Assembly (NCBI GenBank): GCA_047967505.1
Contig: CM106538.1
Length of the DNA stretch: 64,000 nucleotides
Direction: 5' to 3' (one strand)
Origin: Dipteris shenzhenensis
Taxonomy: Eukaryota
The notes under the pieces are model-generated. The model was not told the DNA's origin, ran no database searches, and was given only the letters and a program-made list of their open reading frames with translations. Below are positions 1 through 64,000 of the stretch, in pieces (position 1 is the first letter of the stretch; each line of letters begins with the position of its first letter). The translations under genes and the position numbers were made by a program.

Positions 1-385
1 AGTCTTGTATCTAGGTCCTAGGTTTTCACTGAGTTCATCAGTTTGGAAGGTGCATTGCACCTTGGTCTTATATCTCCATTTTCAAGAATAAAGTGAGCCT
101 GGATAAGGGGGGGGGGGCGTCTTGGCCCCTCAATCATATTGCAATTTCCAATGATGTCACTTTGTGTTTAAGCTGTATAAGTCTTAATTCCAGCTTAATT
201 GCAAACTCTTAAGTTCAAGTATATGTGTTTGGCAACTCGCAATCATTTCATTCAAACGCCTCTGCAAAATCCGTTGTCTGAATTGATAGAAAGCACCGAG
301 TAGTTTACAGTGTGTGTGTTCGATTCCTAGGAATTGCTTCGGATGAGACAACTTGGCTCCTTGGCATTGTTGCTATGAAGTCAAA

Positions 386-387
<2 letters not shown>

Positions 388-422
<35 letters not shown>
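388..422. repeat. (CT)n microsatellite
   Basis: Perfect CT dinucleotide run. Similar runs lie at about 2907-2935 and 9449-9475. Confidence 0.95.
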
Positions 423-426
<4 letters not shown>

Positions 427-595
427 GGCAGACTGCCATGCATGCAGCACCCTTTTGGGGAGTGACCTCTCGGCGACAAACTGGAGCAAGCTGCAAGTGA
501 TTATGGGGTCTAGGAAGATTTCAAGTAAGCCCTATGTCCCTCACCAAATAGTACATGCAGAGTTCGCCATGACACTACTTTAGATTGATGCCATC
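423..595 (+). mobile_element. RTEX-type LINE ORF2 fragment
   Basis: Translates to VRQTAMHAAPFWG and LQVIMGSRKISSKPYVPHQIVHAEFAM, closely matching the copy at 48867-49050. Confidence 0.8.
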
Positions 596-2690
596 AGTCA
601 TGGGCCCAGGCATAGTAGAGAGAGTGTTTCTCAGCTTATAGACTCTGATGGAGTTTTGCAGTCGGATCCAAATAGTCGGATCCAAATGGAGGTCATGCGA
701 AAAGCTACAGATTTTTATGCTTCCCTTTTCTCAGCACATCTTAGTAGCAAGGCCACAGATGATGCCAGACATGTCATATGGCAGTGTATTCCTATGTTGT
801 TGAAACCAAATATGAGAGTCTCTCTTGATGCACCTTTCACCAACATAGAGCTCAAGTTTGCGTTTCTTACCCTCAATAAGGGGAAGTGCCCAGGTTCAGA
901 CGGGCTTACACCCTCTCTTTTCCTAACCTTTTGGGATATGAGAATCACATCACCTCAGCTCTTGCAGGGTGTTTGGGACTACGGTGAGATGCTTGACTCA
1001 CTTACAAGGGATCTCATACATCTAATCCCAAAAGGGGGGTGCAAAAATTAAGTGTCACAACGGAGACCTATCACAATTTTGGGCACTTGCTATATAATCT
1101 TGGCAAAAGCAATCAGCCTGCGTTTGCATCCTATACTTCCAAATCTTATCCATGATATGCAGACGGGATTTGTTCATGGCAAAAGCATTTTTTATGATAT
1201 TTTCTCTTTTTGGGAAGCTTTGGGCCATGCAGAGTGGACAAAAACTAGCCATTCTTCTCTTGGACTTTGAAAAATCCTATGACAGGGTAGATTGGGATTT
1301 CTTGGAGGGCACCCTTTATCATTTCAGATTTTCAGATGCATGGATCAAAGGGGTTTCAGCCTTGTACAGATCAGCCCACAGCCAGGTGCTTATCGGAGGG
1401 GTCAGGGGAGACAGATTTCAGATTTCCAAATCAGTCAGTCAGGGATGCCCTCTTGCACCTTTTCTTTTCCTTGTGGCTGAGGCTATGAGCATTTTTCTTA
1501 GATCTCGAGCTGACAATCTTGAGCTCAGACTACCGCTTAGACAAGAGGAGGACCTCGTTGATTGTGAGCTAGCAGATGACATTACTATTTTCTTGGAGGC
1601 CTCCTTGCAGACTCTCACTTCCTTTAGGGCAGCCTTAGACTTGTTTTGTATTGCAGCAGGTGCTCACATTAATTGGCACAAGTCCAATGGTTTTTGGATC
1701 AATGATGATGACACTCCGGACTAGGGGGCTGATTTGGGCTTCACTTGGACACAGAAGGGTTGATATCTAGGATGCCAAGTCGGGTTGGGTATCTCCTCTT
1801 CGCAATAGTTTGCTTCGGTGTTGGAGAGCATTAGGAGGAAACTCCTCTTTTGGAGTTCAGCCAGGTTGGACCTTGCATCCAGGGTGCAGGTCATTAACCA
1901 GGTTTTGCTGGCCACGGCTTGGTATGTTTGCTCTTGTTGGTGCAGCTTCAAGGATTGCATCACTCAGCTCATAAGGCCTAAAAGGAATTTTTTATGGCGT
2001 GGGCTAGTTGGCATAGCAGACACTATTGCTAGGGTGGTGTGGGAGACATTGATCCTTTCGACGCAGGAGGGGAGCCATCATAGACCCAGATTTGCAGTGT
2101 AAGGTCTTGCTTTGCAAGTTTGTGGTTAAAGGTCTTATGCCTGGGGATAAGCCTTGGAAAAAAAAATTAATTCATTGCATCCATCCTTGCTGCCCCTCCT
2201 CAGGTGGAGATTGGATGGACAGCACCAGATAGATTTTCACTTCAGCCCGTCTCAGATCTCCTACCTCCCCGCTTATGGTCGCTATTCTGAAAGCTTGGGC
2301 CAGCTTCATAAGTACCCTTCGAAGAGTTCCTCCCTCCTCTCTCGAAGAGATTGATAGGCAGCCTATCATGTGGAATGACACTAGCATGGTAGGCAGCTTG
2401 GTTTGTCTCATTATATTCAGTGGTCCACGTGGGAGAAGAGGCTTCCAAAAGATCGTCAACAGCAATTGTTCAGTCACCTCTGAGGAAGTACAAGGAGGAT
2501 ACTTCGGATAGATGCATCCTTATATACCTTTGTAAGACTAGAATAAGTCCAATCATACAAATTTAGATTTTTTGTTGTTCTAAAGATAAAAAATCTACAC
2601 ATAAAATAAAAGAGAATGTGAAAGAGAAGAAAAAAGAGGTAAACAAAAACTTTTAAGAAAAACAAAAGGAAGACATACTTAGCAAGCAAA

Positions 2691-2783
2691 GCAACACTTA
2701 TGTCGTCATCAGTGCCCAACCATAAGCAGCTATACTGGGTTTCTAAAGACCCGCGGAGTCTCTTGGGCAAACCCAGTGCTTAC
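2691..2783 (-). ncRNA. Candidate structured RNA (hammerhead-like core in non-canonical order) in the PLE 3' region
   Basis: Two perfect 7-bp crossing helices (ACTGGGT/ACCCAGT, TGCCCAA/TTGGGCA), directly abutted by GAA(A) and CTGATGA, plus two hairpins. Confidence 0.45.
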
Positions 2784-2903
2784 TAAAATACGTCAAATAA
2801 ACAAAAGAGAAAGAGAACAAAAAATAAAGAAGAAAGGAAGCAAGTGACTAAGCAAAAATAAACAAGCAAGTTAAGAAACAAAATCTTCCAAAAAATTGGA
2901 ATA

Positions 2904-2939
<36 letters not shown>

Positions 2940-3082
2940 ACTCTCACTTTCACTCTCACTCTTATTTCAAACATAAAAAGCTAAATGGTCCTTTACACTT
3001 TTGTATTGTTTCCTATAAAGAGTCAAAAATACATTTCTAACTTAGAAAGCACAAGCATACTCAAACAAACTCTCTTTTGAAA

Positions 3083-3750
3083 CTAAAAGAAAAACGGGCT
3101 ATTCAGCTCCCCGCTTTTTGTTTTCAGCTTATGTTCAATCATTCTAAACATGCCTAAGGCCGATACACCAAAGATAAAAGACTTCATATCTAAGATTGTG
3201 CGTACTTTTTTCATTATTTTCCTTGGATTATACCTCTTGTGTAATAGTAAAGTGATCAAATTACTACATTGAGTGATAAAAGACTCCTTAGTTGTACAAA
3301 GGCGGGAAAATCTATGGAATTGGGAAGAAATGACTCCATATTTTGCCAAATTAGAAATGTTTGAGTCAATGTGAGGCATTTTTATAATGTGTAAATCACT
3401 ATATTCAGGTTGTTCGTGTTTATTGTATATATCAACCTCTAATCCTATGGTAGATTGACAAATTCTAAGATCTAAGAAAACACAAGAATCCCCTCTTGAA
3501 GTGCAGTTCAGTTCACAAGAGTCACGAGGATACATTCCTTCTCCAAAAGCACTAGCGTCTTTATACATAAAGTCTTGAAAGTTAGGAACATCTGGTACAA
3601 ATAAATCATCTATAAAACGCCTAACTTGGCTGGGCAGGTATTGATAGAAATAAGACATTGCATAAACTCAAATTCATAAGTGAAAAGATAAAAGTTTGCT
3701 AAAAAGACGGCACAATTAGTGCCCATGGGGATTCCTATGATTTGTCGAAA
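3083..3750 (-). pseudogene. PLE reverse transcriptase, C-terminal half with one frameshift near 3630
   Basis: From 3750 it reads FRQIIGIPMGTNCAVFLANFYLFTYEFEFMQ. After a frameshift come RRFIDDLF, FLDLRI, DIYNK and the thumb motif MPHIDSNISNLAKYGVISSQFHRFSRLCT. The ORF stops with no C-terminal GIY-YIG domain. Confidence 0.88.
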
Positions 3751-4125
3751 GATGACAGGCTTGTAGTTTGTTCACAGTCGATGGGGGCTTTTTCGAGAAC
3801 AGGTATTCCTCTTCAGGTCATTGCTTTTCTAGGAGCACAGGAAGATGCCTTGGTCTTCTTTTGGGCATGCCTTTTCAACCCGTAAGGATCATAGGTTATG
3901 TGGAACGGGGTAAGGACTCTGCTTGGCATATAGATCCGAGCCCTCGTCTTTCTTTCTCGGGTTCATGGAGGATGTGGCTCTATGGAGGAGTCCCCATAAA
4001 GTATCTTTAGTGGGACCCCAGAGAGTGGGAATGGATTGTTGCAGGGAACCAAGAGAAGAGTCTCCCATTCTTTGGTTACATGGTCAATAATGCTAGGGGG
4101 TTCCAAATCAATTGTAGAGGTTGGA

Positions 4126-5442
4126 AAGAAAAAGAAAGAAAAAAATTTTATTAGAGTCTTCGAAAGACAGATGGGTCTATGAAATTGAAAGAAAACCTGA
4201 TACGAATCACAGTAAGGGTGGAGCTACTGAAACAAACATCATCACTCGTGCAGAATCCTAAGTCTGATCATACATAATCAAATACATCTGGATGTAACAA
4301 TGAAAAGAAAAGGACTGGAGCGGAGCGGAATCCTCCGTATGTCATGTCGCCCTGACTGATGCATAGCCGGTGATGGGACGCTGGCGCCCGTCAAGGAGTG
4401 CCGTGCATCTCGGTCTCTTGGACGAGGCTCGACGCAAGACTAGAGCCACCGTGACTCCCGTGGGACATATCCCGGGTCTAAACAATGACGGGAGGTCTCC
4501 CAGAGTGATCTGTGTGTTCCCTCGACGTCTCATGTGTCGTGCTGCAGTCGTTGGGTTGGGGTCTCTGTCACGTCTGTGGCTAGAGATTGAACGATCAATG
4601 TCACTTGATGGGAAGAACTCTGTGATCCTGCTCTGAGAGGTGCCTGATGATGTGGCCAAGCCCCGTCGCCTAAGTAAGTACTCTCTGTGTCAGACCCCCT
4701 CGTGAATGAAGGCCGCGAGGCATCTCTGATCTGGGTAGGCGAGGAATCTGGAAAGGAACCTGGAGAGCTCTTTGAAGAGGCAGTGGTTAGTGACCTCGGA
4801 TCTCGTAGTACACTGGGCACCTGAAAATAAAATGCTTCTCTGACTCAACCTCCTGACAGTCGCACAATATGCATAAGTGATGCTCCCTAGGAATCCCCTC
4901 TGCTCTGCTGCTCTCTATGCGGAGGCGGTGTGATGATACCCGAAACTGTCCGATGGAGATCCGTAGTGAGTAAGGCATATGAAGCTCAGTGTACCCCGGT
5001 GGTGTGATGAATCCCTCCTCCGAAAAACGAAGACAGTAATCTCTATAGAAAGTCAGCTTCACTGGAAGCTCCCTCGGCTCCAACCAAGTCCTAAAGGTGT
5101 GTAGCTACAGGAGATCCTCTCGAATGACCTGGTTGGTGTGTGGCCCGATCGGGATGGTGGGTGGGAGTACCAGAGGGGCATCTAAACTGTACTGAAAAGG
5201 AGGTATCCTATCGATGTGGAACCCTAGTCTCACAAACCATCTGTGAGTCCGTGCATACCAGCATCGCTCATCTCCCTCTGCTGCCAACCTCAGGGAGGAA
5301 TCGAGAGCCAACCATGGCAACCTCTGTCTCCCTGATGTGCAGTCCCCATATGATCTAACCCGGTGTAGATATGTGATGGTCTGAAAGGCTGCATCTAGCT
5401 GGGGTGGAGAAGCACCAAACTCAGCCTGAATGATTTGCAGAA
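4126..5442 (-). mobile_element. 5'-truncated RTEX-type LINE inserted in L1
   Basis: Contains the AEFGASP motif and LRISIGQFRVSSHRLRIES..C..C..E.EKHFIFRCPVY. The 3' stem-loop, AATAAA and (TTTC)n-like tail are at about 4126-4180. Confidence 0.88.
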
Positions 5443-6847
5443 ACTCTTTTGGAGAGCTTTGGAAATCCCAAAGAATTAGAAGGATCACCTTAAGTTTTTG
5501 CCTTTGCATTCATGGAGGGATTGCAGTGAACAGTTGGAGATCCAGGTTTGGGGCTGACTCCACTTGTCCTAGGTGCTTGTCTAAGGAGGAGTCGGTCTAT
5601 CATTGCTTATGGGACTGCAGGCATGCGAGAGTCATATGGATAGGGGCTGCCACGATCAGTGGCTTGGCTCTCTTTGTCAGGACCTCAAATCTTCTATGAG
5701 TGGTAGGATGCTTCATGGGCCATCTCCATACGACAACACCTAGTCGAGCCTTGCTCATTGGAGGATGTGCCTATCTCCCGCTATAGACCAGTACATGCTG
5801 ATGTGGATTCTGCTTGGGAGATACTGGCTAGTATTACAGCTTGGAAGTTTTGGAGGGCTAGATGCACAGAGGCCTTAGATGGATCTCATGTCCACCCTTC
5901 CCACACTTTGGTCAATATTTGGGCTGACACCATTCACACATTGATGGCTAGATGGGCGAGCATGCAGGGATCTTCTCGAGTAGCCTATGCCAGGAGGGTT
6001 ATATTCCTTACGGAATGGAGGGGGCCCCCCTTTTTCTCAAAGACTACAGTAGGGTTGAGGTGGCATTTTCAGCCTCAATCTTGGTTTCTTTCTAGCTCTT
6101 TCTGAGTTTTTATTTATTCCTTTAGAGTATTTATTTTCCTCATACCCATCATGATGTATTTTTGCTTTGAGCTTGCTCACGCGGGTTTCTTTCATACTTA
6201 ATAAAAGTCTTTTTCATGAGATTGATGAAGAATTGACGGTAATACTTCTGAGATTTTGTAGAGAACAAAAAGCTAAGAAATCAGAGTTTAGGGAAACATG
6301 GACAGTTATGGACAGCAAAAGGATTTAGTAGTCAGGGTTTATACACGTCAAGAAAGACCTAGAACCAGGGTTAGAGGAGAGACAAAAGAGGTGGTACCTA
6401 GGGAATATGAACAGAATTAAAATAAAACTAACCAAGGCTTAGAAGAGCCGTACAAATGAGTTTTTTTGAGACGGAATGCTTCAGAAGTGATGAAGTAAAT
6501 AGTTCGAGAAAGGAGAATGAAAGTCAACCAGAATTATAAAGGTATGGAGTGAAAAAACCCACACAAAAACTCTGACTCACACACTTTGTAGATAACAGCA
6601 AAAAACCACAAAAGGAGGCAACAAAATGGTGAGCAGAGGCTGAGAGAGGGCTCGGGACTGCTGCCAAAACGAAACGCGACCTGCACACAGCACAAAATGC
6701 AGGACGGGGGAGGCTGTACAGCAGACATGAGCCTATAGGTTATCTTGTGACTGATGTAGTGACACCACACCAGCACTCTTGAAACCTCTGACCTGCAAGC
6801 AAACACAAGAACTCACCAAACATGAAGAATCTGAGCAGGTTCAACCA

Positions 6848-7264
6848 TGACACGTACAGGATACCATCCCAAATTAGGAGATGTTCCCCTCGAGCCACGA
6901 GCTGAGTTGCTGGCACGAACTCCCAACCAGATCCTGACCAGCCTCATGTCCCATACGACCAGGTGGCGCCTGGAGGCCTTGGATCTGCTACTGGCCTTGG
7001 GCTACGCTAAGATGCAGGCGTGCGTCCACGACTCAAATAGACCTAGCACTAGGAAACTTGCTCCCATCAACTCTGTGAAAACGGAACCTCTGGGCCCGTT
7101 TTATAGGCTTGGCCCCAATGCGCCAAAAATAGCGAAGATCAGAATCTCGTACCCTTGCCACTCAACCCGAGAATCAAGCTTGCCTAGCCCTAAGTCTCCC
7201 CAAGCTACCTGAGCTAGTCTTGTGTACCCCAATACATGTCAGATACTAATCCGTGCACATGACA
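6848..7264 (-). repeat. 3' LTR of the partial Gypsy element (about 417 bp)
   Basis: Imperfect terminal inverted repeats TGACACGTAC / GCACATGACA and a CCTATAAAA TATA box on the minus strand near 7100. The left boundary is inferred from the inverted repeat only. Confidence 0.65.
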
Positions 7265-8770
7265 TACTTCCCCTCCTTTAAGAACTCACTCCTGAGTTCA
7301 CAAGAAAACCCAGGAATGTCCTCTGGAGGTTAGGTAATGTCTCCCATGTTGCGTCCTCCTCAAGACGATCCTTCCACTTGATCTTGTATTCCGTGATAGT
7401 TCTATTTCTGATCTGTCTTTCACGAAATTCAAGAATACTCTTAGGTTCATGTGAAATAAAATATAAATCATTAACTTCTATTATTTCTTAAGGAGAAACA
7501 AGCTGATCATCAGCACCCAGTAACTCTTTCAGTCTACTAACATGAAACATTGTATGTACTTTTACATCAGGAGGCAATTCTAGTTTATATGCAACTAGTC
7601 CAATTCTTTCAATAATCTTGAATGGACTGCAATATCAAGGGGATAATTTCGAAACCAAATCAGTAATTAGGCTCTTGGATTCCTTGGGAATAGGTAAATA
7701 TACCATCGTCCCTTTAGAGTACTCTCTAGGTGAATAATGTCTATAAGCATAAAATCTATCCCGATCTTGGGCACTTCTAATAGACTCCTTGGCAAACTGT
7801 AATATTTCTTGCATGTTTTGCAAGAATGTCCTTGCAGCATTATGTGGAATTCCCTTGAACCCAACCATAACTGGTGACTTAGGTTGAAACCCGTACATAA
7901 GCATAAAAGGATTGTAACTAGTACTCGAATGCATTGCACTGTTGTAAGCAAATTTGATCATGGGGAGATAATCTTCCCATGAAGACTGTCTCTTAGAAAC
8001 ATATGCCCGAAGCATGTCTTCAACCAATTGGTTAACCTTCTCTGTACTGCCATCAGATTGTGAATGATCTGAGGAACTCATACTTCGAGCAGTTTCCAAC
8101 TTCTTAAAAACAAGTGTCCAAAAGTTACTTGTAAACTTAGAGTCCCTGTCATTGACTATGCGGGAAGGCAAACCATATAGCTTAAACAATTGGTCCACAA
8201 ACTCATGAGCTAACTGAACAGCTGATATGGTCGATCTAGTAGGTAAGAATCTAGCCATCTTTGTCAAATGGTCAACTATGACCCAAATGGAGTCATGACC
8301 CTTGCACGTTCTAGGAAAACCTGTAATAAAGTCCATGGAAATACTTTTCCATTTATTACCAAGGATTTGCAATGGTCCGCGCTTCTAAGGCGTTCTGCCT
8401 TAGTAAGCTGACAAACTCGGCAACCTACCACATAGCTTTCAATAAATGCACGCATCTTAGGCCAATAAAAGGTATGTTTCACAAGAGACAAGAGTCCAAT
8501 GTATACCTGGATGTCTAGCACTAGGAGCATCATGAAACTCCCACAGAATCTTGGATCGAAGATCCGAAACATCGGGCACACATATCTTTCCATTCCAGAA
8601 CAGCAAGCCATTCCTAACCATCCACTGACCTCCTGCCGCCTGTAAGCCAAAGCATCAACATCGTGATAGAAGCTTGAATCCCTTGGAGTTGCTGTGTCAA
8701 CCCCATTGGATTCGCATTAACCAGCTCAAGCAATGTTGTTGCATCAACCCCATTTAATTTGCGTCGAGAG
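6848..8770 (-). mobile_element. Partial Gypsy (chromodomain) LTR retrotransposon: end of RNase H, integrase, chromodomain, PPT and 3' LTR
   Basis: Integrase motifs HDAPSARHPG, C..C, ISMDFITGFP, DRDSKFTSNFW and chromodomain EYKIKWKDRLEEDATWE. PPT (TAAAGGAGGGGAAGTA) abuts TGTCA at 7264. Confidence 0.9.
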
Positions 8771-9827
8771 CGGTGGTGAATTCACTGAAGGCAGTCTTCG
8801 CAATCAATCATTGTAGATACCCTGGTCGTCCCCTCCGTGGTAATCCATGTCGTGAGTTATTTAGAGTACCTACATTGTAGTCTGAAAATCTGGAAACGTA
8901 GTCGGCCATACATTACTTTAAGATTGAGAGTCTTTTGATTTCGATTTAAATTCCTTGATGAGCGCTACGCCCTCACAGTACATTGCCCATTTTCAATCCA
9001 TCCTAGCAGCCTTGACCTTAGCTAATTCTGTTGCCTTCTAGTTCCATTAATCTCATGTGATGATATGATATGATTGTATTAAAGTCCGCTTGAGACCCTT
9101 CAAGATCATGGCACTGGACACCACTATTAAATACATTGTAGATCTTAGACCAAAATTTTGCGAAAGAAGAAATCCATACAATATTTTGTTATACTACGAG
9201 TATGTACCCACTGCCTGGCTACGTCAAGGACTTTTTTGCGATGCCTTAATACTTCCTTAGGCAGGCTGCCAGTTTCTTAGCTGGCTATTCCAAGAGGGTT
9301 TTAAGGCTGGCCTCATTGTTGCTGTATTTTTGCCTGATATGCATGTATACTTGGCAATGGAGGAGCACATGTTCCTCCATTGCCCACTGCTCAATCCATC
9401 TGACCCCTTCTCTATGCCTTCCAATGGTTTTGTGGCCTCCATTGCCCTAGAGAGAGAGAGAGAGAGAGAGAGAGAACAAACAAACAGAAAACAAAAACAA
9501 ACCAAAAAACCAAAACCAAGGAAAAAGGAAGACATGGAACAAAGCTAAAAGTAGAAAAAGAAGCTACTTAGTAAAGCTTTGGTTCTGCTCTCATCGATAC
9601 CCACACATAAGCTTATTTGAATGCAATCCACAAACCACTTACACATTTTGCATCCCAAAGAAAAAAACCTGCCAAATGTGTTCCACCCATGCACATGTAG
9701 CAAACAATATGAGATCCCTCTGACTTCATTGTCATTCAACAAGATCTTCTCATCAGAGGTATTTTAACCATAAAACTTTGTTACTTAAAAAAAAAAAAAC
9801 AGAAAACAAGCCATAGTGGTGTCCTAC

Positions 9828-9976
9828 CAGAGTTTTTTCAGGTCTTGCTTTCTGTTGGGATTGTTTTCTTCCATCTTCAGATTCGTTTCCATCTTGTGGA
9901 ACATTTGCTATTCCATGTGGTGCAGGTGCACGTTCTCCATCATCATCCAAATCAAAACCAAAATCTTCCAAAGTGC
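9828..9976 (-). CDS. BIN4: BIN4/MIDGET exon (149 bp): (G)TLEDFGFDLDDDGERAPAPHG...KARPEKTL
   Basis: CAG acceptor and GTAGG donor. The phase-1 start joins exon 18939-19014 to give MVEGTLEDFGFD, matching the BIN4 motif (recalled as EAETMVEGTLEGF.F.SDDE). Confidence 0.85.
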
Positions 9977-10956
9977 CTGTTTTTAAATCAGACTGAAGTA
10001 AGATAATCTTCTGGCTTCAACCAAGTTCAAGATATCATTGTCAATCTATAGAAGACTTGAGATGCCAAGAAACTTGAAAATTTAAAGAAATCAATATAGT
10101 TAGATTCACAATATTGTAGTCCCTCTATCTCAAGACTCAAGTACCATATAGAATTGTGAAAATTTCTATAAAAAACAAAACGGATCCTTTCAACCACAAG
10201 AACAGAGCTCATAACTAGATCATGCAGAGTTCTTGATATGTGATTTGCATAGCTTAAGGTCTCACAAGCCATGGAGAATATCACCCCAAGAAAACTATAA
10301 AACATGAGAAGTATATACCTAGATGAATCCAGGAACATTCCCAAACTCATCCTCTAAAAAGATATGTCAACAAACTATAAAACATGAGAAGTATATATAT
10401 TTCAACAAACTTGAAATCATATGTCATGTGTGCAGCAGCAAAGTAGGACCACTTGCTCACAAAAAAAACTTATAACAGTCAGCCCCACTCTATGGTGGTC
10501 AGATTTACAGGACGGGAGTTGGCAAGAACAGAAAAGTAAGACTTGGCCTATGAAACCTGCAAAACTGAATTTGCTGCTCCCTTTGACCCTCTCATTTTCA
10601 TGCTCCATGTGAGGGCGTGTTTGTGCTGTCAGAGTTTTTCATGTCATCCTCTTTGCATTTTATCATGTCTTTGTTATAGAAATATGGAAAGCTCTCCAGG
10701 TAAAAAATACAGTTGGAACTAGATATACAATCACGCAAAAGCCATCTCAGTGAATATGAAGTTTAATGAACCCAATGGACAATAATGCAAAGGCAACCAA
10801 AATTGTCTTTCTGATAGACTTTGGATTTTTCATTCTGTGTTGCTCAACAGATATATCTTAATTGCAACGTTGACCATAATATATAAAGAAATTTAAAAGC
10901 AATTTACACTCTGCCCCTCATGCCCCTCCCCATGGGGCCACCTCCCTACATCCTCT

Positions 10957-13851
10957 TGTTGAAAATGGGAGAGGGTGAGAGACACATGATTGGAGACAAG
11001 AGCTGAGGCACAATAGCTGATGTTGATAGTTGGTAGATTCGTAGCAAGTACATGGCCTCATTTATAGGCTGGCCTTATCTTCCCATACTGATACCTCATA
11101 GATGAGGTCACACACAAGAGAATCTAGATCCTATAATCTAGGGGAGGAATCACACCTACCACATGAGGTGGCACAAGTGGCCTCAAGACTCTTCACACTC
11201 ACACAACTATAGGACACTCCTAGGACTCTAGGACCACGCACATTAGGACCACACACACTAGGACTCCGATTCCAACAAACCCCCCTTTGGAGCTAGGGTG
11301 AGAGACTATGACATCATCCAGACTGTGCATCCTAGGCAATCTCAGAGGCTAACAGCTGAGCATAATTCAGAGGTTGAACCAAGGACTCTCATGGCTTAGG
11401 TGTCAACGTGATAAGAGACTCAAATCTGAGCATGGATGCATGACCAACTCATAGGTCTAGGGAGTACACCAACATCCTGGAACTCGGCCAGGCCTGATAA
11501 AGGAAAGACATAACAACCCCCCTGTCTCCTAACTGGGTACATGGAAATAAGTGGAGCCTTTTATAGGACAAGGCACACAAAAATGACAAATTATTACATC
11601 ATTTTAGGGAGACTACCCAAGTGACTCTAGAAAGCCCACTCTTCATCTATCACCTCATGGAGGGATAGACCAGAAACAGCAGCAGTGCAGGCTTGTTCCT
11701 CAGGTCCAGAAGGTGTAGCTTCATCGTCTTCGTCCTCGCTCTGCTCCGCAACTAGATTGGCATGTTCTTTGGCTTGTACCTTTGCCATTTTCTTGCAGCA
11801 ACGATCCCCTCGATGGCCAAGTTTCTGACAATAATTACATTTAAGAGGTTTTCCATTCTTCTTGGGCTTATTCTTGAGAAAGAATGCTTTGCCAGATTCG
11901 AAGGAAGATTCTGCTTTCTCTGTAAGCCTACGGTCCTCATCAATGAGATGAGCTACCATATCCTTAAAGCTCATATTGCGGCTGACTCTTAGGACAGCAA
12001 GGATCTCATTGTACTTGGAAATGTCTTCAATACTGGAAGTACAACAACTTGATCATCATCTTCAACAATGGCTCGGATGGCAAATAATTGTTGGAGAATT
12101 GACCCAAGATTGCTCAAGTGTTCATTGAGGGTTTCAGTTTCCTTCATCTTGAGCTTGAAGAGTTTTTGTTTGAGAAATACTTTGGAATTATTGATCTTAT
12201 TTCCAAACAAATTCTCTAACTTTTCCCAAACGTCATTTGCTCTCTTATCAAAATCCACATGGTGGATAAGGTTGTCAGCTAAAGCTAGGCCAATGATAGC
12301 CATTGCTTTATCATTTTGGTTCTCCCACCAACTGATTCTAGCATCATCACCTTGGGGTTTTGGCTCCTTGCCATTGGTGATATTCCATATGCCTTCTCGC
12401 ATAAGAAGAAGCCGGAGTTTTGTCTGCCAAGTTGGGAAATTGCTCCCTGAGATTTCTTGATGAACGAGGAGTTTTTTATGCTATCCATTGGTGGGAAGGT
12501 CTTAGCTGTTATTACAGCCAGTGTCTAAATCCCTTACAATGTTTACTCAGATTTCAAAAAAGACCCAAATTTTACATGGTAGAAGCTTCAATTATGCCAA
12601 AGGAAGACACAGAACAGAAAAGCCCTAAATTTTAGGGTTAGGTTTGCTGCAAAATTAGGGTTTGCAGAGAATTGGGGCTTTTCTAAATTTCTGACAGAAG
12701 AGTTCTTGTTCAACAGTTGGGAACCCTCACATCATGAAAACACCCAAAAAATTCGAGAAGTTGAGCATAAATTGTAAAGGGGCGAAAATTAGGGTTTCGG
12801 GCAGGAAATTGGTCACGAACAGGACCTGTGTCAGTCAAAATAACGACTGAATTGCTGCAGTATTATCTTCATATGTTGGTGGAGAGGAATCAATTGGAGA
12901 TCTTTAGAATGGCGAGCTTCGACACAGATAGAGCAGGGTTCAAGTCGGTCTGAATAGAGATAGAGCAGGGCTGCTACTGCATCAAGGCATCCTCAAGAGA
13001 CAGGGAGGCAACAAGAAATCGATGAGCCAAATCATGGACAACAGATCGTGAGGTTTATGGGCCCACCCCGCTTCCGCTGCGTTGACGTGCGAGTCGATGG
13101 CCATGGCCCTCAGGTCGTCAGTCACCGGTACATACGAGACGCCGCCAAGTCATCGCCTTGTTACAAGACCGGAGCTGTCGCAGGTCTAGCTACGTGGACA
13201 GTAGGAGAAGTTGCGTGCGCAACTAGAAGCAACGTGGGTGTGCGGGCACTCAGCAGGCTCGAGTAGGTAGAAGCTCTGCAGTATGGCGGGCAGAATGGCG
13301 CACGAGCGCGCGTGGGCAGATTGCGAGGGAGGCCGACTCTGGTGGTGCATGCAGCGTAAGTAGAGCGTAAGTAGAGGCAGCAGAAGAGTGGCGCAAGTGT
13401 GGCAGCGCAGCTCCTTGTTGATGACGCTCATCACCTCAAGGAGAGGAGGAAATCACGAGTAGCTACAAGAGGAGCTTACGAGGAGAGGAATGGGCAGGAC
13501 GCTTCAAGGTGGCTCTGATACCAACTGTTGAAAATGGGAGAGGGTGAGAGACACATGATTGGAGACAAGAGCTGAGGCACAATAGCTGATGTTGATAGTT
13601 GGTAGATTCGTAGCAAGTACATGGCCTCATTTATAGGCTGGGCAAGCCTTATCTTCCCATACTGATACCTCATAGATGAGGTCACACACAAGAGAATCTA
13701 GATCCTATAATCTAGGGGAGGAATCACACCTACCACATGAGGTGGCACAAGTGGCCTCAAGACTCTTCACACTTACACAACTATAGGACACTCCTAGGAC
13801 TCTAGGACCACGCACACTAGGACCACACACACTAGGACTCCGATTCCAACA
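10957..13851 (-). mobile_element. Gag-only non-autonomous Copia-type LTR retrotransposon (TR-GAG-like), element 1
   Basis: LTRs 10957-11277 and 13526-13851 (TGTTG..CAACA) differ by about 2 substitutions and one 5-bp indel. TSD CCTCT, tRNA-iMet PBS TGGTATCAGAGCC at 13511-13523, PPT at about 11278-11290. No pol in the 2.25-kb interior. Confidence 0.95.
11627..12488 (-). pseudogene. Copia-type Gag with two frameshifts
   Basis: G.NFPTWQTKL..LLMREGIW, KAMAIIGLALADNLIHHV..VWEKLENLF, LKQKLFKLKMKE and zinc knuckle CNYCQKLGHRGDRC. Ends DEEWAF*. Confidence 0.88.
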
Positions 13852-14689
13852 CCTCTATCTGGCACCCCCGCCCCCACACAACCTCTCCATATGTCCCTGC
13901 CATTTGTTCACACAAAAAGCCACCCTGCCCACTTTAAGTCTCCCATTTGTGTTTGTCATTCCTCATAGATGTTTGTCATTACAAAACCAATTGACATAAG
14001 GCGTTTGAGCAGCATGTTTGTGTAGCTTTATCCCTTATTTTATTTACCTCAAATCCGGCCTCCAGAAACTTCTGAGGAAAAAATACAGCTAGAACTATAT
14101 ACACAATCACGCAAAAGCCATCTCAATAGATATGAAGTTTGAATGAACCCAATGGAAAACAATGCAAAGGCAACCCAATTTGTCTCTATATATAGATTTT
14201 GGATTTTTCAGTCTATGTTCCTTAACAGATAACTGTGCAAATCCCATATCTCAATTGCAATGTTGACGATAACATTTAATGAAATTTCGAAGCAATTTAC
14301 TCTCTGCCCCTCACCCCCTCCCTATGGGCTACCTCCCTATATCCTATACCTGGCCCTCAGCCCCCGCACCTCCTCTCCATATGCCCCCACACACTCCATT
14401 AGTCCACACAAAAAGCCACCCTGCTCACTTTAATTCCCCCATTTACGTTTGTCATTCTTCATAGATGTGTGATAATTTGTTTCTATTTGATGCTCTTTAT
14501 GCTTGATCTTCTCAATTGTCAAGAATGGTTTGGATTCTGTAGTCCACCGGTTTTCCATACGGGTTTCTATTTAGAGTCCTTTGTCTTTCTTGGTCATCAG
14601 TCGGCTCAGGTTGCTTTCTCCCTGAATGCTTTATTGCATGCTACTTCAATTTGCAGGTTTGTCTAAATGGTGTGCAATTGGCCATTTCT

Positions 14690-15050
14690 TGGCAAGTCAG
14701 CTTGATACTGGCATCCTTCTTTGATTCACATCTAAGGTCCATCTTTGATGTCTTTTGTGTCAACGTTTTTACGTTTTGTCTAACCAGCCAACCGATTGCC
14801 ACATTGCATGCCGACTGCCATGTAAGCATCTGCTGCCACATGTATTGCCACGTCAGATCCATACAGCGCACATGGCTGTTTGCCATGTCAACAGCCTCCT
14901 ACACTAGCCATGTTAGCACCGTACTGTCCATACATCTGCCTATGCGTTCCATGGTCTGTGGTGGCTCCTTGGTGTGTTGTCCATGTGTATAGGATGCCAC
15001 GTCAAGGCCATGTCATCGCCTCGTGTGTCGGGTGCTGTGTGCCAACTCTG
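14690..15050. repeat. TGCCA(C/T)(G/A)T-rich subrepeats, possibly a decayed non-autonomous DNA transposon
   Basis: Many TGCCACGTCA/TGCCATGT variants in a cluster. No TIR or TSD could be assigned. Confidence 0.35.
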
Positions 15051-15559
15051 CATCCTTTTGGATGTGCATGGAGAGATGATCCGGACAGCCATATGCTGTC
15101 CTGAGCATGCAGCCCATCTCAAACAAGATGATGGATGGCTGCATCCTGATGCTCAGCATCTCATCTCCACCTAAACTACATGTGCATGGCTTCTCATCTA
15201 AGGCACTTACAGTGTGGGAAACTAAGCTACAGCAAAGCCTAATAGAGGGTGAAGGATTGACCTTAGAACCAGGCACTTGTCAACTATGGATAGAGTTGCA
15301 GCTTGTAATTGTTGATGCTACTTCTACTACACCAGAGGTCCTGTGGGGTCCCTAATGGACATTCATAATGTCAAATCATATGATCCCCTCCCTCTGTCTC
15401 TCTATTAACTTAAGTCCTCTACAGCCAGACTGTATAAAAGGGTCATAGCCGAGCTTAGTTGTCCCAGCAAAAATTCCACCCCTAAAGCCTCTTTTATCAA
15501 TGACATAGGAGCGAAACAAGGCTGCCTCCCTCCCCACACTCTTTGGACTCTTCACAGAT

Positions 15560-16620
15560 GGCCTAGAGCGATGGATAAGACAAAAGGGTGGATTGGGCAT
15601 TCAGATTGCAGGATATATGGTTTCTACGCAGATAATATGGTCCCTTTTGCCAAAAATACAGCTCAGCTTCAAAAGCACCTTAATGTTCTCTTAGATTCTA
15701 CAAAAACAGATGCATGATTGTAGACCAAGGTGATAAAGGATAATTCTGATTCTAATTTCTTTGATGGAAGCCACCTATAAGTGATGAAATCCTACTAGTA
15801 TCCAGGACTGGATTTTGAGGACAACTACAAATGGAATCTATGTGTAGAAAAGAGGATACTTGGAGGTCTAAAAGCTTTGTTCATCTTACAAAACAAATGC
15901 AGGAAATCAGACATTTGGAATTGGAATATGAGGAAATTCTTTGTTCAACTCCAGTTCAGCCAGTGGTCTTGTACGGCTGTCAAGTATGGGGTACAACTCT
16001 AGCAAAAGAAATGTGGAAAAGAATAGAAAATTTCAGAAAAGGTTCCGAATACAAGAGCTAAGGTAAGAGTGCAAACTCCCTATCCCATGATTTTGGCAAA
16101 AACCAAAATGTGCTTCTTGAGGATGAAGCAAGATGTATCTTGATCTCTTACATGGTCAAACTGAGAAAATGGACAGCAACAGAATACCTTAGAAAGAGAT
16201 GGAAGACACAAGAGAAAAAGGATGGTTCGAGGCACATAATTGGTTGGAAAGATGGGATATCTCAAGCCAAATTCTACCTGAGAAGAAAAGGACCATAAGG
16301 GACTTTGTGCAGCTGAAAGTGGTGGACACTTCGTGGAGAGGATGTAAGGGGAAAATGGAGTTCTACAAGAAAGATATCAACCCCATGCAGTACCTCAAAG
16401 CCAATATCTTCATGTACAAGAGACATGCTATTTGCAGATTTGGAGTCAGCTCCCACACAGGAGAGGCTCTGTGAAATCTGTGAGGATAGTTTGATAAAGG
16501 AGGAGCATCACTTTATATGTTCCTATCAGGGATACTCAGCGATCAGATTGACACAAGATATGCAGACGGTGATCCCACCAGATCTAACGACTTTTAGGCA
16601 GAGTTAGGATGTTGACTGGG
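15560..16620 (+). mobile_element. Highly degenerate RTE/RTEX-like LINE fragment (different subfamily)
   Basis: FYADNMVPF..QLQKHLNVL, VQPVVLYGCQVWG, AICRFGVSSH and LCEICE...EEHHFICSY. Confidence 0.7.
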
Positions 16621-17029
16621 TGGATAGAGGAGTCATGAGCAGGATAAGCTACAAGGCCAAAGTTGCTTGAACACATAGGGAGAGAATGGAAGAGTGAAAA
16701 TGAAATTTGTAATCTCACATCTGACCACCTTGCAGTAGCCGTGTTGGCATCAAGGGAAGGTGTTGAGAATTGTGGTGCCATGGAGCATAAGAGTAATGGT
16801 GAGTGGTAGAAGAGTGGTAGGAAGTAGAAAAATATGTGATTGGAAGATGGAGATTGCAAGAATATGCCAATCTTGTGTCCTCATGGAGTGAGTTTCTTGT
16901 GTGGTTTGACCCCCCATGATCTTGTTGCTCATTCCACCTTGCACTAGGAGAGCTCGGTCCCACTTTCTTCACTAGCTGAGTTTGGAGCATCCCCACTACA
17001 GGTTCTCACAAATCTCTACCGTATTAAAC

Positions 17030-18100
17030 ACCATGGGTCTTGCATCACAGGGTGATGTAGGCTTCATTGGCTGGCTTTATGCTCCTCCATGGCACTAGTG
17101 GCAAAGGGTGAGTAGAGGTGTTGGTATGCACGTACATGCAGATGGTTTGAGAGCCTAGGGCTCCACATAGATAGGTTACCTCCCTTCAAAACAGTGTTGA
17201 GGCCCGTTAACCAGGTCATCCAAGAGGATCTTTTACAGTTACACACATTCAGGACTTGGTTGGCACCCCGCAAGCTCCTAGTGAAGCTCAATTTTTGTAA
17301 AGACCATTACGTGCTAATTTCAGCAGAGGTTTTTAATGATCCACCAGGGTATACACGGATCCCCACCTCTGCCACTCCCCAAAGATATCTATCGGGCAGT
17401 TCCACGTCTCATCCCACCGACTTCGCATTGAGATTGGACAAGCAAAGGTATATCCAAAGAGGGTCACATTTGCACGCTATGCTATTGTGAGGAGATCGAG
17501 TCGAAGGAGCATTTTGCTTTCAGATATACCAAGTGTATTACAAGATCAGAGGTCGCTTCACTGCCTCTTTAGGGATGGTTTTGGACCTCTATCCAGCCTT
17601 TTGTCTTACCCAGATTAGAGGTGCTTGGCAACTTTCATCCATGAGATCATCCGACATAGGGAGAATTTGCTACGCACAGCCACACTCCACTCATAGCAAA
17701 ATCATTAGTTTTTCCAGCCAGACAGCACTAACCAGCAATGTTTAAGGAGATGACAAGCCCACGGAACAAAGGAGGAGGGACTTCAGACTTGCCAACGTGT
17801 TGAGACACAGATGAAACTAGAGGACCTCCCTTCCATGCTCACCAGATTGGAGACACGGCCGATTGGCATGACAGTAGCACTAGTTTGTTATAGGGCCGTT
17901 GTTGCTAGGAGACACAAGTACTAGCAGCCGTCAGCATCCATCACAAGTTTTATGCCACCACAGCAGCCTCAACACATCGACAACCCCCTCTTAGGCTTGG
18001 CTTCTCCACTAGCCCTCCCTAGATGGTCATCACAGTGCCGCCAGCCCTCACCCTCTCCATGAGCCCATAGAGTTCTCTCTCTTTATGTATCGGTATCGTT
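17030..18100 (+). mobile_element. Degenerate RTEX-type LINE 3' fragment
   Basis: VNQVIQEDLLQLHTFRTWLAPRKLLVKLNFC, DPPGYTRI and YYKIRGR, homologous to 22585-23187. Confidence 0.8.
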
Positions 18101-18403
18101 ATAATCATGGTTTTCCTATTGTGTTCATCATGGGTGTTGATGCTCTAAGAAATGCTGTGGAACAGGTGCCAAAAGCAAGGAAATAGTGATACCTAAAATT
18201 TAAAGTAACACGCTTCTCTTGTTTGCAATTAACATGCAAGGCCTCACTCGTCACAGATCCAAGTATGAGGCAAGAGGGAGGCTTTGATGGCGATTGAAAG
18301 TACAAAGAAGACAAGCGCATAGCACAAAGAAATGTATTCCAGAATGAGCCACCAGAAAATAAACCACACAGAGAGTTGCTTTAGTAGGCCAACCTTTAAA
18401 AAG

Positions 18404-18587
18404 TCAAATGCTACAGTTCACTCGCTTACATAATGTGATTATTTTGCAGAAAAGTGAACTTCTATTAAGTATGACCCATGCACATAAAAACAAGATCAAA
18501 TGCTACAATTGACTAGCTTACATAATGTGATTATTTTGCACAAAAGTGAACTTCTATTAAGTATGACCCATGCACATAGAAACAAGA
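18404..18587. repeat. Tandem duplication, 2 x 92 bp
   Basis: TCAAATGCTACA...ATGACCCATGCACATA.AAACAAGA repeated head to tail with a few mismatches. Confidence 0.92.
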
Positions 18588-18938
18588 TAAAATCCAAAAA
18601 CCTAATATAAAATCATGCAAAAAAGAAAGGAGGACGTCAAAATCATGAGATGCATCTACTTTTTAGTCTCACCGGTCCCTTTTTATCTTTGCAAAAGTTA
18701 AGAAGTCTCTCTCTTCTTTTTTCCTCTTCTTTCTATAATTACCATCACATTTATAGAGAAAAATTCCATCCCCAAAAAAAAAAAACATGGCACATTTCCT
18801 CATAATTACCTCATACCCAAATCGACTCAGCATTACTTTCCAAAATACACGTGCAAGAGAGGTAAATACACTTGTCCATCCCAAACTTTACTCCTTGCTA
18901 CATGGCTACCAAGAATTCGAAAGACTAATGCAGCATAC

Positions 18939-19014
18939 CTTCAACCATTGTTTCAGCTTCAAAAATGTTTGAACTTGCCTGCAGCTGAACGAAGTCATTC
19001 ATAATAGCCTCCAC
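18939..19014 (-). CDS. BIN4: BIN4/MIDGET exon (76 bp): VEAIMNDFVQLQASSNIFEAETMVE(G)
   Basis: Polypyrimidine tract plus CAG acceptor, GTATG donor. The peptide matches the conserved BIN4 segment (recalled as IEAIMNDFIQL.PQSNVYEAETMVEG). Confidence 0.92.
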
Positions 19015-19099
19015 CTGAGAAAAGAAAACATGAATAAAACTCAAGGACATAAGACACATGAATTGGTTAATCTCAATACTTTAACGTTCTAATAGAGAG

Positions 19100-22000
19100 A
19101 AGGAAAGAATGAATGAAAGTTTATTAAAGTCTTCATAAGACCAAGAGTCTATGAGACTAAAAGAACCTGATACAATGAGCTGAGAGGAGGAGCCTCTACG
19201 TGGGTATCAAATATAATAAAAACTCATAATCATAATACATGGAGAGAACTCTCTGAGCTCATGGCGGCGATGGGAGCTGGCGCCGCTGTGGTAATCATCT
19301 AGAAGTTGGCGGATATGTCAAGCCTAAGAGGGGATCGCCGATATGGGAGAGGCTGTTGTGGCAGCATGAAACCTGTGATGGGATGCTGACGACTGTCGGC
19401 TATGTGGTCCATTGTGGCCTCTTGGCTATGGCCCTGCGGCAAACAAGTGACAGTGTCACTCGTGTCGTCGTGTCTTTGATTTGGTGAGCATGGAGGGAAG
19501 GTCCCCTACTCTGATCTATGCCTCAACCCAATCATGATTCTAACGTGTCTCTTGCTCTAATACTTAGGAGCCTTGTCTCCCTGACCCCTGCTGGCCCATG
19601 CTGTATGGCTGGAAAAACGTAGTGATCATGCTCTGAGTGGGGTTTGGCTGTACAACTTGATCTTGCCTACACAACCTGAGCAAATGATCCCTATCTCCAA
19701 CCGCCTCATGGATGAAAGGTGCCAGGATGCTTCGTGAGGATACGGGGGTATCCCCCTATCTAGATATCTACTCAGACATTGTGGAGTTCTCCAGACGCGG
19801 AGAGGTCCTCCTAGTTGGGGATTTCAACACAAGGACAGGTGCACATCAGACATCACTCCTGGACCTGGACTTCCACTCAGATCCGGTCCTATTACCTGAG
19901 ATGGACACAGAGGACTCGGGCTTCCCCCGCTCCTCGGCTGACAGTCGCGCTCCCGTTACTGCGTATGGGCAGGCTCTTTTAAACCTTGGACGTATACATG
20001 ATCTCGTCATCTACAATGGACTAGACCGGTGGCCTGCCTCCTCTGGTTTCACATGTTTCCCACATGGCGGAGAAGTCAATGTCGTGACTACATTCTCGGA
20101 TCTCCTGCTTTAGCCCCACAGATCACTGCACCCTTACCCCCAGGAGCCGATCACACTAACCTGTTCTTTCATATCTTCGTGAGGATACGGGGGTATCCCC
20201 CTATCTAGATCTCTACTCAGACATTGTGGAGTTCTCCAGACGCGGAGAGGTCCTCCTAGTTGGGGATTTCAACGCAAGGACAGGTGCACATCAGACATCA
20301 CTCCTGGACTTCCACTTAGATCCGGTCCTATTACCTGAGATGGACACAGAGGACTCGGGCTTCCCCCGCTCCTCGGCTGACAGTCGCGCTCCCGTTATTG
20401 CGTATGGGCAGGCTCTTTTGGACCTTGGACATATACATGATCTGGTCATCTACAATGGACTAGACCGGTGGCCTGCCTCCTCTGGTTTCACATGTTTCCC
20501 ATATGGCGTAGGAGCCAGTGTCATCAACTACATTCTGGGATCTCCTGCTTTAGCCCCACAGATCACTGACTTCCGCACTGCACCCTTACGCCCAGGAGCC
20601 GATCACACTTACCTGTTCTTTCATATCCTTGCGCCCCGAGCCCCTCCCAGCCGCACCCCGCACTACACTACCTATCATGATATACACTTTGATCATAACC
20701 TCTCACCTGATTACTCAGCCCACCTAGCCTCCCTCCTCAGACACATAGACACCATACCCTCTCTAGATCACCGAGCCACCCTTATCACCCACTCCCTTCA
20801 CAATGCAGCCCGCCACATTTTTCCTTCCACTACTCGGTCCACCCGCCCTCCACCCGCTGGCTCCACCCCTTGCAATAGTTGGTATGATGACGAGTGTAAA
20901 GCATTACGCCGCACACTCCGACTCACGACCCAACGAAATGCTAGGGCCAACCTATGTCTCACCAAGGATTATTGTCGACTAGTCCATCGCAAGAAGCTAG
21001 CCTTCCTGCGCCAGAATGAGGATACGTTACTGAACATTCTGTTTAGTAGCAACTCCAAGGATTTCTGGAGGAAATTCCTAGAACGCCGATCCCCCTCCCC
21101 CCTCACAGACACTTCCCTCTGGCACTCCTACGCACGTACACTCTATGATATCCCTGATCAGCCTCCTCCCGACCTCTCAGCCACCCCCCGCCCCACTTCT
21201 TGTATCCTCTTCACAACCCAGGGAGTCACCCATGCAGCGCATAAGCTTCACAACGGCCAAGCTAAGGATCATGAGGGCCTATGCACAGAGTTTGTTGCCT
21301 ATGGCATCAAAACTCTAGCCCCCATCCTGGCAACGCTGTTCAATGAAGCTGTCTGCCACGGGTTCCCCAGAGCCTGGACCTAAACACTATCACACCCATC
21401 CACAAAGCAGGAGATCCCATGGATCCAGAGAATTACAGGACCATCATGATTGGACATGTTATGTCCAAGATCTATGCATCAGTGTTAGATGGCGAGGTCA
21501 GTGCTCGCGCACAAGTACAGGGGCTCAGGGCATCCGGACAAGCCCGCTTCAGGGCGGATCACTCGACTTACGATCACATTTTTACACTTAGAGGGATCAT
21601 TGAGGAGGCCAGACACAAGAGACAGAGAGTATATTGTTGCTTTGTGGATTTCCGCAAGGCATTCGACACCGTTCCCCGTGCCCGACTCGTCAGACGCCTG
21701 CAGGAGTTAGGCTACGACTCGGTGATTATCTGGGCAGTAGTAGCTCTCTATGAGCGGGTGACGGGGCAGGTCAGGATTGGCACCAGCTAGACCCCAGTGA
21801 TCACGAGCACTATCAGAGTCAAACAAGGATGTCCCTTGTCACCGACTCTATTTGGCCTCTACATCGACGAGCTCGAGACCACCATCAGGACACTCGGAGG
21901 TGCAGGCAGCTCTCTTGCGGAGGCTGTCATCCAGATTCTCCTATACGCAGACGATGTAGTACTACTATCCTCTTCTGCTACTGGTCTTCAACGACACCTG

Positions 22001-24700
22001 GATGGACTTCAGGTCTTCTGTGATACACATGACTTGAAGGTCAACCTTGGGAAAACCAAGGTGATGATCTTCAACACTTCCAGACCCGCTATGCACCGAG
22101 AGCAGTTCCTCTTCGCCGGCGACCCTGTTGAGATAGTTGACTCTTACACATACTTGGGCGTTGTCTTCTCAGGCCCGATCTTCACGATGCGCCCGGCCAT
22201 GCAGGCCAGGATCAGCCGGGGATCAACGCCCTTGCCAGGCTGGAGCGACATTGCTACCACTCCCACTTCCAGGACCCGCGGACCAAGTCTCTCCTTTTTG
22301 ATTCTTTGGTCCGCCCAGCAGGCATGTATGGTAGCCCGTGGTGGGGAGTCGACCTTTCAGACACAGAGTGGGCTCGAGTCGAGCGCCTACAGATACTGAT
22401 GTTTGCTCGGATGATCCGCAGCAAACCATCGGTACCACACTAGATCATTCTAGTAGAGTTCGGCGCCTCACCCCTACAGCTTGATGCGGCTTTTCAAGCT
22501 ATCACCTATCTCCACAGAGTCAGGGATTTCAGCTCCTCCGCCGACGGTCACCTCTGCCTACCTTGGCTAGCCCTATTCTCCTCTATGGCCTTATCCGTTG
22601 ATGGGGACCAGCCATGCTCGTATAGTCGTCTTTCCAGTTGGTTCACCCGACTGGGCCTCGACTTAGACCGATTGCCTCCTTTTCAGTACAGCCTCGACGC
22701 TCCACCATCTCCCCTCTCCCCCACTGACCAGGAGGTCAACCGGCTCATTCGAGCGGATCTGCTCCAGCTCCACACCTGGCGGACATGGTTTCTTCACTCC
22801 GAGCTTCCTGTGAAGCTCGACTTCTACCGCCGACACTGCCTCCAGATTTCACAGGAGGGCTTCATCACACCTCCGGGTTACACACAGCTTCATCTACCAC
22901 ATGCGCTCCGGATCTCCCTCGGTCAGTTTAGGGTCTCGTCACACCGATTACGGATCGAGAGCGGACGCGCAGAGGGTATCCCACGAGAGGACCGCCTTTG
23001 CCCACTTTGCGACTTGCAGGAGATCAAGTCGGAGGAGCACTTTGCTTTCAGATGTCCTATCTATTATGCCATTCGAGGCCGGTACCACTGCCTCTTCCGC
23101 GACGGATTCGGCCCCCTCCCACACATGCTGCAGTTCTCGGATCAGCGATGCCTAGCCGCTTTCTTACATGAGATGACTCGCCACTGAGATACCTCTCTCC
23201 AAGCACGGCGACACGAGCAACACACACAATGTGAGGACACCCAGCGGCCTATCACTTATTTCTTCCAGTCACAGGATACCTCTCCTCAGTCTAGCCGACG
23301 ATGCAGACATGAGCGAGAGCCAGAGCCACGACAGCTGCGCCAGCGGACAGACTCACACATCGGGGTCCATGACATCTCGTCTCTGCTCTCTGTCCGCCCC
23401 ACCGAGGTTACCGTTGCCCTCATCCATAGGGCCACCCGCCGCCCCCGACGACCGAGCTCGATTAGGCCGCGTGACGTCAGAGGCCAATCATCTATCGCAG
23501 GGTTTTTTCTGGCCTCCCATTTGACGGCCCCTCTATGATTGGTCTCTGACGATCACCACCTGCACATATATACTGTATCTCCCCCCTCTATCCCATTTTT
23601 GTTTTTTGTATCATCTGGAGGTAGACACATATTTTTTGTATCAGGACTAGACACACCGTCCTTCATAGCCTCTTTTTTGTAGAAACGGTTGGCTGGCCCG
23701 TTTTGAGACCGCCACCGTTATGCTCATTGTATCAGTTATCTTTAGTCTCATAGACCTTCACGGTCTCCCAAAGACTTTAATAAACTTTCTTTCTTTCTTT
23801 CTTTCTTTCTAATTTGGGTAGGACATGAGACTAGATAGGGGTCCAAACCCATCCTTGAAGAGGCACTGGTGGCAACCTCTGATCTCATAGTACACCAGGC
23901 ATCTGAGAGCAAAATGCTCCTCCAACTCAATCTCCTCATGATTGCATAGGGTGCAAATGAAACCCTCTCTAGTAATGCCCTCTGCCGTCCACTCTCAATG
24001 CGAAGTCGGTGTGATGGGACGCAAAACTGCCCAATAGATATCCTCAAGGAGTGGGAGGTGGATCCGTGTGTATCTTGGTGGATCAATGAAGCCCTCTGCT
24101 GAGATCCGCAAGCAATGGTCTCTGTAAAAACTGAGCTTCACATGGAGCTTGTGGGGTGCCAACTAGGTCGTGAATGTATGTAACTATAAGAGATCCTCTC
24201 AGATGACCTGGTTCACCTCGTAATATGTGAGTGGGACGAAGGGGGCCTCAATGTTGTCTTGGAAGAGAGCAATATGTCTATGTGGAGCCCCAGGTTCTCA
24301 AACCACCTGCGTGTATGTGCGTACTAGCACCTCTGGTCACCCTTAACCGCCACGGCCATGGATGCAAATAGGGCCAACCACCGTGCAAGAGCTCTACTCC
24401 TAATGTGGTAGAGATACAAGATAACTTGGAACACTATATCAAGCTGTAGTGGGGATGCTCCAAACTTGGCCAGGACTGAAGGCTTACTGTGGATCATCCG
24501 TGAGAGCATGAGAATTGAGGTCTCTCAACTTGGGCCCAATTGTCTCTGATATGTTTGGCCCCCAACAAGGGCTGCCATTGATAGGCCCCCAACAAGGGCT
24601 GCCATAATACTAGCTGGGCAGACCAAAGAGTCAAAGAGAAGAGTCTTGGTCCAGGGATTCTAGAAATGAGAGTGAAAGCACTACTGCCACTCAAGCCTAG
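19100..24700 (-). mobile_element. Degenerate RTEX-type LINE (19100-19730 + 23811-24700) split by a plus-strand RTEX copy
   Basis: 3' tail and stem-loop at about 19100-19160. Zinc-finger and MLSRMIHSKPS..FGASPLQLD motifs at 23811-24510. The halves rejoin colinearly with 51745-51800. Confidence 0.85.
19731..23810 (+). mobile_element. RTEX-type LINE: most of ORF2 (APE endonuclease, RT, C-terminal zinc finger), 3' UTR and (TTTC)n tail; 5' end tandemly duplicated
   Basis: GDFNARTG, NYRTIMI, FVDFRKAFDTV, KQGCPLSPTLF, LYADD, CPLC...EEHFAFRCP, with a few stops and a frameshift. 19731-20175 is repeated at 20176-20627. Confidence 0.93.
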
Positions 24701-24789
24701 ATGGCTGCAGAGTGGATATACCAACCCATTCTTTTCCTCAAGATAGCTCTCCGGCATCAAGTTTCCTCATTTGGGCTGCTCAATCACAC

Positions 24790-25340
24790 TTGTGACTAGC
24801 AAAAAGACGTTCTATATGTACAACAACAAACCAATTCCCAATGCTATGGAGACAGGATTGAAATTGGATGTCGATGTGAATGAGCCAAAAGAGATGCCAC
24901 TTTGTCCATGCAGCTCGTGGGAAACTTGATTTTGGTGTAACATTTCATAAGCAATGAGTTGTGTCATTCTGTATATTGATGATTGCACATCCTAAGGCCA
25001 CCCATTGGCAAGTAGCCACAAGAATCCTTGGGTATATCAAAGATACAATATATTTGGAATTCTTTAGTGGCGACACAAGAGAGTGCGGTCCTCATTCATT
25101 GAACAATCAATCATGCATCACTTTTGTGAAACATCATATGCATCATTCCAAGACTAAGCATTGATATTAAATATCATTTCATCAGTGAAAAGCTGAAAAA
25201 TCAGCAAGTCCAAACGATTTATTACTCTACCAAGGACGATCCAACAAACATATTCATAAGGCTTTACGAAAGGACAGATATTCCCTTTGGAGGAATCTCC
25301 TTGGCATAGAGGATAACGTGTTTCTTCAAAAGGGGATTGA
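24790..25340 (+). mobile_element. Decayed Copia RT/RNase H remnant
   Basis: PKATHWQVATRILGYIKDT and NNQSCI...HSKTKHIDIKYHFI. A PPT-like AAAAGGGGA near 25328 precedes a probable LTR. Confidence 0.75.
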
Positions 25341-25939
25341 TGATGCAAGAGAGGATGCAATCAGCCCTTTGGAGACTAGCATGAAATATATGCTTGAGAA
25401 GTTTGGGTTGGATCAATCTCACATTGAGAATGCATGAAGAGTGGGAAAGCAGACAATCCCTCGAGAAGCCATTGATCATCAAGCTTAAGCATGCCAAAGC
25501 AACATGAAGTCCTAACGAAGAGAAGAACCCCAAATTTTGTCAAAGAAGAGCTCACACAACTATAGATTGAGACCGGAAGGAGGGCATCAAAAGGGTGATG
25601 GAGGCAAGATAGGTTCATCATCCAAAAGTGAAAGCCCCACTGGACTTTATGTTTCTAACCGAGCACTTTTGTCGAGACTTTCTGAGAGAAAGAGCTCATA
25701 CATAGTATACATGTATGCGCATCATAGCCCAAAGCCTAAAGACCTCATACATAGTATACACGTATGAACATTTGAGCCCAAATGCAGGGCTCCTATAGTA
25801 CATGGGTGCACAAGGCAAAGTGGCAAACCATTTTTGCCCACACGTCACATTCAGAGGTACAAATGAGCATGCTTGTTACATGTGGATCCAAGTCAAGAGG
25901 CCCCATCCATAGATGTGTACATTGTGGCCTGTTACTTTT

Positions 25940-26212
25940 CTCCACAGACACCCGATTATGCTAGAATGACCTCGAGGAGGGACAGGTCTCACCATTTTTT
26001 ACTCTATCAGGACATCCATAGATACATGCAGTAGGGAGACGGCTTACTCATAAGAGACGTCAATGCCAAGACCACATACAGTGGCACTGTGCACGCATGC
26101 AGCTCGTTAAAATCACTAATTTCCTTCCCTAGTTTTTAAGGTAACTGATTTTTATTAGTTTCGTAGACCCTTCGGTCTTTCAAAGACGTCAATTAAATTT
26201 CTTCCTTTCTTT
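25940..26212 (+). mobile_element. RTEX-type 3' terminal fragment
   Basis: TAGACCCTTCGGTCTTTCAAAGAC 3' motif followed by a TTTC-rich tail. Confidence 0.6.
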
Positions 26213-27335
26213 CCCACAGGGGACCTTGTGAGTCTAGATCTGAGTCAGATGACTAATGGTGGAAAGGGTAGCACATTTCTGCTCAAAGGAGTCGATGAAC
26301 TATTGATATCCTTCTAATCGTGAAGTGAAAAGACAGTTTTATATCTGCCTAATCTCATAGTATCTGAGATATCCGATCAAAACATCTCTGCTGCTACCTC
26401 TTGTGTGTCACAAAGGGTAGGTCTCTACAATGATATATGCTACAATGCATTGCTTTAGAATCCGTCGGATGCAGTTCTTAACTAGTAATCTGTACTACTT
26501 GAGAGGTTGTAAACCTGTCATCAGTATAATCTTGGATGACGTGATGACCTCTTGCTACGTGAGATGAAGGGGGTGTTTGGTTAGTATTGATATGGGGGTA
26601 TGTGATTGATTGACATGCTCTGTGACTCGAACCATCTAGTGGCGCGTGTGTACCAACACTGCACATCCCCCTTAGATGCAAGCTGCATGGAATATGAGAC
26701 AGCTATTACCCATGTCTGTCAAGCGGTGCTGCCTAATTATGTCCAAGTATGTGGTGATTTGGAATGAGGCATCCTTGTGGAGGGGTATCGCTGTGAAATC
26801 AGCCAAAATAATGTCATGTAGAGTGCATCTCTTCCCAAGATTTATGCGAGATAGCAGCACCTGTAATTTCTCAAAGCTAGTCCACTCATTCTCTCTATGG
26901 TCTACTGCGCAAAAGGCACTTGCATATAGAGTAGCTGGTCGAACTAGAGAGTCAAAAGGAGGGACTTCATGTTCACGTCTTGGAAGTGTGCTTGGAAGCA
27001 TTCTCTCTCCGATATCAACAACGATGTATGCCCTATAGTCAAGCATTCTTGAGCTTCTAGTTTCATGGTAAGGTTTGGACTCCTGAAAATGCTTCCCAAG
27101 TATACATGAGATCGTACGATCTCAGTTTGTTTTCCTGCGAGAGTGAAACCCTCAAGCTGAAGTTGAGCCTCATTGGTATCAAGATAATTACCTTGGTTTT
27201 ATTCAGCTTGGGCCTCCATATCCCAACTCTCACGAAAGGTCTGCAAAGCTATCAAATGCATCTGTAGTCCCTCTGCTACGTTTGAGATTAACACCACATC
27301 ATTAGCATAAAAGCAAGATTGGTATGAGGATCTGT

Positions 27336-29809
27336 TGTTGAAGAAGTGAAAGGAAAGCATGAAGCTGAACATGAAACAAGAGAATGCATATAGAATGAAG
27401 AAGGGTGAGGTCCATATGTAGGCACCTCTACATGAGCCACCAAGCTCCACAATCATCTCCTCAATCAGCTCCTAGAATCTCTCAATCATCCTATGTGGCA
27501 TCTACCACCACCTAACAGTGCTTATGGGCACCTAACTGTGCCTCTAGCACACCTCAGGCTATGTCAAGGATATATCTAGTCTCATAGTTTCTCATGCCAT
27601 CTCATGGTGGTCAAGGATAAATCTATGGCTAGGATCTCATGCTAGCAAGGGTTCCCAAGGGTGTGAAGTAAACAAAGGGATACATAAGACCCCCCAATGG
27701 TTATCTCCCCTGCATGTACATGCACACAATGTCTGCAGGAGGTACCATGGAGTTAAACACATACACATGGCCTACACCATATGGTGACCAGAGGTGTTGA
27801 CAAAACACAATAGTTTATTCCATTCATTTTGGAGGACTATCCATGCAGAGTACCTTGACTCAACATAAAAGAGAGATCTGGAGCATATGTGGAGCTAGTT
27901 CAAAAAGCATAATCATCATAGGAGGCCTCATTTTGTGGAGGCACATCAATTGAAAGTAAATTGGCAGTTTCTGGTTTTGTAGTTGCTTCCTTTTTGGCCT
28001 TACAAAACTTTTCATGGTGATTGTTTTTGCCACAATATTTGCAAGGATTGATCTTGAAGCAATCTTTTGAGAGGTGATTAGTCTTCCCACAATGTTTGCA
28101 AGGTTGAAACTTGCCCATTTGAGTTTTTATGGCATAGGCTATGTCACTGCCTCTCCGGAGTTCCTTGTGCCTTTCTTCTTCTTGAAGGGCAGTAATAAGA
28201 CCTTCAAGAGTAGGATTAGGAAGATTTTTCAATGTGGTAACAACATGATCATAATCTTCAGGCATACTTTTAAGCAATACTGCCATTGCATCATCTGTAG
28301 TGATTGGAGAGTTGATAGAAGCAAGTTGAGTCATGAGACTCCGCATGTGATTGACATGGGCAGCCAAGGGAGTGCCACTAGCCATCTTCAATTCAAAGAA
28401 AGCAATCTTAAGTGACAATTTTGAGATGTGAGAGCTAGCACCAAAAAGAATATCAAGCTTTTGCCAAGCTTCAAAAGGAGACTCCAAATCAGAAATGTGA
28501 TGAATATAGTCATCTCCTAAGCCAAGAGCAATAATGCCATAGGCTTTCTCCTCTCTAGCAGGATCTCGAACCGGGCGTGTAGGAGCTGAGGATTCTCCAG
28601 CATTAGAGGCTGTTGAAGAAGAAGTTGAAGCAGGTTTGACAAGCCCCCGGAGGTTTTCCCTCATCAATGCAAACTTAACTTTCATCTGCCATGTGTGAAA
28701 GCCTTTACCATTGAACTTATCAATATTCAAGAAGGTAGCCATGAGAGGGTCTAACCCAAAATGGGCAGTGTCTACTCTCTTACAAGGCTAGAAAAAGTTG
28801 AAAAGCTTCAAAGTACAAGCATTTGGTGTAGCAAAGACTTGTAACCAAATTCCATAAAAATCATAATGAAAATGATACTTCAACTTGCATGCTTCATAGA
28901 GGCGGCTAAATGAAAGTATTCCAAGTAAATCCAGGTATAGCAACCTAAAGGAAAGTTGTAGCCACAATTGTACTGATGCTATTCAACACTTTAAAACATC
29001 AGAAATGCCAAAGTAGCATCTAATGTAGCACCAAACTCACAACATTGTCAAAACTGTCCAAAACAGAGGCCTGATCTTGGAGGGCTTGTATCTCACTCTT
29101 CAAGGCAAAGAAAAGAGGGCTTTATAGGTAGAAATAAAGCTGGTATACCAGAGAAAAGCCACTGAAGAGGAAAGGCGAAATGCCGCGTCACGTCGCCATA
29201 GCTAGGAGCTTGATTATCGACTGGTTTTTTGTCTGTTTCTCCTCAAATGCTTAACCAAACGAGCTCAAACTTCATCAGCAGCTTGCTTGTAGTGTCGCCC
29301 AACTCGTGCTCAGAGGAATTTGGAAATGAGTGAGCATAGAGGCGGCATTACACGATACATCGGCGGACTGTTTTCTTGTTGGCACAGGCGATGGAGGCAC
29401 AATTTCGCAACAAGCTTCGAGCTGAAGGTGTGCCCTACAGAGATTGTTCTACAGCACAAAGGGCTTGGAGAATGGTGAAACGACGAGGGAGAACAAGCTC
29501 TCACAAATTTGGGAAAGAAATGGTGAAGATGAAGAAGAAGAAGAAGATGATGACATGGCATAAATGGGCTCAAGGAGGATCATAGTGCTCTGATACCATG
29601 TTGAAGAAGTGAAAGGAAAGCATGAAGCTGAACATGAAACAAGAGAATGCGTATAGAATGAAGAAGGGTGAGGTCCATATGTAGGCACCTCTACATGAGC
29701 CACCAAGCTCCACAATCATCTCCTCAATCAGCTCCTAGAATCTCTCAATCAGCACACACACATAGAACCCAAGGTGTGCCTGGGGCATATACCTTGAGAT
29801 ATCCCAATA
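27336..29809 (-). mobile_element. Gag-only non-autonomous Copia-type LTR retrotransposon, element 2
   Basis: TSD TCTGT (27331-27335, 29810-29814). 5' LTR 29599-29809 with iMet PBS at 29587-29598. The other LTR matches only over 27336-27488. No pol. Confidence 0.9.
27900..28742 (-). CDS. Intact Copia-type Gag, 280 aa, two CCHC zinc knuckles
   Basis: KFNGKGFHTWQMKVKFALMRENL, KAYGIIALGLGDDYIHHI, CKHCGKTNHLSKDC and CKYCGKNNHHEKFC. Ends YDDYAF*. Confidence 0.92.
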   Translation of the reverse strand: MATFLNIDKFNGKGFHTWQMKVKFALMRENLRGLVKPASTSSSTASNAGESSAPTRPVRDPAREEKAYGIIALGLGDDYIHHISDLESPFEAWQKLDILFGASSHISKLSLKIAFFELKMASGTPLAAHVNHMRSLMTQLASINSPITTDDAMAVLLKSMPEDYDHVVTTLKNLPNPTLEGLITALQEEERHKELRRGSDIAYAIKTQMGKFQPCKHCGKTNHLSKDCFKINPCKYCGKNNHHEKFCKAKKEATTKPETANLLSIDVPPQNEASYDDYAF

Positions 29810-32800
29810 TCTGTGCCAAGGTGGATCCAGGACCATCTAGTGTGCTCACAAAATAAGCCAGTTTGTCAATGTAGAGACCGAAGAGGGATGGATATAAGGG
29901 GCATGCCTATTTCAACCTAATGGTGTTGCTCCTCCGACAATCTATGGTGAGCACTCAGCCTGTGACTCATATGAAGCCACAGTCACCCACCTACCACTCT
30001 AATCTATGCGATGAGGCACAAGCCCATGCTACTAAGATAAAGGCCTTTCGAAAATCCACTAAGGAGGAGTATACTCTTTATTTCCAGTGTCTGGCTTCCT
30101 CTATGATAGCTCTGAGGGTGAAGATGTGGTCCAGTGTGGACCAATCTTGTCTAAAACCTTCTTGCCTAATCACTAACGTGTTGTTGCTCTTTTCATACTT
30201 ACTGATTTTTCTCCATAGGTGACCTGTATACCTTGGCCATAAGTGGCCAACCATGACAGTCCAATAGTTGCATGCATCCATTGGACCCCCATCATTGTGA
30301 ATGGATATGATAGTGTTGGAGGAAAAGCCTTTGTAAAAGGCATCATTGAATACCTTGGCTTGTATTGGAACAAGGCCCCACCTATGAGTTATAAGTTATA
30401 CTTGAAGGCCCTCCTGATTCTAGGCCTTTTCGTTCTGCAACTTATTGATGGTTCTTTTTATCAAGCTATGTTAAAGGCCGTAGAAGTGGTGGGATGAGGA
30501 AGTCGTCTAGATTAGGCATGGGTTGATTAGGGATGTCATACAATGTATGTGCATAGGATTCCCAAAGACCAGGTCTTCAATAAAACATGGTAATCTCCTT
30601 TCTAGGAGTTTCCTTGGGAATTGTTGCTATACATGATCCTTGAGAGCTCTTGTTCGTGGCTGAAAGGAACTATTGTTTACCAAGCATGGGGTAATAGTGT
30701 TGGTTAAGTGCTTTGCATTCATCATCGTTTCAACAATTTTGGGGACAGACTCTTTGAATGATTTTCTCACAGTTTTGAATGCGTTGTGCTACAACATTGA
30801 TGGATCTAGCGAGGAGGGTATTGATATCTCTGTCTACTTGGTGGTCTATGTGCTCTAGGAGGGGTGGAGAGATAGCTACCATAGATGTGGTCTAGGGAGT
30901 GATCAAAGTCGTATTGGTGATATGTGAATGACGTAGACGTGTGTGTCTTGTCAAATCGAAGGATAGATGTGAGTACTCCTACCCTAAGGGAGTGAGCTAT
31001 GAGATTAATAAATGTGATGTGAAGGCAAGGGATCCCATCTATGTGGTCCACTCATGAGGCTCTCAGGTGCGCATGGATCCAATATCTCCCATACTATGTG
31101 GCTATGGATCTGGTGTGTATGTTTGGCATCCTCTTATGAATCCAAAGATATTTGCTTATGTAACCGAGCCTGGGTATCTCTGAATCGTATCACTAGGGGT
31201 CATGTCCTACACGCCAAGGCCCCTGAATGCCATGTTTGGGCACCCCAAAGGTGGAGATCACAAAAGTAGTAGCATCTGTGACAACGGAGGGGTGTGGGGA
31301 ATCCCACGAACTCTAATGTTGAGAGCCTTACTAGCTCTCTACTACCACTCAAGTAAGGTGGTGGAAACAGTTCCCTTTGCAGGCTCTCGTCTCACGACAT
31401 CCACCCACTTGGAGGCCCCCTCAATAGTAAACTACATTGTGGCAATCCATTCCTCTACAGCAAGGCTGCTCCCTGGGGTCAAATCTGCTCGACAATGAAG
31501 GTCATCTACCTCCTTTGAGACATCAAAGGCCCCCACTTAGGATCATGACGAAGTCACACCAGAGGCTATCTATCTATACCTACTACTCTTGAGCGCAAAT
31601 GTGGTGCATCTTTGTGGAAGCTGCTGTAAGAGATTTTGGAGGTCAGGGGCTACTGTGGTGAGTATCCGTACAGCATGGAGGTGGATGGAAAAGGGCGAGC
31701 TAGAGAAAACCCAATCAAGGTGGAGTTCAGTACGGCATGGGTTCTAAGAAGAATAGGAATTGGGGGGGAGAGAATGCACTACATGAGGAGGACAGTGTCG
31801 GAGAATGAGATGAGTCAGGGAGGAATCGTCAGAGGGGCCCAAGGCTCAAAGAAGCTCCAAAGGGGGGGAGGCTGAGGTAGAGCCATGTCAGCATGTGGCA
31901 GTCCTATCCGCCTGATTCTCACTACCAGTCCTCGCGTTGAGATCGCCTTTGGTACACTCTGTAGCCTTTCCCTTTTCCTTGTCCTTCTTGTCCCTGTATT
32001 TTTCTTCCCTTATGATTCTCCATTTTTCAGGCCATGTAAAGCAAAGCGGAGAGTGCCCACGTATCCGGCGCTCTAATGTCTCAGCGCACCATCTCCCACA
32101 CCATTCCTGTGGGGCCCAAGAGGAGGAAGGATGCAGCAAGGAGAGGGCAGCGAGGGAAACTGCAAGGAGTAGTCGCAACAAAACTTGTTTCTTTGTGAAA
32201 AAAAGGTTTCTTTCACAAAGAAACATGTGCGGATTATTGTAGATAAGGTTTTAGGGGTTTTTCAAAGCCTTGACGATTCGCGTGCCCTGGCATGTATTGT
32301 CGGCTGAATGATAAATCTGATGGCTCGCTGGCTGCTGATCATTTATGGTCTTTATTGCTCAATGGTACTTGTCTTTGCTATTGTTGACCATTGTTTGCTG
32401 AATGATAAATCTGATGGTTGGCTGGCTGCTAATCATTTCTGATCTTTACATTATTGGTCAATGTTCATGCAAGTGGCTGATACTTACTCATTATTTGGAT
32501 TTCTTGTTGGATAATGGATTTCATGGGCCAAGGCCATTGACATTTGTGAGCTCAGGAGCTAGAAATACAATACATATTTCATACTTTAATGCTGTGAATG
32601 TCATTGGCAAGGGTAGTATTTATAGGAAATTCTACATGTTTAGCATCTACCATATATATGTGGGACATATTATATGCATTTCGGCACCAGAGAGTACAAC
32701 CACGCATTTCAAAACTTTTTTTTTTTTTGAAACTTTTCATGTTTCTACCTTTCGAAATGTTTTTTGTGACTGCAGTTCAGAGCAAGGGCTGCTACATGAA

Positions 32801-34463
32801 GGAAACAAGGCTTGACAAGCAGTAGATGATCATTGACTTCGTCACAAGACAAGAAATGACTAGGGGGCACTAGGACTGTGCCCCTGAGTTCCAAATAGGC
32901 CACGTCAATAGGAGACTGAATACAAGACCCAAAAGCGCGTGCCCCATCTCTGGTATCATCATTGCTGCGTCTCAGCATGAAGCCGCCTCATGTCGCCCCC
33001 AGTACACCCCTAAGTGAGTGATGCCAGCACAAATCTCGGATATGTTCCAAAGATAGCATGATTCCCAATGGGACCCTCGAAATGCATGAGGGGATTGTCA
33101 ATCCACTAGCAAACACCAATGATAATCTCAAAAACATGGAAACATGCCCATTTCTTAACAATATGGCATCATTGCTTTCTGTTCAATATAATCTCTTGTT
33201 TTAGTAAGGGATCGAACCCAAAACCCCAAATTCGACCAAAAACCAAACATCGAAAAAATTCAACATTTGTTTTTCATATTAAAATCCAATTTAGGGATCA
33301 ACTGTTAGATATAAGCACATGATCATGCGCAATGTTAGAAATTATCGCACTGAGAAAACTTCTCACACATAGGTTTTCCTTTACAGGTTATTTGCATCAT
33401 TTAGGACACGGGAGGAGAGAGTACTCTACAAGGTTGCAGAAGGTTGAAGACTAGTTAGTTTGACACGGAAAGAGCCAATTGAGGATGCTATTCTTCACAC
33501 AATCTGAGTGGTTGGCCTCAATGATGGCCAATGGTGGGTAGATCCTCATTCCTTGCTTGTCTTTGGCATCTTTGGCTCTATGGTCGATGCCTGCTCCAAC
33601 ACTCACCATGGGACCCTAGAGAGTGGCAAAATCAGATGCGGCAGCTCCCTAGAAATCACTATCCTTCTTTGACTACACAATCAGGAATGCTAGGCGACGC
33701 CAACTTTAGAGCCTAAAAGGGCGAGCACACTAGGAGACCTATGGCATCACCTTGCCCATGAAAATCCATTTTTGGAGACAATTTTAGAGATCTACCGAAA
33801 GACATATTTTCATGTTTTTCGAGCTCTTCACGCACGTTGGACACCTAGTCAACACCTGGAGACAAACTCTCGATGCAAATCCCAAAAGCCCGTGATGCTT
33901 CAAAGCCTTTGAGCCCTTTCAGCATTGCATTTGGGTTGCAAAAAGGCCTAAAGGGTCTGACAGGGCATTCGCACATTTCTCTGCCAGAATGAGGAGAGGC
34001 ACTTGTTACATCATTTGGGGATCTGTGGCCTGGCTCATACAAAGGTCCCCAGATTTTCTATGGAGCAGATTCAAATAGGGCCATTCTCGCCACCAAAGGA
34101 GTCCCATTGCTTATCGCTCTAGATGCAGTGCATGTTCTTTGCATAGACCTCAGTCTCCTTCTAAAGACTTGGCTTGGGCAATCATTGCCAGTCTCACTGC
34201 ATGGCAGATTTGGAGATCCAAATGCACAGAGGCCTTAGATGGGACTTGGACTTTTGTCTTTCAGTCATTCTCAGTGACCAGGGCAGGATATATTGTACCC
34301 ACCCTGATGGACGACTTCAGCAAGATCCAGTGCTCCTCGCATTATGTATCGGCCAAAAAAGCTTGTTTCAGGAAAGAGTGGTATCATGGTTTATTCTTCA
34401 TGTATACACCCATAGAGCCTTCATGCCAAATCCACTCTCCAGATTGGTTACGACAGCATCATT

Positions 34464-37400
34464 TGTCGCAAACTCTGATTCAAACTTACGAAACTCTTTC
34501 CTGCGTTCATACAAGTCACGTCTCTTCTCCTTTTTCTGTTAGCACAATCACGGGCGATGGCCTTCAAATTTTCCTCCCAGCCAATTCTCAGGGACCTGAT
34601 GCGTCATATTACGTATATATCCATCGTTATTTTCCATTATCCTTGTTCCTGAGACCCTCAATTCCCTAGATAGTTCTCCTTGCCAAATGTCAACATTTTG
34701 GCCTCTCCACTTGGTGCACCATTTTACCCCTCTCTTGGGGCACATTAAAATCCACTTGCCCCTTGGCATTATTGCACATTTAGGTGCACCTAGGCCTTAG
34801 CACTCAGAACTATCTAGTCAATGCCATTCCGCCCTCACCTAGGACCTTGGCAGTTACTTCTCTTGACCATTTTAATTACGCACATTAACTATTACAAAAG
34901 TTGGTCATCTAAGAGAAAATGCCCACCGATCTATCCGAGGTCATGCTATCTCGGCTAGAGCATAACATTCCTTCCCTCTTCAAGCATCAGCATCCTCGAT
35001 GATGAAATCTGGGAACGCTCTCCGTAACTGGTATACGGATTCCCAGGTAGCTTCCGATAGAGGCTGACCATGCCATGCAACCAACACCGTGGGTATCTTC
35101 CGATTTCGTATCTGCATTGTTCCTCGGTCCAGGATTCTTGTTGGTTTGCGCCTTGCAATATCCTCTATCTCCTGAAACAAAACCACACCTTCGATTAGTG
35201 AGTCACCTGTATGCAAAAATTTCTTTAAGCGCAAAACATGAAAAACCGGGTGCACCTTACACCCCTGTGGCAATTCTAATTTATAGGCTACACTGCCTAT
35301 TCTCTTTAGAATTAACCACGGCCCACAGTATCGAGGTGATAACTTAGCACACTCTCCTCAAGTCAACGACTTCGAGTGCGAAGATATTCTGAGAAAAACT
35401 TTCTCCTTCTTCAAATACTCTTATAGACCGATTTTCATCCGCATACACCTTGGCTCTATCCATAGCCTGGCGGATATTAGCTCTCGCAAGTGCTAGCATC
35501 TCCCGCATCTGAACTACAAAGTTCGCGGCACTAGGCACTTTCTGAGGTACTCCAACTATAGTCGGATTGGCTGGTCTATAACCATAGTTCAGCTCAAACG
35601 GACTGAACCCGGTAGATGAATGTTTCCTATCATTGTAGGCAAACTCCAACAATGGCAACCACTTGTCCCATGTATGTTGCCTCAATGACACATATGCCCT
35701 CAGCATATCCTCTAAAGTCTGGTTGACTCTCTCCGTCTGACCATCCGTCTCAGGATGATCCCCACTACTCATTCCTAACTCAGTCCTCAGTGTCTCGAAT
35801 ACCGCTATCCAGAAATGACCGGTAAATCTGACATCTCGGTCTGACACTATGGATCTAGGTAATCCATGCAGATGAAATATATGTCTAATGAACAAATCCG
35901 CCACTTGCGGGCACTTGCGGGGCACTAACAGACTCTCTATTCGGAATGAAGTGAGTCATCTTGGTTAGACGATCAACCACCACAAGGATAGAATTGTATC
36001 CCCCTTGTGTTGCAGGTAGCCCTACAATAAAATCCATGGAAATGCTCTCCCACTTACTTAGTGGTATTTCCAAGGGCTGTAAAACTCCGGGTGGCTTCAC
36101 CCGCTCGGCCTTACTTACCTGACACGAGAAACACCGTGTCACATACTCATGAATATGCTTTTTCATCTTTGGCCAAAAGAAATCTCGCTTCACGGGATCA
36201 TAGGTCTTCTCGACTCCTGGATGTCCCGCACATGGGCTATCATGGCATTGTCGAATGACTCTCTACCTGAGATCATTCTGACCAGGTACTACAACCTTGC
36301 CATTTCTAACTAGCATACCATCCCTTATGGTATATCTTGCATAAGTTTGGCCTTTTCTGGATGCCAGGTCATCCTTTTCACTTTCCCCGGGTTTTAACAC
36401 ATGAGCCTTAGGCCATAAGCTCTGGACAAACTCGTCCATCTTCTGAGTTTCTCGGATCTCGATCATTAGAGCACTCTCTAATACCGTGAAACTCAGGTTG
36501 TGCATAATGCGAGACAACGCATCAGCTACCTTATTGTCTTTTCCTCTTCGGTACCGAATCGTTAGATTAAACTCCTGCATGAGCTCTGCCCACCTAGCTT
36601 GGCGGCCCCTCAAGTCAGGCTGTTTACAAAAATGTTTCAGAGAATCATGATCCACATCCATATAAAACTCTGAACCATACAAATAATGTCTCCATGTTTT
36701 CAAAGCATGGATAACAGCATACAACTCCAATTCATGAGTTGGCCAATTCCTTTGAGAGGGAGAAAGCTTCTTGCTTTCAAAGGCTACTGGCCTTCCCTCT
36801 TGAAGGAGGACTGCTCCTACCGCAATACCACTTGCATCGGTTTCTAGGAACAACGGTTTCTGGGGATCAACTATTTTTAACACCGGTCTTGAGACCAGAG
36901 CTTGTTTTATGGTGTTAAAACTTTCCTGTTGATTCTGTCCCCAAATAAAAGGTACTTTATCTGAGGTCAGATCAGTCAATGGCGATACTATTCCGGAATA
37001 TCCTTTGATATGCCTTCTATAAAACTGGACAAATCCCAAGAATGATCGCAGCAGCGCGGTCAGACTCTGAGGGATTGGCCAAGTTAGTATCGCAGCCACT
37101 TTCTTCGGATCCATTTCTACCCCCTGTGGAGTAATTATGAACCCTAAATACTCAAGCCTAACCATACACAGTATAGTTTTCTTTTTATTCACATAAAGAC
37201 TGGCTTTCCTCAAAGTACTGAACACTATCCTTAAGTGTTCACGATGCTCAGTAACACTTTTACTGAATATCAAGATATCGTCAATAAAATGTACTACGAA
37301 CTTTCCGATATACGGACGTAGTAAATCGTTCATAAGCATGACGAAGGTCGCTGGAGCATTGGTAAGTCCGAAGGGCATTACCAAAAACTCATAATGACCA

Positions 37401-40400
37401 AACCTGCTTCTAAAAGCGGTTTTATGCACATCCTCGGCTCTAATCCGGATCTGATGATAGCCGCACTTAAGATCTATCTAGCTGAAAATCACGGCTCCAT
37501 GTAATGCATCTAGCAAATCATCAATCCGAGCCATCGGATACCTGTTCTTAACAGTGATATTATTCAATGCTCTGTAATCTATACACAGGCAAAACGTATC
37601 ATCCTTTTTCCTCTTTAATATCACTGGTGAAGCAAAAGGTGAAAAACTTGGTTGAATCTGCCCTAACTTGAGGTATTCTTCCAGTTGTCTACGCACCTCC
37701 GCTTCTTCAGCAAAACTCATTCTATAGGGAGGTCTATTTACAGGTTCTGCCCCCGGGATCAGTTCAATCTTATGCTGAACCTTCCGCTCTGGAGGTAACC
37801 CATAAGGTAGTTCATCCCTAAAACACTCAGAGAACTCCTCTGTTATAAGATTAGCCAGCTTGGCCATCTCACCACTTTACGTAACATCAATGCTAGCCGA
37901 AGACTCATCCACCGGCTCTACCGATGCTGTGCAAAGGAATAAAAACTCTACTTGAGCTTTTCTGATTTCCATCACGGAAACCAACGGTCCCTGAGGTATA
38001 TCTTTTTCACCTCGTAAGACATAAAGCACATCATTCATCTTGAATTGATATACGTGCTTTTTCCAATCAATGGCTGGATTCTTCCTAGAATGCCGCGCCA
38101 TTCCCAGGGCTATATCTGCATGAGCAAGCTTGGTCATTTCAAAATCAAGCTTCTCAGCATAGTCCTGAATCCGAAGCTCCAACTGGGTAACCCTTTGGTC
38201 CCATACTTCAGTTGAACTTCCATCGGCCATCCTGACTGTATACGCATAGTCAGATGGACTTGTCTTTAATTTCAGCCTCTTTACGAGCTTGGAGTTAATC
38301 ACATTGTGAGTTGACGCCGAGTCAAACAACACAATGACATCATGACTGGCCACTTGCCCTTTCATTTTAATTAACTCCGTATCATTAAAGGCCGTATACC
38401 CCGTTGCTGCGGGCTTAGATAGGATGTTATCAGGTGCACTCGTCACTAGCTTAGCAACAGACACACATAACAAACAAGGTACTAACCTCTGAGAAGGTCC
38501 CGCCAGTTGCATCTGCATATGTTCCGCACTGGGACTCTCCTGCATTTCTACGTCGCATTCAGATATTATCATATTAGCCGTGCGACGGTCCTTATTCAGT
38601 GGACAATCCTTCCACTGATGTCGCTGAGGGCAGCCGAAGCACAATCCTTCTTTTCTAGCTTTCTCTTTTTGTTCAGGGGTCAACGAGGACTTTGACCAAG
38701 CCCGGGCTGCCATTGGAGTTATTTTCCTTTTCACCCCAACGGTGGTACTTGTTTTTACTGGTTCCTCAACCGGCTTCACCTGCTTGGTTTGGCCACTTGG
38801 CTGCGAGACACTTGTCTTTGAAACCCATTTCCTCGGAAATCCCCCTTTTCTCGGGTGCTCATACTGAGTCCCTGCCTGCACAAATCCACCAGATCTGCCT
38901 CTGGCATCCTCATAGTTCAGGGCTACTGCTATAGATTCATCTAATGTAGTCACATATTTAGCCCGAACTTCCATTTTGATCTTGTCGTTCAGTCCATAGA
39001 TATAGTCCTTTAACTGAACCGACATAGGGAGAGGGTTTGTTATCTTCATGACACATTCCCTGAATTTGTCAGTGTACTCTGCCACTGACAAGCTCCTCTG
39101 ACGAAGATTTCTATAAGCATCCCAAGCTCGGGATTCTTCATCAGGTGGGAGAAAGTGTTTCTTGAACTCAGCTTTAAACCCTTCCCAGGTGGTTGGAGCA
39201 ACTTGATCCTTCTGTTGCTTTATCCACCATCTGTCCGCTACCTCAATAAACAGGTGTGTGGCCTCGCGGATTTTCTTTAGATCGGATCTAATCTCACAAA
39301 TGGCGAAGGCTTCTTCCCACTTGTGTAACCAAACCTCGATCACATCAGAGCTGCGCTCGGTCATCCGACCAGCGTACTTCTCCGGTCTATAATTAGCGAT
39401 ATTAGGCACTTTGACCCTTGCGCGCTCTAAGGAATGTATACTGGGCTCTGGCTCTGCTGGAGCTTTGCCCTTATCAATCCTAGACGGTCTAGCCGACAAG
39501 GCTTGCACCATCCCCCTAATCTCATTTTGACCAGCATTCACTTGAAGTTGCTGGTTCATAATCTGCTGTAAAGCATCCTCTAATATCGAAATCCTACCAA
39601 TAAAAGTAGGTGCTGCCTGATGTGACATCTGTTGTGTAGACTGTACTCTAGACTCACTAGGATTCACTCTTGAATTCTGTCCTTCCACCTCCATAGTTTC
39701 ACAAATGGAAAGGGGTTTTTTTTTTTTTTTCCTTCTCTTCTATTCCTTTTTTATTTCTTTTAAAAAAACATATACTCTCTCCCTTTTCTGGTTTTTTTTT
39801 TTTTCTCAACACGCCAAACTCCAAAGTAATATATATATACAACTTTTCGAATTTCTCTCTGTGGTATGCAATAACAGAGTGGAAATCGAAAAACCAGAAA
39901 CTCAAACGAAAGGAAGAAGATGCTCCCTGGTAATTACTCCTGACCAAGATTTCCCTCTCTTTCCGACGGTTGAAACTCTGCACGATCAATTCCCCAATTT
40001 GCTCATGCGTAGCCCACAACTACAGCTTGCCTTCTTGCGTCTGCTTTCGAATCAGCATCCAGTCCCGAACCACGAACTAGCTCTTCCGTTTGTGATTCTG
40101 ACTCTTTCGCTATCTGGTTCGACCGATTGACCCGCAAGCTACGTTGAGGCCTTCAAAAATCATACGTAAAGCCTTCACCCGCAAACTGCTCGTCAAGGAC
40201 TCCAGTTCGTGCGCTGCCTTACGAGACATAGGCCGTTTCGCTATCCCAGATCGTGCGTCAATTAGATCCTACAAATGTCCACGTCCCCTCTGCGCTGCAG
40301 TTTCGATTAGAAAAACCCGCCTGGTTTTCTTTCCCGTCAGCGCGTCGCAACTCGTTGATCCACTTCTTGCGTTCAACCCGCTACCAGCCGCTGCGTCACG

Positions 40401-41020
40401 CCTGATTCCGTGACAAATTCTAGGCTTAACGACTTCCTTTCATGCACCGCCAAGGTCTTAGGTGAGGATGAGCCCGTCAGCTTTCCGTCGACCTTTACCG
40501 CCAGCTCTGATACCAAATGTCGCAAACTCTGATTCAAACTTACGAAACTCTTTCCTGCGTTAATACAAGTCACGTCTCTTCTCCTTTTTCTGTTAGCACA
40601 ATCACGGGCGATGGCCTTCAAATTTTCCTCCCAGCCAATTCTCAGGGACCTGATGCGTCATATTACGTATATATCCATCGTTATTTTCCATTATCTTTGT
40701 CCCTGAGACCCTCAATTCCCTAGATAGTTCTCCTTGCCAAATGTCAACATTTTGGCCTCTCCACTTGGTGCACCATTTTACCCCTCTCTTGGGGCACATT
40801 AAATCCACTTGCCCCTTGGCATTATTGCACATTTAGGTGCACCTAGGCCTTAGCACTCAGAACTATCTAGTCAATGCCATTCCGCCCTCACCTAGGACCT
40901 TGGCAGTTACTTCTCTTGACCATTTTAATTACGCACATTAACTATTACAAAAGTTGGTCATCTAAGAGAAAATGCCCACCGATCTATCCGAGGTCATGCT
41001 ATCTCGGCTAGAGCATAACA
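34464..41020 (-). mobile_element. Full-length Gypsy (chromodomain) LTR retrotransposon, 6557 bp
   Basis: LTRs 34464-34967 and 40518-41020 differ by about 3 substitutions and 1 indel. TSD TCATT, iMet PBS at 40504-40515, PPT AAGAGGGAAGGAA at 34968-34980. Confidence 0.97.
34980..39694 (-). pseudogene. Gypsy gag-pol (Gag, CCHC, protease, RT, RNase H, integrase, chromodomain) with 3 in-frame stops and at least 3 frameshifts
   Basis: [67 protein letters not shown] and LSEATWE. Confidence 0.95.
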
Positions 41021-41335
41021 TCATTTCTTTTCCGCAAGATTTTGTATGAGGTTTTCACTGGATTTTATCCTGTTCTATGTATTTTGGTCATACTTAATAG
41101 AAGTTTACCTTTCCCCCCCTTCCCCAAAAAAAAAGAAAGAAAAAAGAAGAATTACAAAAGCAAAAAATAGCTGACGTGCACCAGTGCATTTTCTTGAACT
41201 TCAAGTAGCTTGCTGCACTCCTTGTTTCCTTTTTGGTGACAGTTATTATGCATGCATAGTTTATCCTCTGTTACTAATTGCTTTTAGAAGAATACTCAGA
41301 AATATCAACTTTGATCTGATCAATATCTCCTATTT

Positions 41336-44300
41336 TCCTTCGTACTCCGGTGTCTGGATTGCTCCACAGGAACTCGTTTTCAGCCTTGGCAGAGAGTTCA
41401 GATTTCCCAGAGGAGGAGTTTGTGCCCGCTACTTTTGGGGAGCCAGTGGTTGGATTTCCTGTTGACAGGGCTTCTTCTTCAGGTGCCAGGATTCTTTCCC
41501 CTATTGACTTTCCTCCACTAGGTTCCTTCCCTCCTTCCTCGAGCAAGAGGTCTTCCCCTGTTGAGGGGTTTGTTTCCGCCACTAGGTCGGGTAAGGTGTT
41601 CCACTCTACATCCTCCCGTCGATGAGGATTATCAGTTGGAACATACAGGGCCTAGGTGGCGTCCCACATCGCCGCCGTAGACAGCTGATCCGGGATCAGC
41701 TTCATCCAGGTGTTACTGGGGGTCCCATTGATATATTATTTATTCAAGAGCACAAGCTGGATTATAGAGATTGTGCCAAGTCAGGCAAGTTGCTTTCAGG
41801 ACATACTTTTTGGTCGCCTGCTTTGGGCACTAGGGGTGGCACTTCTATTTCAGTTTCGCATTCGGTTCTCCCCTTAGTTGTTGGGCACGGAGTCATTATC
41901 CCCTCTAGAGCTCAGTGGATTATTCTTTTGATTGGAGGGCGTAAGGTTGGCTTCCTCAACCTATATGCCTCCAACATTAGAGGGGAACGTGTCCTTATGT
42001 GGAAGACTTTGCTCTCCTGGGCCCCCATTGTGGATTCTTGGGTGATTGGAGGTGACTTTAACATGGTCGAGTTACCTTCAGACAAAAAAGGAGGTAGAGA
42101 AGGCGGACTTCACTCTTTGGAGAGAGCAGCTTGGGATGCCTTCCTTTTCCATTTCTGTGGCAGAGATACTTGGTGTGATGATGCCTTTCTTATTCAGCCA
42201 CAGTCCCTCCTGTTCTCTTGGTCGAACAGGAGGCAACAGATGCCTATTCATGCACGCATTGACAGATTTTATGTAGATGACTGGGCACTAGACAGAGGTG
42301 GATCGGTATGCATTGATGCGGGGGTTTCCACCTCATACCATTTCCCTGTTGTTCTGGCTATCTCAGAGCCTCACTTGAGAGGCCGATCTGCCAGCATCAG
42401 GATTCCAGATGCCTTTTACACAGAGGAGGACCTTACAGAGGCAGCCCTACGGATATGGTTTGCTCATGTCCAGGGAGGGCAGCCACATCCTTCACATTTA
42501 GCCGCTGCCCTCTCTGGTATTAGCGACTTTTACTGCTCAGTTGCTTCTACCAGAAGACGAGATATTCTCAGACGTGAGATTGGTGTTCGCCAGCAGTTAG
42601 CAGCTTTGCAGAGGGAAGAGCAGAAACGGCCGTCAGATGCTTGGATTCAGGAGCGCCTTGCTGCAGCGAGGGCTCATCTGCAGTTATTGCTTGATCAGAG
42701 AGCAGAGTATGCCTTTCATCCACGGGAGTCCTTCTGGATTCAGATGGGTGGTAGAGTCAATAAACACTTTTTCTCTACTCTTGGCCCTAGACATAGTAGA
42801 GAGAGTGTATCTCAGCTTCTTGACTCACATGGGGTTTTACAGACAGAGCCAGATGACGTCTTACGCATAGCTTCAGATTTCTATGCCACCCTCCTTACTG
42901 CTGATCCTGAGACACACGATATAGAGGATGCTAGACAGGCTATTTGGCAGAGTATCCCAGTGTTGGTGAATCCGGATATGCAGGTTCTACTTGACGCACC
43001 TTTCACCAACACAGAGTTCAGGACTGCACTTTCAGCCCTTCACAAGGGCAAGTGCCCAGGTTTAGATGGCCTCACACCGTCCTTTTTCATTGCATTTTGG
43101 GATATGATTGGAGACTATATTACTTCAGCCATGCAGGCCATTTGGGACTCTGGCGAGATGCCTGAATCGCTTACAGAGGGCCTCATCCACCTTATCCCAA
43201 AAGGAGGTAGCAGAAATTTATTGTCCCAGTGGAGGCCTATCACACTTCTGGGGACTTGTTACAAGATTCTGGCCAAGGCTATCAGCCTCCGATTGCAGCC
43301 ACTTCTCCCTGATCTTATCCACGACACTCAGACGGGATTTGTGCATGGCAGAAGTATTTTTGATAACATTTTTTCTTTCTGGGAAGCTTCAGAGTGGGCC
43401 ATGCAGAGTGGCCAGAATCTTGCCATTCTACTGTTGGATTTTGAAAAAGCTTATGACATAGTAGATTGGAGTTTTTTGGAGGGCACCCTTCTACGCTTTG
43501 GATTCACTGATGTTTGGATCAGAGGTGTTTCCTCTTTGTACAGATCAGCCCATAGCCAGGTACTTATTGGTGGGGTAAGGGGTGAGAGATTTCAGATTTC
43601 GAGATCAGTCCGTCAGGGATGCCCCCTTGCTCCTTTCCTTTTTTTATTCGTGGCCGAAGCTATGAGCATCTATGTTAGATCTCAAGCTGACATCTTTGGG
43701 CTGAGACTTCCTATCAGAAGAGAAGAGGAGCTGCTTGACAGTGAGTTGGCTGATGACACAGCGATTTATTTGGATGCCTCTCCACAGACATTGACTTCTT
43801 TCAGGACAGCATTGGATTTATTTTGCTTGGCGGCAGGGGCGCAGATAAATTGGCATAAATCCAATGGCTTTTGGATCAGTGATGAGGACACTCCAGTTTG
43901 GGGACTTGACATAGGGTTCACTTGGGTTCAGAGGGGTGTGCCTATCAGGTATTTGGGCTGCCAGGTCGGCTTGGGTATTTCTACCACGCAGCAGTTTGCT
44001 CCCGTGTTGGAGAGCATCAGAAGGAAGCTTCTCTTTTGGAGCATCAGAAGGAAGCTGGATCTTGCCTCTAGAGTTGTGGTGGTCAACCAGGTCCTCTTGG
44101 CCACGGCCTGGTTTATTTGTTCATGTTGGTGCCGTTCCAGGGACTGCATCATTCAGCTCAGAAGACCGATCAGGAACTTTCTCTGGAGTGGGCTTGATGG
44201 CACAGCAGATGCCTTAGCCAGAGTGGCTTGGGAGACCCTCATCCTCCCTACACAGGATGGGGGTCTCAATATTATTGATCCAGATTTACAGTGCAGAGCC

Positions 44301-46076
44301 TTACTTTGCAAGATAGTGGTGCGAGGACTTATGCCAGGACAGGAACCGTGGAAGGACTTTCTTATCAGCAGCATACAGAGGTGCACACCTTCCTCAGGAG
44401 GAGACTGGATGAGCAGTGTTAGATGGATCTTCACCTCAGCACACCTCAGATCACCTTCATCCCCTCTCATGGTTGCCATTCTGAAAGCTTGGGCTAGTTT
44501 CAGAAGCTCTCTTCGGAGGATTCCTCCTTCCTCCCGGGAAGAGATTGATAGGCAGCCCATCATGTGGAACGACAGTATTTTAGATGATCGTGGCAGACCA
44601 CTGGGTGCCTCACCCTACATGCAGTGGGCCAGGTGGGAGAGGGGACCTGCTTCTTCTTTAGGATCTTGGAAAGCCTTCCGTAGGCTTCCAGAGGAAACCA
44701 AGTCAAGGTTGACAGGACATCTCAGAGGGAGTGCAGGGAGGATCTTGCAGATTGAGACAGCCCTTCCAGAGGCTTGGATAGACACAGATGATATGCCTCA
44801 CTACCTCCACTTGGGCAGGTACTTTCTCGAGAGGCGGGGTTCCACTTCAGGTCTTAGCCTTCCGAGATGCACAGGAGGATGCTTTAGTTTTCAGTGTCCA
44901 GGATGGTGGCAGATTGCTTAGATCTACAGATGATATATTGCTTGAGTCTGCTTTTCAGCCTATCAGGGTCGTAGGCCTTTTGATGCAGGGATCAGATTCA
45001 GAGTGGTTCTTGGACCCTGACCCCCAGTTACTCTCCACCGGGTCTTGGAGACTTTGGCTCTATGGAGGAGTTCCCATCAGGTATTTACAGTGGGACCCCG
45101 GAGAGTGGGAGTGGATTGACGCGGGGCATCGAGAGAAGACCATCCCCTTCTTTCGTTACACGGTCAGTAATGCCAGAAGATTTCAGCTCAGTAGTAGAGG
45201 CTGGAGACCCTCCAGAGTTCCTCATTGGGAGACTTTTGGTATTACTGCGGATCAGCAGAGGTACTTCTGGAGGAGGCTCTGGAAATCCCACAGGAATAGA
45301 AAGATCACTATCTTCTTTTGGCTTTCTATTCATGGAGGGATTGCAGTGAACCTTTGGAGGTCCAGATTCGGAGCCGACCCTACTTGCCCTCGTTGCCTTT
45401 CTGCTTCGGAGTCTATTCAGCATTGCTTATGGGATTGCAGACAGGCGAGATTGATTTGGATGGGGATAGCCAGGATCTTCAGTCACTTTGCCCATTCCCC
45501 ACTCTTTATGACTTGGGGCTCGGTGGCTTGGCTTTCTCTTACAAGACCTCAGGTTTTCTATGAGGGACTTGACTCCTCCCGGGCCATTTCGGTTCGACGT
45601 CATCGGGTTGAGCTCTGCTCGTTGGATGTGGTTCCACACCGTCCTTTTACAGCTGTACATGCCTCTGTGGATACTTCTTGGGAGATTATAGCGAGCATAG
45701 CAGCCTGGCATATCTGGAGATCCAGATGCACAGAGGCTATGGAGGGTACTCAGGTTCATCCCTCGCACACATTGGCTAGTATCTGGACAGACATCGTACA
45801 CACTCTGATGGCCGTATGGACGGGTATACAGGGGGACTCCCGTGCAGCCTCAGCTAGGAGGGTTTCTTTCTTCACGGAATGGAAGGATTCTCCTTTCTTC
45901 TCTGAATCTACTACAGGGTTGAGATGGCACTTTCAGCCTCAGCCTTGGTTTCTTTCCACCTCACTCTGAGGGGGTTTTTTATTATCCTCATGATTTCATG
46001 ATGTATTCCGCTTTGAGCTTGCTCTCGCGGGTTTTTGTTCTTACTTAATAGAAGTCTTTTTCATGGAAAAAAAAAA
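41336..46076 (+). mobile_element. Young L1-type LINE, 5'-truncated within ORF1, complete ORF2
   Basis: 14-bp TSD AATATCTCCTATTT (41322-41335, 46077-46090) and a poly(A) tail. Confidence 0.97.
41622..45969 (+). CDS. L1 ORF2 (APE endonuclease, RT, zf-RVT) with one frameshift near 44800
   Basis: MRIISWNIQGL, FIQEH, GGDFN, RIDRFY, WRPITLL, DFEKAYD, RQGCPLAP, LADD and CPRC...ESIQHCLWDC. ORFs 41622-44921 and 44788-45969 overlap. Confidence 0.95.
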
Positions 46077-46209
46077 AATATCTCCTATTTGTCATACCAT
46101 AAGGACTAAATGTTCAGCTGACACACTATAATATTAAAAATAGGGTTTAAAAATATCATAGAATGCTGGAGAGAACTTTCTTCAAAAAAGGACCTAGGAA
46201 GAGGAGGAA

Positions 46210-46540
46210 TTGAGGCTTAAAGCTCGAGATGGAGGCGGCAATGGGAATGTTGTGTTCCCTACCACTGCGAAAGGAAAAGGTGGTTCCTCCACCAAAGGTG
46301 GGTCCTCTACTAGTGGTGACAAAAAGAAGAAAAGCAGCAAGAAGAAGTTTCAGGGAGAATGCTTCTACTGCAAGAAGAAGGGCCATGTGATTGCAGATTG
46401 CCGGGTCAAGAAAGCAGATGAAAAGAATGGTACCCTGAGAAAACAGATAAGGGGAAAGAGACAGCTAACACAACGGAAGCAGAGTTGGATCTATTTCTGG
46501 CCACTGAGGAAGAGTGTTCCTCAGTTCAAGAAGCGCAATG
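46210..46540 (+). mobile_element. Isolated Copia gag C-terminal fragment
   Basis: KKKFQGECFYCKKKGHVIADC zinc knuckle; no LTR recognised. Confidence 0.75.
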
Positions 46541-46631
46541 AATACTCACAAATTAGGTTAAAGAGATGCAAAAATTCAACAGCACTTTTGTAACAAGGCA
46601 AGCTAAAGGGATCAAGCTTGATTGTACTTAC

Positions 46632-46658
46632 CTTAGCCTCAGATGGCCCAATGTTGAC
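46632..46658 (-). CDS. BIN4: BIN4/MIDGET 27-bp exon: VNIGPSEAK
   Basis: CAG acceptor and AAG|GTAAGT consensus donor, phase 0/0. Matches BIN4 VNVGQ(T/S)EAK (recalled). Confidence 0.88.
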
Positions 46659-46854
46659 CTGCCAAGAAGATTTAACTTCAAAGACATGAAAAAAGCAACT
46701 GCCAATTACAATAAATGATGATGGATAGCAGCATTTGCATATTGATCGTAATTAAACTATTTGCTCACATGACGACACCTGCACATAAAGCTACTTCAAA
46801 TGTCCAAATTGAATTTTTTCATAGAATTTACAAGAAAAAAGGAAGAATATATAC

Positions 46855-46901
46855 CACGAAAAAAGTATTTGAAGGTACAACAGTTCCCTTGTAAATGATT
46901 C
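46855..46901 (-). CDS. BIN4: BIN4/MIDGET exon (47 bp): (G)IIYKGTVVPSNTFFV
   Basis: TGCAG acceptor and GTATA donor. Matches BIN4 GTIYK.TI.PSRTFCV (recalled). Confidence 0.88.
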
Positions 46902-48199
46902 CTGCACACGGAAAATAATTCAAAACAGCAGTAAGGAAACACGTCCAGCTCAATAATCCAGAAAGGTGTCTAAATCACCATGCTTACCCAAATGCATTGT
47001 GTACCATCCCGATTATTCAGAACCATTTGAAGCAGGTTCTACTTCCCATCTAGGAATTAAAATACCATCAATACATCTGTCCAGGAATACAAGATAAAGG
47101 ATACTGATGGTTCCCTCAAATTAACTGGATCTTTTTATGCATCTATATCTCAGTTACTAGGCTAGGATATTAAATGCAGTGGGCAAGGCATTCAGGAATG
47201 CCACTAATCTCGATTCTCAATCTCAGTTAGTGTGATCTTTACAAAAGCAAGTGATGTCTTGTCTTATACTTGCCTTTTCCTCTGGAATATCCTCTCATTC
47301 TGCTCTACAACATTTTGCACGAATCAAGCACAAGTACAGACAAGACACCAAACTTGCAACTGTCCTTGGACCCATACATGACTTACTCCAAGCATTGAGA
47401 TATGGGATCACAATCCAGCACAGCTCAGTTCAAGTATAGAGGCATGATGGATTACAATCCAGCATATCCCCTCAATCCTATATCATAGACAGCTATACAG
47501 AAAGGACTTAAGAGGCCTCACTAGTGGTTGCCAGTAATGGCATGGGCAGCTTGCTTATGAATCTTTACAACACCACTTTTGGAAAACAACATAAGAGAGA
47601 AAATAATAGAACTAAAGCATATAAGGAAATTGCCCCAAAAGAAACACACATCCACACACAAAGAGAAAAAGGGAGAAAGCTAGTTCAAACCAAAACACAC
47701 ACAATATAGCTCAACTTAAATGACAAAAAGAAAAGCAAAGTTCTCATCTAAATATTGAGCTTGTTTTTTTCATTTGGCACAATGATAAGAGGTAGAAAGA
47801 AGAGTTCTATGAAGTTAAGAGAAAGAGTTCCTACACTGCTCCTCCCAAATTGCGGAGGGGCAATAAAAAGGATCTCCCACGTGATGCTTCAATAAAACAA
47901 TTACTCCGAAATGTAATGGACTACTTTTTTGTTACAGAATTTCAAGATCAAGCAACAAATGATGCTCCTTGTGTTGTTTATTTGGCAAGAAGATCAAAGG
48001 TGGAAAAGAAGAGGTCTATGAAAAAGAGTTCCTCCAGTGTCTCCTCCCAGAGTGGGGATGGGGAAAAAAAGGCTCCCCCATGTGATGCTTCAATGCTCCA
48101 AGGCCCATTCTAGTGAGAATGTGGGTGCTAAGTTTTCGAACCAGATAATCCTATTGTTGCAGATAAAAACACTACTGAGACTAATGTTGAGACGAAGAT

Positions 48200-49700
48200 T
48201 GTAAAATTTCGGAAGGCCTCTGACACTGTCCTGCGATCCTGCATGATCAAGAGACTACAGGATATGCAGATTCCAGAGGTTCTAATCTGGGGAGTGGTGA
48301 GCCTATACAAGTCTGTTAGAGGGAGAGTTCGTGTCCCAGGAGGCCTATCAGACTGGGTTGAGAGCACAATCGGAGTAAAGCAGGGATGCCCTCTCTCACC
48401 GACTCTCTTCGGGCTCTACATTGATGAGATTACATCTTTTATAGACCGCCTAGGAGGCGAGGGAGCACCACTAGCAGACTTGATGATACAGATTCTACTA
48501 TACGCGGATGACATAGTCCTCCTGTCATCGTCGGCAGAGGGACTACAGAGACATCTAGATGCCCTAGAGGTGTTCTGCACAGAGAGAGACCAGATGGTTA
48601 ACCTTGGGAAGACCAAGGTCATGATCTTCAACACCTCTTACGCAGTGCTTCACCGACATAGCTTTACATACCAGAGTCAGCCAGTGGAGATTGTGCAGTC
48701 CTACACATACTTGGGTGCAGTTTTCACAGGGCCAATTTTCACGATGACCCACACAGCCAAAGCATGACTCACACGAGGGCATGGTGCCTTGGCCCGACTA
48801 GAGCGATAGTGCTTCCAGGCGCACTTCCAAGATCCACGGACAAAGTGTTGGCTTTTCGACACTCTAGTGAGGCGGACCGCCATGTATGCGGCACCTTTTT
48901 GGGGGTGTGGTATTTCAGCAGCGGAATGGAAGAGATTCGAGCAGCTACACGTGATTATGGGTTCCAGGATGATTCGGAGTAAGCCCTCGGTCCCCCATCA
49001 GATAGTACACGTAGAGTTTGCCATGATCCCTCTCCAGGTTGATGCCATTTTTCAGACAATGACCTTCCTCCATAGAGTCTGGGACCTACCTCGCGAGAGA
49101 CTTCTGAGGCTGGCACTAGAGTCCTCCATACGACTATCTGAGAGTGGGGTAGGTACAACATGGTTTGCACGCGTCACCGCATGGTTTGCCAGTCACGGCA
49201 TTGAAATGGATCGGCTTCCCCCATTTCAGTATAGCATGGATGCACCGCCCGAGTAGATCCCACGAGATGAGATTAACCGCATCATATGGTTAGATCTCCA
49301 GCTCCACACATCTCGCACTTTGGGGTGGGGGGGGGGGGGGCGGGCGGGGGACCAGAGTTCCCCACCAAGACCAAGCTCTACTATGACCACTTTTTGAGAG
49401 TATCGGAAGATGGGCTCATCATCAGACCTCAGTATCTCGAGGGCAGAGGAGTCGCACACGCATTGAGGATTGCCATCGGACAGATGCGGATCTTGTCCCA
49501 TCAGCTGAGGATCGAGACGGGGAGAGCTGCATGCATACCCAGAGAGCGGTGGACTTGCAGGTTGTGCACGATGGGGGCGGTCGAGACAGAGGAGCACTTT
49601 CTATGTGTCCACCCAGCCTACTATGAGATCCAAGGGCGCTACCACTGCCTTTTTCAGGAGGGGTACGGCTTTGGCCCGCTTGGCCGCTTGCGACTTTCAT
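48200..49700 (+). mobile_element. RTEX-type LINE ORF2 fragment (RT to zinc finger)
   Basis: KQGCPLSPTLFGLYID, LYADD, VNLGKTKVMIF and CRLC...EEHFLC. Confidence 0.9.
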
Positions 49701-50879
49701 ATGAGGGAAAGGTGTCTCCATGGCCTCTCCATACCCCTTAAAAGTTAAACAAGGCAGGGCAATGGAGCTCACATGAGGACATGATGTGCACCCTTGTTGT
49801 GTTCAACACTTTCTTTTCGCTTTGGAAGAAGTGGGCTTTGAGAGTCACGCTTCTTTGAATGTGGAAATTGCACCAAGGTAAATGGTGAAGCACCCACGAT
49901 CTACACCACAGGTTACTGAGGTAGACCGAGCGTAGAGGCAGGTCGTGGATTTCTATGCATTCGACTCATCCCCAAGGCACTCTGAGATAGAGGAGGAGGA
50001 GCTAGCTGACATGAGAGATATATGGATCAATGGAGGGAGCCGACACAGCATTGCCAGAAGAGGGGCGCAAAGATCGTACACGGCGTGACAGGCAACCAGA
50101 GCACACACGATCGAGGTCTGACCTATTTCAGCTCTCCTTAGGGGAGATTGATCGAGGCAAGGCATCACCCTTGACATAGCCCATCGGATCAAGAGATCGA
50201 GGAGACCACGTCCTCCACCACCACGGGAGACATCCCGATAAATGCACATACGTGAGCTCTTTGCATCTCATCAGAGAGCCATAATGGAGCCACGATACGT
50301 GGAGCCGGCTCACGCACTTGGGATTCTAGCTCTGAGCACTTGATATCTTTATGCCACTCTCATGCTATTTTGCTACTTTTTTTGCGATTTTGTACTAGTA
50401 TAGCATTTTAGTACTCAGCAAGGGCCTTAGTGAGCCCTTTGCCCCAGCCCAAAGTGGTCTGTATGAGTTGCTTGATTCCGTACTTTGTCACATAGGCCCA
50501 CAAGGCCTTTTGCGGATGTTAATATTGATAGGCATCGAGTGAGTCATGCCTTTGGCCCCGTCTGAAGGTAGGCATCGAGCGTGCCATGCCTTTGGTGTGC
50601 CGTCACACAGACAAACTATTCCTCTTTTAAACCCCAACAAAGTCACAGAAATCTGAGGATGCCATTCAAGCTTTCACCCACAAGAGGGCCTTGTTCTCCA
50701 CCCACCTCCCCATGAATTGGACCATGGTGAGTTAAAACGTGAACGGGCCTCACGATCGCGATAGCAGCCACAGCAGATGATACTTCATCAAGAGTTATAG
50801 AAGTTTGTAATAAGATGAACAACGGATCTTCTCTTGATTCAAAAGTGCATGTTCTCAACAGCAAATATCAGATGCCAAG

Positions 50880-53800
50880 CCGCCTTCTCCTAGGGAGGGG
50901 ACTTGAGGTTTGGTTTGCCCGCAATAGGCAAGAGGGTTGGAGCCTACTTTTTTGTTCTCATGTGCTAGCCCCAGTTGTTGTCGAACAGGGTGAGCTTATC
51001 ATAGGGCAAGCAGTGTGGATGAATTTACGGGTGGGCGACTCCAAGATTGGGGTCCCAAACATGTATGCCCCAGCTTACAGACAGCAACACCATCGTTTCT
51101 TCACGGCGGCTTATCGAGAGCCTCCTAGATGTTGACCCTTGCATTGTTGAAGGAGACTTCAACAACCTAGAAAGAAAAAAAGAAAGAAAGTTTATTAAAG
51201 TCTTCGGAAGACCGATGGGTCTATGAGATTGTGAAAATCCTGATACAACAAGCTGTGGTAGTGGAGCTACTAAACGAGCATCCATACCAATGCAAAATGC
51301 AAAAATGCAGAATGGCAGTACTAAGTCCTAAGTACAACATAGTCATGTCCATGGTCGACTATATATCAATCTCAGCATCATCATCATCAGCGCCGCAGCA
51401 AGATATTAGAATGGATGAGGCAGTGGAGGCATGAAGTCGGCAATAGAGTGTTGTCGGCCACTCAGAAGTGCGGTCCTGGCACATCTCCTGGTCGTAGCTC
51501 TGCGTCTGACCAAGGCTAGTGTGACCCCCGGAGGGGATGTCCCCAAGTGCGATCTGTGTGTCGATCCTCTGTCTGAGCTGTCGGGTCACAGGCTTCGGGT
51601 CACGGTCATGTTGAGGCCTCGTCTCGTGGGGGTCCATGTGATCTAGCTAAAAGAATTCCATGATAGAGCTCTGAGAGGGATCAGCCGAGGAAGAAGTCTG
51701 CTCCTGTCTCCATGCTCGAAGTATCCTCTCGCGGTGTCTAAGTGCCTCATGAATGAAACTTGCCAAACACCGCTAGTCCGGGTAGGAGAGGAAACGGGCC
51801 AAAATCCCATAGCTATCCCTGAAGAGGCAGTGGAAACGCCCTTGGATCTCATAGTAAACAAGACACTTGAAGATGAAATGCTCCTCTGTCTCAACCTCCT
51901 GCATGTCACATAGTGTGCATATGTGCCTCTCCTTGGGTAGTCGCTCTGCTCTGCCGCTCTCAATGCGAAGTCTGTGTGAAGAGACCCAGAACTACCTAAG
52001 AGAGACCCTTAGCGAGTGGGGTAGGTGGATCTATGTGTATCCTAGTGGATCAATGAAACCCTCCACTGTGATATGTAAGAAGTGATCTCTATAGAAGCTA
52101 AGCTTCACTGGGAGTTCACTTGGTCCCAACTAGGTCCGAAATGTGCGCAGCTGTAGTAGATCCTCACGAATAACCTAGTTGACCTCATGTCATAGGAGGG
52201 GAGAGAACGGAGCATCCATGCTGTAGTGGAAGGGAGGTAGTCTATCCATGTGAAGCCCCAGTGGCTCAAACCATCTCTCTGTACGTGCATACCAACACCT
52301 CTGGTCCCCTCTTGTTGCAAGTGCCATAGAAGAGGATAGAGCTATCCATGGTAGCCTGCTACGCCCCGAGGTGTAATCCCCATATTCCCTAACTCGGTAC
52401 AGGTACGTGATGACCTGAAATGCGGCATCTAACTATAAAGGGGGTGACCCAAACTCAGCCTGAATGATCTGATGAGGAATGGATGGCTTACCACGAATCA
52501 TCCGTGATAACATGAGAACCTGTAGCTGCTCCACGTGGGCCCACTCTATATCCGACAAGTCTGGCCCCCAACAAGGGTTGCCGTACATCCCCGCTGGGCG
52601 AACCAAGGAGTCAAAAAGCAAACCCTTGGTGCATGGATCCTGAAAGTGTGAGCGGAAGCACTGCCTCTCTAGTCTGGCCAATGAAGCATACCCTCTGCTC
52701 AAGCGTGCCTGCATCGCGGGTCTCATAGTGAAGCTGGGTCTAGAAAAGATAACCCTAAGATAAGTGTATGATCAAACTATCTCAACAGGTGACCCCTCAA
52801 ATGTGAACTGCTCCTGACGCACGATGGCTCGAGATGTATTGAAGATCATGACCTTGGTTTTACCCAGGTTCACCTTCAAATCATGAGACTCACAAAAGGA
52901 CTGTAGTGCGTCTAGGTGTCTCTGGAGCCCCTTTGCCGAGGAAGACAAGAGAGCCACATCATCTGCGTAGAGCAATATCCGGATCAGCGTGCCCACAAGA
53001 GAGCAACCTACACCCCCCTCTGTCTGCATCACAGGCCAAACAAGGTAGGCGACAAAGGACACCCTTGTTTGATCCCGTTGGTGCTCATGATCTCGTCTGT
53101 CCATCCAAATCCTGCACGAACTCTGCCTAACTCTCTCGTAAAGTGCCATGACGGCCCAAATGATCTCCTGGTCATAACCCAAGTCCAATAGACGCCGTAT
53201 GAGGCGGGCTCTCGGAACCGTGTCAAATGCCTTGCGGAAATCCACAAAGCAACAATAAACCCTCTGCTTCTATGCCCTCGCCTCCTCGATGATACATCTG
53301 AGCGTGAGAATGTGGTCCATAGTTCCATGATCACGCCGGAATCCGGCCTGTCTTGCTGCTCTAAGTCCTCGACACTCTGCAAATATGCTAACCTCGGAGT
53401 CAAGTACTGATGAATAATCTTGGACATGACATGTCCAATCATAATGGTCCTGTAGTTCTCCGGGCTCATGGGATCCCCTGCCTTGTGGATGGGTGAGATA
53501 GTGTTAATGGTCCAAGTGTGTGGAAACCCCAAACAAACAGCTTCATTAAAAAGCTTTGCTAAGATCGGGGCTAGGATGTTAATCCCATATGCAATGAACT
53601 CAGTGCATAACCCCTCATGATCCTTCGCTCAGCCATTATAAAGTTTCATTACGGCATCCTTTACCCCTCCTCTAGTGAAGAGGGTGCAGGATGTGGGGTG
53701 AGGCATGTGTGAGAGATTAGGGACTGGCTGATTTGGGATGTCATAAAGTGTGCGTGCATAATCAAACCAGATCTGAGTATCAGTGAGTGGCGGAGGGACC

Positions 53801-56800
53801 GTCCTTCTAGAAATCTCCGCCAGAAGTCCTTAGATTTGTTACTAAACAAAATGTTCAGTAGCTCCTCTTCGTTCCGACGAACGAAGTCTAGTTTCTTTCT
53901 CCGTACCAGTCTACGGTACTCGCGTAGCGTATCTGGTGTGCTTAGAAGATTGTTTTTGTTTCGAATCTAAGCTGACGGCGTAAAGCCGTACACTCATCAT
54001 CGTACCAACTATTACAGGGTACGGTCCCAAGGGGTGGTGGATGGGTGGAGCGGGTGGTGTGGAGGAAAGCGTGAATGGCAACCTCGTGTAGTGAGTGGGT
54101 GACAAGGGCAGCACGATCCTCTAAAAGGGGTATGAAGTCAATATAAGCGAGAAGTATGTATAGACAGCCAGAGTAAGGAGGTGAATGATCCCGATCAAAG
54201 CGTATATCGTGGTAGGTGGAGTAAGAACTGAGTGGGATGGAAGGTGCTGTGTGAAGAGGGGTGGAGATGCTAAAGAAAAGGTATGTATGATCAGCCCCCG
54301 GGGGGAGAGGTGCTACAGTGAAGTCAATGATGCCAGCTGTAAAGGCAGGGGATCCCATGATGTAATCAACAACACTAGAGCCCCCCCATGTGGAAAGCAT
54401 GTGAAACCACATGAGGCGGGCCACTTGTCAAGACCATTGTAGATAATGAGATCATGTATCCTGCCGAGGTCTAATAGAGCCTGCCCATAAGATGAGAATG
54501 GACCTTCCTGTCAGCCGAAACCCGTAGCATACCTATCTCCTCAAGGTCAATATCTGGCAATAGAGTAGAATCATCTCTGAAGTCAAGAAGTGGTACCTGA
54601 CACGCCCTTATCCTCGCGTTGAAGTCCCCCACTAGGAGGACTTCTCCACGGCTAGAGAAGTCAACGATGGACTGATAAAGAGTAGCAAATGGGGATGTAT
54701 CATCATTACCTCGGATATCTCTGTCAAAGTGGGAGGTCTCAGGGGGGAAGTAGCAAACTGCGACAAACAGATCCCGGCTGTCTATGTGCCGAATCCGGAT
54801 CCAAAGAAATCTAGAATATGTATCTCTCTCCTCTACTGAAATGGTCCCCAGAAGTGTGGATCTGAAAAGGAATGCAACTCCACCTGAACCTCGAACTCCT
54901 CATGTACCCCTAATCTCATCTCTGTAGGCAGACTCCCATGTATATCCGTTGACTATTGGAAGAGGGCGCTCTGGACTCTAATGTGTATCTGTATAAAAGA
55001 CTGTCGTGACCTGTATAGGATTCTGAGAAGTTCCCTGGTTCTGACCATTATGGTGCAGGACAGGGTCTCAGAAATCTGAGTCTCATAGATCCCGCTTCCC
55101 TATGTAGGGGAGGGGACACGTGCACTACGGGGGCCTGTAAGAAGTCGTCCCTCTCGTACCACTGCCCACTTCCCCTCCTTTCGGGCCTGATCCCGCTACT
55201 ACAGCAAGGAGCACTTCTCCTCAACCTGTAGAGGTGTGAGGTCATCATCCATAGAGATCGCCGGCTGATCTCGAAGGACTAACCTACATCGTAGAGCTAA
55301 AAGTCGTGCCTGAGTGTCATGGAACCGTATGATCAGGGGTTGCTCTCGGTTGGGATCTCTCTCCACCCGCCATGCCCTCTCTATCCTGTGCTCAGTCACT
55401 CCTAGGGTAGCGGCCACGAACGCAGTCGCATCTGCCATCGGTGTAGCCTCAGTGCGTGGGATCCCACGTAGTCTGATGTTGAGAGCCTTACTAGCTCTCT
55501 GCTACTGCTCCATGAGGGTAGCCAAAACGGTTACCCTTGCGGGTTCCCCTTTGGCCACGTCAACCCATCTAGATGTCTTCTCAATAGCAGATTGCATGCT
55601 CATAATCTGTGCCTCGACCATCAGGGTACTCCCTAGGACAGTGTGTATGGCTGTGGCCTCCTGTCGGAGCTGCATGATATCATGTCTGAGTCCCTGAATG
55701 AGGCCAGCCTGCTCCCGAATGGCCCTAGCCTGCTCCTGTATGATGCGGCTCTGCTCCTGGTTGAAGCGGACATGCTCTCGTGCAAAACGAGTCAGCTCCA
55801 TCTCACGCTCACGAAAACTATGTATCTCCATGAGCAGGGTCTCACAGGCCTCTGGCGTATCAGCCCACCCATGTCCAAGCTGAAACTCTGATGACTGAGG
55901 CATGAAAGTGTGGGACTGAGTCCGAAAACTCGACGGTGACTGAGTGAACTGGGTGAGGAACGAAGATGACAGTGGAATGCATGAGGTAGTCCCAACGGGG
56001 TGTGGAAGCGTGGGCTGACTGAGAGGGAGAGGGGAGAGTGAAGTGTAATGCAGAACAGTGTATGACACCTCCGAAGTAGGGGTCATAAGCGGTGCGAGGG
56101 CTGTAATAGGAGAGGAGGGGAAGGGAACAACCGGCGCCATGGGCATGAGTATGTCACTGTATCATAGATGTAGAGGAAGTTGAGGCTGGAACTGGAGCTG
56201 AGCCTGAAGTGGGGGCTGAAGTCAAAGTAGAGATAGAGATAGAGGGAGCTGAGGCTGGAACTGAAATTGAAACTCAAACTGTAGCGGGAGCGAGGTCGAG
56301 GTAGAGATAGAGGCTGAAGAGGCTGAGGCTGGTCTTGCCTTTGCTTTGCTGTCTACCCCGAGTGTCCACTTCGGTAGAGCCTCCTTTTTAGGGATGATTG
56401 TGGCTGGGAGGAGCACATAGGAGTAGTTCATCTTTGCGGTCAATGGTCGTGACCCCTAAAGATAGGTGAACTTTTATAGACTTCCGGGCAACCTTCCCTC
56501 TCCTTTGGTCAACAGAGGCATGACGACCTATTAGAGTGTCTTGATAGGTTTTATATAAGGGATGGGGGGATGCACAAATGAGGAGCCCCGGGAATTTTGG
56601 CAAGTGCAACGATGTATGATGCATGGACTCCCATAGAAGAGGTTTTATATTCCAATTGCCTTATTCTAGGAGAAGAACATTCAGCACTCAATTACAGAGG
56701 CAATAGCCAAAGAGCCCTCCTGGGGGCGGTTGGGCTACTGGATAGCATACGCGATTCAAAGGAGCATTGAGGAGCTCCAATCCCAAGCTCTTCATTTGAC

Positions 56801-59285
56801 GGTACTCTCTTCAAGAGCGAGAGAGCATTGATGAGACAGAATCTGGCTTTCATAAGCGACTCAAAGAGCATGACCTAGTCTCACGGTGGGTCACAAACCG
56901 ATTCAAGAGTGCGAGGCTTGACCTTCAGGCCACGGAGATCCATCAAGATGAGTTCTCTTATCGATCTTCCCAAGCACGGTGGGTACAGCAAGGAAACAAG
57001 ATGACCAGGCAGTTCTTCCAGACGATTGGCCCCCATTCAACACGGACGCAGCTTCAGCGACTACAAAATCAAAGCGGATAGTTGCAATCGAACGCAGAGG
57101 AGATCCTAGAGATGACCACAAACTTCGATTGGCAATTGTTCCAGTCCAAGGTGTCACCCCCAAGGTTCTCTCATAAGGCAATATGGACTCATATCCTAAT
57201 AGTGGTCTCTCTGAGTATAGGAGATTTGGGAGGCCCTCCCCCCTCAAAAATTCCTTGGGGAGGATGGATTGACACAATTCTTCTTTAGGTTCTTCTGGGA
57301 GCACATTAACACCCCTTATGTTGGCTTTCCGCAAGATTTTCGACTCTGGCTCTCTCCCTCAATCCTCAAGTCGTGGTTGGATTCATTTGATTCCAAAGGG
57401 GGGGGATAGGTATGACATTCGCCAATGGAGACCGATTACTTTGCTGGATACTGCTTACAAGGTCTTTGCAAACATCTTGAGCTTGCAGTTGCGACCCACC
57501 TCACTGATATCATTAACAACACACAAACAGGTTTTGTTCAAGAATGCAATATCTTGGACAACATCTTCACCTTTTGGGAGGCAGTTGGCTAGGCCCGCCG
57601 AGAGGAGTCTTAGGCTATTCGAGGGTCTTGGCTATGTATGCAAGGAGTGCAAGTCGAATGCTCATTGTTAGCCCTACAGGGGAGGCCTTTGCTCTTTCCC
57701 TCTTTGTTCAGCAAGGTTGCCTCCTAGCTCCCTTCCTTCGACTCTTGGTGGTAGAGGCTACACTCTCTGGCAGTAGGCCTTAATGGGATGCAGCTCAACC
57801 CGTCAAACGAAGGGTCTCGTAGATGACACGGTTCTCATTGTGAAGGGTTGGTGAAGAGCGTAGAGGGGGTCCAAAGAGCCCTAGAGACCCACTATTTGGC
57901 CTTGGGTGCTAAGATCAACTGGACCAAATCGATCGGCTTTCTCAAGTAGCTGAGGAGGTTCAGGAGATCCAAGATTTGGGGGGCTGTACTTGAGGGGTGC
58001 TTTCACATATGCCTCATTGATTAGCTCAGGCGGCTAGTGTGCAATTTGTTATGGGCAGATTCGGGTGGTACAAGACATGGGGCAAGTCCGACATGCCCGA
58101 GGGACTTCGAGAGGCAACCGCTTAAATGGGATCCCGAGGTTCATTGCAACAGCACACACACATTAATTGGGCCCAATGGGATAGTGGACCAGCTAGGTTC
58201 TTTGGGACTTCAAGATGCCTTCCTATAGCGGTGGAGTCATGAGGGTAGGCACTCTCTCATCTGAGGGGGGCAGGCACACGAATGGCAAAGATCGATGCAA
58301 TCCTTGAGGCAAGGTGGGAGGCATTGTGCAGTGCCTCAAACCCTCATCCTTGGTACGGATAGTTTTGGAGGAGCCGGGTGCCTATCAGAATTTAGTTTTT
58401 GCAGCAATCCCTTGGCTCCTACTAGTGCAGACTCTACAAAGTGGAGATTGGAGACCTTCTTCAGCCCAAGGACAATGGCAGACCGTGAGGCGGATGAGAT
58501 TTTGGACTCTCTTGAGTGGCAGAGGCTCAGTGTACTGGGCCGCTTGGGTAAGTTTGACCTAGTCCCGGTCTTCACAGGATAAGAGGGGGCACAATGGCGC
58601 CTTTGGTTATGGGAGGGCCAGCCTCTTCGGGAGATTCAGTAGGATCCGGGTGGTTCTAGCTCGCACGAGTAAGGCATGCAACAAGACTCCAATTGGGGGA
58701 TGGTCGCGCGGCTAATAGAGGGGGTCATGTCTTCTCCATTGATCCAGCCTCTCCAGCATATACGATCCAGTGCCAACGGGTATTCAGGATAGAGGCACAA
58801 GAATGTGGCGCCTCCTCCCCACCTACCCATTGCCTTCGCTAGAGGATAGTGTATGGGAGACGGTGTCCACCATCACTACCTAGAACATCTGGATCGCCTG
58901 CTACAGTTTGGTGATGGAAGGCATCAGGTTCCCCTAGTAGCCACCCTTGTAGCCATCTAGCAGGATATCATTTACACCTTGCGCAATGCAAGACCTCATG
59001 GTCTAGGGCAACCACCGAAAGGAGGGAGCGCTTTTGCAAGGCTTGGCCTGCAAGTATTTTCTATGTTCTTACTGAGTGGAGGATTTGCTGGTTGTATAGA
59101 CCTCAACCCTGGTTGTTAGCCCTTGTTCCAAAGATTTCCTAGGCAATGAGCTAGGTTCTCTGGAGACACAATACTTTTTCTGACAGCCAGTGTTTCTCTT
59201 TTCCATAATCAACACCTTTCAGATTGCTAATTTGTATGGTTGTTTTTTCAAGCATAAATAGAATCTCTTTTCTCTGGAAAAAACA
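50880..59285 (+). mobile_element. Old degenerate L1 (50880-51171 + 56375-59285) split by a long RTEX copy
   Basis: NMYAP..EGDFNN before the insertion. DRFY, LIPKGG..QWRPITLL, QQGCLLAP, WRLWLWEG and the 3' AATAGAA motif with A-tail after it. Confidence 0.8.
51172..56374 (-). mobile_element. Near full-length RTEX-type LINE (ORF1 + ORF2), decayed
   Basis: ORF1 has a coiled coil and NIRLRGIP..IERAWRV..PLIIRF..ISMDDDLTP. ORF2 has APE (GSGGVAFLF, GDFNAR), RT and zinc finger. (TTTC)n tail and a possible 4-bp TSD TAGA. Confidence 0.92.
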
Positions 59286-60584
59286 AAGTATGCTTTACTT
59301 CTTTGTATATTTGTTTGAGCACTTTTTCTCAAATGTAGAAAAGTTACCTTGCTAACATTGAAGTCATCTTTATCTGTGTGACATAGACGGCTTGCAAGAG
59401 ACGTATTTCTTGAAAAGGTGGAGACTCAATCATTGTTAGTTTTGCAAGACTTGTGTACAGTGTCAAGCATGCTTCATCTAATAGTTACTGAAGATTGTGC
59501 ATTGCAACTATACTTGGAAGATATCAAATTTGAGGGGAGAAAGCACGTGTTCTCCACATTGCGAGCTGAGGATGGTAAAGCAAATATCAAGGTAGAAAGA
59601 AGAGGAGATGGCACCCCTCAAAATTTGTTAGAGCTTGACCTTCCACACACATGACAATCTTTGGGTAAGCAATCTAGTGCTATTCACTGCCCCAAAAAAT
59701 ACACATGTCTTACAGGTTTGCACTTCTCACATGATTCCTGATTGTAATGTTGTTTACATGATTGTCCTTAAGGTATCCTTTTTATTTGATGATAGAGAAA
59801 ATGATACCCAAGTTACCGAAATCATGTGAGGGTGGATAGAAAATTGCAAATCCCACACTTTGCATATCTCCATTTACCATGCATTCAGTCATGCAACATG
59901 AACTTGCCATGCATTCACTCACGCAACCGGAACTTGCCAATTGCCCATGGTGGATAGACTTCACAACTGGACCTGTCCTGACAAGAGAGGGGGACAATTA
60001 GATGGAATCTGCCTCCAAGAAAAAGATGATTGAGGCCAACTCTGGGTAACTAAAGCATCAAATATCTACATGACAAATAAAGGCATCAACTGGAAGAATA
60101 GGTGAAACAAGAATTTGATTGCATGGCAATTGCTTGCTTTAGTTAGTTATTTTGGTGGATATATTAATATTTACTTCTTGAGATTAGTTATTTTGGTAGA
60201 TATGTTGATATTTACTTCATGGTAATTTGTTTTAATTATAGGGATTGATTTGGATAGTTTTGCATAAGAGCAAATCGAGGAGGTCTTAAAAGATGAATTA
60301 TTTTGTCGTTTTCATGACACAAAAAATTAAAGTAGCAAAGATTGTCACCTATTATGTATGGGTCATGGTTCCAATGCCATGTGAGGATGTTTAGTTGAGA
60401 GTATATCTCCATGGGAGTTCACTTTGCATCTGGCAAGCAGAATTCAATGTACTCAAAAATACATTTCTGCTGCTTGTCAATGGCTTCCAATGATCGGGTT
60501 TTCATCAGGATGGGTAAAAAAGTCAAGTGGGCTTCAGATTTCGTGCTTTTGGATTTCCCTTTAGGAAAAATTAGAGAGTGGTGT

Positions 60585-62116
60585 TGATGTCACGGGGACG
60601 TGAAGTTATGAACCGTGACTTACTTTGGCTTAGGGGGCTAGCCCAGGGGAAGAGACACTTCCCAAAAGTCCCTAGGTGCACACACTAGGCCTACTTGCTA
60701 GGGGCAAGGCAAGGCTTAGAGGAGTCTTAAAGTTAGGCCCAAGGAAACCAATGTTTCATTGGTTAGAAGGGGTTAGGATTTTAATGTGAGGGGCAAACCA
60801 ATGTTCCATTGGTTTGCAAGGGTTAGAGCTTTAATGAGGGGGCCACGTGGCATTCCCTCATGCATACCTACCCTCTTCCTCTCCTTCCAAGGCAAATGGT
60901 ATGGCCTTTCAACGCAGGCTGTACGGGATCTTTCACGTTGCACGAATCCCAAGGCGCTTTGATCATTGGCTGTACGGAGTCCTACGCACGCTGCATGATG
61001 TACGGCTATTGCACGCTCCTCGAGGCCACCGTACGGCTGTACGGACCTGCTGTTGGTGATTTGAAGCAGCCGTATTGCTGGACAGGCTACTGATCGAGGC
61101 TCGCTGCAAGTGTACAGGCTGCTGCACGACTCCCAAGGTCTTAATTGCTGGCTGTACAGACAGATGCATGCTTTTCTAGGCTGATTGTATGGACCTTTCA
61201 CATGCTGTTGTACAGGATCCAAGGCGGACTGTATGGATGATTTTCCTGCTAGTACGAGTGATTTTGCTGGCTGTACGGACGTTTATTTGCTGGCTGTACA
61301 GACGTCATTAATGCTGCTGCTGCTGCACGGATTCCAAAGACTGCTGTATGGATGTTTATTTCCTGTTGTACGGCCCCTTTCCCTTGCTGTACGGCCTGTT
61401 TATCTTCTCTTTCCTACCCGTGATCCTCCTGCTCTTTCTCTCTCTCTGATTCCAGCTCGTAATCCCTCTCTTCCTTCCCCTCTCCTAGCTGCCTGTTACT
61501 CCGGCTAGCCTCAACACTGGATGTGTTGCTTCTGGAGGTGTTTCGGAGCTGAATTGAAGTCAATTGAAGCTGGTTTGAGTTCTCTTGTCGCTATCCTTTT
61601 CATGTGATTGCATTTGGAGATTTTTGGGAAGTGTCTGGATGCCTGGTCATTCACAGTTGGTTACAGTCTTTGTGAAATGTTTGGATACTTTTACAGTTGG
61701 TCATGGACAAATGGTGAATGCCTTAGCTTTGCCTTAGCACTTGGGTGCTAGTGTGTGCACTAGGATGGAATGCATCCAAGGTTTGGCTTGGATAGTGGAA
61801 TTGCCCGTGGGGCAGAGCACAAGGAAGAGCCCTTGTTGTATGTACCAATTTCATTCCTAAAGAAATAAATAAATACCGGAAGGGGCGCCAAGTGTTTGGG
61901 GGCAGTGTGGTGTCTTGTACTTGGTTTTATTGAGCAGGGGCATTCTAGCCTCCATCTAGTTAGTTCTCAAGTTGTTTCTAAATGGTATTGTTTAAAGTTA
62001 AGTGGTTGGAAATGATGCAATGTGGCTGTGAATAATGAATATGCAATGCAAGTTATGGTCTACTACCCTTTAGGAAACTTAAGGCCGGTTTCAGTGGTTC
62101 CATTGCCGGGATATCA
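60585..62116 (+). repeat. Putative 5' LTR (about 1.53 kb) of a Gypsy-type element, with an internal GCTGTAC(G/A)G array
   Basis: Imperfect inverted termini TGATGTCACGG / CCGGGATATCA, followed by a gag-like ORF. No canonical PBS, and the second LTR is not in the window. Confidence 0.65.
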
Positions 62117-62250
62117 CCATCTTCCTACAGAGGTGAGCCCTGGGAGTGTTGGGTGAAGAAAGCCCCATTGCATTTTTGTTACAGCCATATCATCAACAAT
62201 CATGTTGCACTGCAAGAGATCACTGACTAGCTCCGAGCAGGAAGACAGCT

Positions 62251-63296
62251 TTGAGGATGGAGCACAACACCAGTGAGGGTGAAGAAGAGCAAAATGATGA
62301 GGGACAGCATGTTTCTCCTGAGCATGCCACTGAGGATTCGCAGGACGAGTTAGATGAGTCAGAGGAGCTTGATCCCAATGCCCTTTTTCAATTACAAATG
62401 CAAAGTGCAGTGGAAGCCCTGTCACAGCTGCAACAGACTTTCTTGGAGATTATGCAAGCTTATCCTGGTGGTAATGCTCCCCCTGGAAGCAAAAAGACAG
62501 CTGAGAAGAAGCAGACAAAGCATAAGACGACTCAAAGGCATGTATCTTTTAGTAGACAGCCACCAGAGATGCCCACAGTCACCCCTGTAGCGGGTAATGT
62601 CAATACTTTTCATTCAGTTAATCAAGGACAGCAAGTCCTTCCTCAGCCCATGAAGCCTCCAGGATATTTTGGCGGAGGATCGGTTTTTCAATCAATGGTG
62701 GGACAGCCCACCAAAGGGCTTCGTATGCCTGGTACATACTTGGGTAGTTTCCAGCCAGGAATGCAGAATTTGCAGCAGCATATGGAGGGTGGAATGCTCC
62801 CTGCAAATGCCAATATGATGTATGCAAACATAGGGATGCAACCCGGTATGCAGACAGGGATGCCAGGAATGATAAGCAACACTTGGAGTGTGCCACAGAT
62901 GCAAGGAATGGGATCTGGAATGGTCAACCCCACTATGGGCACAGGCGATATGGTACAGAATATGGGATCCACGAAGCCTCCACCATATTTACAGCCCCCA
63001 GTCAGGATGACTCTTTCACGAAAAGGAAATTTGCCAAGACAACCAAAGTCAAGCTTGATGTGGACCAGCGACCTAATTGTAAGCCCAGTACCAGAGAGAG
63101 ATTGTCTCCTGAGGAACGGCAAGCCCTATTTGAAGCTGGAAAGTGTTTCCTTTGCAAAGAAGCGGGCCATCATGCCAAAGATTGCCCCAATCGTAAACGG
63201 AAACAACCTATGGGAGCACAAGAAGTAAAAGGACAGCCACACGTGCTAGAAGATTTGTTTTCCTTTGGTAGAAAGCACGAATATTGGTATGCATGA
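62251..63296 (+). pseudogene. Gypsy-type gag remnant: acidic N-terminus, Met/Gly/Pro/Gln-rich region, frameshift, CCHC knuckle
   Basis: LSPEERQALFEAGKCFLCKEAGHHAKDCP. No capsid core recognised and no pol in the following 700 bp. Confidence 0.7.
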
Positions 63297-64000
63297 TTGT
63301 AACAGCCAGAAATTGGAGAGTCTCCTCTTTCTAGGCTGCTTTGTTATTTGCAGGATGTTTATTCCCTGCTAGTTTTGCATGGTAATTTGCAGGATGGTTC
63401 TTCCCTGCTAGTTTTGTTGTTTTTTGTATCAGTCAGAAGATGGAGAGTCTCCTCTTCTAGGCTGAATGGTAAATTGCAGAATAAGTAGTCCTTGTTACTG
63501 TTGGATTGCTCGTGTTGTCCGGCATGGCTAGAGCAGCACATCCATGTATCACATGCCTGTTTTGGATGCTCTTGTTGCCCGGCATGGCTCGAGCAGTAAA
63601 TCCATTTAGTACATGCTAGTTGGTTTTTTATTTGAACCATGAGACAAGGATCCAAGTCTAGCATAGATCGGCTGAACCGATTCAGCTTGCGGTGATGCAA
63701 GTCTGAAAGGATTTCGAGTACCAGGATCTATGTTCCTAGGATCCATTATTGTGATGTGTGTGTGGTTTCAAGTTATTGGAGGTTAGTGAACTAGCAGATT
63801 TCACTTAGAGTGGTGTAGTCCACTCAGTTGTTGTGCTTTGAGCTGACTTCGGTTGTAGCTCCTTCAGGCTCAGTAGAGCATAGGTCTAGAGCATTGCCTG
63901 ATGCTCAAGAGGGGGGTAGTTCCTCCAACCCCTTGTCAACAGACAGGCTCACGGTATCTATAAGTCGCTTGGTGACACTGTATGTCTCACCTGAGGTATT

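What the first reader, a model, noticed from the sequence alone, without database searches (positions are those of the whole stretch)
2691..2783. Hammerhead-ribozyme core in a scrambled, pseudoknotted order in the 3' region of a Penelope-like element
Seen, on the element's sense (minus) strand: GTAAGC-ACTGGGT-T-TGCCCAA-GAGACTCCGCGGGTCTTTA-GAA-ACCCAGT-ATAGCTGCTTATGG-TTGGGCA-CTGATGA-CGACA-TAAG-TGTTG. ACTGGGT/ACCCAGT forms a stem III starting at the last A of GAAA. A single unpaired U gives a GUU triplet. TGCCCAA/TTGGGCA forms stem I and is followed immediately by CUGAUGA and a stem-II-like hairpin. Established: PLEs carry hammerheads in their terminal repeats, and types I-III are circular permutations of the strand order A-B-C. 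Here the order is C-B-A, with the chain broken between stem II and GAAA, so it is not a circular permutation and standard descriptors would miss it. Inference: a new-topology or dimer-assembled self-cleaving RNA, or a switch, since TAAGCA/TGCTTA extends stem III and probably competes with the pseudoknot. Caveats: single decayed copy, GUU is a weak triplet, and the geometry is untested.
Basis: partly seen in the sequence, partly recalled or inferred. Interest (0 to 1): 0.85.

Follow-up and report, generated by a model that had tools for sequence, protein, structure and literature searches.

The report
Permuted hammerhead ribozyme in a retroelement tail
The 3' untranslated tail of a Penelope-like jumping gene carries all the parts of a hammerhead self-cutting RNA in a rearranged order, first described in 2023 from environmental RNA of unknown hosts, which gives that rare form a DNA-encoded eukaryotic host.

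Summary
The motif is in the window as described, on the minus strand at 2777..2696, and it is not chance. A strict descriptor finds it once in the window. In 300 dinucleotide shuffles there was 1 equally good hit, and 0 hits that also had the extra helix.

It lies about 310 nt after the stop codon of a 5'-truncated reverse transcriptase. That enzyme's distant relatives carry an N-terminal GIY-YIG nuclease plus RT, the Naiad/Chlamys type of Penelope-like element.

A second family, about 50% identical in protein and from metagenome contigs, has the same architecture in its 3' UTR with different helix sequences. All 24 comparable pairs are kept, and 9 of them are changed on both sides.

The block order is cleavage site, then GAAA, then CUGAUGA. 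This is the "type SGC" non-circular hammerhead permutation of Eckert et al. 2023, including its fourth helix tying stems I and II together. The topology is therefore not new.

Stem II here is only a mismatch plus 2 bp, and a 17-20 nt hairpin sits in the linker.

What is new is the host, a DNA-encoded eukaryotic retroelement, and the variant anatomy. Cleavage itself is untested.

The parts
2771..2777 (-). Stem III, 5' strand (ACUGGGU); part of block S
   Evidence: It pairs with 2734-2740. The family equivalent is GGCUGAGU/ACUCAGUU, with 96.7% of cells paired and 3 pairs showing double changes.
2770..2770 (-). H17 (U). Predicted cleavage is between 2770 and 2769 (GUU triplet).
   Evidence: positioned by analogy with hammerhead numbering. 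In the related family the triplet is GUC in 40 of 41 descriptor hits.
2763..2769 (-). Stem I, 5' strand (UGCCCAA)
   Evidence: It pairs with 2713-2719. The pairing is a pseudoknot relative to stem III and the clamp.
2746..2762 (-). Hairpin X (GAGAC-UCCGCGG-GUCUU) inserted between stem I and the GAAA block
   Evidence: RNAfold extends it to 8 bp. The family has GUUGC-UUCCGGAAUU-GCAGC at the same place, also with 0 nt after stem I.
2740..2745 (-). UA + GAAA: G12 A13 A14 and A15.1. U2746, U2745 and A2744 form the candidate 3' strand of stem II.
   Evidence: In the family, GAAA is intact in 42 of 53 distinct copies, from the per-position counts: G12 changed in 9, A13 in 1, A15.1 in 2, with one copy counted twice.
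2734..2740 (-). Stem III, 3' strand (ACCCAGU)
2721..2727 (-). Clamp helix, 5' strand (GCUUAUG). Linker G2720 follows.
Evidence: Position 2720 reads as the other base in nearly all related contigs.
2713..2719 (-). Stem I, 3' strand (UUGGGCA)
2706..2712 (-). CUGAUGA core box (C3-A9)
   Evidence: It is a single copy in the window.
2703..2705 (-). CGA: the 3 nt between the core and the clamp, candidate 5' strand of stem II
   Evidence: The family has AGU, also exactly 3 nt.
2696..2702 (-). Clamp helix, 3' strand (CAUAAGU)
   Evidence: The family has CCCACUG/CAGUGGG, with 93.5% of cells paired.
3086..3753 (-). 5'-truncated reverse-transcriptase fragment with one frameshift near 3630. It contains IPMGTNCAVFLANFYL and RFIDDLF. 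The stop codon is at 3083-3085.
   Evidence: tblastn with P0002 and P0016 gave 63-83% identity.
2520..3082 (-). 3' untranslated region of the element. The end near 2520 is inferred only. It holds a (GA)n/(GAGUGA)n microsatellite at about 2900-2965.
   Evidence: The end is inferred from resemblance to the family terminus ...UUCUUAUGAAAGAUA. It was not tested.

Best explanation
This is a non-circularly permuted hammerhead-type ribozyme of the type-SGC kind, encoded on the sense strand of the 3' UTR of a Naiad/Chlamys-lineage Penelope-like retroelement.

The RNA folds into two hairpin domains.
- Domain 1 is closed by stem III. Its loop holds the cleavage-site nucleotide, the 5' strand of stem I, an inserted hairpin X, and (U)A-GAA.
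- Domain 2 is closed by a 7-bp 'clamp'. Its loop holds the 3' strand of stem I, CUGAUGA and 3 further nucleotides.

The two loops pair with each other through stem I (7 bp) and a minimal stem II (one mismatch plus 2 bp). This assembles the usual three-way hammerhead core.

The predicted reaction is Mg2+-dependent self-cleavage after U2770 (after GUC in the related family). It would cut read-through or tandem transcripts of the element about 250-320 nt before its 3' end.

Shown here: sequence anatomy, departure from chance, conservation with compensatory changes in a second family, and match of topology to type SGC.

Inferred: catalysis, the stem II pairing, and the biological role.
For: 1. Every invariant hammerhead core nucleotide is present at the helix junctions in the window: CUGAUGA, GAA, the A15.1-U16.1 pair, and H=U.

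2. Chance is excluded in practice. There is 1 real hit. In 300 shuffles there was 1 hit with I>=7 and III>=7, and 0 with a clamp.

3. A second family has the same layout.
- One search found 244 relatives and kept the best 80. Identity to the window RT is 43-59%. There is no nucleotide similarity to the window by blastn.
- The order of blocks is the same. The spacings match: 0 nt between stem I and X, 3 nt between CUGAUGA and the clamp, 1-2 nt linkers.
- The helix sequences differ. Of 24 register-matched pairs (III 7, I 5, clamp 7, X 5), all 24 pair in both families. 9 differ on both sides, 3 on one side, 12 are identical (read).

4. Within the family (53 distinct sequences), 95.4% of cells are paired. 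When partners are slid, 32-50% pair. 15 cells carry double changes, against 5.0 +/- 1.8 in shuffles (0 of 500 reach it).

5. The strict descriptor run on the 80 loci (400,232 bases, both strands) gave 42 hits. 41 are at the homologous 3' UTR site in 41 loci, and 37 of those have a clamp of at least 6 bp. One hit lies elsewhere.

6. The core is intact in 37 of 53 distinct copies.

7. Topology equals the published, experimentally cleaving type SGC. This includes a helix joining the distal ends of stems I and II, and a 0-44 nt connector from stem III (PMC10085705, sections read).

8. The motif bins 2692-2779 are the most deeply covered in contigs of 4 runs, and few variants are listed there.

9. 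The proposed fold is energetically close to the nested optimum.
- Window: -18.2 kcal/mol for the nested part plus -10.1 for the stem I duplex, against an MFE of -30.2.
- Family: -28.8 plus -5.4, against -36.5.
Against: - Stem II is the weak point. Only 3 nt lie between CUGAUGA and the clamp. The position next to the core never pairs (A.A in the family in 53 of 53 copies; C.A in the window). The other two positions pair in 48 of 53 and 53 of 53 copies, with no double change. They overlap the base of hairpin X.
- The linker between stems I and II is a 17-20 nt hairpin, where type SGC typically has 3 nt.
- A covariance model built from the family alone does not retrieve the window motif significantly. 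There was no hit with default filters. With filters off it scored 8.3 bits, E=4, rank 5 of 15.
- Nested-fold z-scores are unremarkable: -1.92 for the window and -0.39 for the family.
- Only two independent families were available, and within-family variation is small. Many changes are C-to-U type and keep G.U pairs.
- GUU is a weaker cleavage triplet than GUC.
- There are no raw RNA reads, so no cleavage ends could be examined (laid contigs only).
- Elements in the loci end about 317 nt downstream of the site. The RNAs that were copied into DNA were therefore not terminated there.
Confidence: 0.65

Rival explanations
1. It is a conserved structured 3' UTR element that keeps a hammerhead-derived core but no longer cleaves, or never did. 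It would serve, for example, as a recognition fold for the element's reverse transcriptase during target-primed reverse transcription.
For: - Stem II is almost absent.
- Genomic copies extend about 317 nt past the predicted site.
- The whole 3' UTR of the family is about 90% conserved, so the motif does not stand out from it.
- Craig et al. 2021 (PMC8557442, passages read) note that the function of hammerheads in these elements is unclear, and that most Naiad/Chlamys elements proliferate without canonical ones.
Against: - No known reason other than catalysis keeps CUGAUGA, GAAA and a U-H step exactly at the junctions of covarying helices in two families with unrelated helix sequences.
- Published type-SGC RNAs with this topology cleave.
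Confidence: 0.15
2. The RNA is active only in an assembled or switched state. Two copies, from tandem units or two transcripts, would pair through the palindromic loop of hairpin X. Alternatively, competing helices would gate the active fold.
For: - The family loop is UUCCGGAAUU, an 8-nt palindrome in a 10-nt loop. It is exact in 16 of 53 copies, and most others are CpG-decay variants.
- The window loop holds CCGCGG.
- Animal Penelope-like hammerheads are thought to act as dimers through palindromic helix III or loop 3 (PMC4209133, passages read).
- In the window, UAAGCA/UGCUUA extends stem III and overlaps the clamp strand. This extension is in the RNAfold optimum.
- In the family, an upstream hairpin AGCCA/UGGCU overlaps stem III.
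Against: - Dimerisation through X does not supply the missing stem II strand.
- In the window, CCGCGG can largely be absorbed into an 8-bp stem with a 3-nt loop, so its palindrome may be incidental.
- No tandem or second copy exists in the window, nor within 3 kb upstream in the loci.
Confidence: 0.12
3. Stem II is the local hairpin CGACA-UAAG-UGUUG after CUGAUGA, with the chain broken between stem II and GAAA. This would be a wholly new topology.
For: The hairpin can be drawn in the window, at -2.0 kcal/mol.
Against: - The related family has no equivalent local hairpin. Its best candidate is 4 bp and conflicts with the 7-bp GC-rich clamp.
- The clamp is conserved, with 4 of 7 pairs changed on both sides between the two families.
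- A deep contig variant at 2695 breaks the hairpin but not the clamp.
- RNAfold does not choose the hairpin.
Confidence: 0.04
4. It is a chance assembly, or a rearranged wreck of a canonical hammerhead in one decayed copy.
For: The element copy in the window is 5'-truncated and frameshifted.
Against: - Shuffle control.
- The same layout in 41 of 80 related loci.
- High copy number of the motif in four runs.
Confidence: 0.02

Closest known systems
Type-SGC hammerhead ribozymes (HRIMA-1 motif and type-SGC variants; Eckert, Friedrich, Weinberg & Weinberg, NAR 2023, PMC10085705)
   Same: - Block order is S (stem III strand, cleavage site, stem I strand), then G (GAAA), then C (stem I strand, CUGAnGA).
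- All core nucleotides are present.
- Stems I and III are pseudoknotted.
- There is a fourth helix flanking block C that ties the distal ends of stems I and II together.
- A variable connector (here 6 or about 30 nt; published range 0-44) runs from stem III to that helix.
   Different: - Published examples came from metatranscriptomes and metagenomes. The paper states that none were found in genomes of known organisms (passage read). Here the motif is DNA-encoded in a eukaryotic retroelement.
- The linker from stem I to stem II is a 17-20 nt hairpin, where about 3 nt is typical.
- Stem II is reduced to a mismatch plus 2 bp.
- The published figures and supplements could not be seen, so the published stem II length is unknown to me.
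Type I and minimal hammerheads of Penelope-like elements (Cervera & de la Pena 2014, PMC4209133)
   Same: - The host is a Penelope-like element, and the motif lies in its terminal, non-coding part on the sense strand.
- There is an extra nucleotide between A9 and a G at the start of stem II (CUGAUGA-A-G and CUGAUGA-C-G here). That paper lists this as a conserved trait (passage read).
- A palindromic element is present.
   Different: - Those are circular-permutation type I motifs with stem II of 4-6 bp and a tiny palindromic helix III.
- Here stem III is 7-8 bp, the order is non-circular, and the palindrome sits in an inserted hairpin.
Naiad/Chlamys and EN-less 'PLE-X' elements (Craig et al. 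2021, PMC8557442)
   Same: - The RT's distant relatives carry an N-terminal GIY-YIG nuclease.
- A CxC-type motif (GCACFC) and a DK motif lie upstream of the RT in the 803-aa ORF of L004.
- No nuclease domain was detected in that ORF.
- The protein ends right after the RT thumb.
   Different: - That paper reports no canonical hammerheads in Naiad and most Chlamys elements, and canonical ones in PLE-X of Chara and Selaginella. The evidence is in its supplements, which I could not see.
- It mentions unexplained 'HHR_half_core' cases, where GAAA lies 35-50 nt from CUGANGA on either side.
- The permuted motif found here is not described there.
Ribozymes that process retrotransposon co-transcripts (HDV-like ribozymes of R2 and other non-LTR elements). 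Known to me from titles in a reference list and from recall.
   Same: A self-cleaving RNA inside a retroelement transcript that could free the element RNA from read-through or tandem transcripts.
   Different: It is a different ribozyme class. Those sit at the 5' end, whereas this one is in the 3' UTR.

Membership tests
Hammerhead ribozyme (any type) | CUGANGA box directly 3' of one strand of stem I | tested here: met
   Window 2712-2706 abuts 2719-2713. In the family, per-position departures are C3 in 4, G5 in 3 and G8 in 1 of 53 copies.
Hammerhead ribozyme (any type) | GAA followed by the A15.1-U16.1 pair opening stem III | tested here: met
   Window 2743-2740 with U2771. In the family the pair at columns 14-45 is U-A in 49 of 53 copies.
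Hammerhead ribozyme (any type) | Cleavage-site nucleotide H (not G) between stems III and I | tested here: met
   U2770. In the family, C in 40 and U in 1 of 41 descriptor hits.
Hammerhead ribozyme (any type) | Stems I and III supported by covariation | tested here: met
   stem III is 96.7% paired with 3 pairs showing double changes; stem I is 95.8% paired with 1. Between the families there is one double change in each. The support is modest.
Hammerhead ribozyme (any type) | Stem II flanked by A9 and G12 | tested here: inconclusive
   There is room for only 3 positions. The first never pairs. The other two pair in 48 of 53 and 53 of 53 copies, and as G.U and A-U in the window. There is no double change, and the pairs overlap hairpin X.
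Hammerhead ribozyme (any type) | Site-specific self-cleavage | not testable with these tools
   Only contigs could be laid, so no read ends were available.
Hammerhead types I, II and III (Rfam models) | Match to a curated covariance model | tested here: not met
   There were 0 gathering-score matches in the window. No hammerhead appeared among 7 matches at E<=10 in 1-12000, nor among 16 matches at E<=5 in 8 loci.
Type-SGC permuted hammerhead | 5'-to-3' order of block S, block G, block C | tested here: met
   compared with the definition in PMC10085705.
Type-SGC permuted hammerhead | Helix joining the distal ends of stems I and II (strands flanking block C) | tested here: met
   The window has GCUUAUG/CAUAAGU and the family CCCACUG/CAGUGGG. 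4 of 7 pairs differ on both sides between the families, and 93.5% of cells are paired within the family.
Type-SGC permuted hammerhead | Short (typically 3 nt) linker from stem I to stem II | tested here: not met
   A 17-20 nt hairpin occupies the linker in both families. The published screening tolerated insertions that fold into hairpins.
Penelope-like element, Naiad/Chlamys lineage | RT related to proteins with an N-terminal GIY-YIG nuclease and a C-terminal RT | tested here: met
   The L004 ORF hits P0019, P0022 and P0033 at E 1e-48 to 1e-33 with 25-28% identity. GIY-YIG lies at residues about 52-139 and RVT_1 at about 560-790. The window RT is 43-59% identical to the loci.
Penelope-like element, Naiad/Chlamys lineage | CxC motif upstream of the RT | tested here: inconclusive
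   GCACFC is present in the L004 ORF by eye. It was not aligned to reference elements. The window copy is truncated before that region.
Penelope-like element | Pseudo-LTR or partial tandem arrangement | tested here: not met
   There is no second copy of the 3' region in the window, nor within the 3 kb held upstream in the loci. Longer flanks were not available.

The most novel reading that the evidence does not exclude
The N-terminal-nuclease clade of Penelope-like elements (Naiad, Chlamys, PLE-X) is reported to lack hammerheads. In this reading it carries them in a hidden, non-circularly permuted form. That would explain the unexplained 'half-core' cases and make hammerheads universal in these elements.

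The form seen here would be a distinct five-helix variant. Two hairpin loops kiss to build the core. Stem II is reduced to 2 bp within a four-way arrangement of stem I, hairpin X, stem II and the clamp. A palindromic-loop hairpin lets two element RNAs pair and so controls cutting.
Probability: 0.25. Interest if true: 0.8.

Novelty: new variant of a known kind. Interest (0 to 1): 0.62.

Why it matters
Non-circular permutations of a structured RNA have so far been known only from environmental RNA of unknown hosts. The paper that described them states that none were found in genomes of known organisms.

A DNA-encoded example in a eukaryotic retroelement, present in many copies and in at least two diverged families, brings three things:
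- a host organism and a biological setting in which the form can be studied;
- a natural variant with an almost absent stem II and an inserted hairpin, which tests what the hammerhead core really needs;
- a reason why descriptor searches report 'no hammerhead' in a whole clade of Penelope-like elements.

Whether hammerheads are a universal feature of these elements thereby becomes directly testable.

Tried and rejected
- **Own genome.** None is held for this window.
- **Longer flanks of the metagenome records.** Not held.
- **Other collections.** Scans of viral and prokaryote contigs with the RT alignment found no relative.
- **Covariance model.** The model built from the family (R1) did not find the window motif. 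There was no hit with default filters. With filters off it scored 8.3 bits, E=4, rank 5 of 15. The model is dominated by one family's sequence (effective number 1.31), so I treat this as uninformative rather than as evidence against homology.
- **Pfam.** Nothing useful was found for the window ORF or the 803-aa L004 ORF. A PDB sequence search found nothing.
- **Sequencing runs.** No run holds more than 0.19 of the sampled words, and all four laid runs are contigs only. Transcription, RNA ends and cleavage could therefore not be examined.
  - Two contig break points fall at 2768 (X2) and 2769 (X5), next to the predicted cleavage site.
  - Seven other listed break points are scattered over 2735-2802, and 81 more loose ends were not shown. 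I do not count this.
- **A longer stem II.** I looked for one between the GAAA flank, or the loop of X, and the sequence after CUGAUGA. The family's CUUCC loop can pair with GGAAG after the clamp. The window has no equivalent, so this was rejected.
- **Second CTGAGGA.** The conserved one about 165 nt downstream in the loci is the loop of a CUUCC/GGAAG hairpin, not a second ribozyme.
- **Diverged partial copies.** Those in L021, L039 and L045 (about 600-860), L067 (2750-2950) and L033 (1150-1330) are too decayed to add covariation.
- **Paper PMC5785218** (dimeric Penelope-like hammerheads) is not held.
- **Supplements** of PMC10085705 and PMC8557442 were not seen. They may hold type-SGC variants from eukaryotic DNA, or the hammerheads reported for PLE-X elements.
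Full report
**1. The observation**

On the minus strand the window reads UAGUAAGC-ACUGGGU-U-UGCCCAA-GAGACUCCGCGGGUCUU-UA-GAA-ACCCAGU-AUAGCU-GCUUAUG-G-UUGGGCA-CUGAUGA-CGA-CAUAAGU-GUUG, from 2785 to 2692.
- ACUGGGU (2777-2771) pairs with ACCCAGU (2740-2734), which follows GAA directly.
- UGCCCAA (2769-2763) pairs with UUGGGCA (2719-2713), which abuts CUGAUGA (2712-2706).
- A single U (2770) separates the two 5' strands.

Rfam finds no hammerhead. There were 0 matches at gathering score in the whole window, and no hammerhead among 7 weak matches at E<=10 in 1-12000.

I wrote a descriptor for this order: CUGANGA; stem I of at least 5 bp; U16.1; H not G; GAAA; stem III of at least 6 bp; span at most 150.
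- It hits the real window once, with stem I 7 bp, stem III 7 bp and a flanking helix of 8 bp.
- In 300 dinucleotide shuffles of the window, both strands, there were 11 basic hits in 10 shuffles.
- Only 1 shuffle hit had both stems at least 7 bp, and none had a flanking helix of at least 6 bp.

**2. The surroundings**

Upstream on the same strand lies a reverse-transcriptase fragment at 3753-3086, with the stop codon at 3083-3085.
- It contains the motifs IPMGTNCAVFLANFYL and RFIDDLF.
- It has one frameshift near 3630 and is cut off at its 5' side.
- It is the only copy in the window.

A search with the 194-aa ORF found 9 proteins among 29 candidates, 48-81% identical. Those that reach the end stop at the same C-terminus, so the ORF ends here with no domain after the RT.

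The family is related to nuclease-bearing Penelope-like elements.
- An 803-aa ORF from a related locus (L004:1102-3510) has distant relatives of about 900 aa, at 25-29% identity and E down to 1e-48.
- Those relatives carry a GIY-YIG nuclease at residues about 52-139 and an RT at about 560-790.
- That permuted domain order defines the Naiad/Chlamys clade of Penelope-like elements (Craig et al. 2021, PMC8557442; abstract and passages read).
- The L004 ORF shows a CxC-type motif and a DK motif by eye, and no nuclease by Pfam. This resembles the nuclease-less 'PLE-X' families of that paper.
- The protein atlas gave RT / HTH_animal clusters as nearest neighbours, which I treat as a lead only.

**3. 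Related sequences**

The alignment of the RT tail found 244 relatives in metagenome contigs, and the best 80 were kept. They are 43-59% identical to the window protein.

Nearly all have a CTGANGA about 225 nt after the protein match.
- By blastn, 63 loci cover that region over at least 170 nt, giving 57 distinct sequences. The loci are 82-97% alike among themselves.
- None of them matches the window at nucleotide level, although the window stretch was in the database.

The majority reads GGCUGAGU-C-UUCCC-GUUGC-UUCCGGAAUU-GCAGC-A-GAA-ACUCAGUU-(30 nt with a small hairpin)-CCCACUG-UA-GGGAG-CUGAUGA-AGU-CAGUGGG. This is the same order of parts as in the window, with different helix sequences.

The spacings match too:
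- 0 nt between stem I and a hairpin, which I call X;
- 1-2 nt from X to GAA;
- 1-2 nt before the 3' strand of stem I;
- exactly 3 nt between CUGAUGA and a 7-nt strand that pairs back to the 7 nt just upstream of stem I. I call this helix the clamp.

I compared the two families in register over 24 pairs (stem III 7, stem I 5, clamp 7, X 5).
- All 24 pair in both families.
- 9 differ on both sides: stem III 1, stem I 1, clamp 4, X 3.
- 3 differ on one side, and 12 are identical (read).

Within the family I used 53 distinct sequences. One of the 54 distinct sequences, L015 with a 13-nt deletion over the cleavage site, was left out.
- 95.4% of cells are paired, against 32-50% when partners are slid.
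- 15 cells carry changes on both sides, against 5.0 +/- 1.8 in shuffles (0 of 500 reach it).

The strict descriptor run over all 80 loci (400,232 bases, both strands) gave 42 hits.
- 41 are at this site, in 41 loci, and 37 of those have the clamp.
- One hit lies elsewhere.
- The cleavage triplet is GUC in 40 of the 41.
- The eleven core positions and H are intact in 37 of the 53 distinct sequences. Most departures are G-to-A or C-to-U.

Rfam finds no canonical hammerhead in 8 of these loci (49,177 bases).

**4. What it is**

Eckert et al. 2023 (PMC10085705; sections 7, 13, 14, 15 and 18 read) divide the hammerhead into three blocks:
- S: stem III strand, cleavage site, stem I strand;
- G: stem II strand, GAAA, stem III strand;
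- C: stem I strand, CUGAnGA, stem II strand.

Types I, II and III are the orders CGS, GSC and SCG. The paper reports natural, experimentally cleaving 'type SGC' ribozymes.
- These have a fourth helix that joins the distal ends of stems I and II.
- A 0-44 nt connector runs from stem III to that helix.
- About 3 nt link stem I to stem II.

The window motif and the metagenome family have the order S-G-C, and both have that fourth helix (the clamp) and that connector (6 and about 30 nt).

**5. Where it differs from type SGC**

(a) The linker from stem I to stem II is a 17-20 nt hairpin, X.

(b) Stem II has room for only 3 positions.
- The one next to the core never pairs: A.A in 53 of 53 family sequences, C.A in the window.
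- The next two pair in 48 of 53 and 53 of 53 family sequences (as C-G, and as G.U, A-U or G-C). In the window they are G.U and A-U.
- They show no change on both sides, and they overlap the base of X.
- Read another way, there is one extra nucleotide after A9 followed by a G. Cervera and de la Pena 2014 list this as a conserved trait of Penelope-like hammerheads (PMC4209133, passage read).

- It is worth -2.0 kcal/mol, against -5.7 for the clamp.
- RNAfold does not choose it.
- The family has no counterpart.
- A deep contig variant at 2695 breaks it while sparing the clamp.

**6. Fold and energetics**

Without the pseudoknots the RNA forms two hairpin domains, one closed by stem III and one by the clamp. 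Stems I and II are then loop-loop pairings between the two domains.

The energies are as follows.
- Window: the nested part of this fold scores -18.2 kcal/mol and the stem I duplex -10.1, against a nested optimum of -30.2.
- Family: -28.8 and -5.4, against -36.5.

The proposed fold is thus close to, but not better than, alternatives.
This uses part of the clamp strand.
- In the family an upstream hairpin (AGCCA/UGGCU) overlaps stem III.

Whether these alternatives gate the ribozyme is open.

**7. Copies elsewhere**

No run holds more than 0.19 of the sampled words.

I laid contigs of four runs, coded as three organisms, at 80% likeness.
- The bins 2692-2779 are the most deeply covered in all four.
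- Few variants are listed inside the motif. The linker position 2720 reads as the other base in nearly all copies. A loop position of X (2752) varies in one run. Position 2695 varies, and there is a 6-nt deletion at 2718 in one deep contig.
- A further 44 variant rows were not shown.

The motif is therefore the conserved, multi-copy part of a family in several genomes. These data add no covariation, and since they are contigs they say nothing on transcription or RNA ends.

**8. How it most likely works**

The most likely reading is self-cleavage after U2770, by the hammerhead mechanism, in the element's sense transcript.

The family's copies stop being alike about 317 nt beyond the site, at ...UUCUUAUGAAAGAUA. 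The window has a similar string near 2520.

The ribozyme would therefore cut read-through or tandem transcripts inside the 3' UTR, as proposed for other Penelope-like elements. The RNAs that gave rise to the genomic copies were not ended at the site. The role is inferred, not shown.

**9. Against and open**

- The covariance model built from the family does not retrieve the window motif significantly.
- Only two independent families could be compared.
- Stem II is not established.
- Catalysis is untested.
- The supplements of both key papers could not be read.

**10. Novelty**

'Type-SGC' occurs in one paper of the searched library.
- Three papers hold 'non-circular permutation', 'hammerhead' and 'retrotransposon' together. 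I opened two of them, and neither links the permuted form to Penelope-like elements. The third was seen only as a search listing.
- Four papers since 2021 hold 'hammerhead', 'Chlamys' and 'Penelope-like', and three were listed. I opened two of these, and neither mentions a permuted form.
- Eckert et al. state that no such RNA was found in genomes of known organisms (passage read).
- Craig et al. report that Naiad and most Chlamys elements lack canonical hammerheads, and they mention unexplained half-cores.

I therefore rate this as a new variant of a known kind, in a new host setting.

Noticed in passing
window 2900-2965 (minus strand), also 388-422 and 9449-9475: A (GA)n / (GAGUGA)n microsatellite sits inside the element's 3' UTR, between the stop codon and the motif. 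Similar runs occur elsewhere in the window. Craig et al. note a microsatellite insertion bias for this clade.
   Followed up: no
L009 3617-3640 and equivalents (alignment): In the metagenome family a small hairpin (AGCCA-GUAGUA-UGGCU) lies just upstream and overlaps the 5' strand of stem III. One diverged copy (L036) keeps it through a change on both sides. It may be a competing fold.
   Followed up: partly
L009 3510-3540; window about 3083-3115: The last codons of the ORF encode a conserved SGEL-x-SP peptide. They form a G-rich/C-rich hairpin whose loop resembles the CUGAUGA block (GGGGAGCUGAAUAGCCC in the window). In the metagenome family the same stretch lies just after the stop codon, in another frame. 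Its meaning is unknown.
   Followed up: no
L004 3997-4031, L010 1004-1042; L021, L039 and L045 710-741; L067 2837-2866; L033 1198-1304: Isolated or decayed copies of the 30-40 nt clamp-plus-CUGAUGA block occur outside the main 3' UTR site. Two of them lie right after the element's 3' end, in otherwise unrelated sequence.
   Followed up: partly
L019 about 3477, L067 about 3510, L015 3644, L024 and L025 about 3685: These are deletion or truncation variants of the family. They lack blocks S and G (L019), block S and X (L067), 13 nt across the cleavage site (L015), or everything after block G (L024, L025).
   Followed up: no
L009 3886-3895 and equivalents: A second conserved CTGAGGA lies about 165 nt downstream of the motif. 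It is the loop of a CUUCC/GGAAG hairpin and has no other hammerhead parts.
   Followed up: yes
window 584-2102 (+), 4787-5509 (-), 7635-8716 (-): Other mobile-element remains surround the finding. There are RT-like ORFs of a LINE-type element and a weak zf-RVT match at 4787-5104. An integrase-like ORF is named by eye only.
   Followed up: no
window 2718 and 2695 (run X3): One very deep contig of a related genome carries a 6-nt deletion in the 3' strand of stem I together with the 2695 change. It may be an abundant inactive derivative.
   Followed up: no
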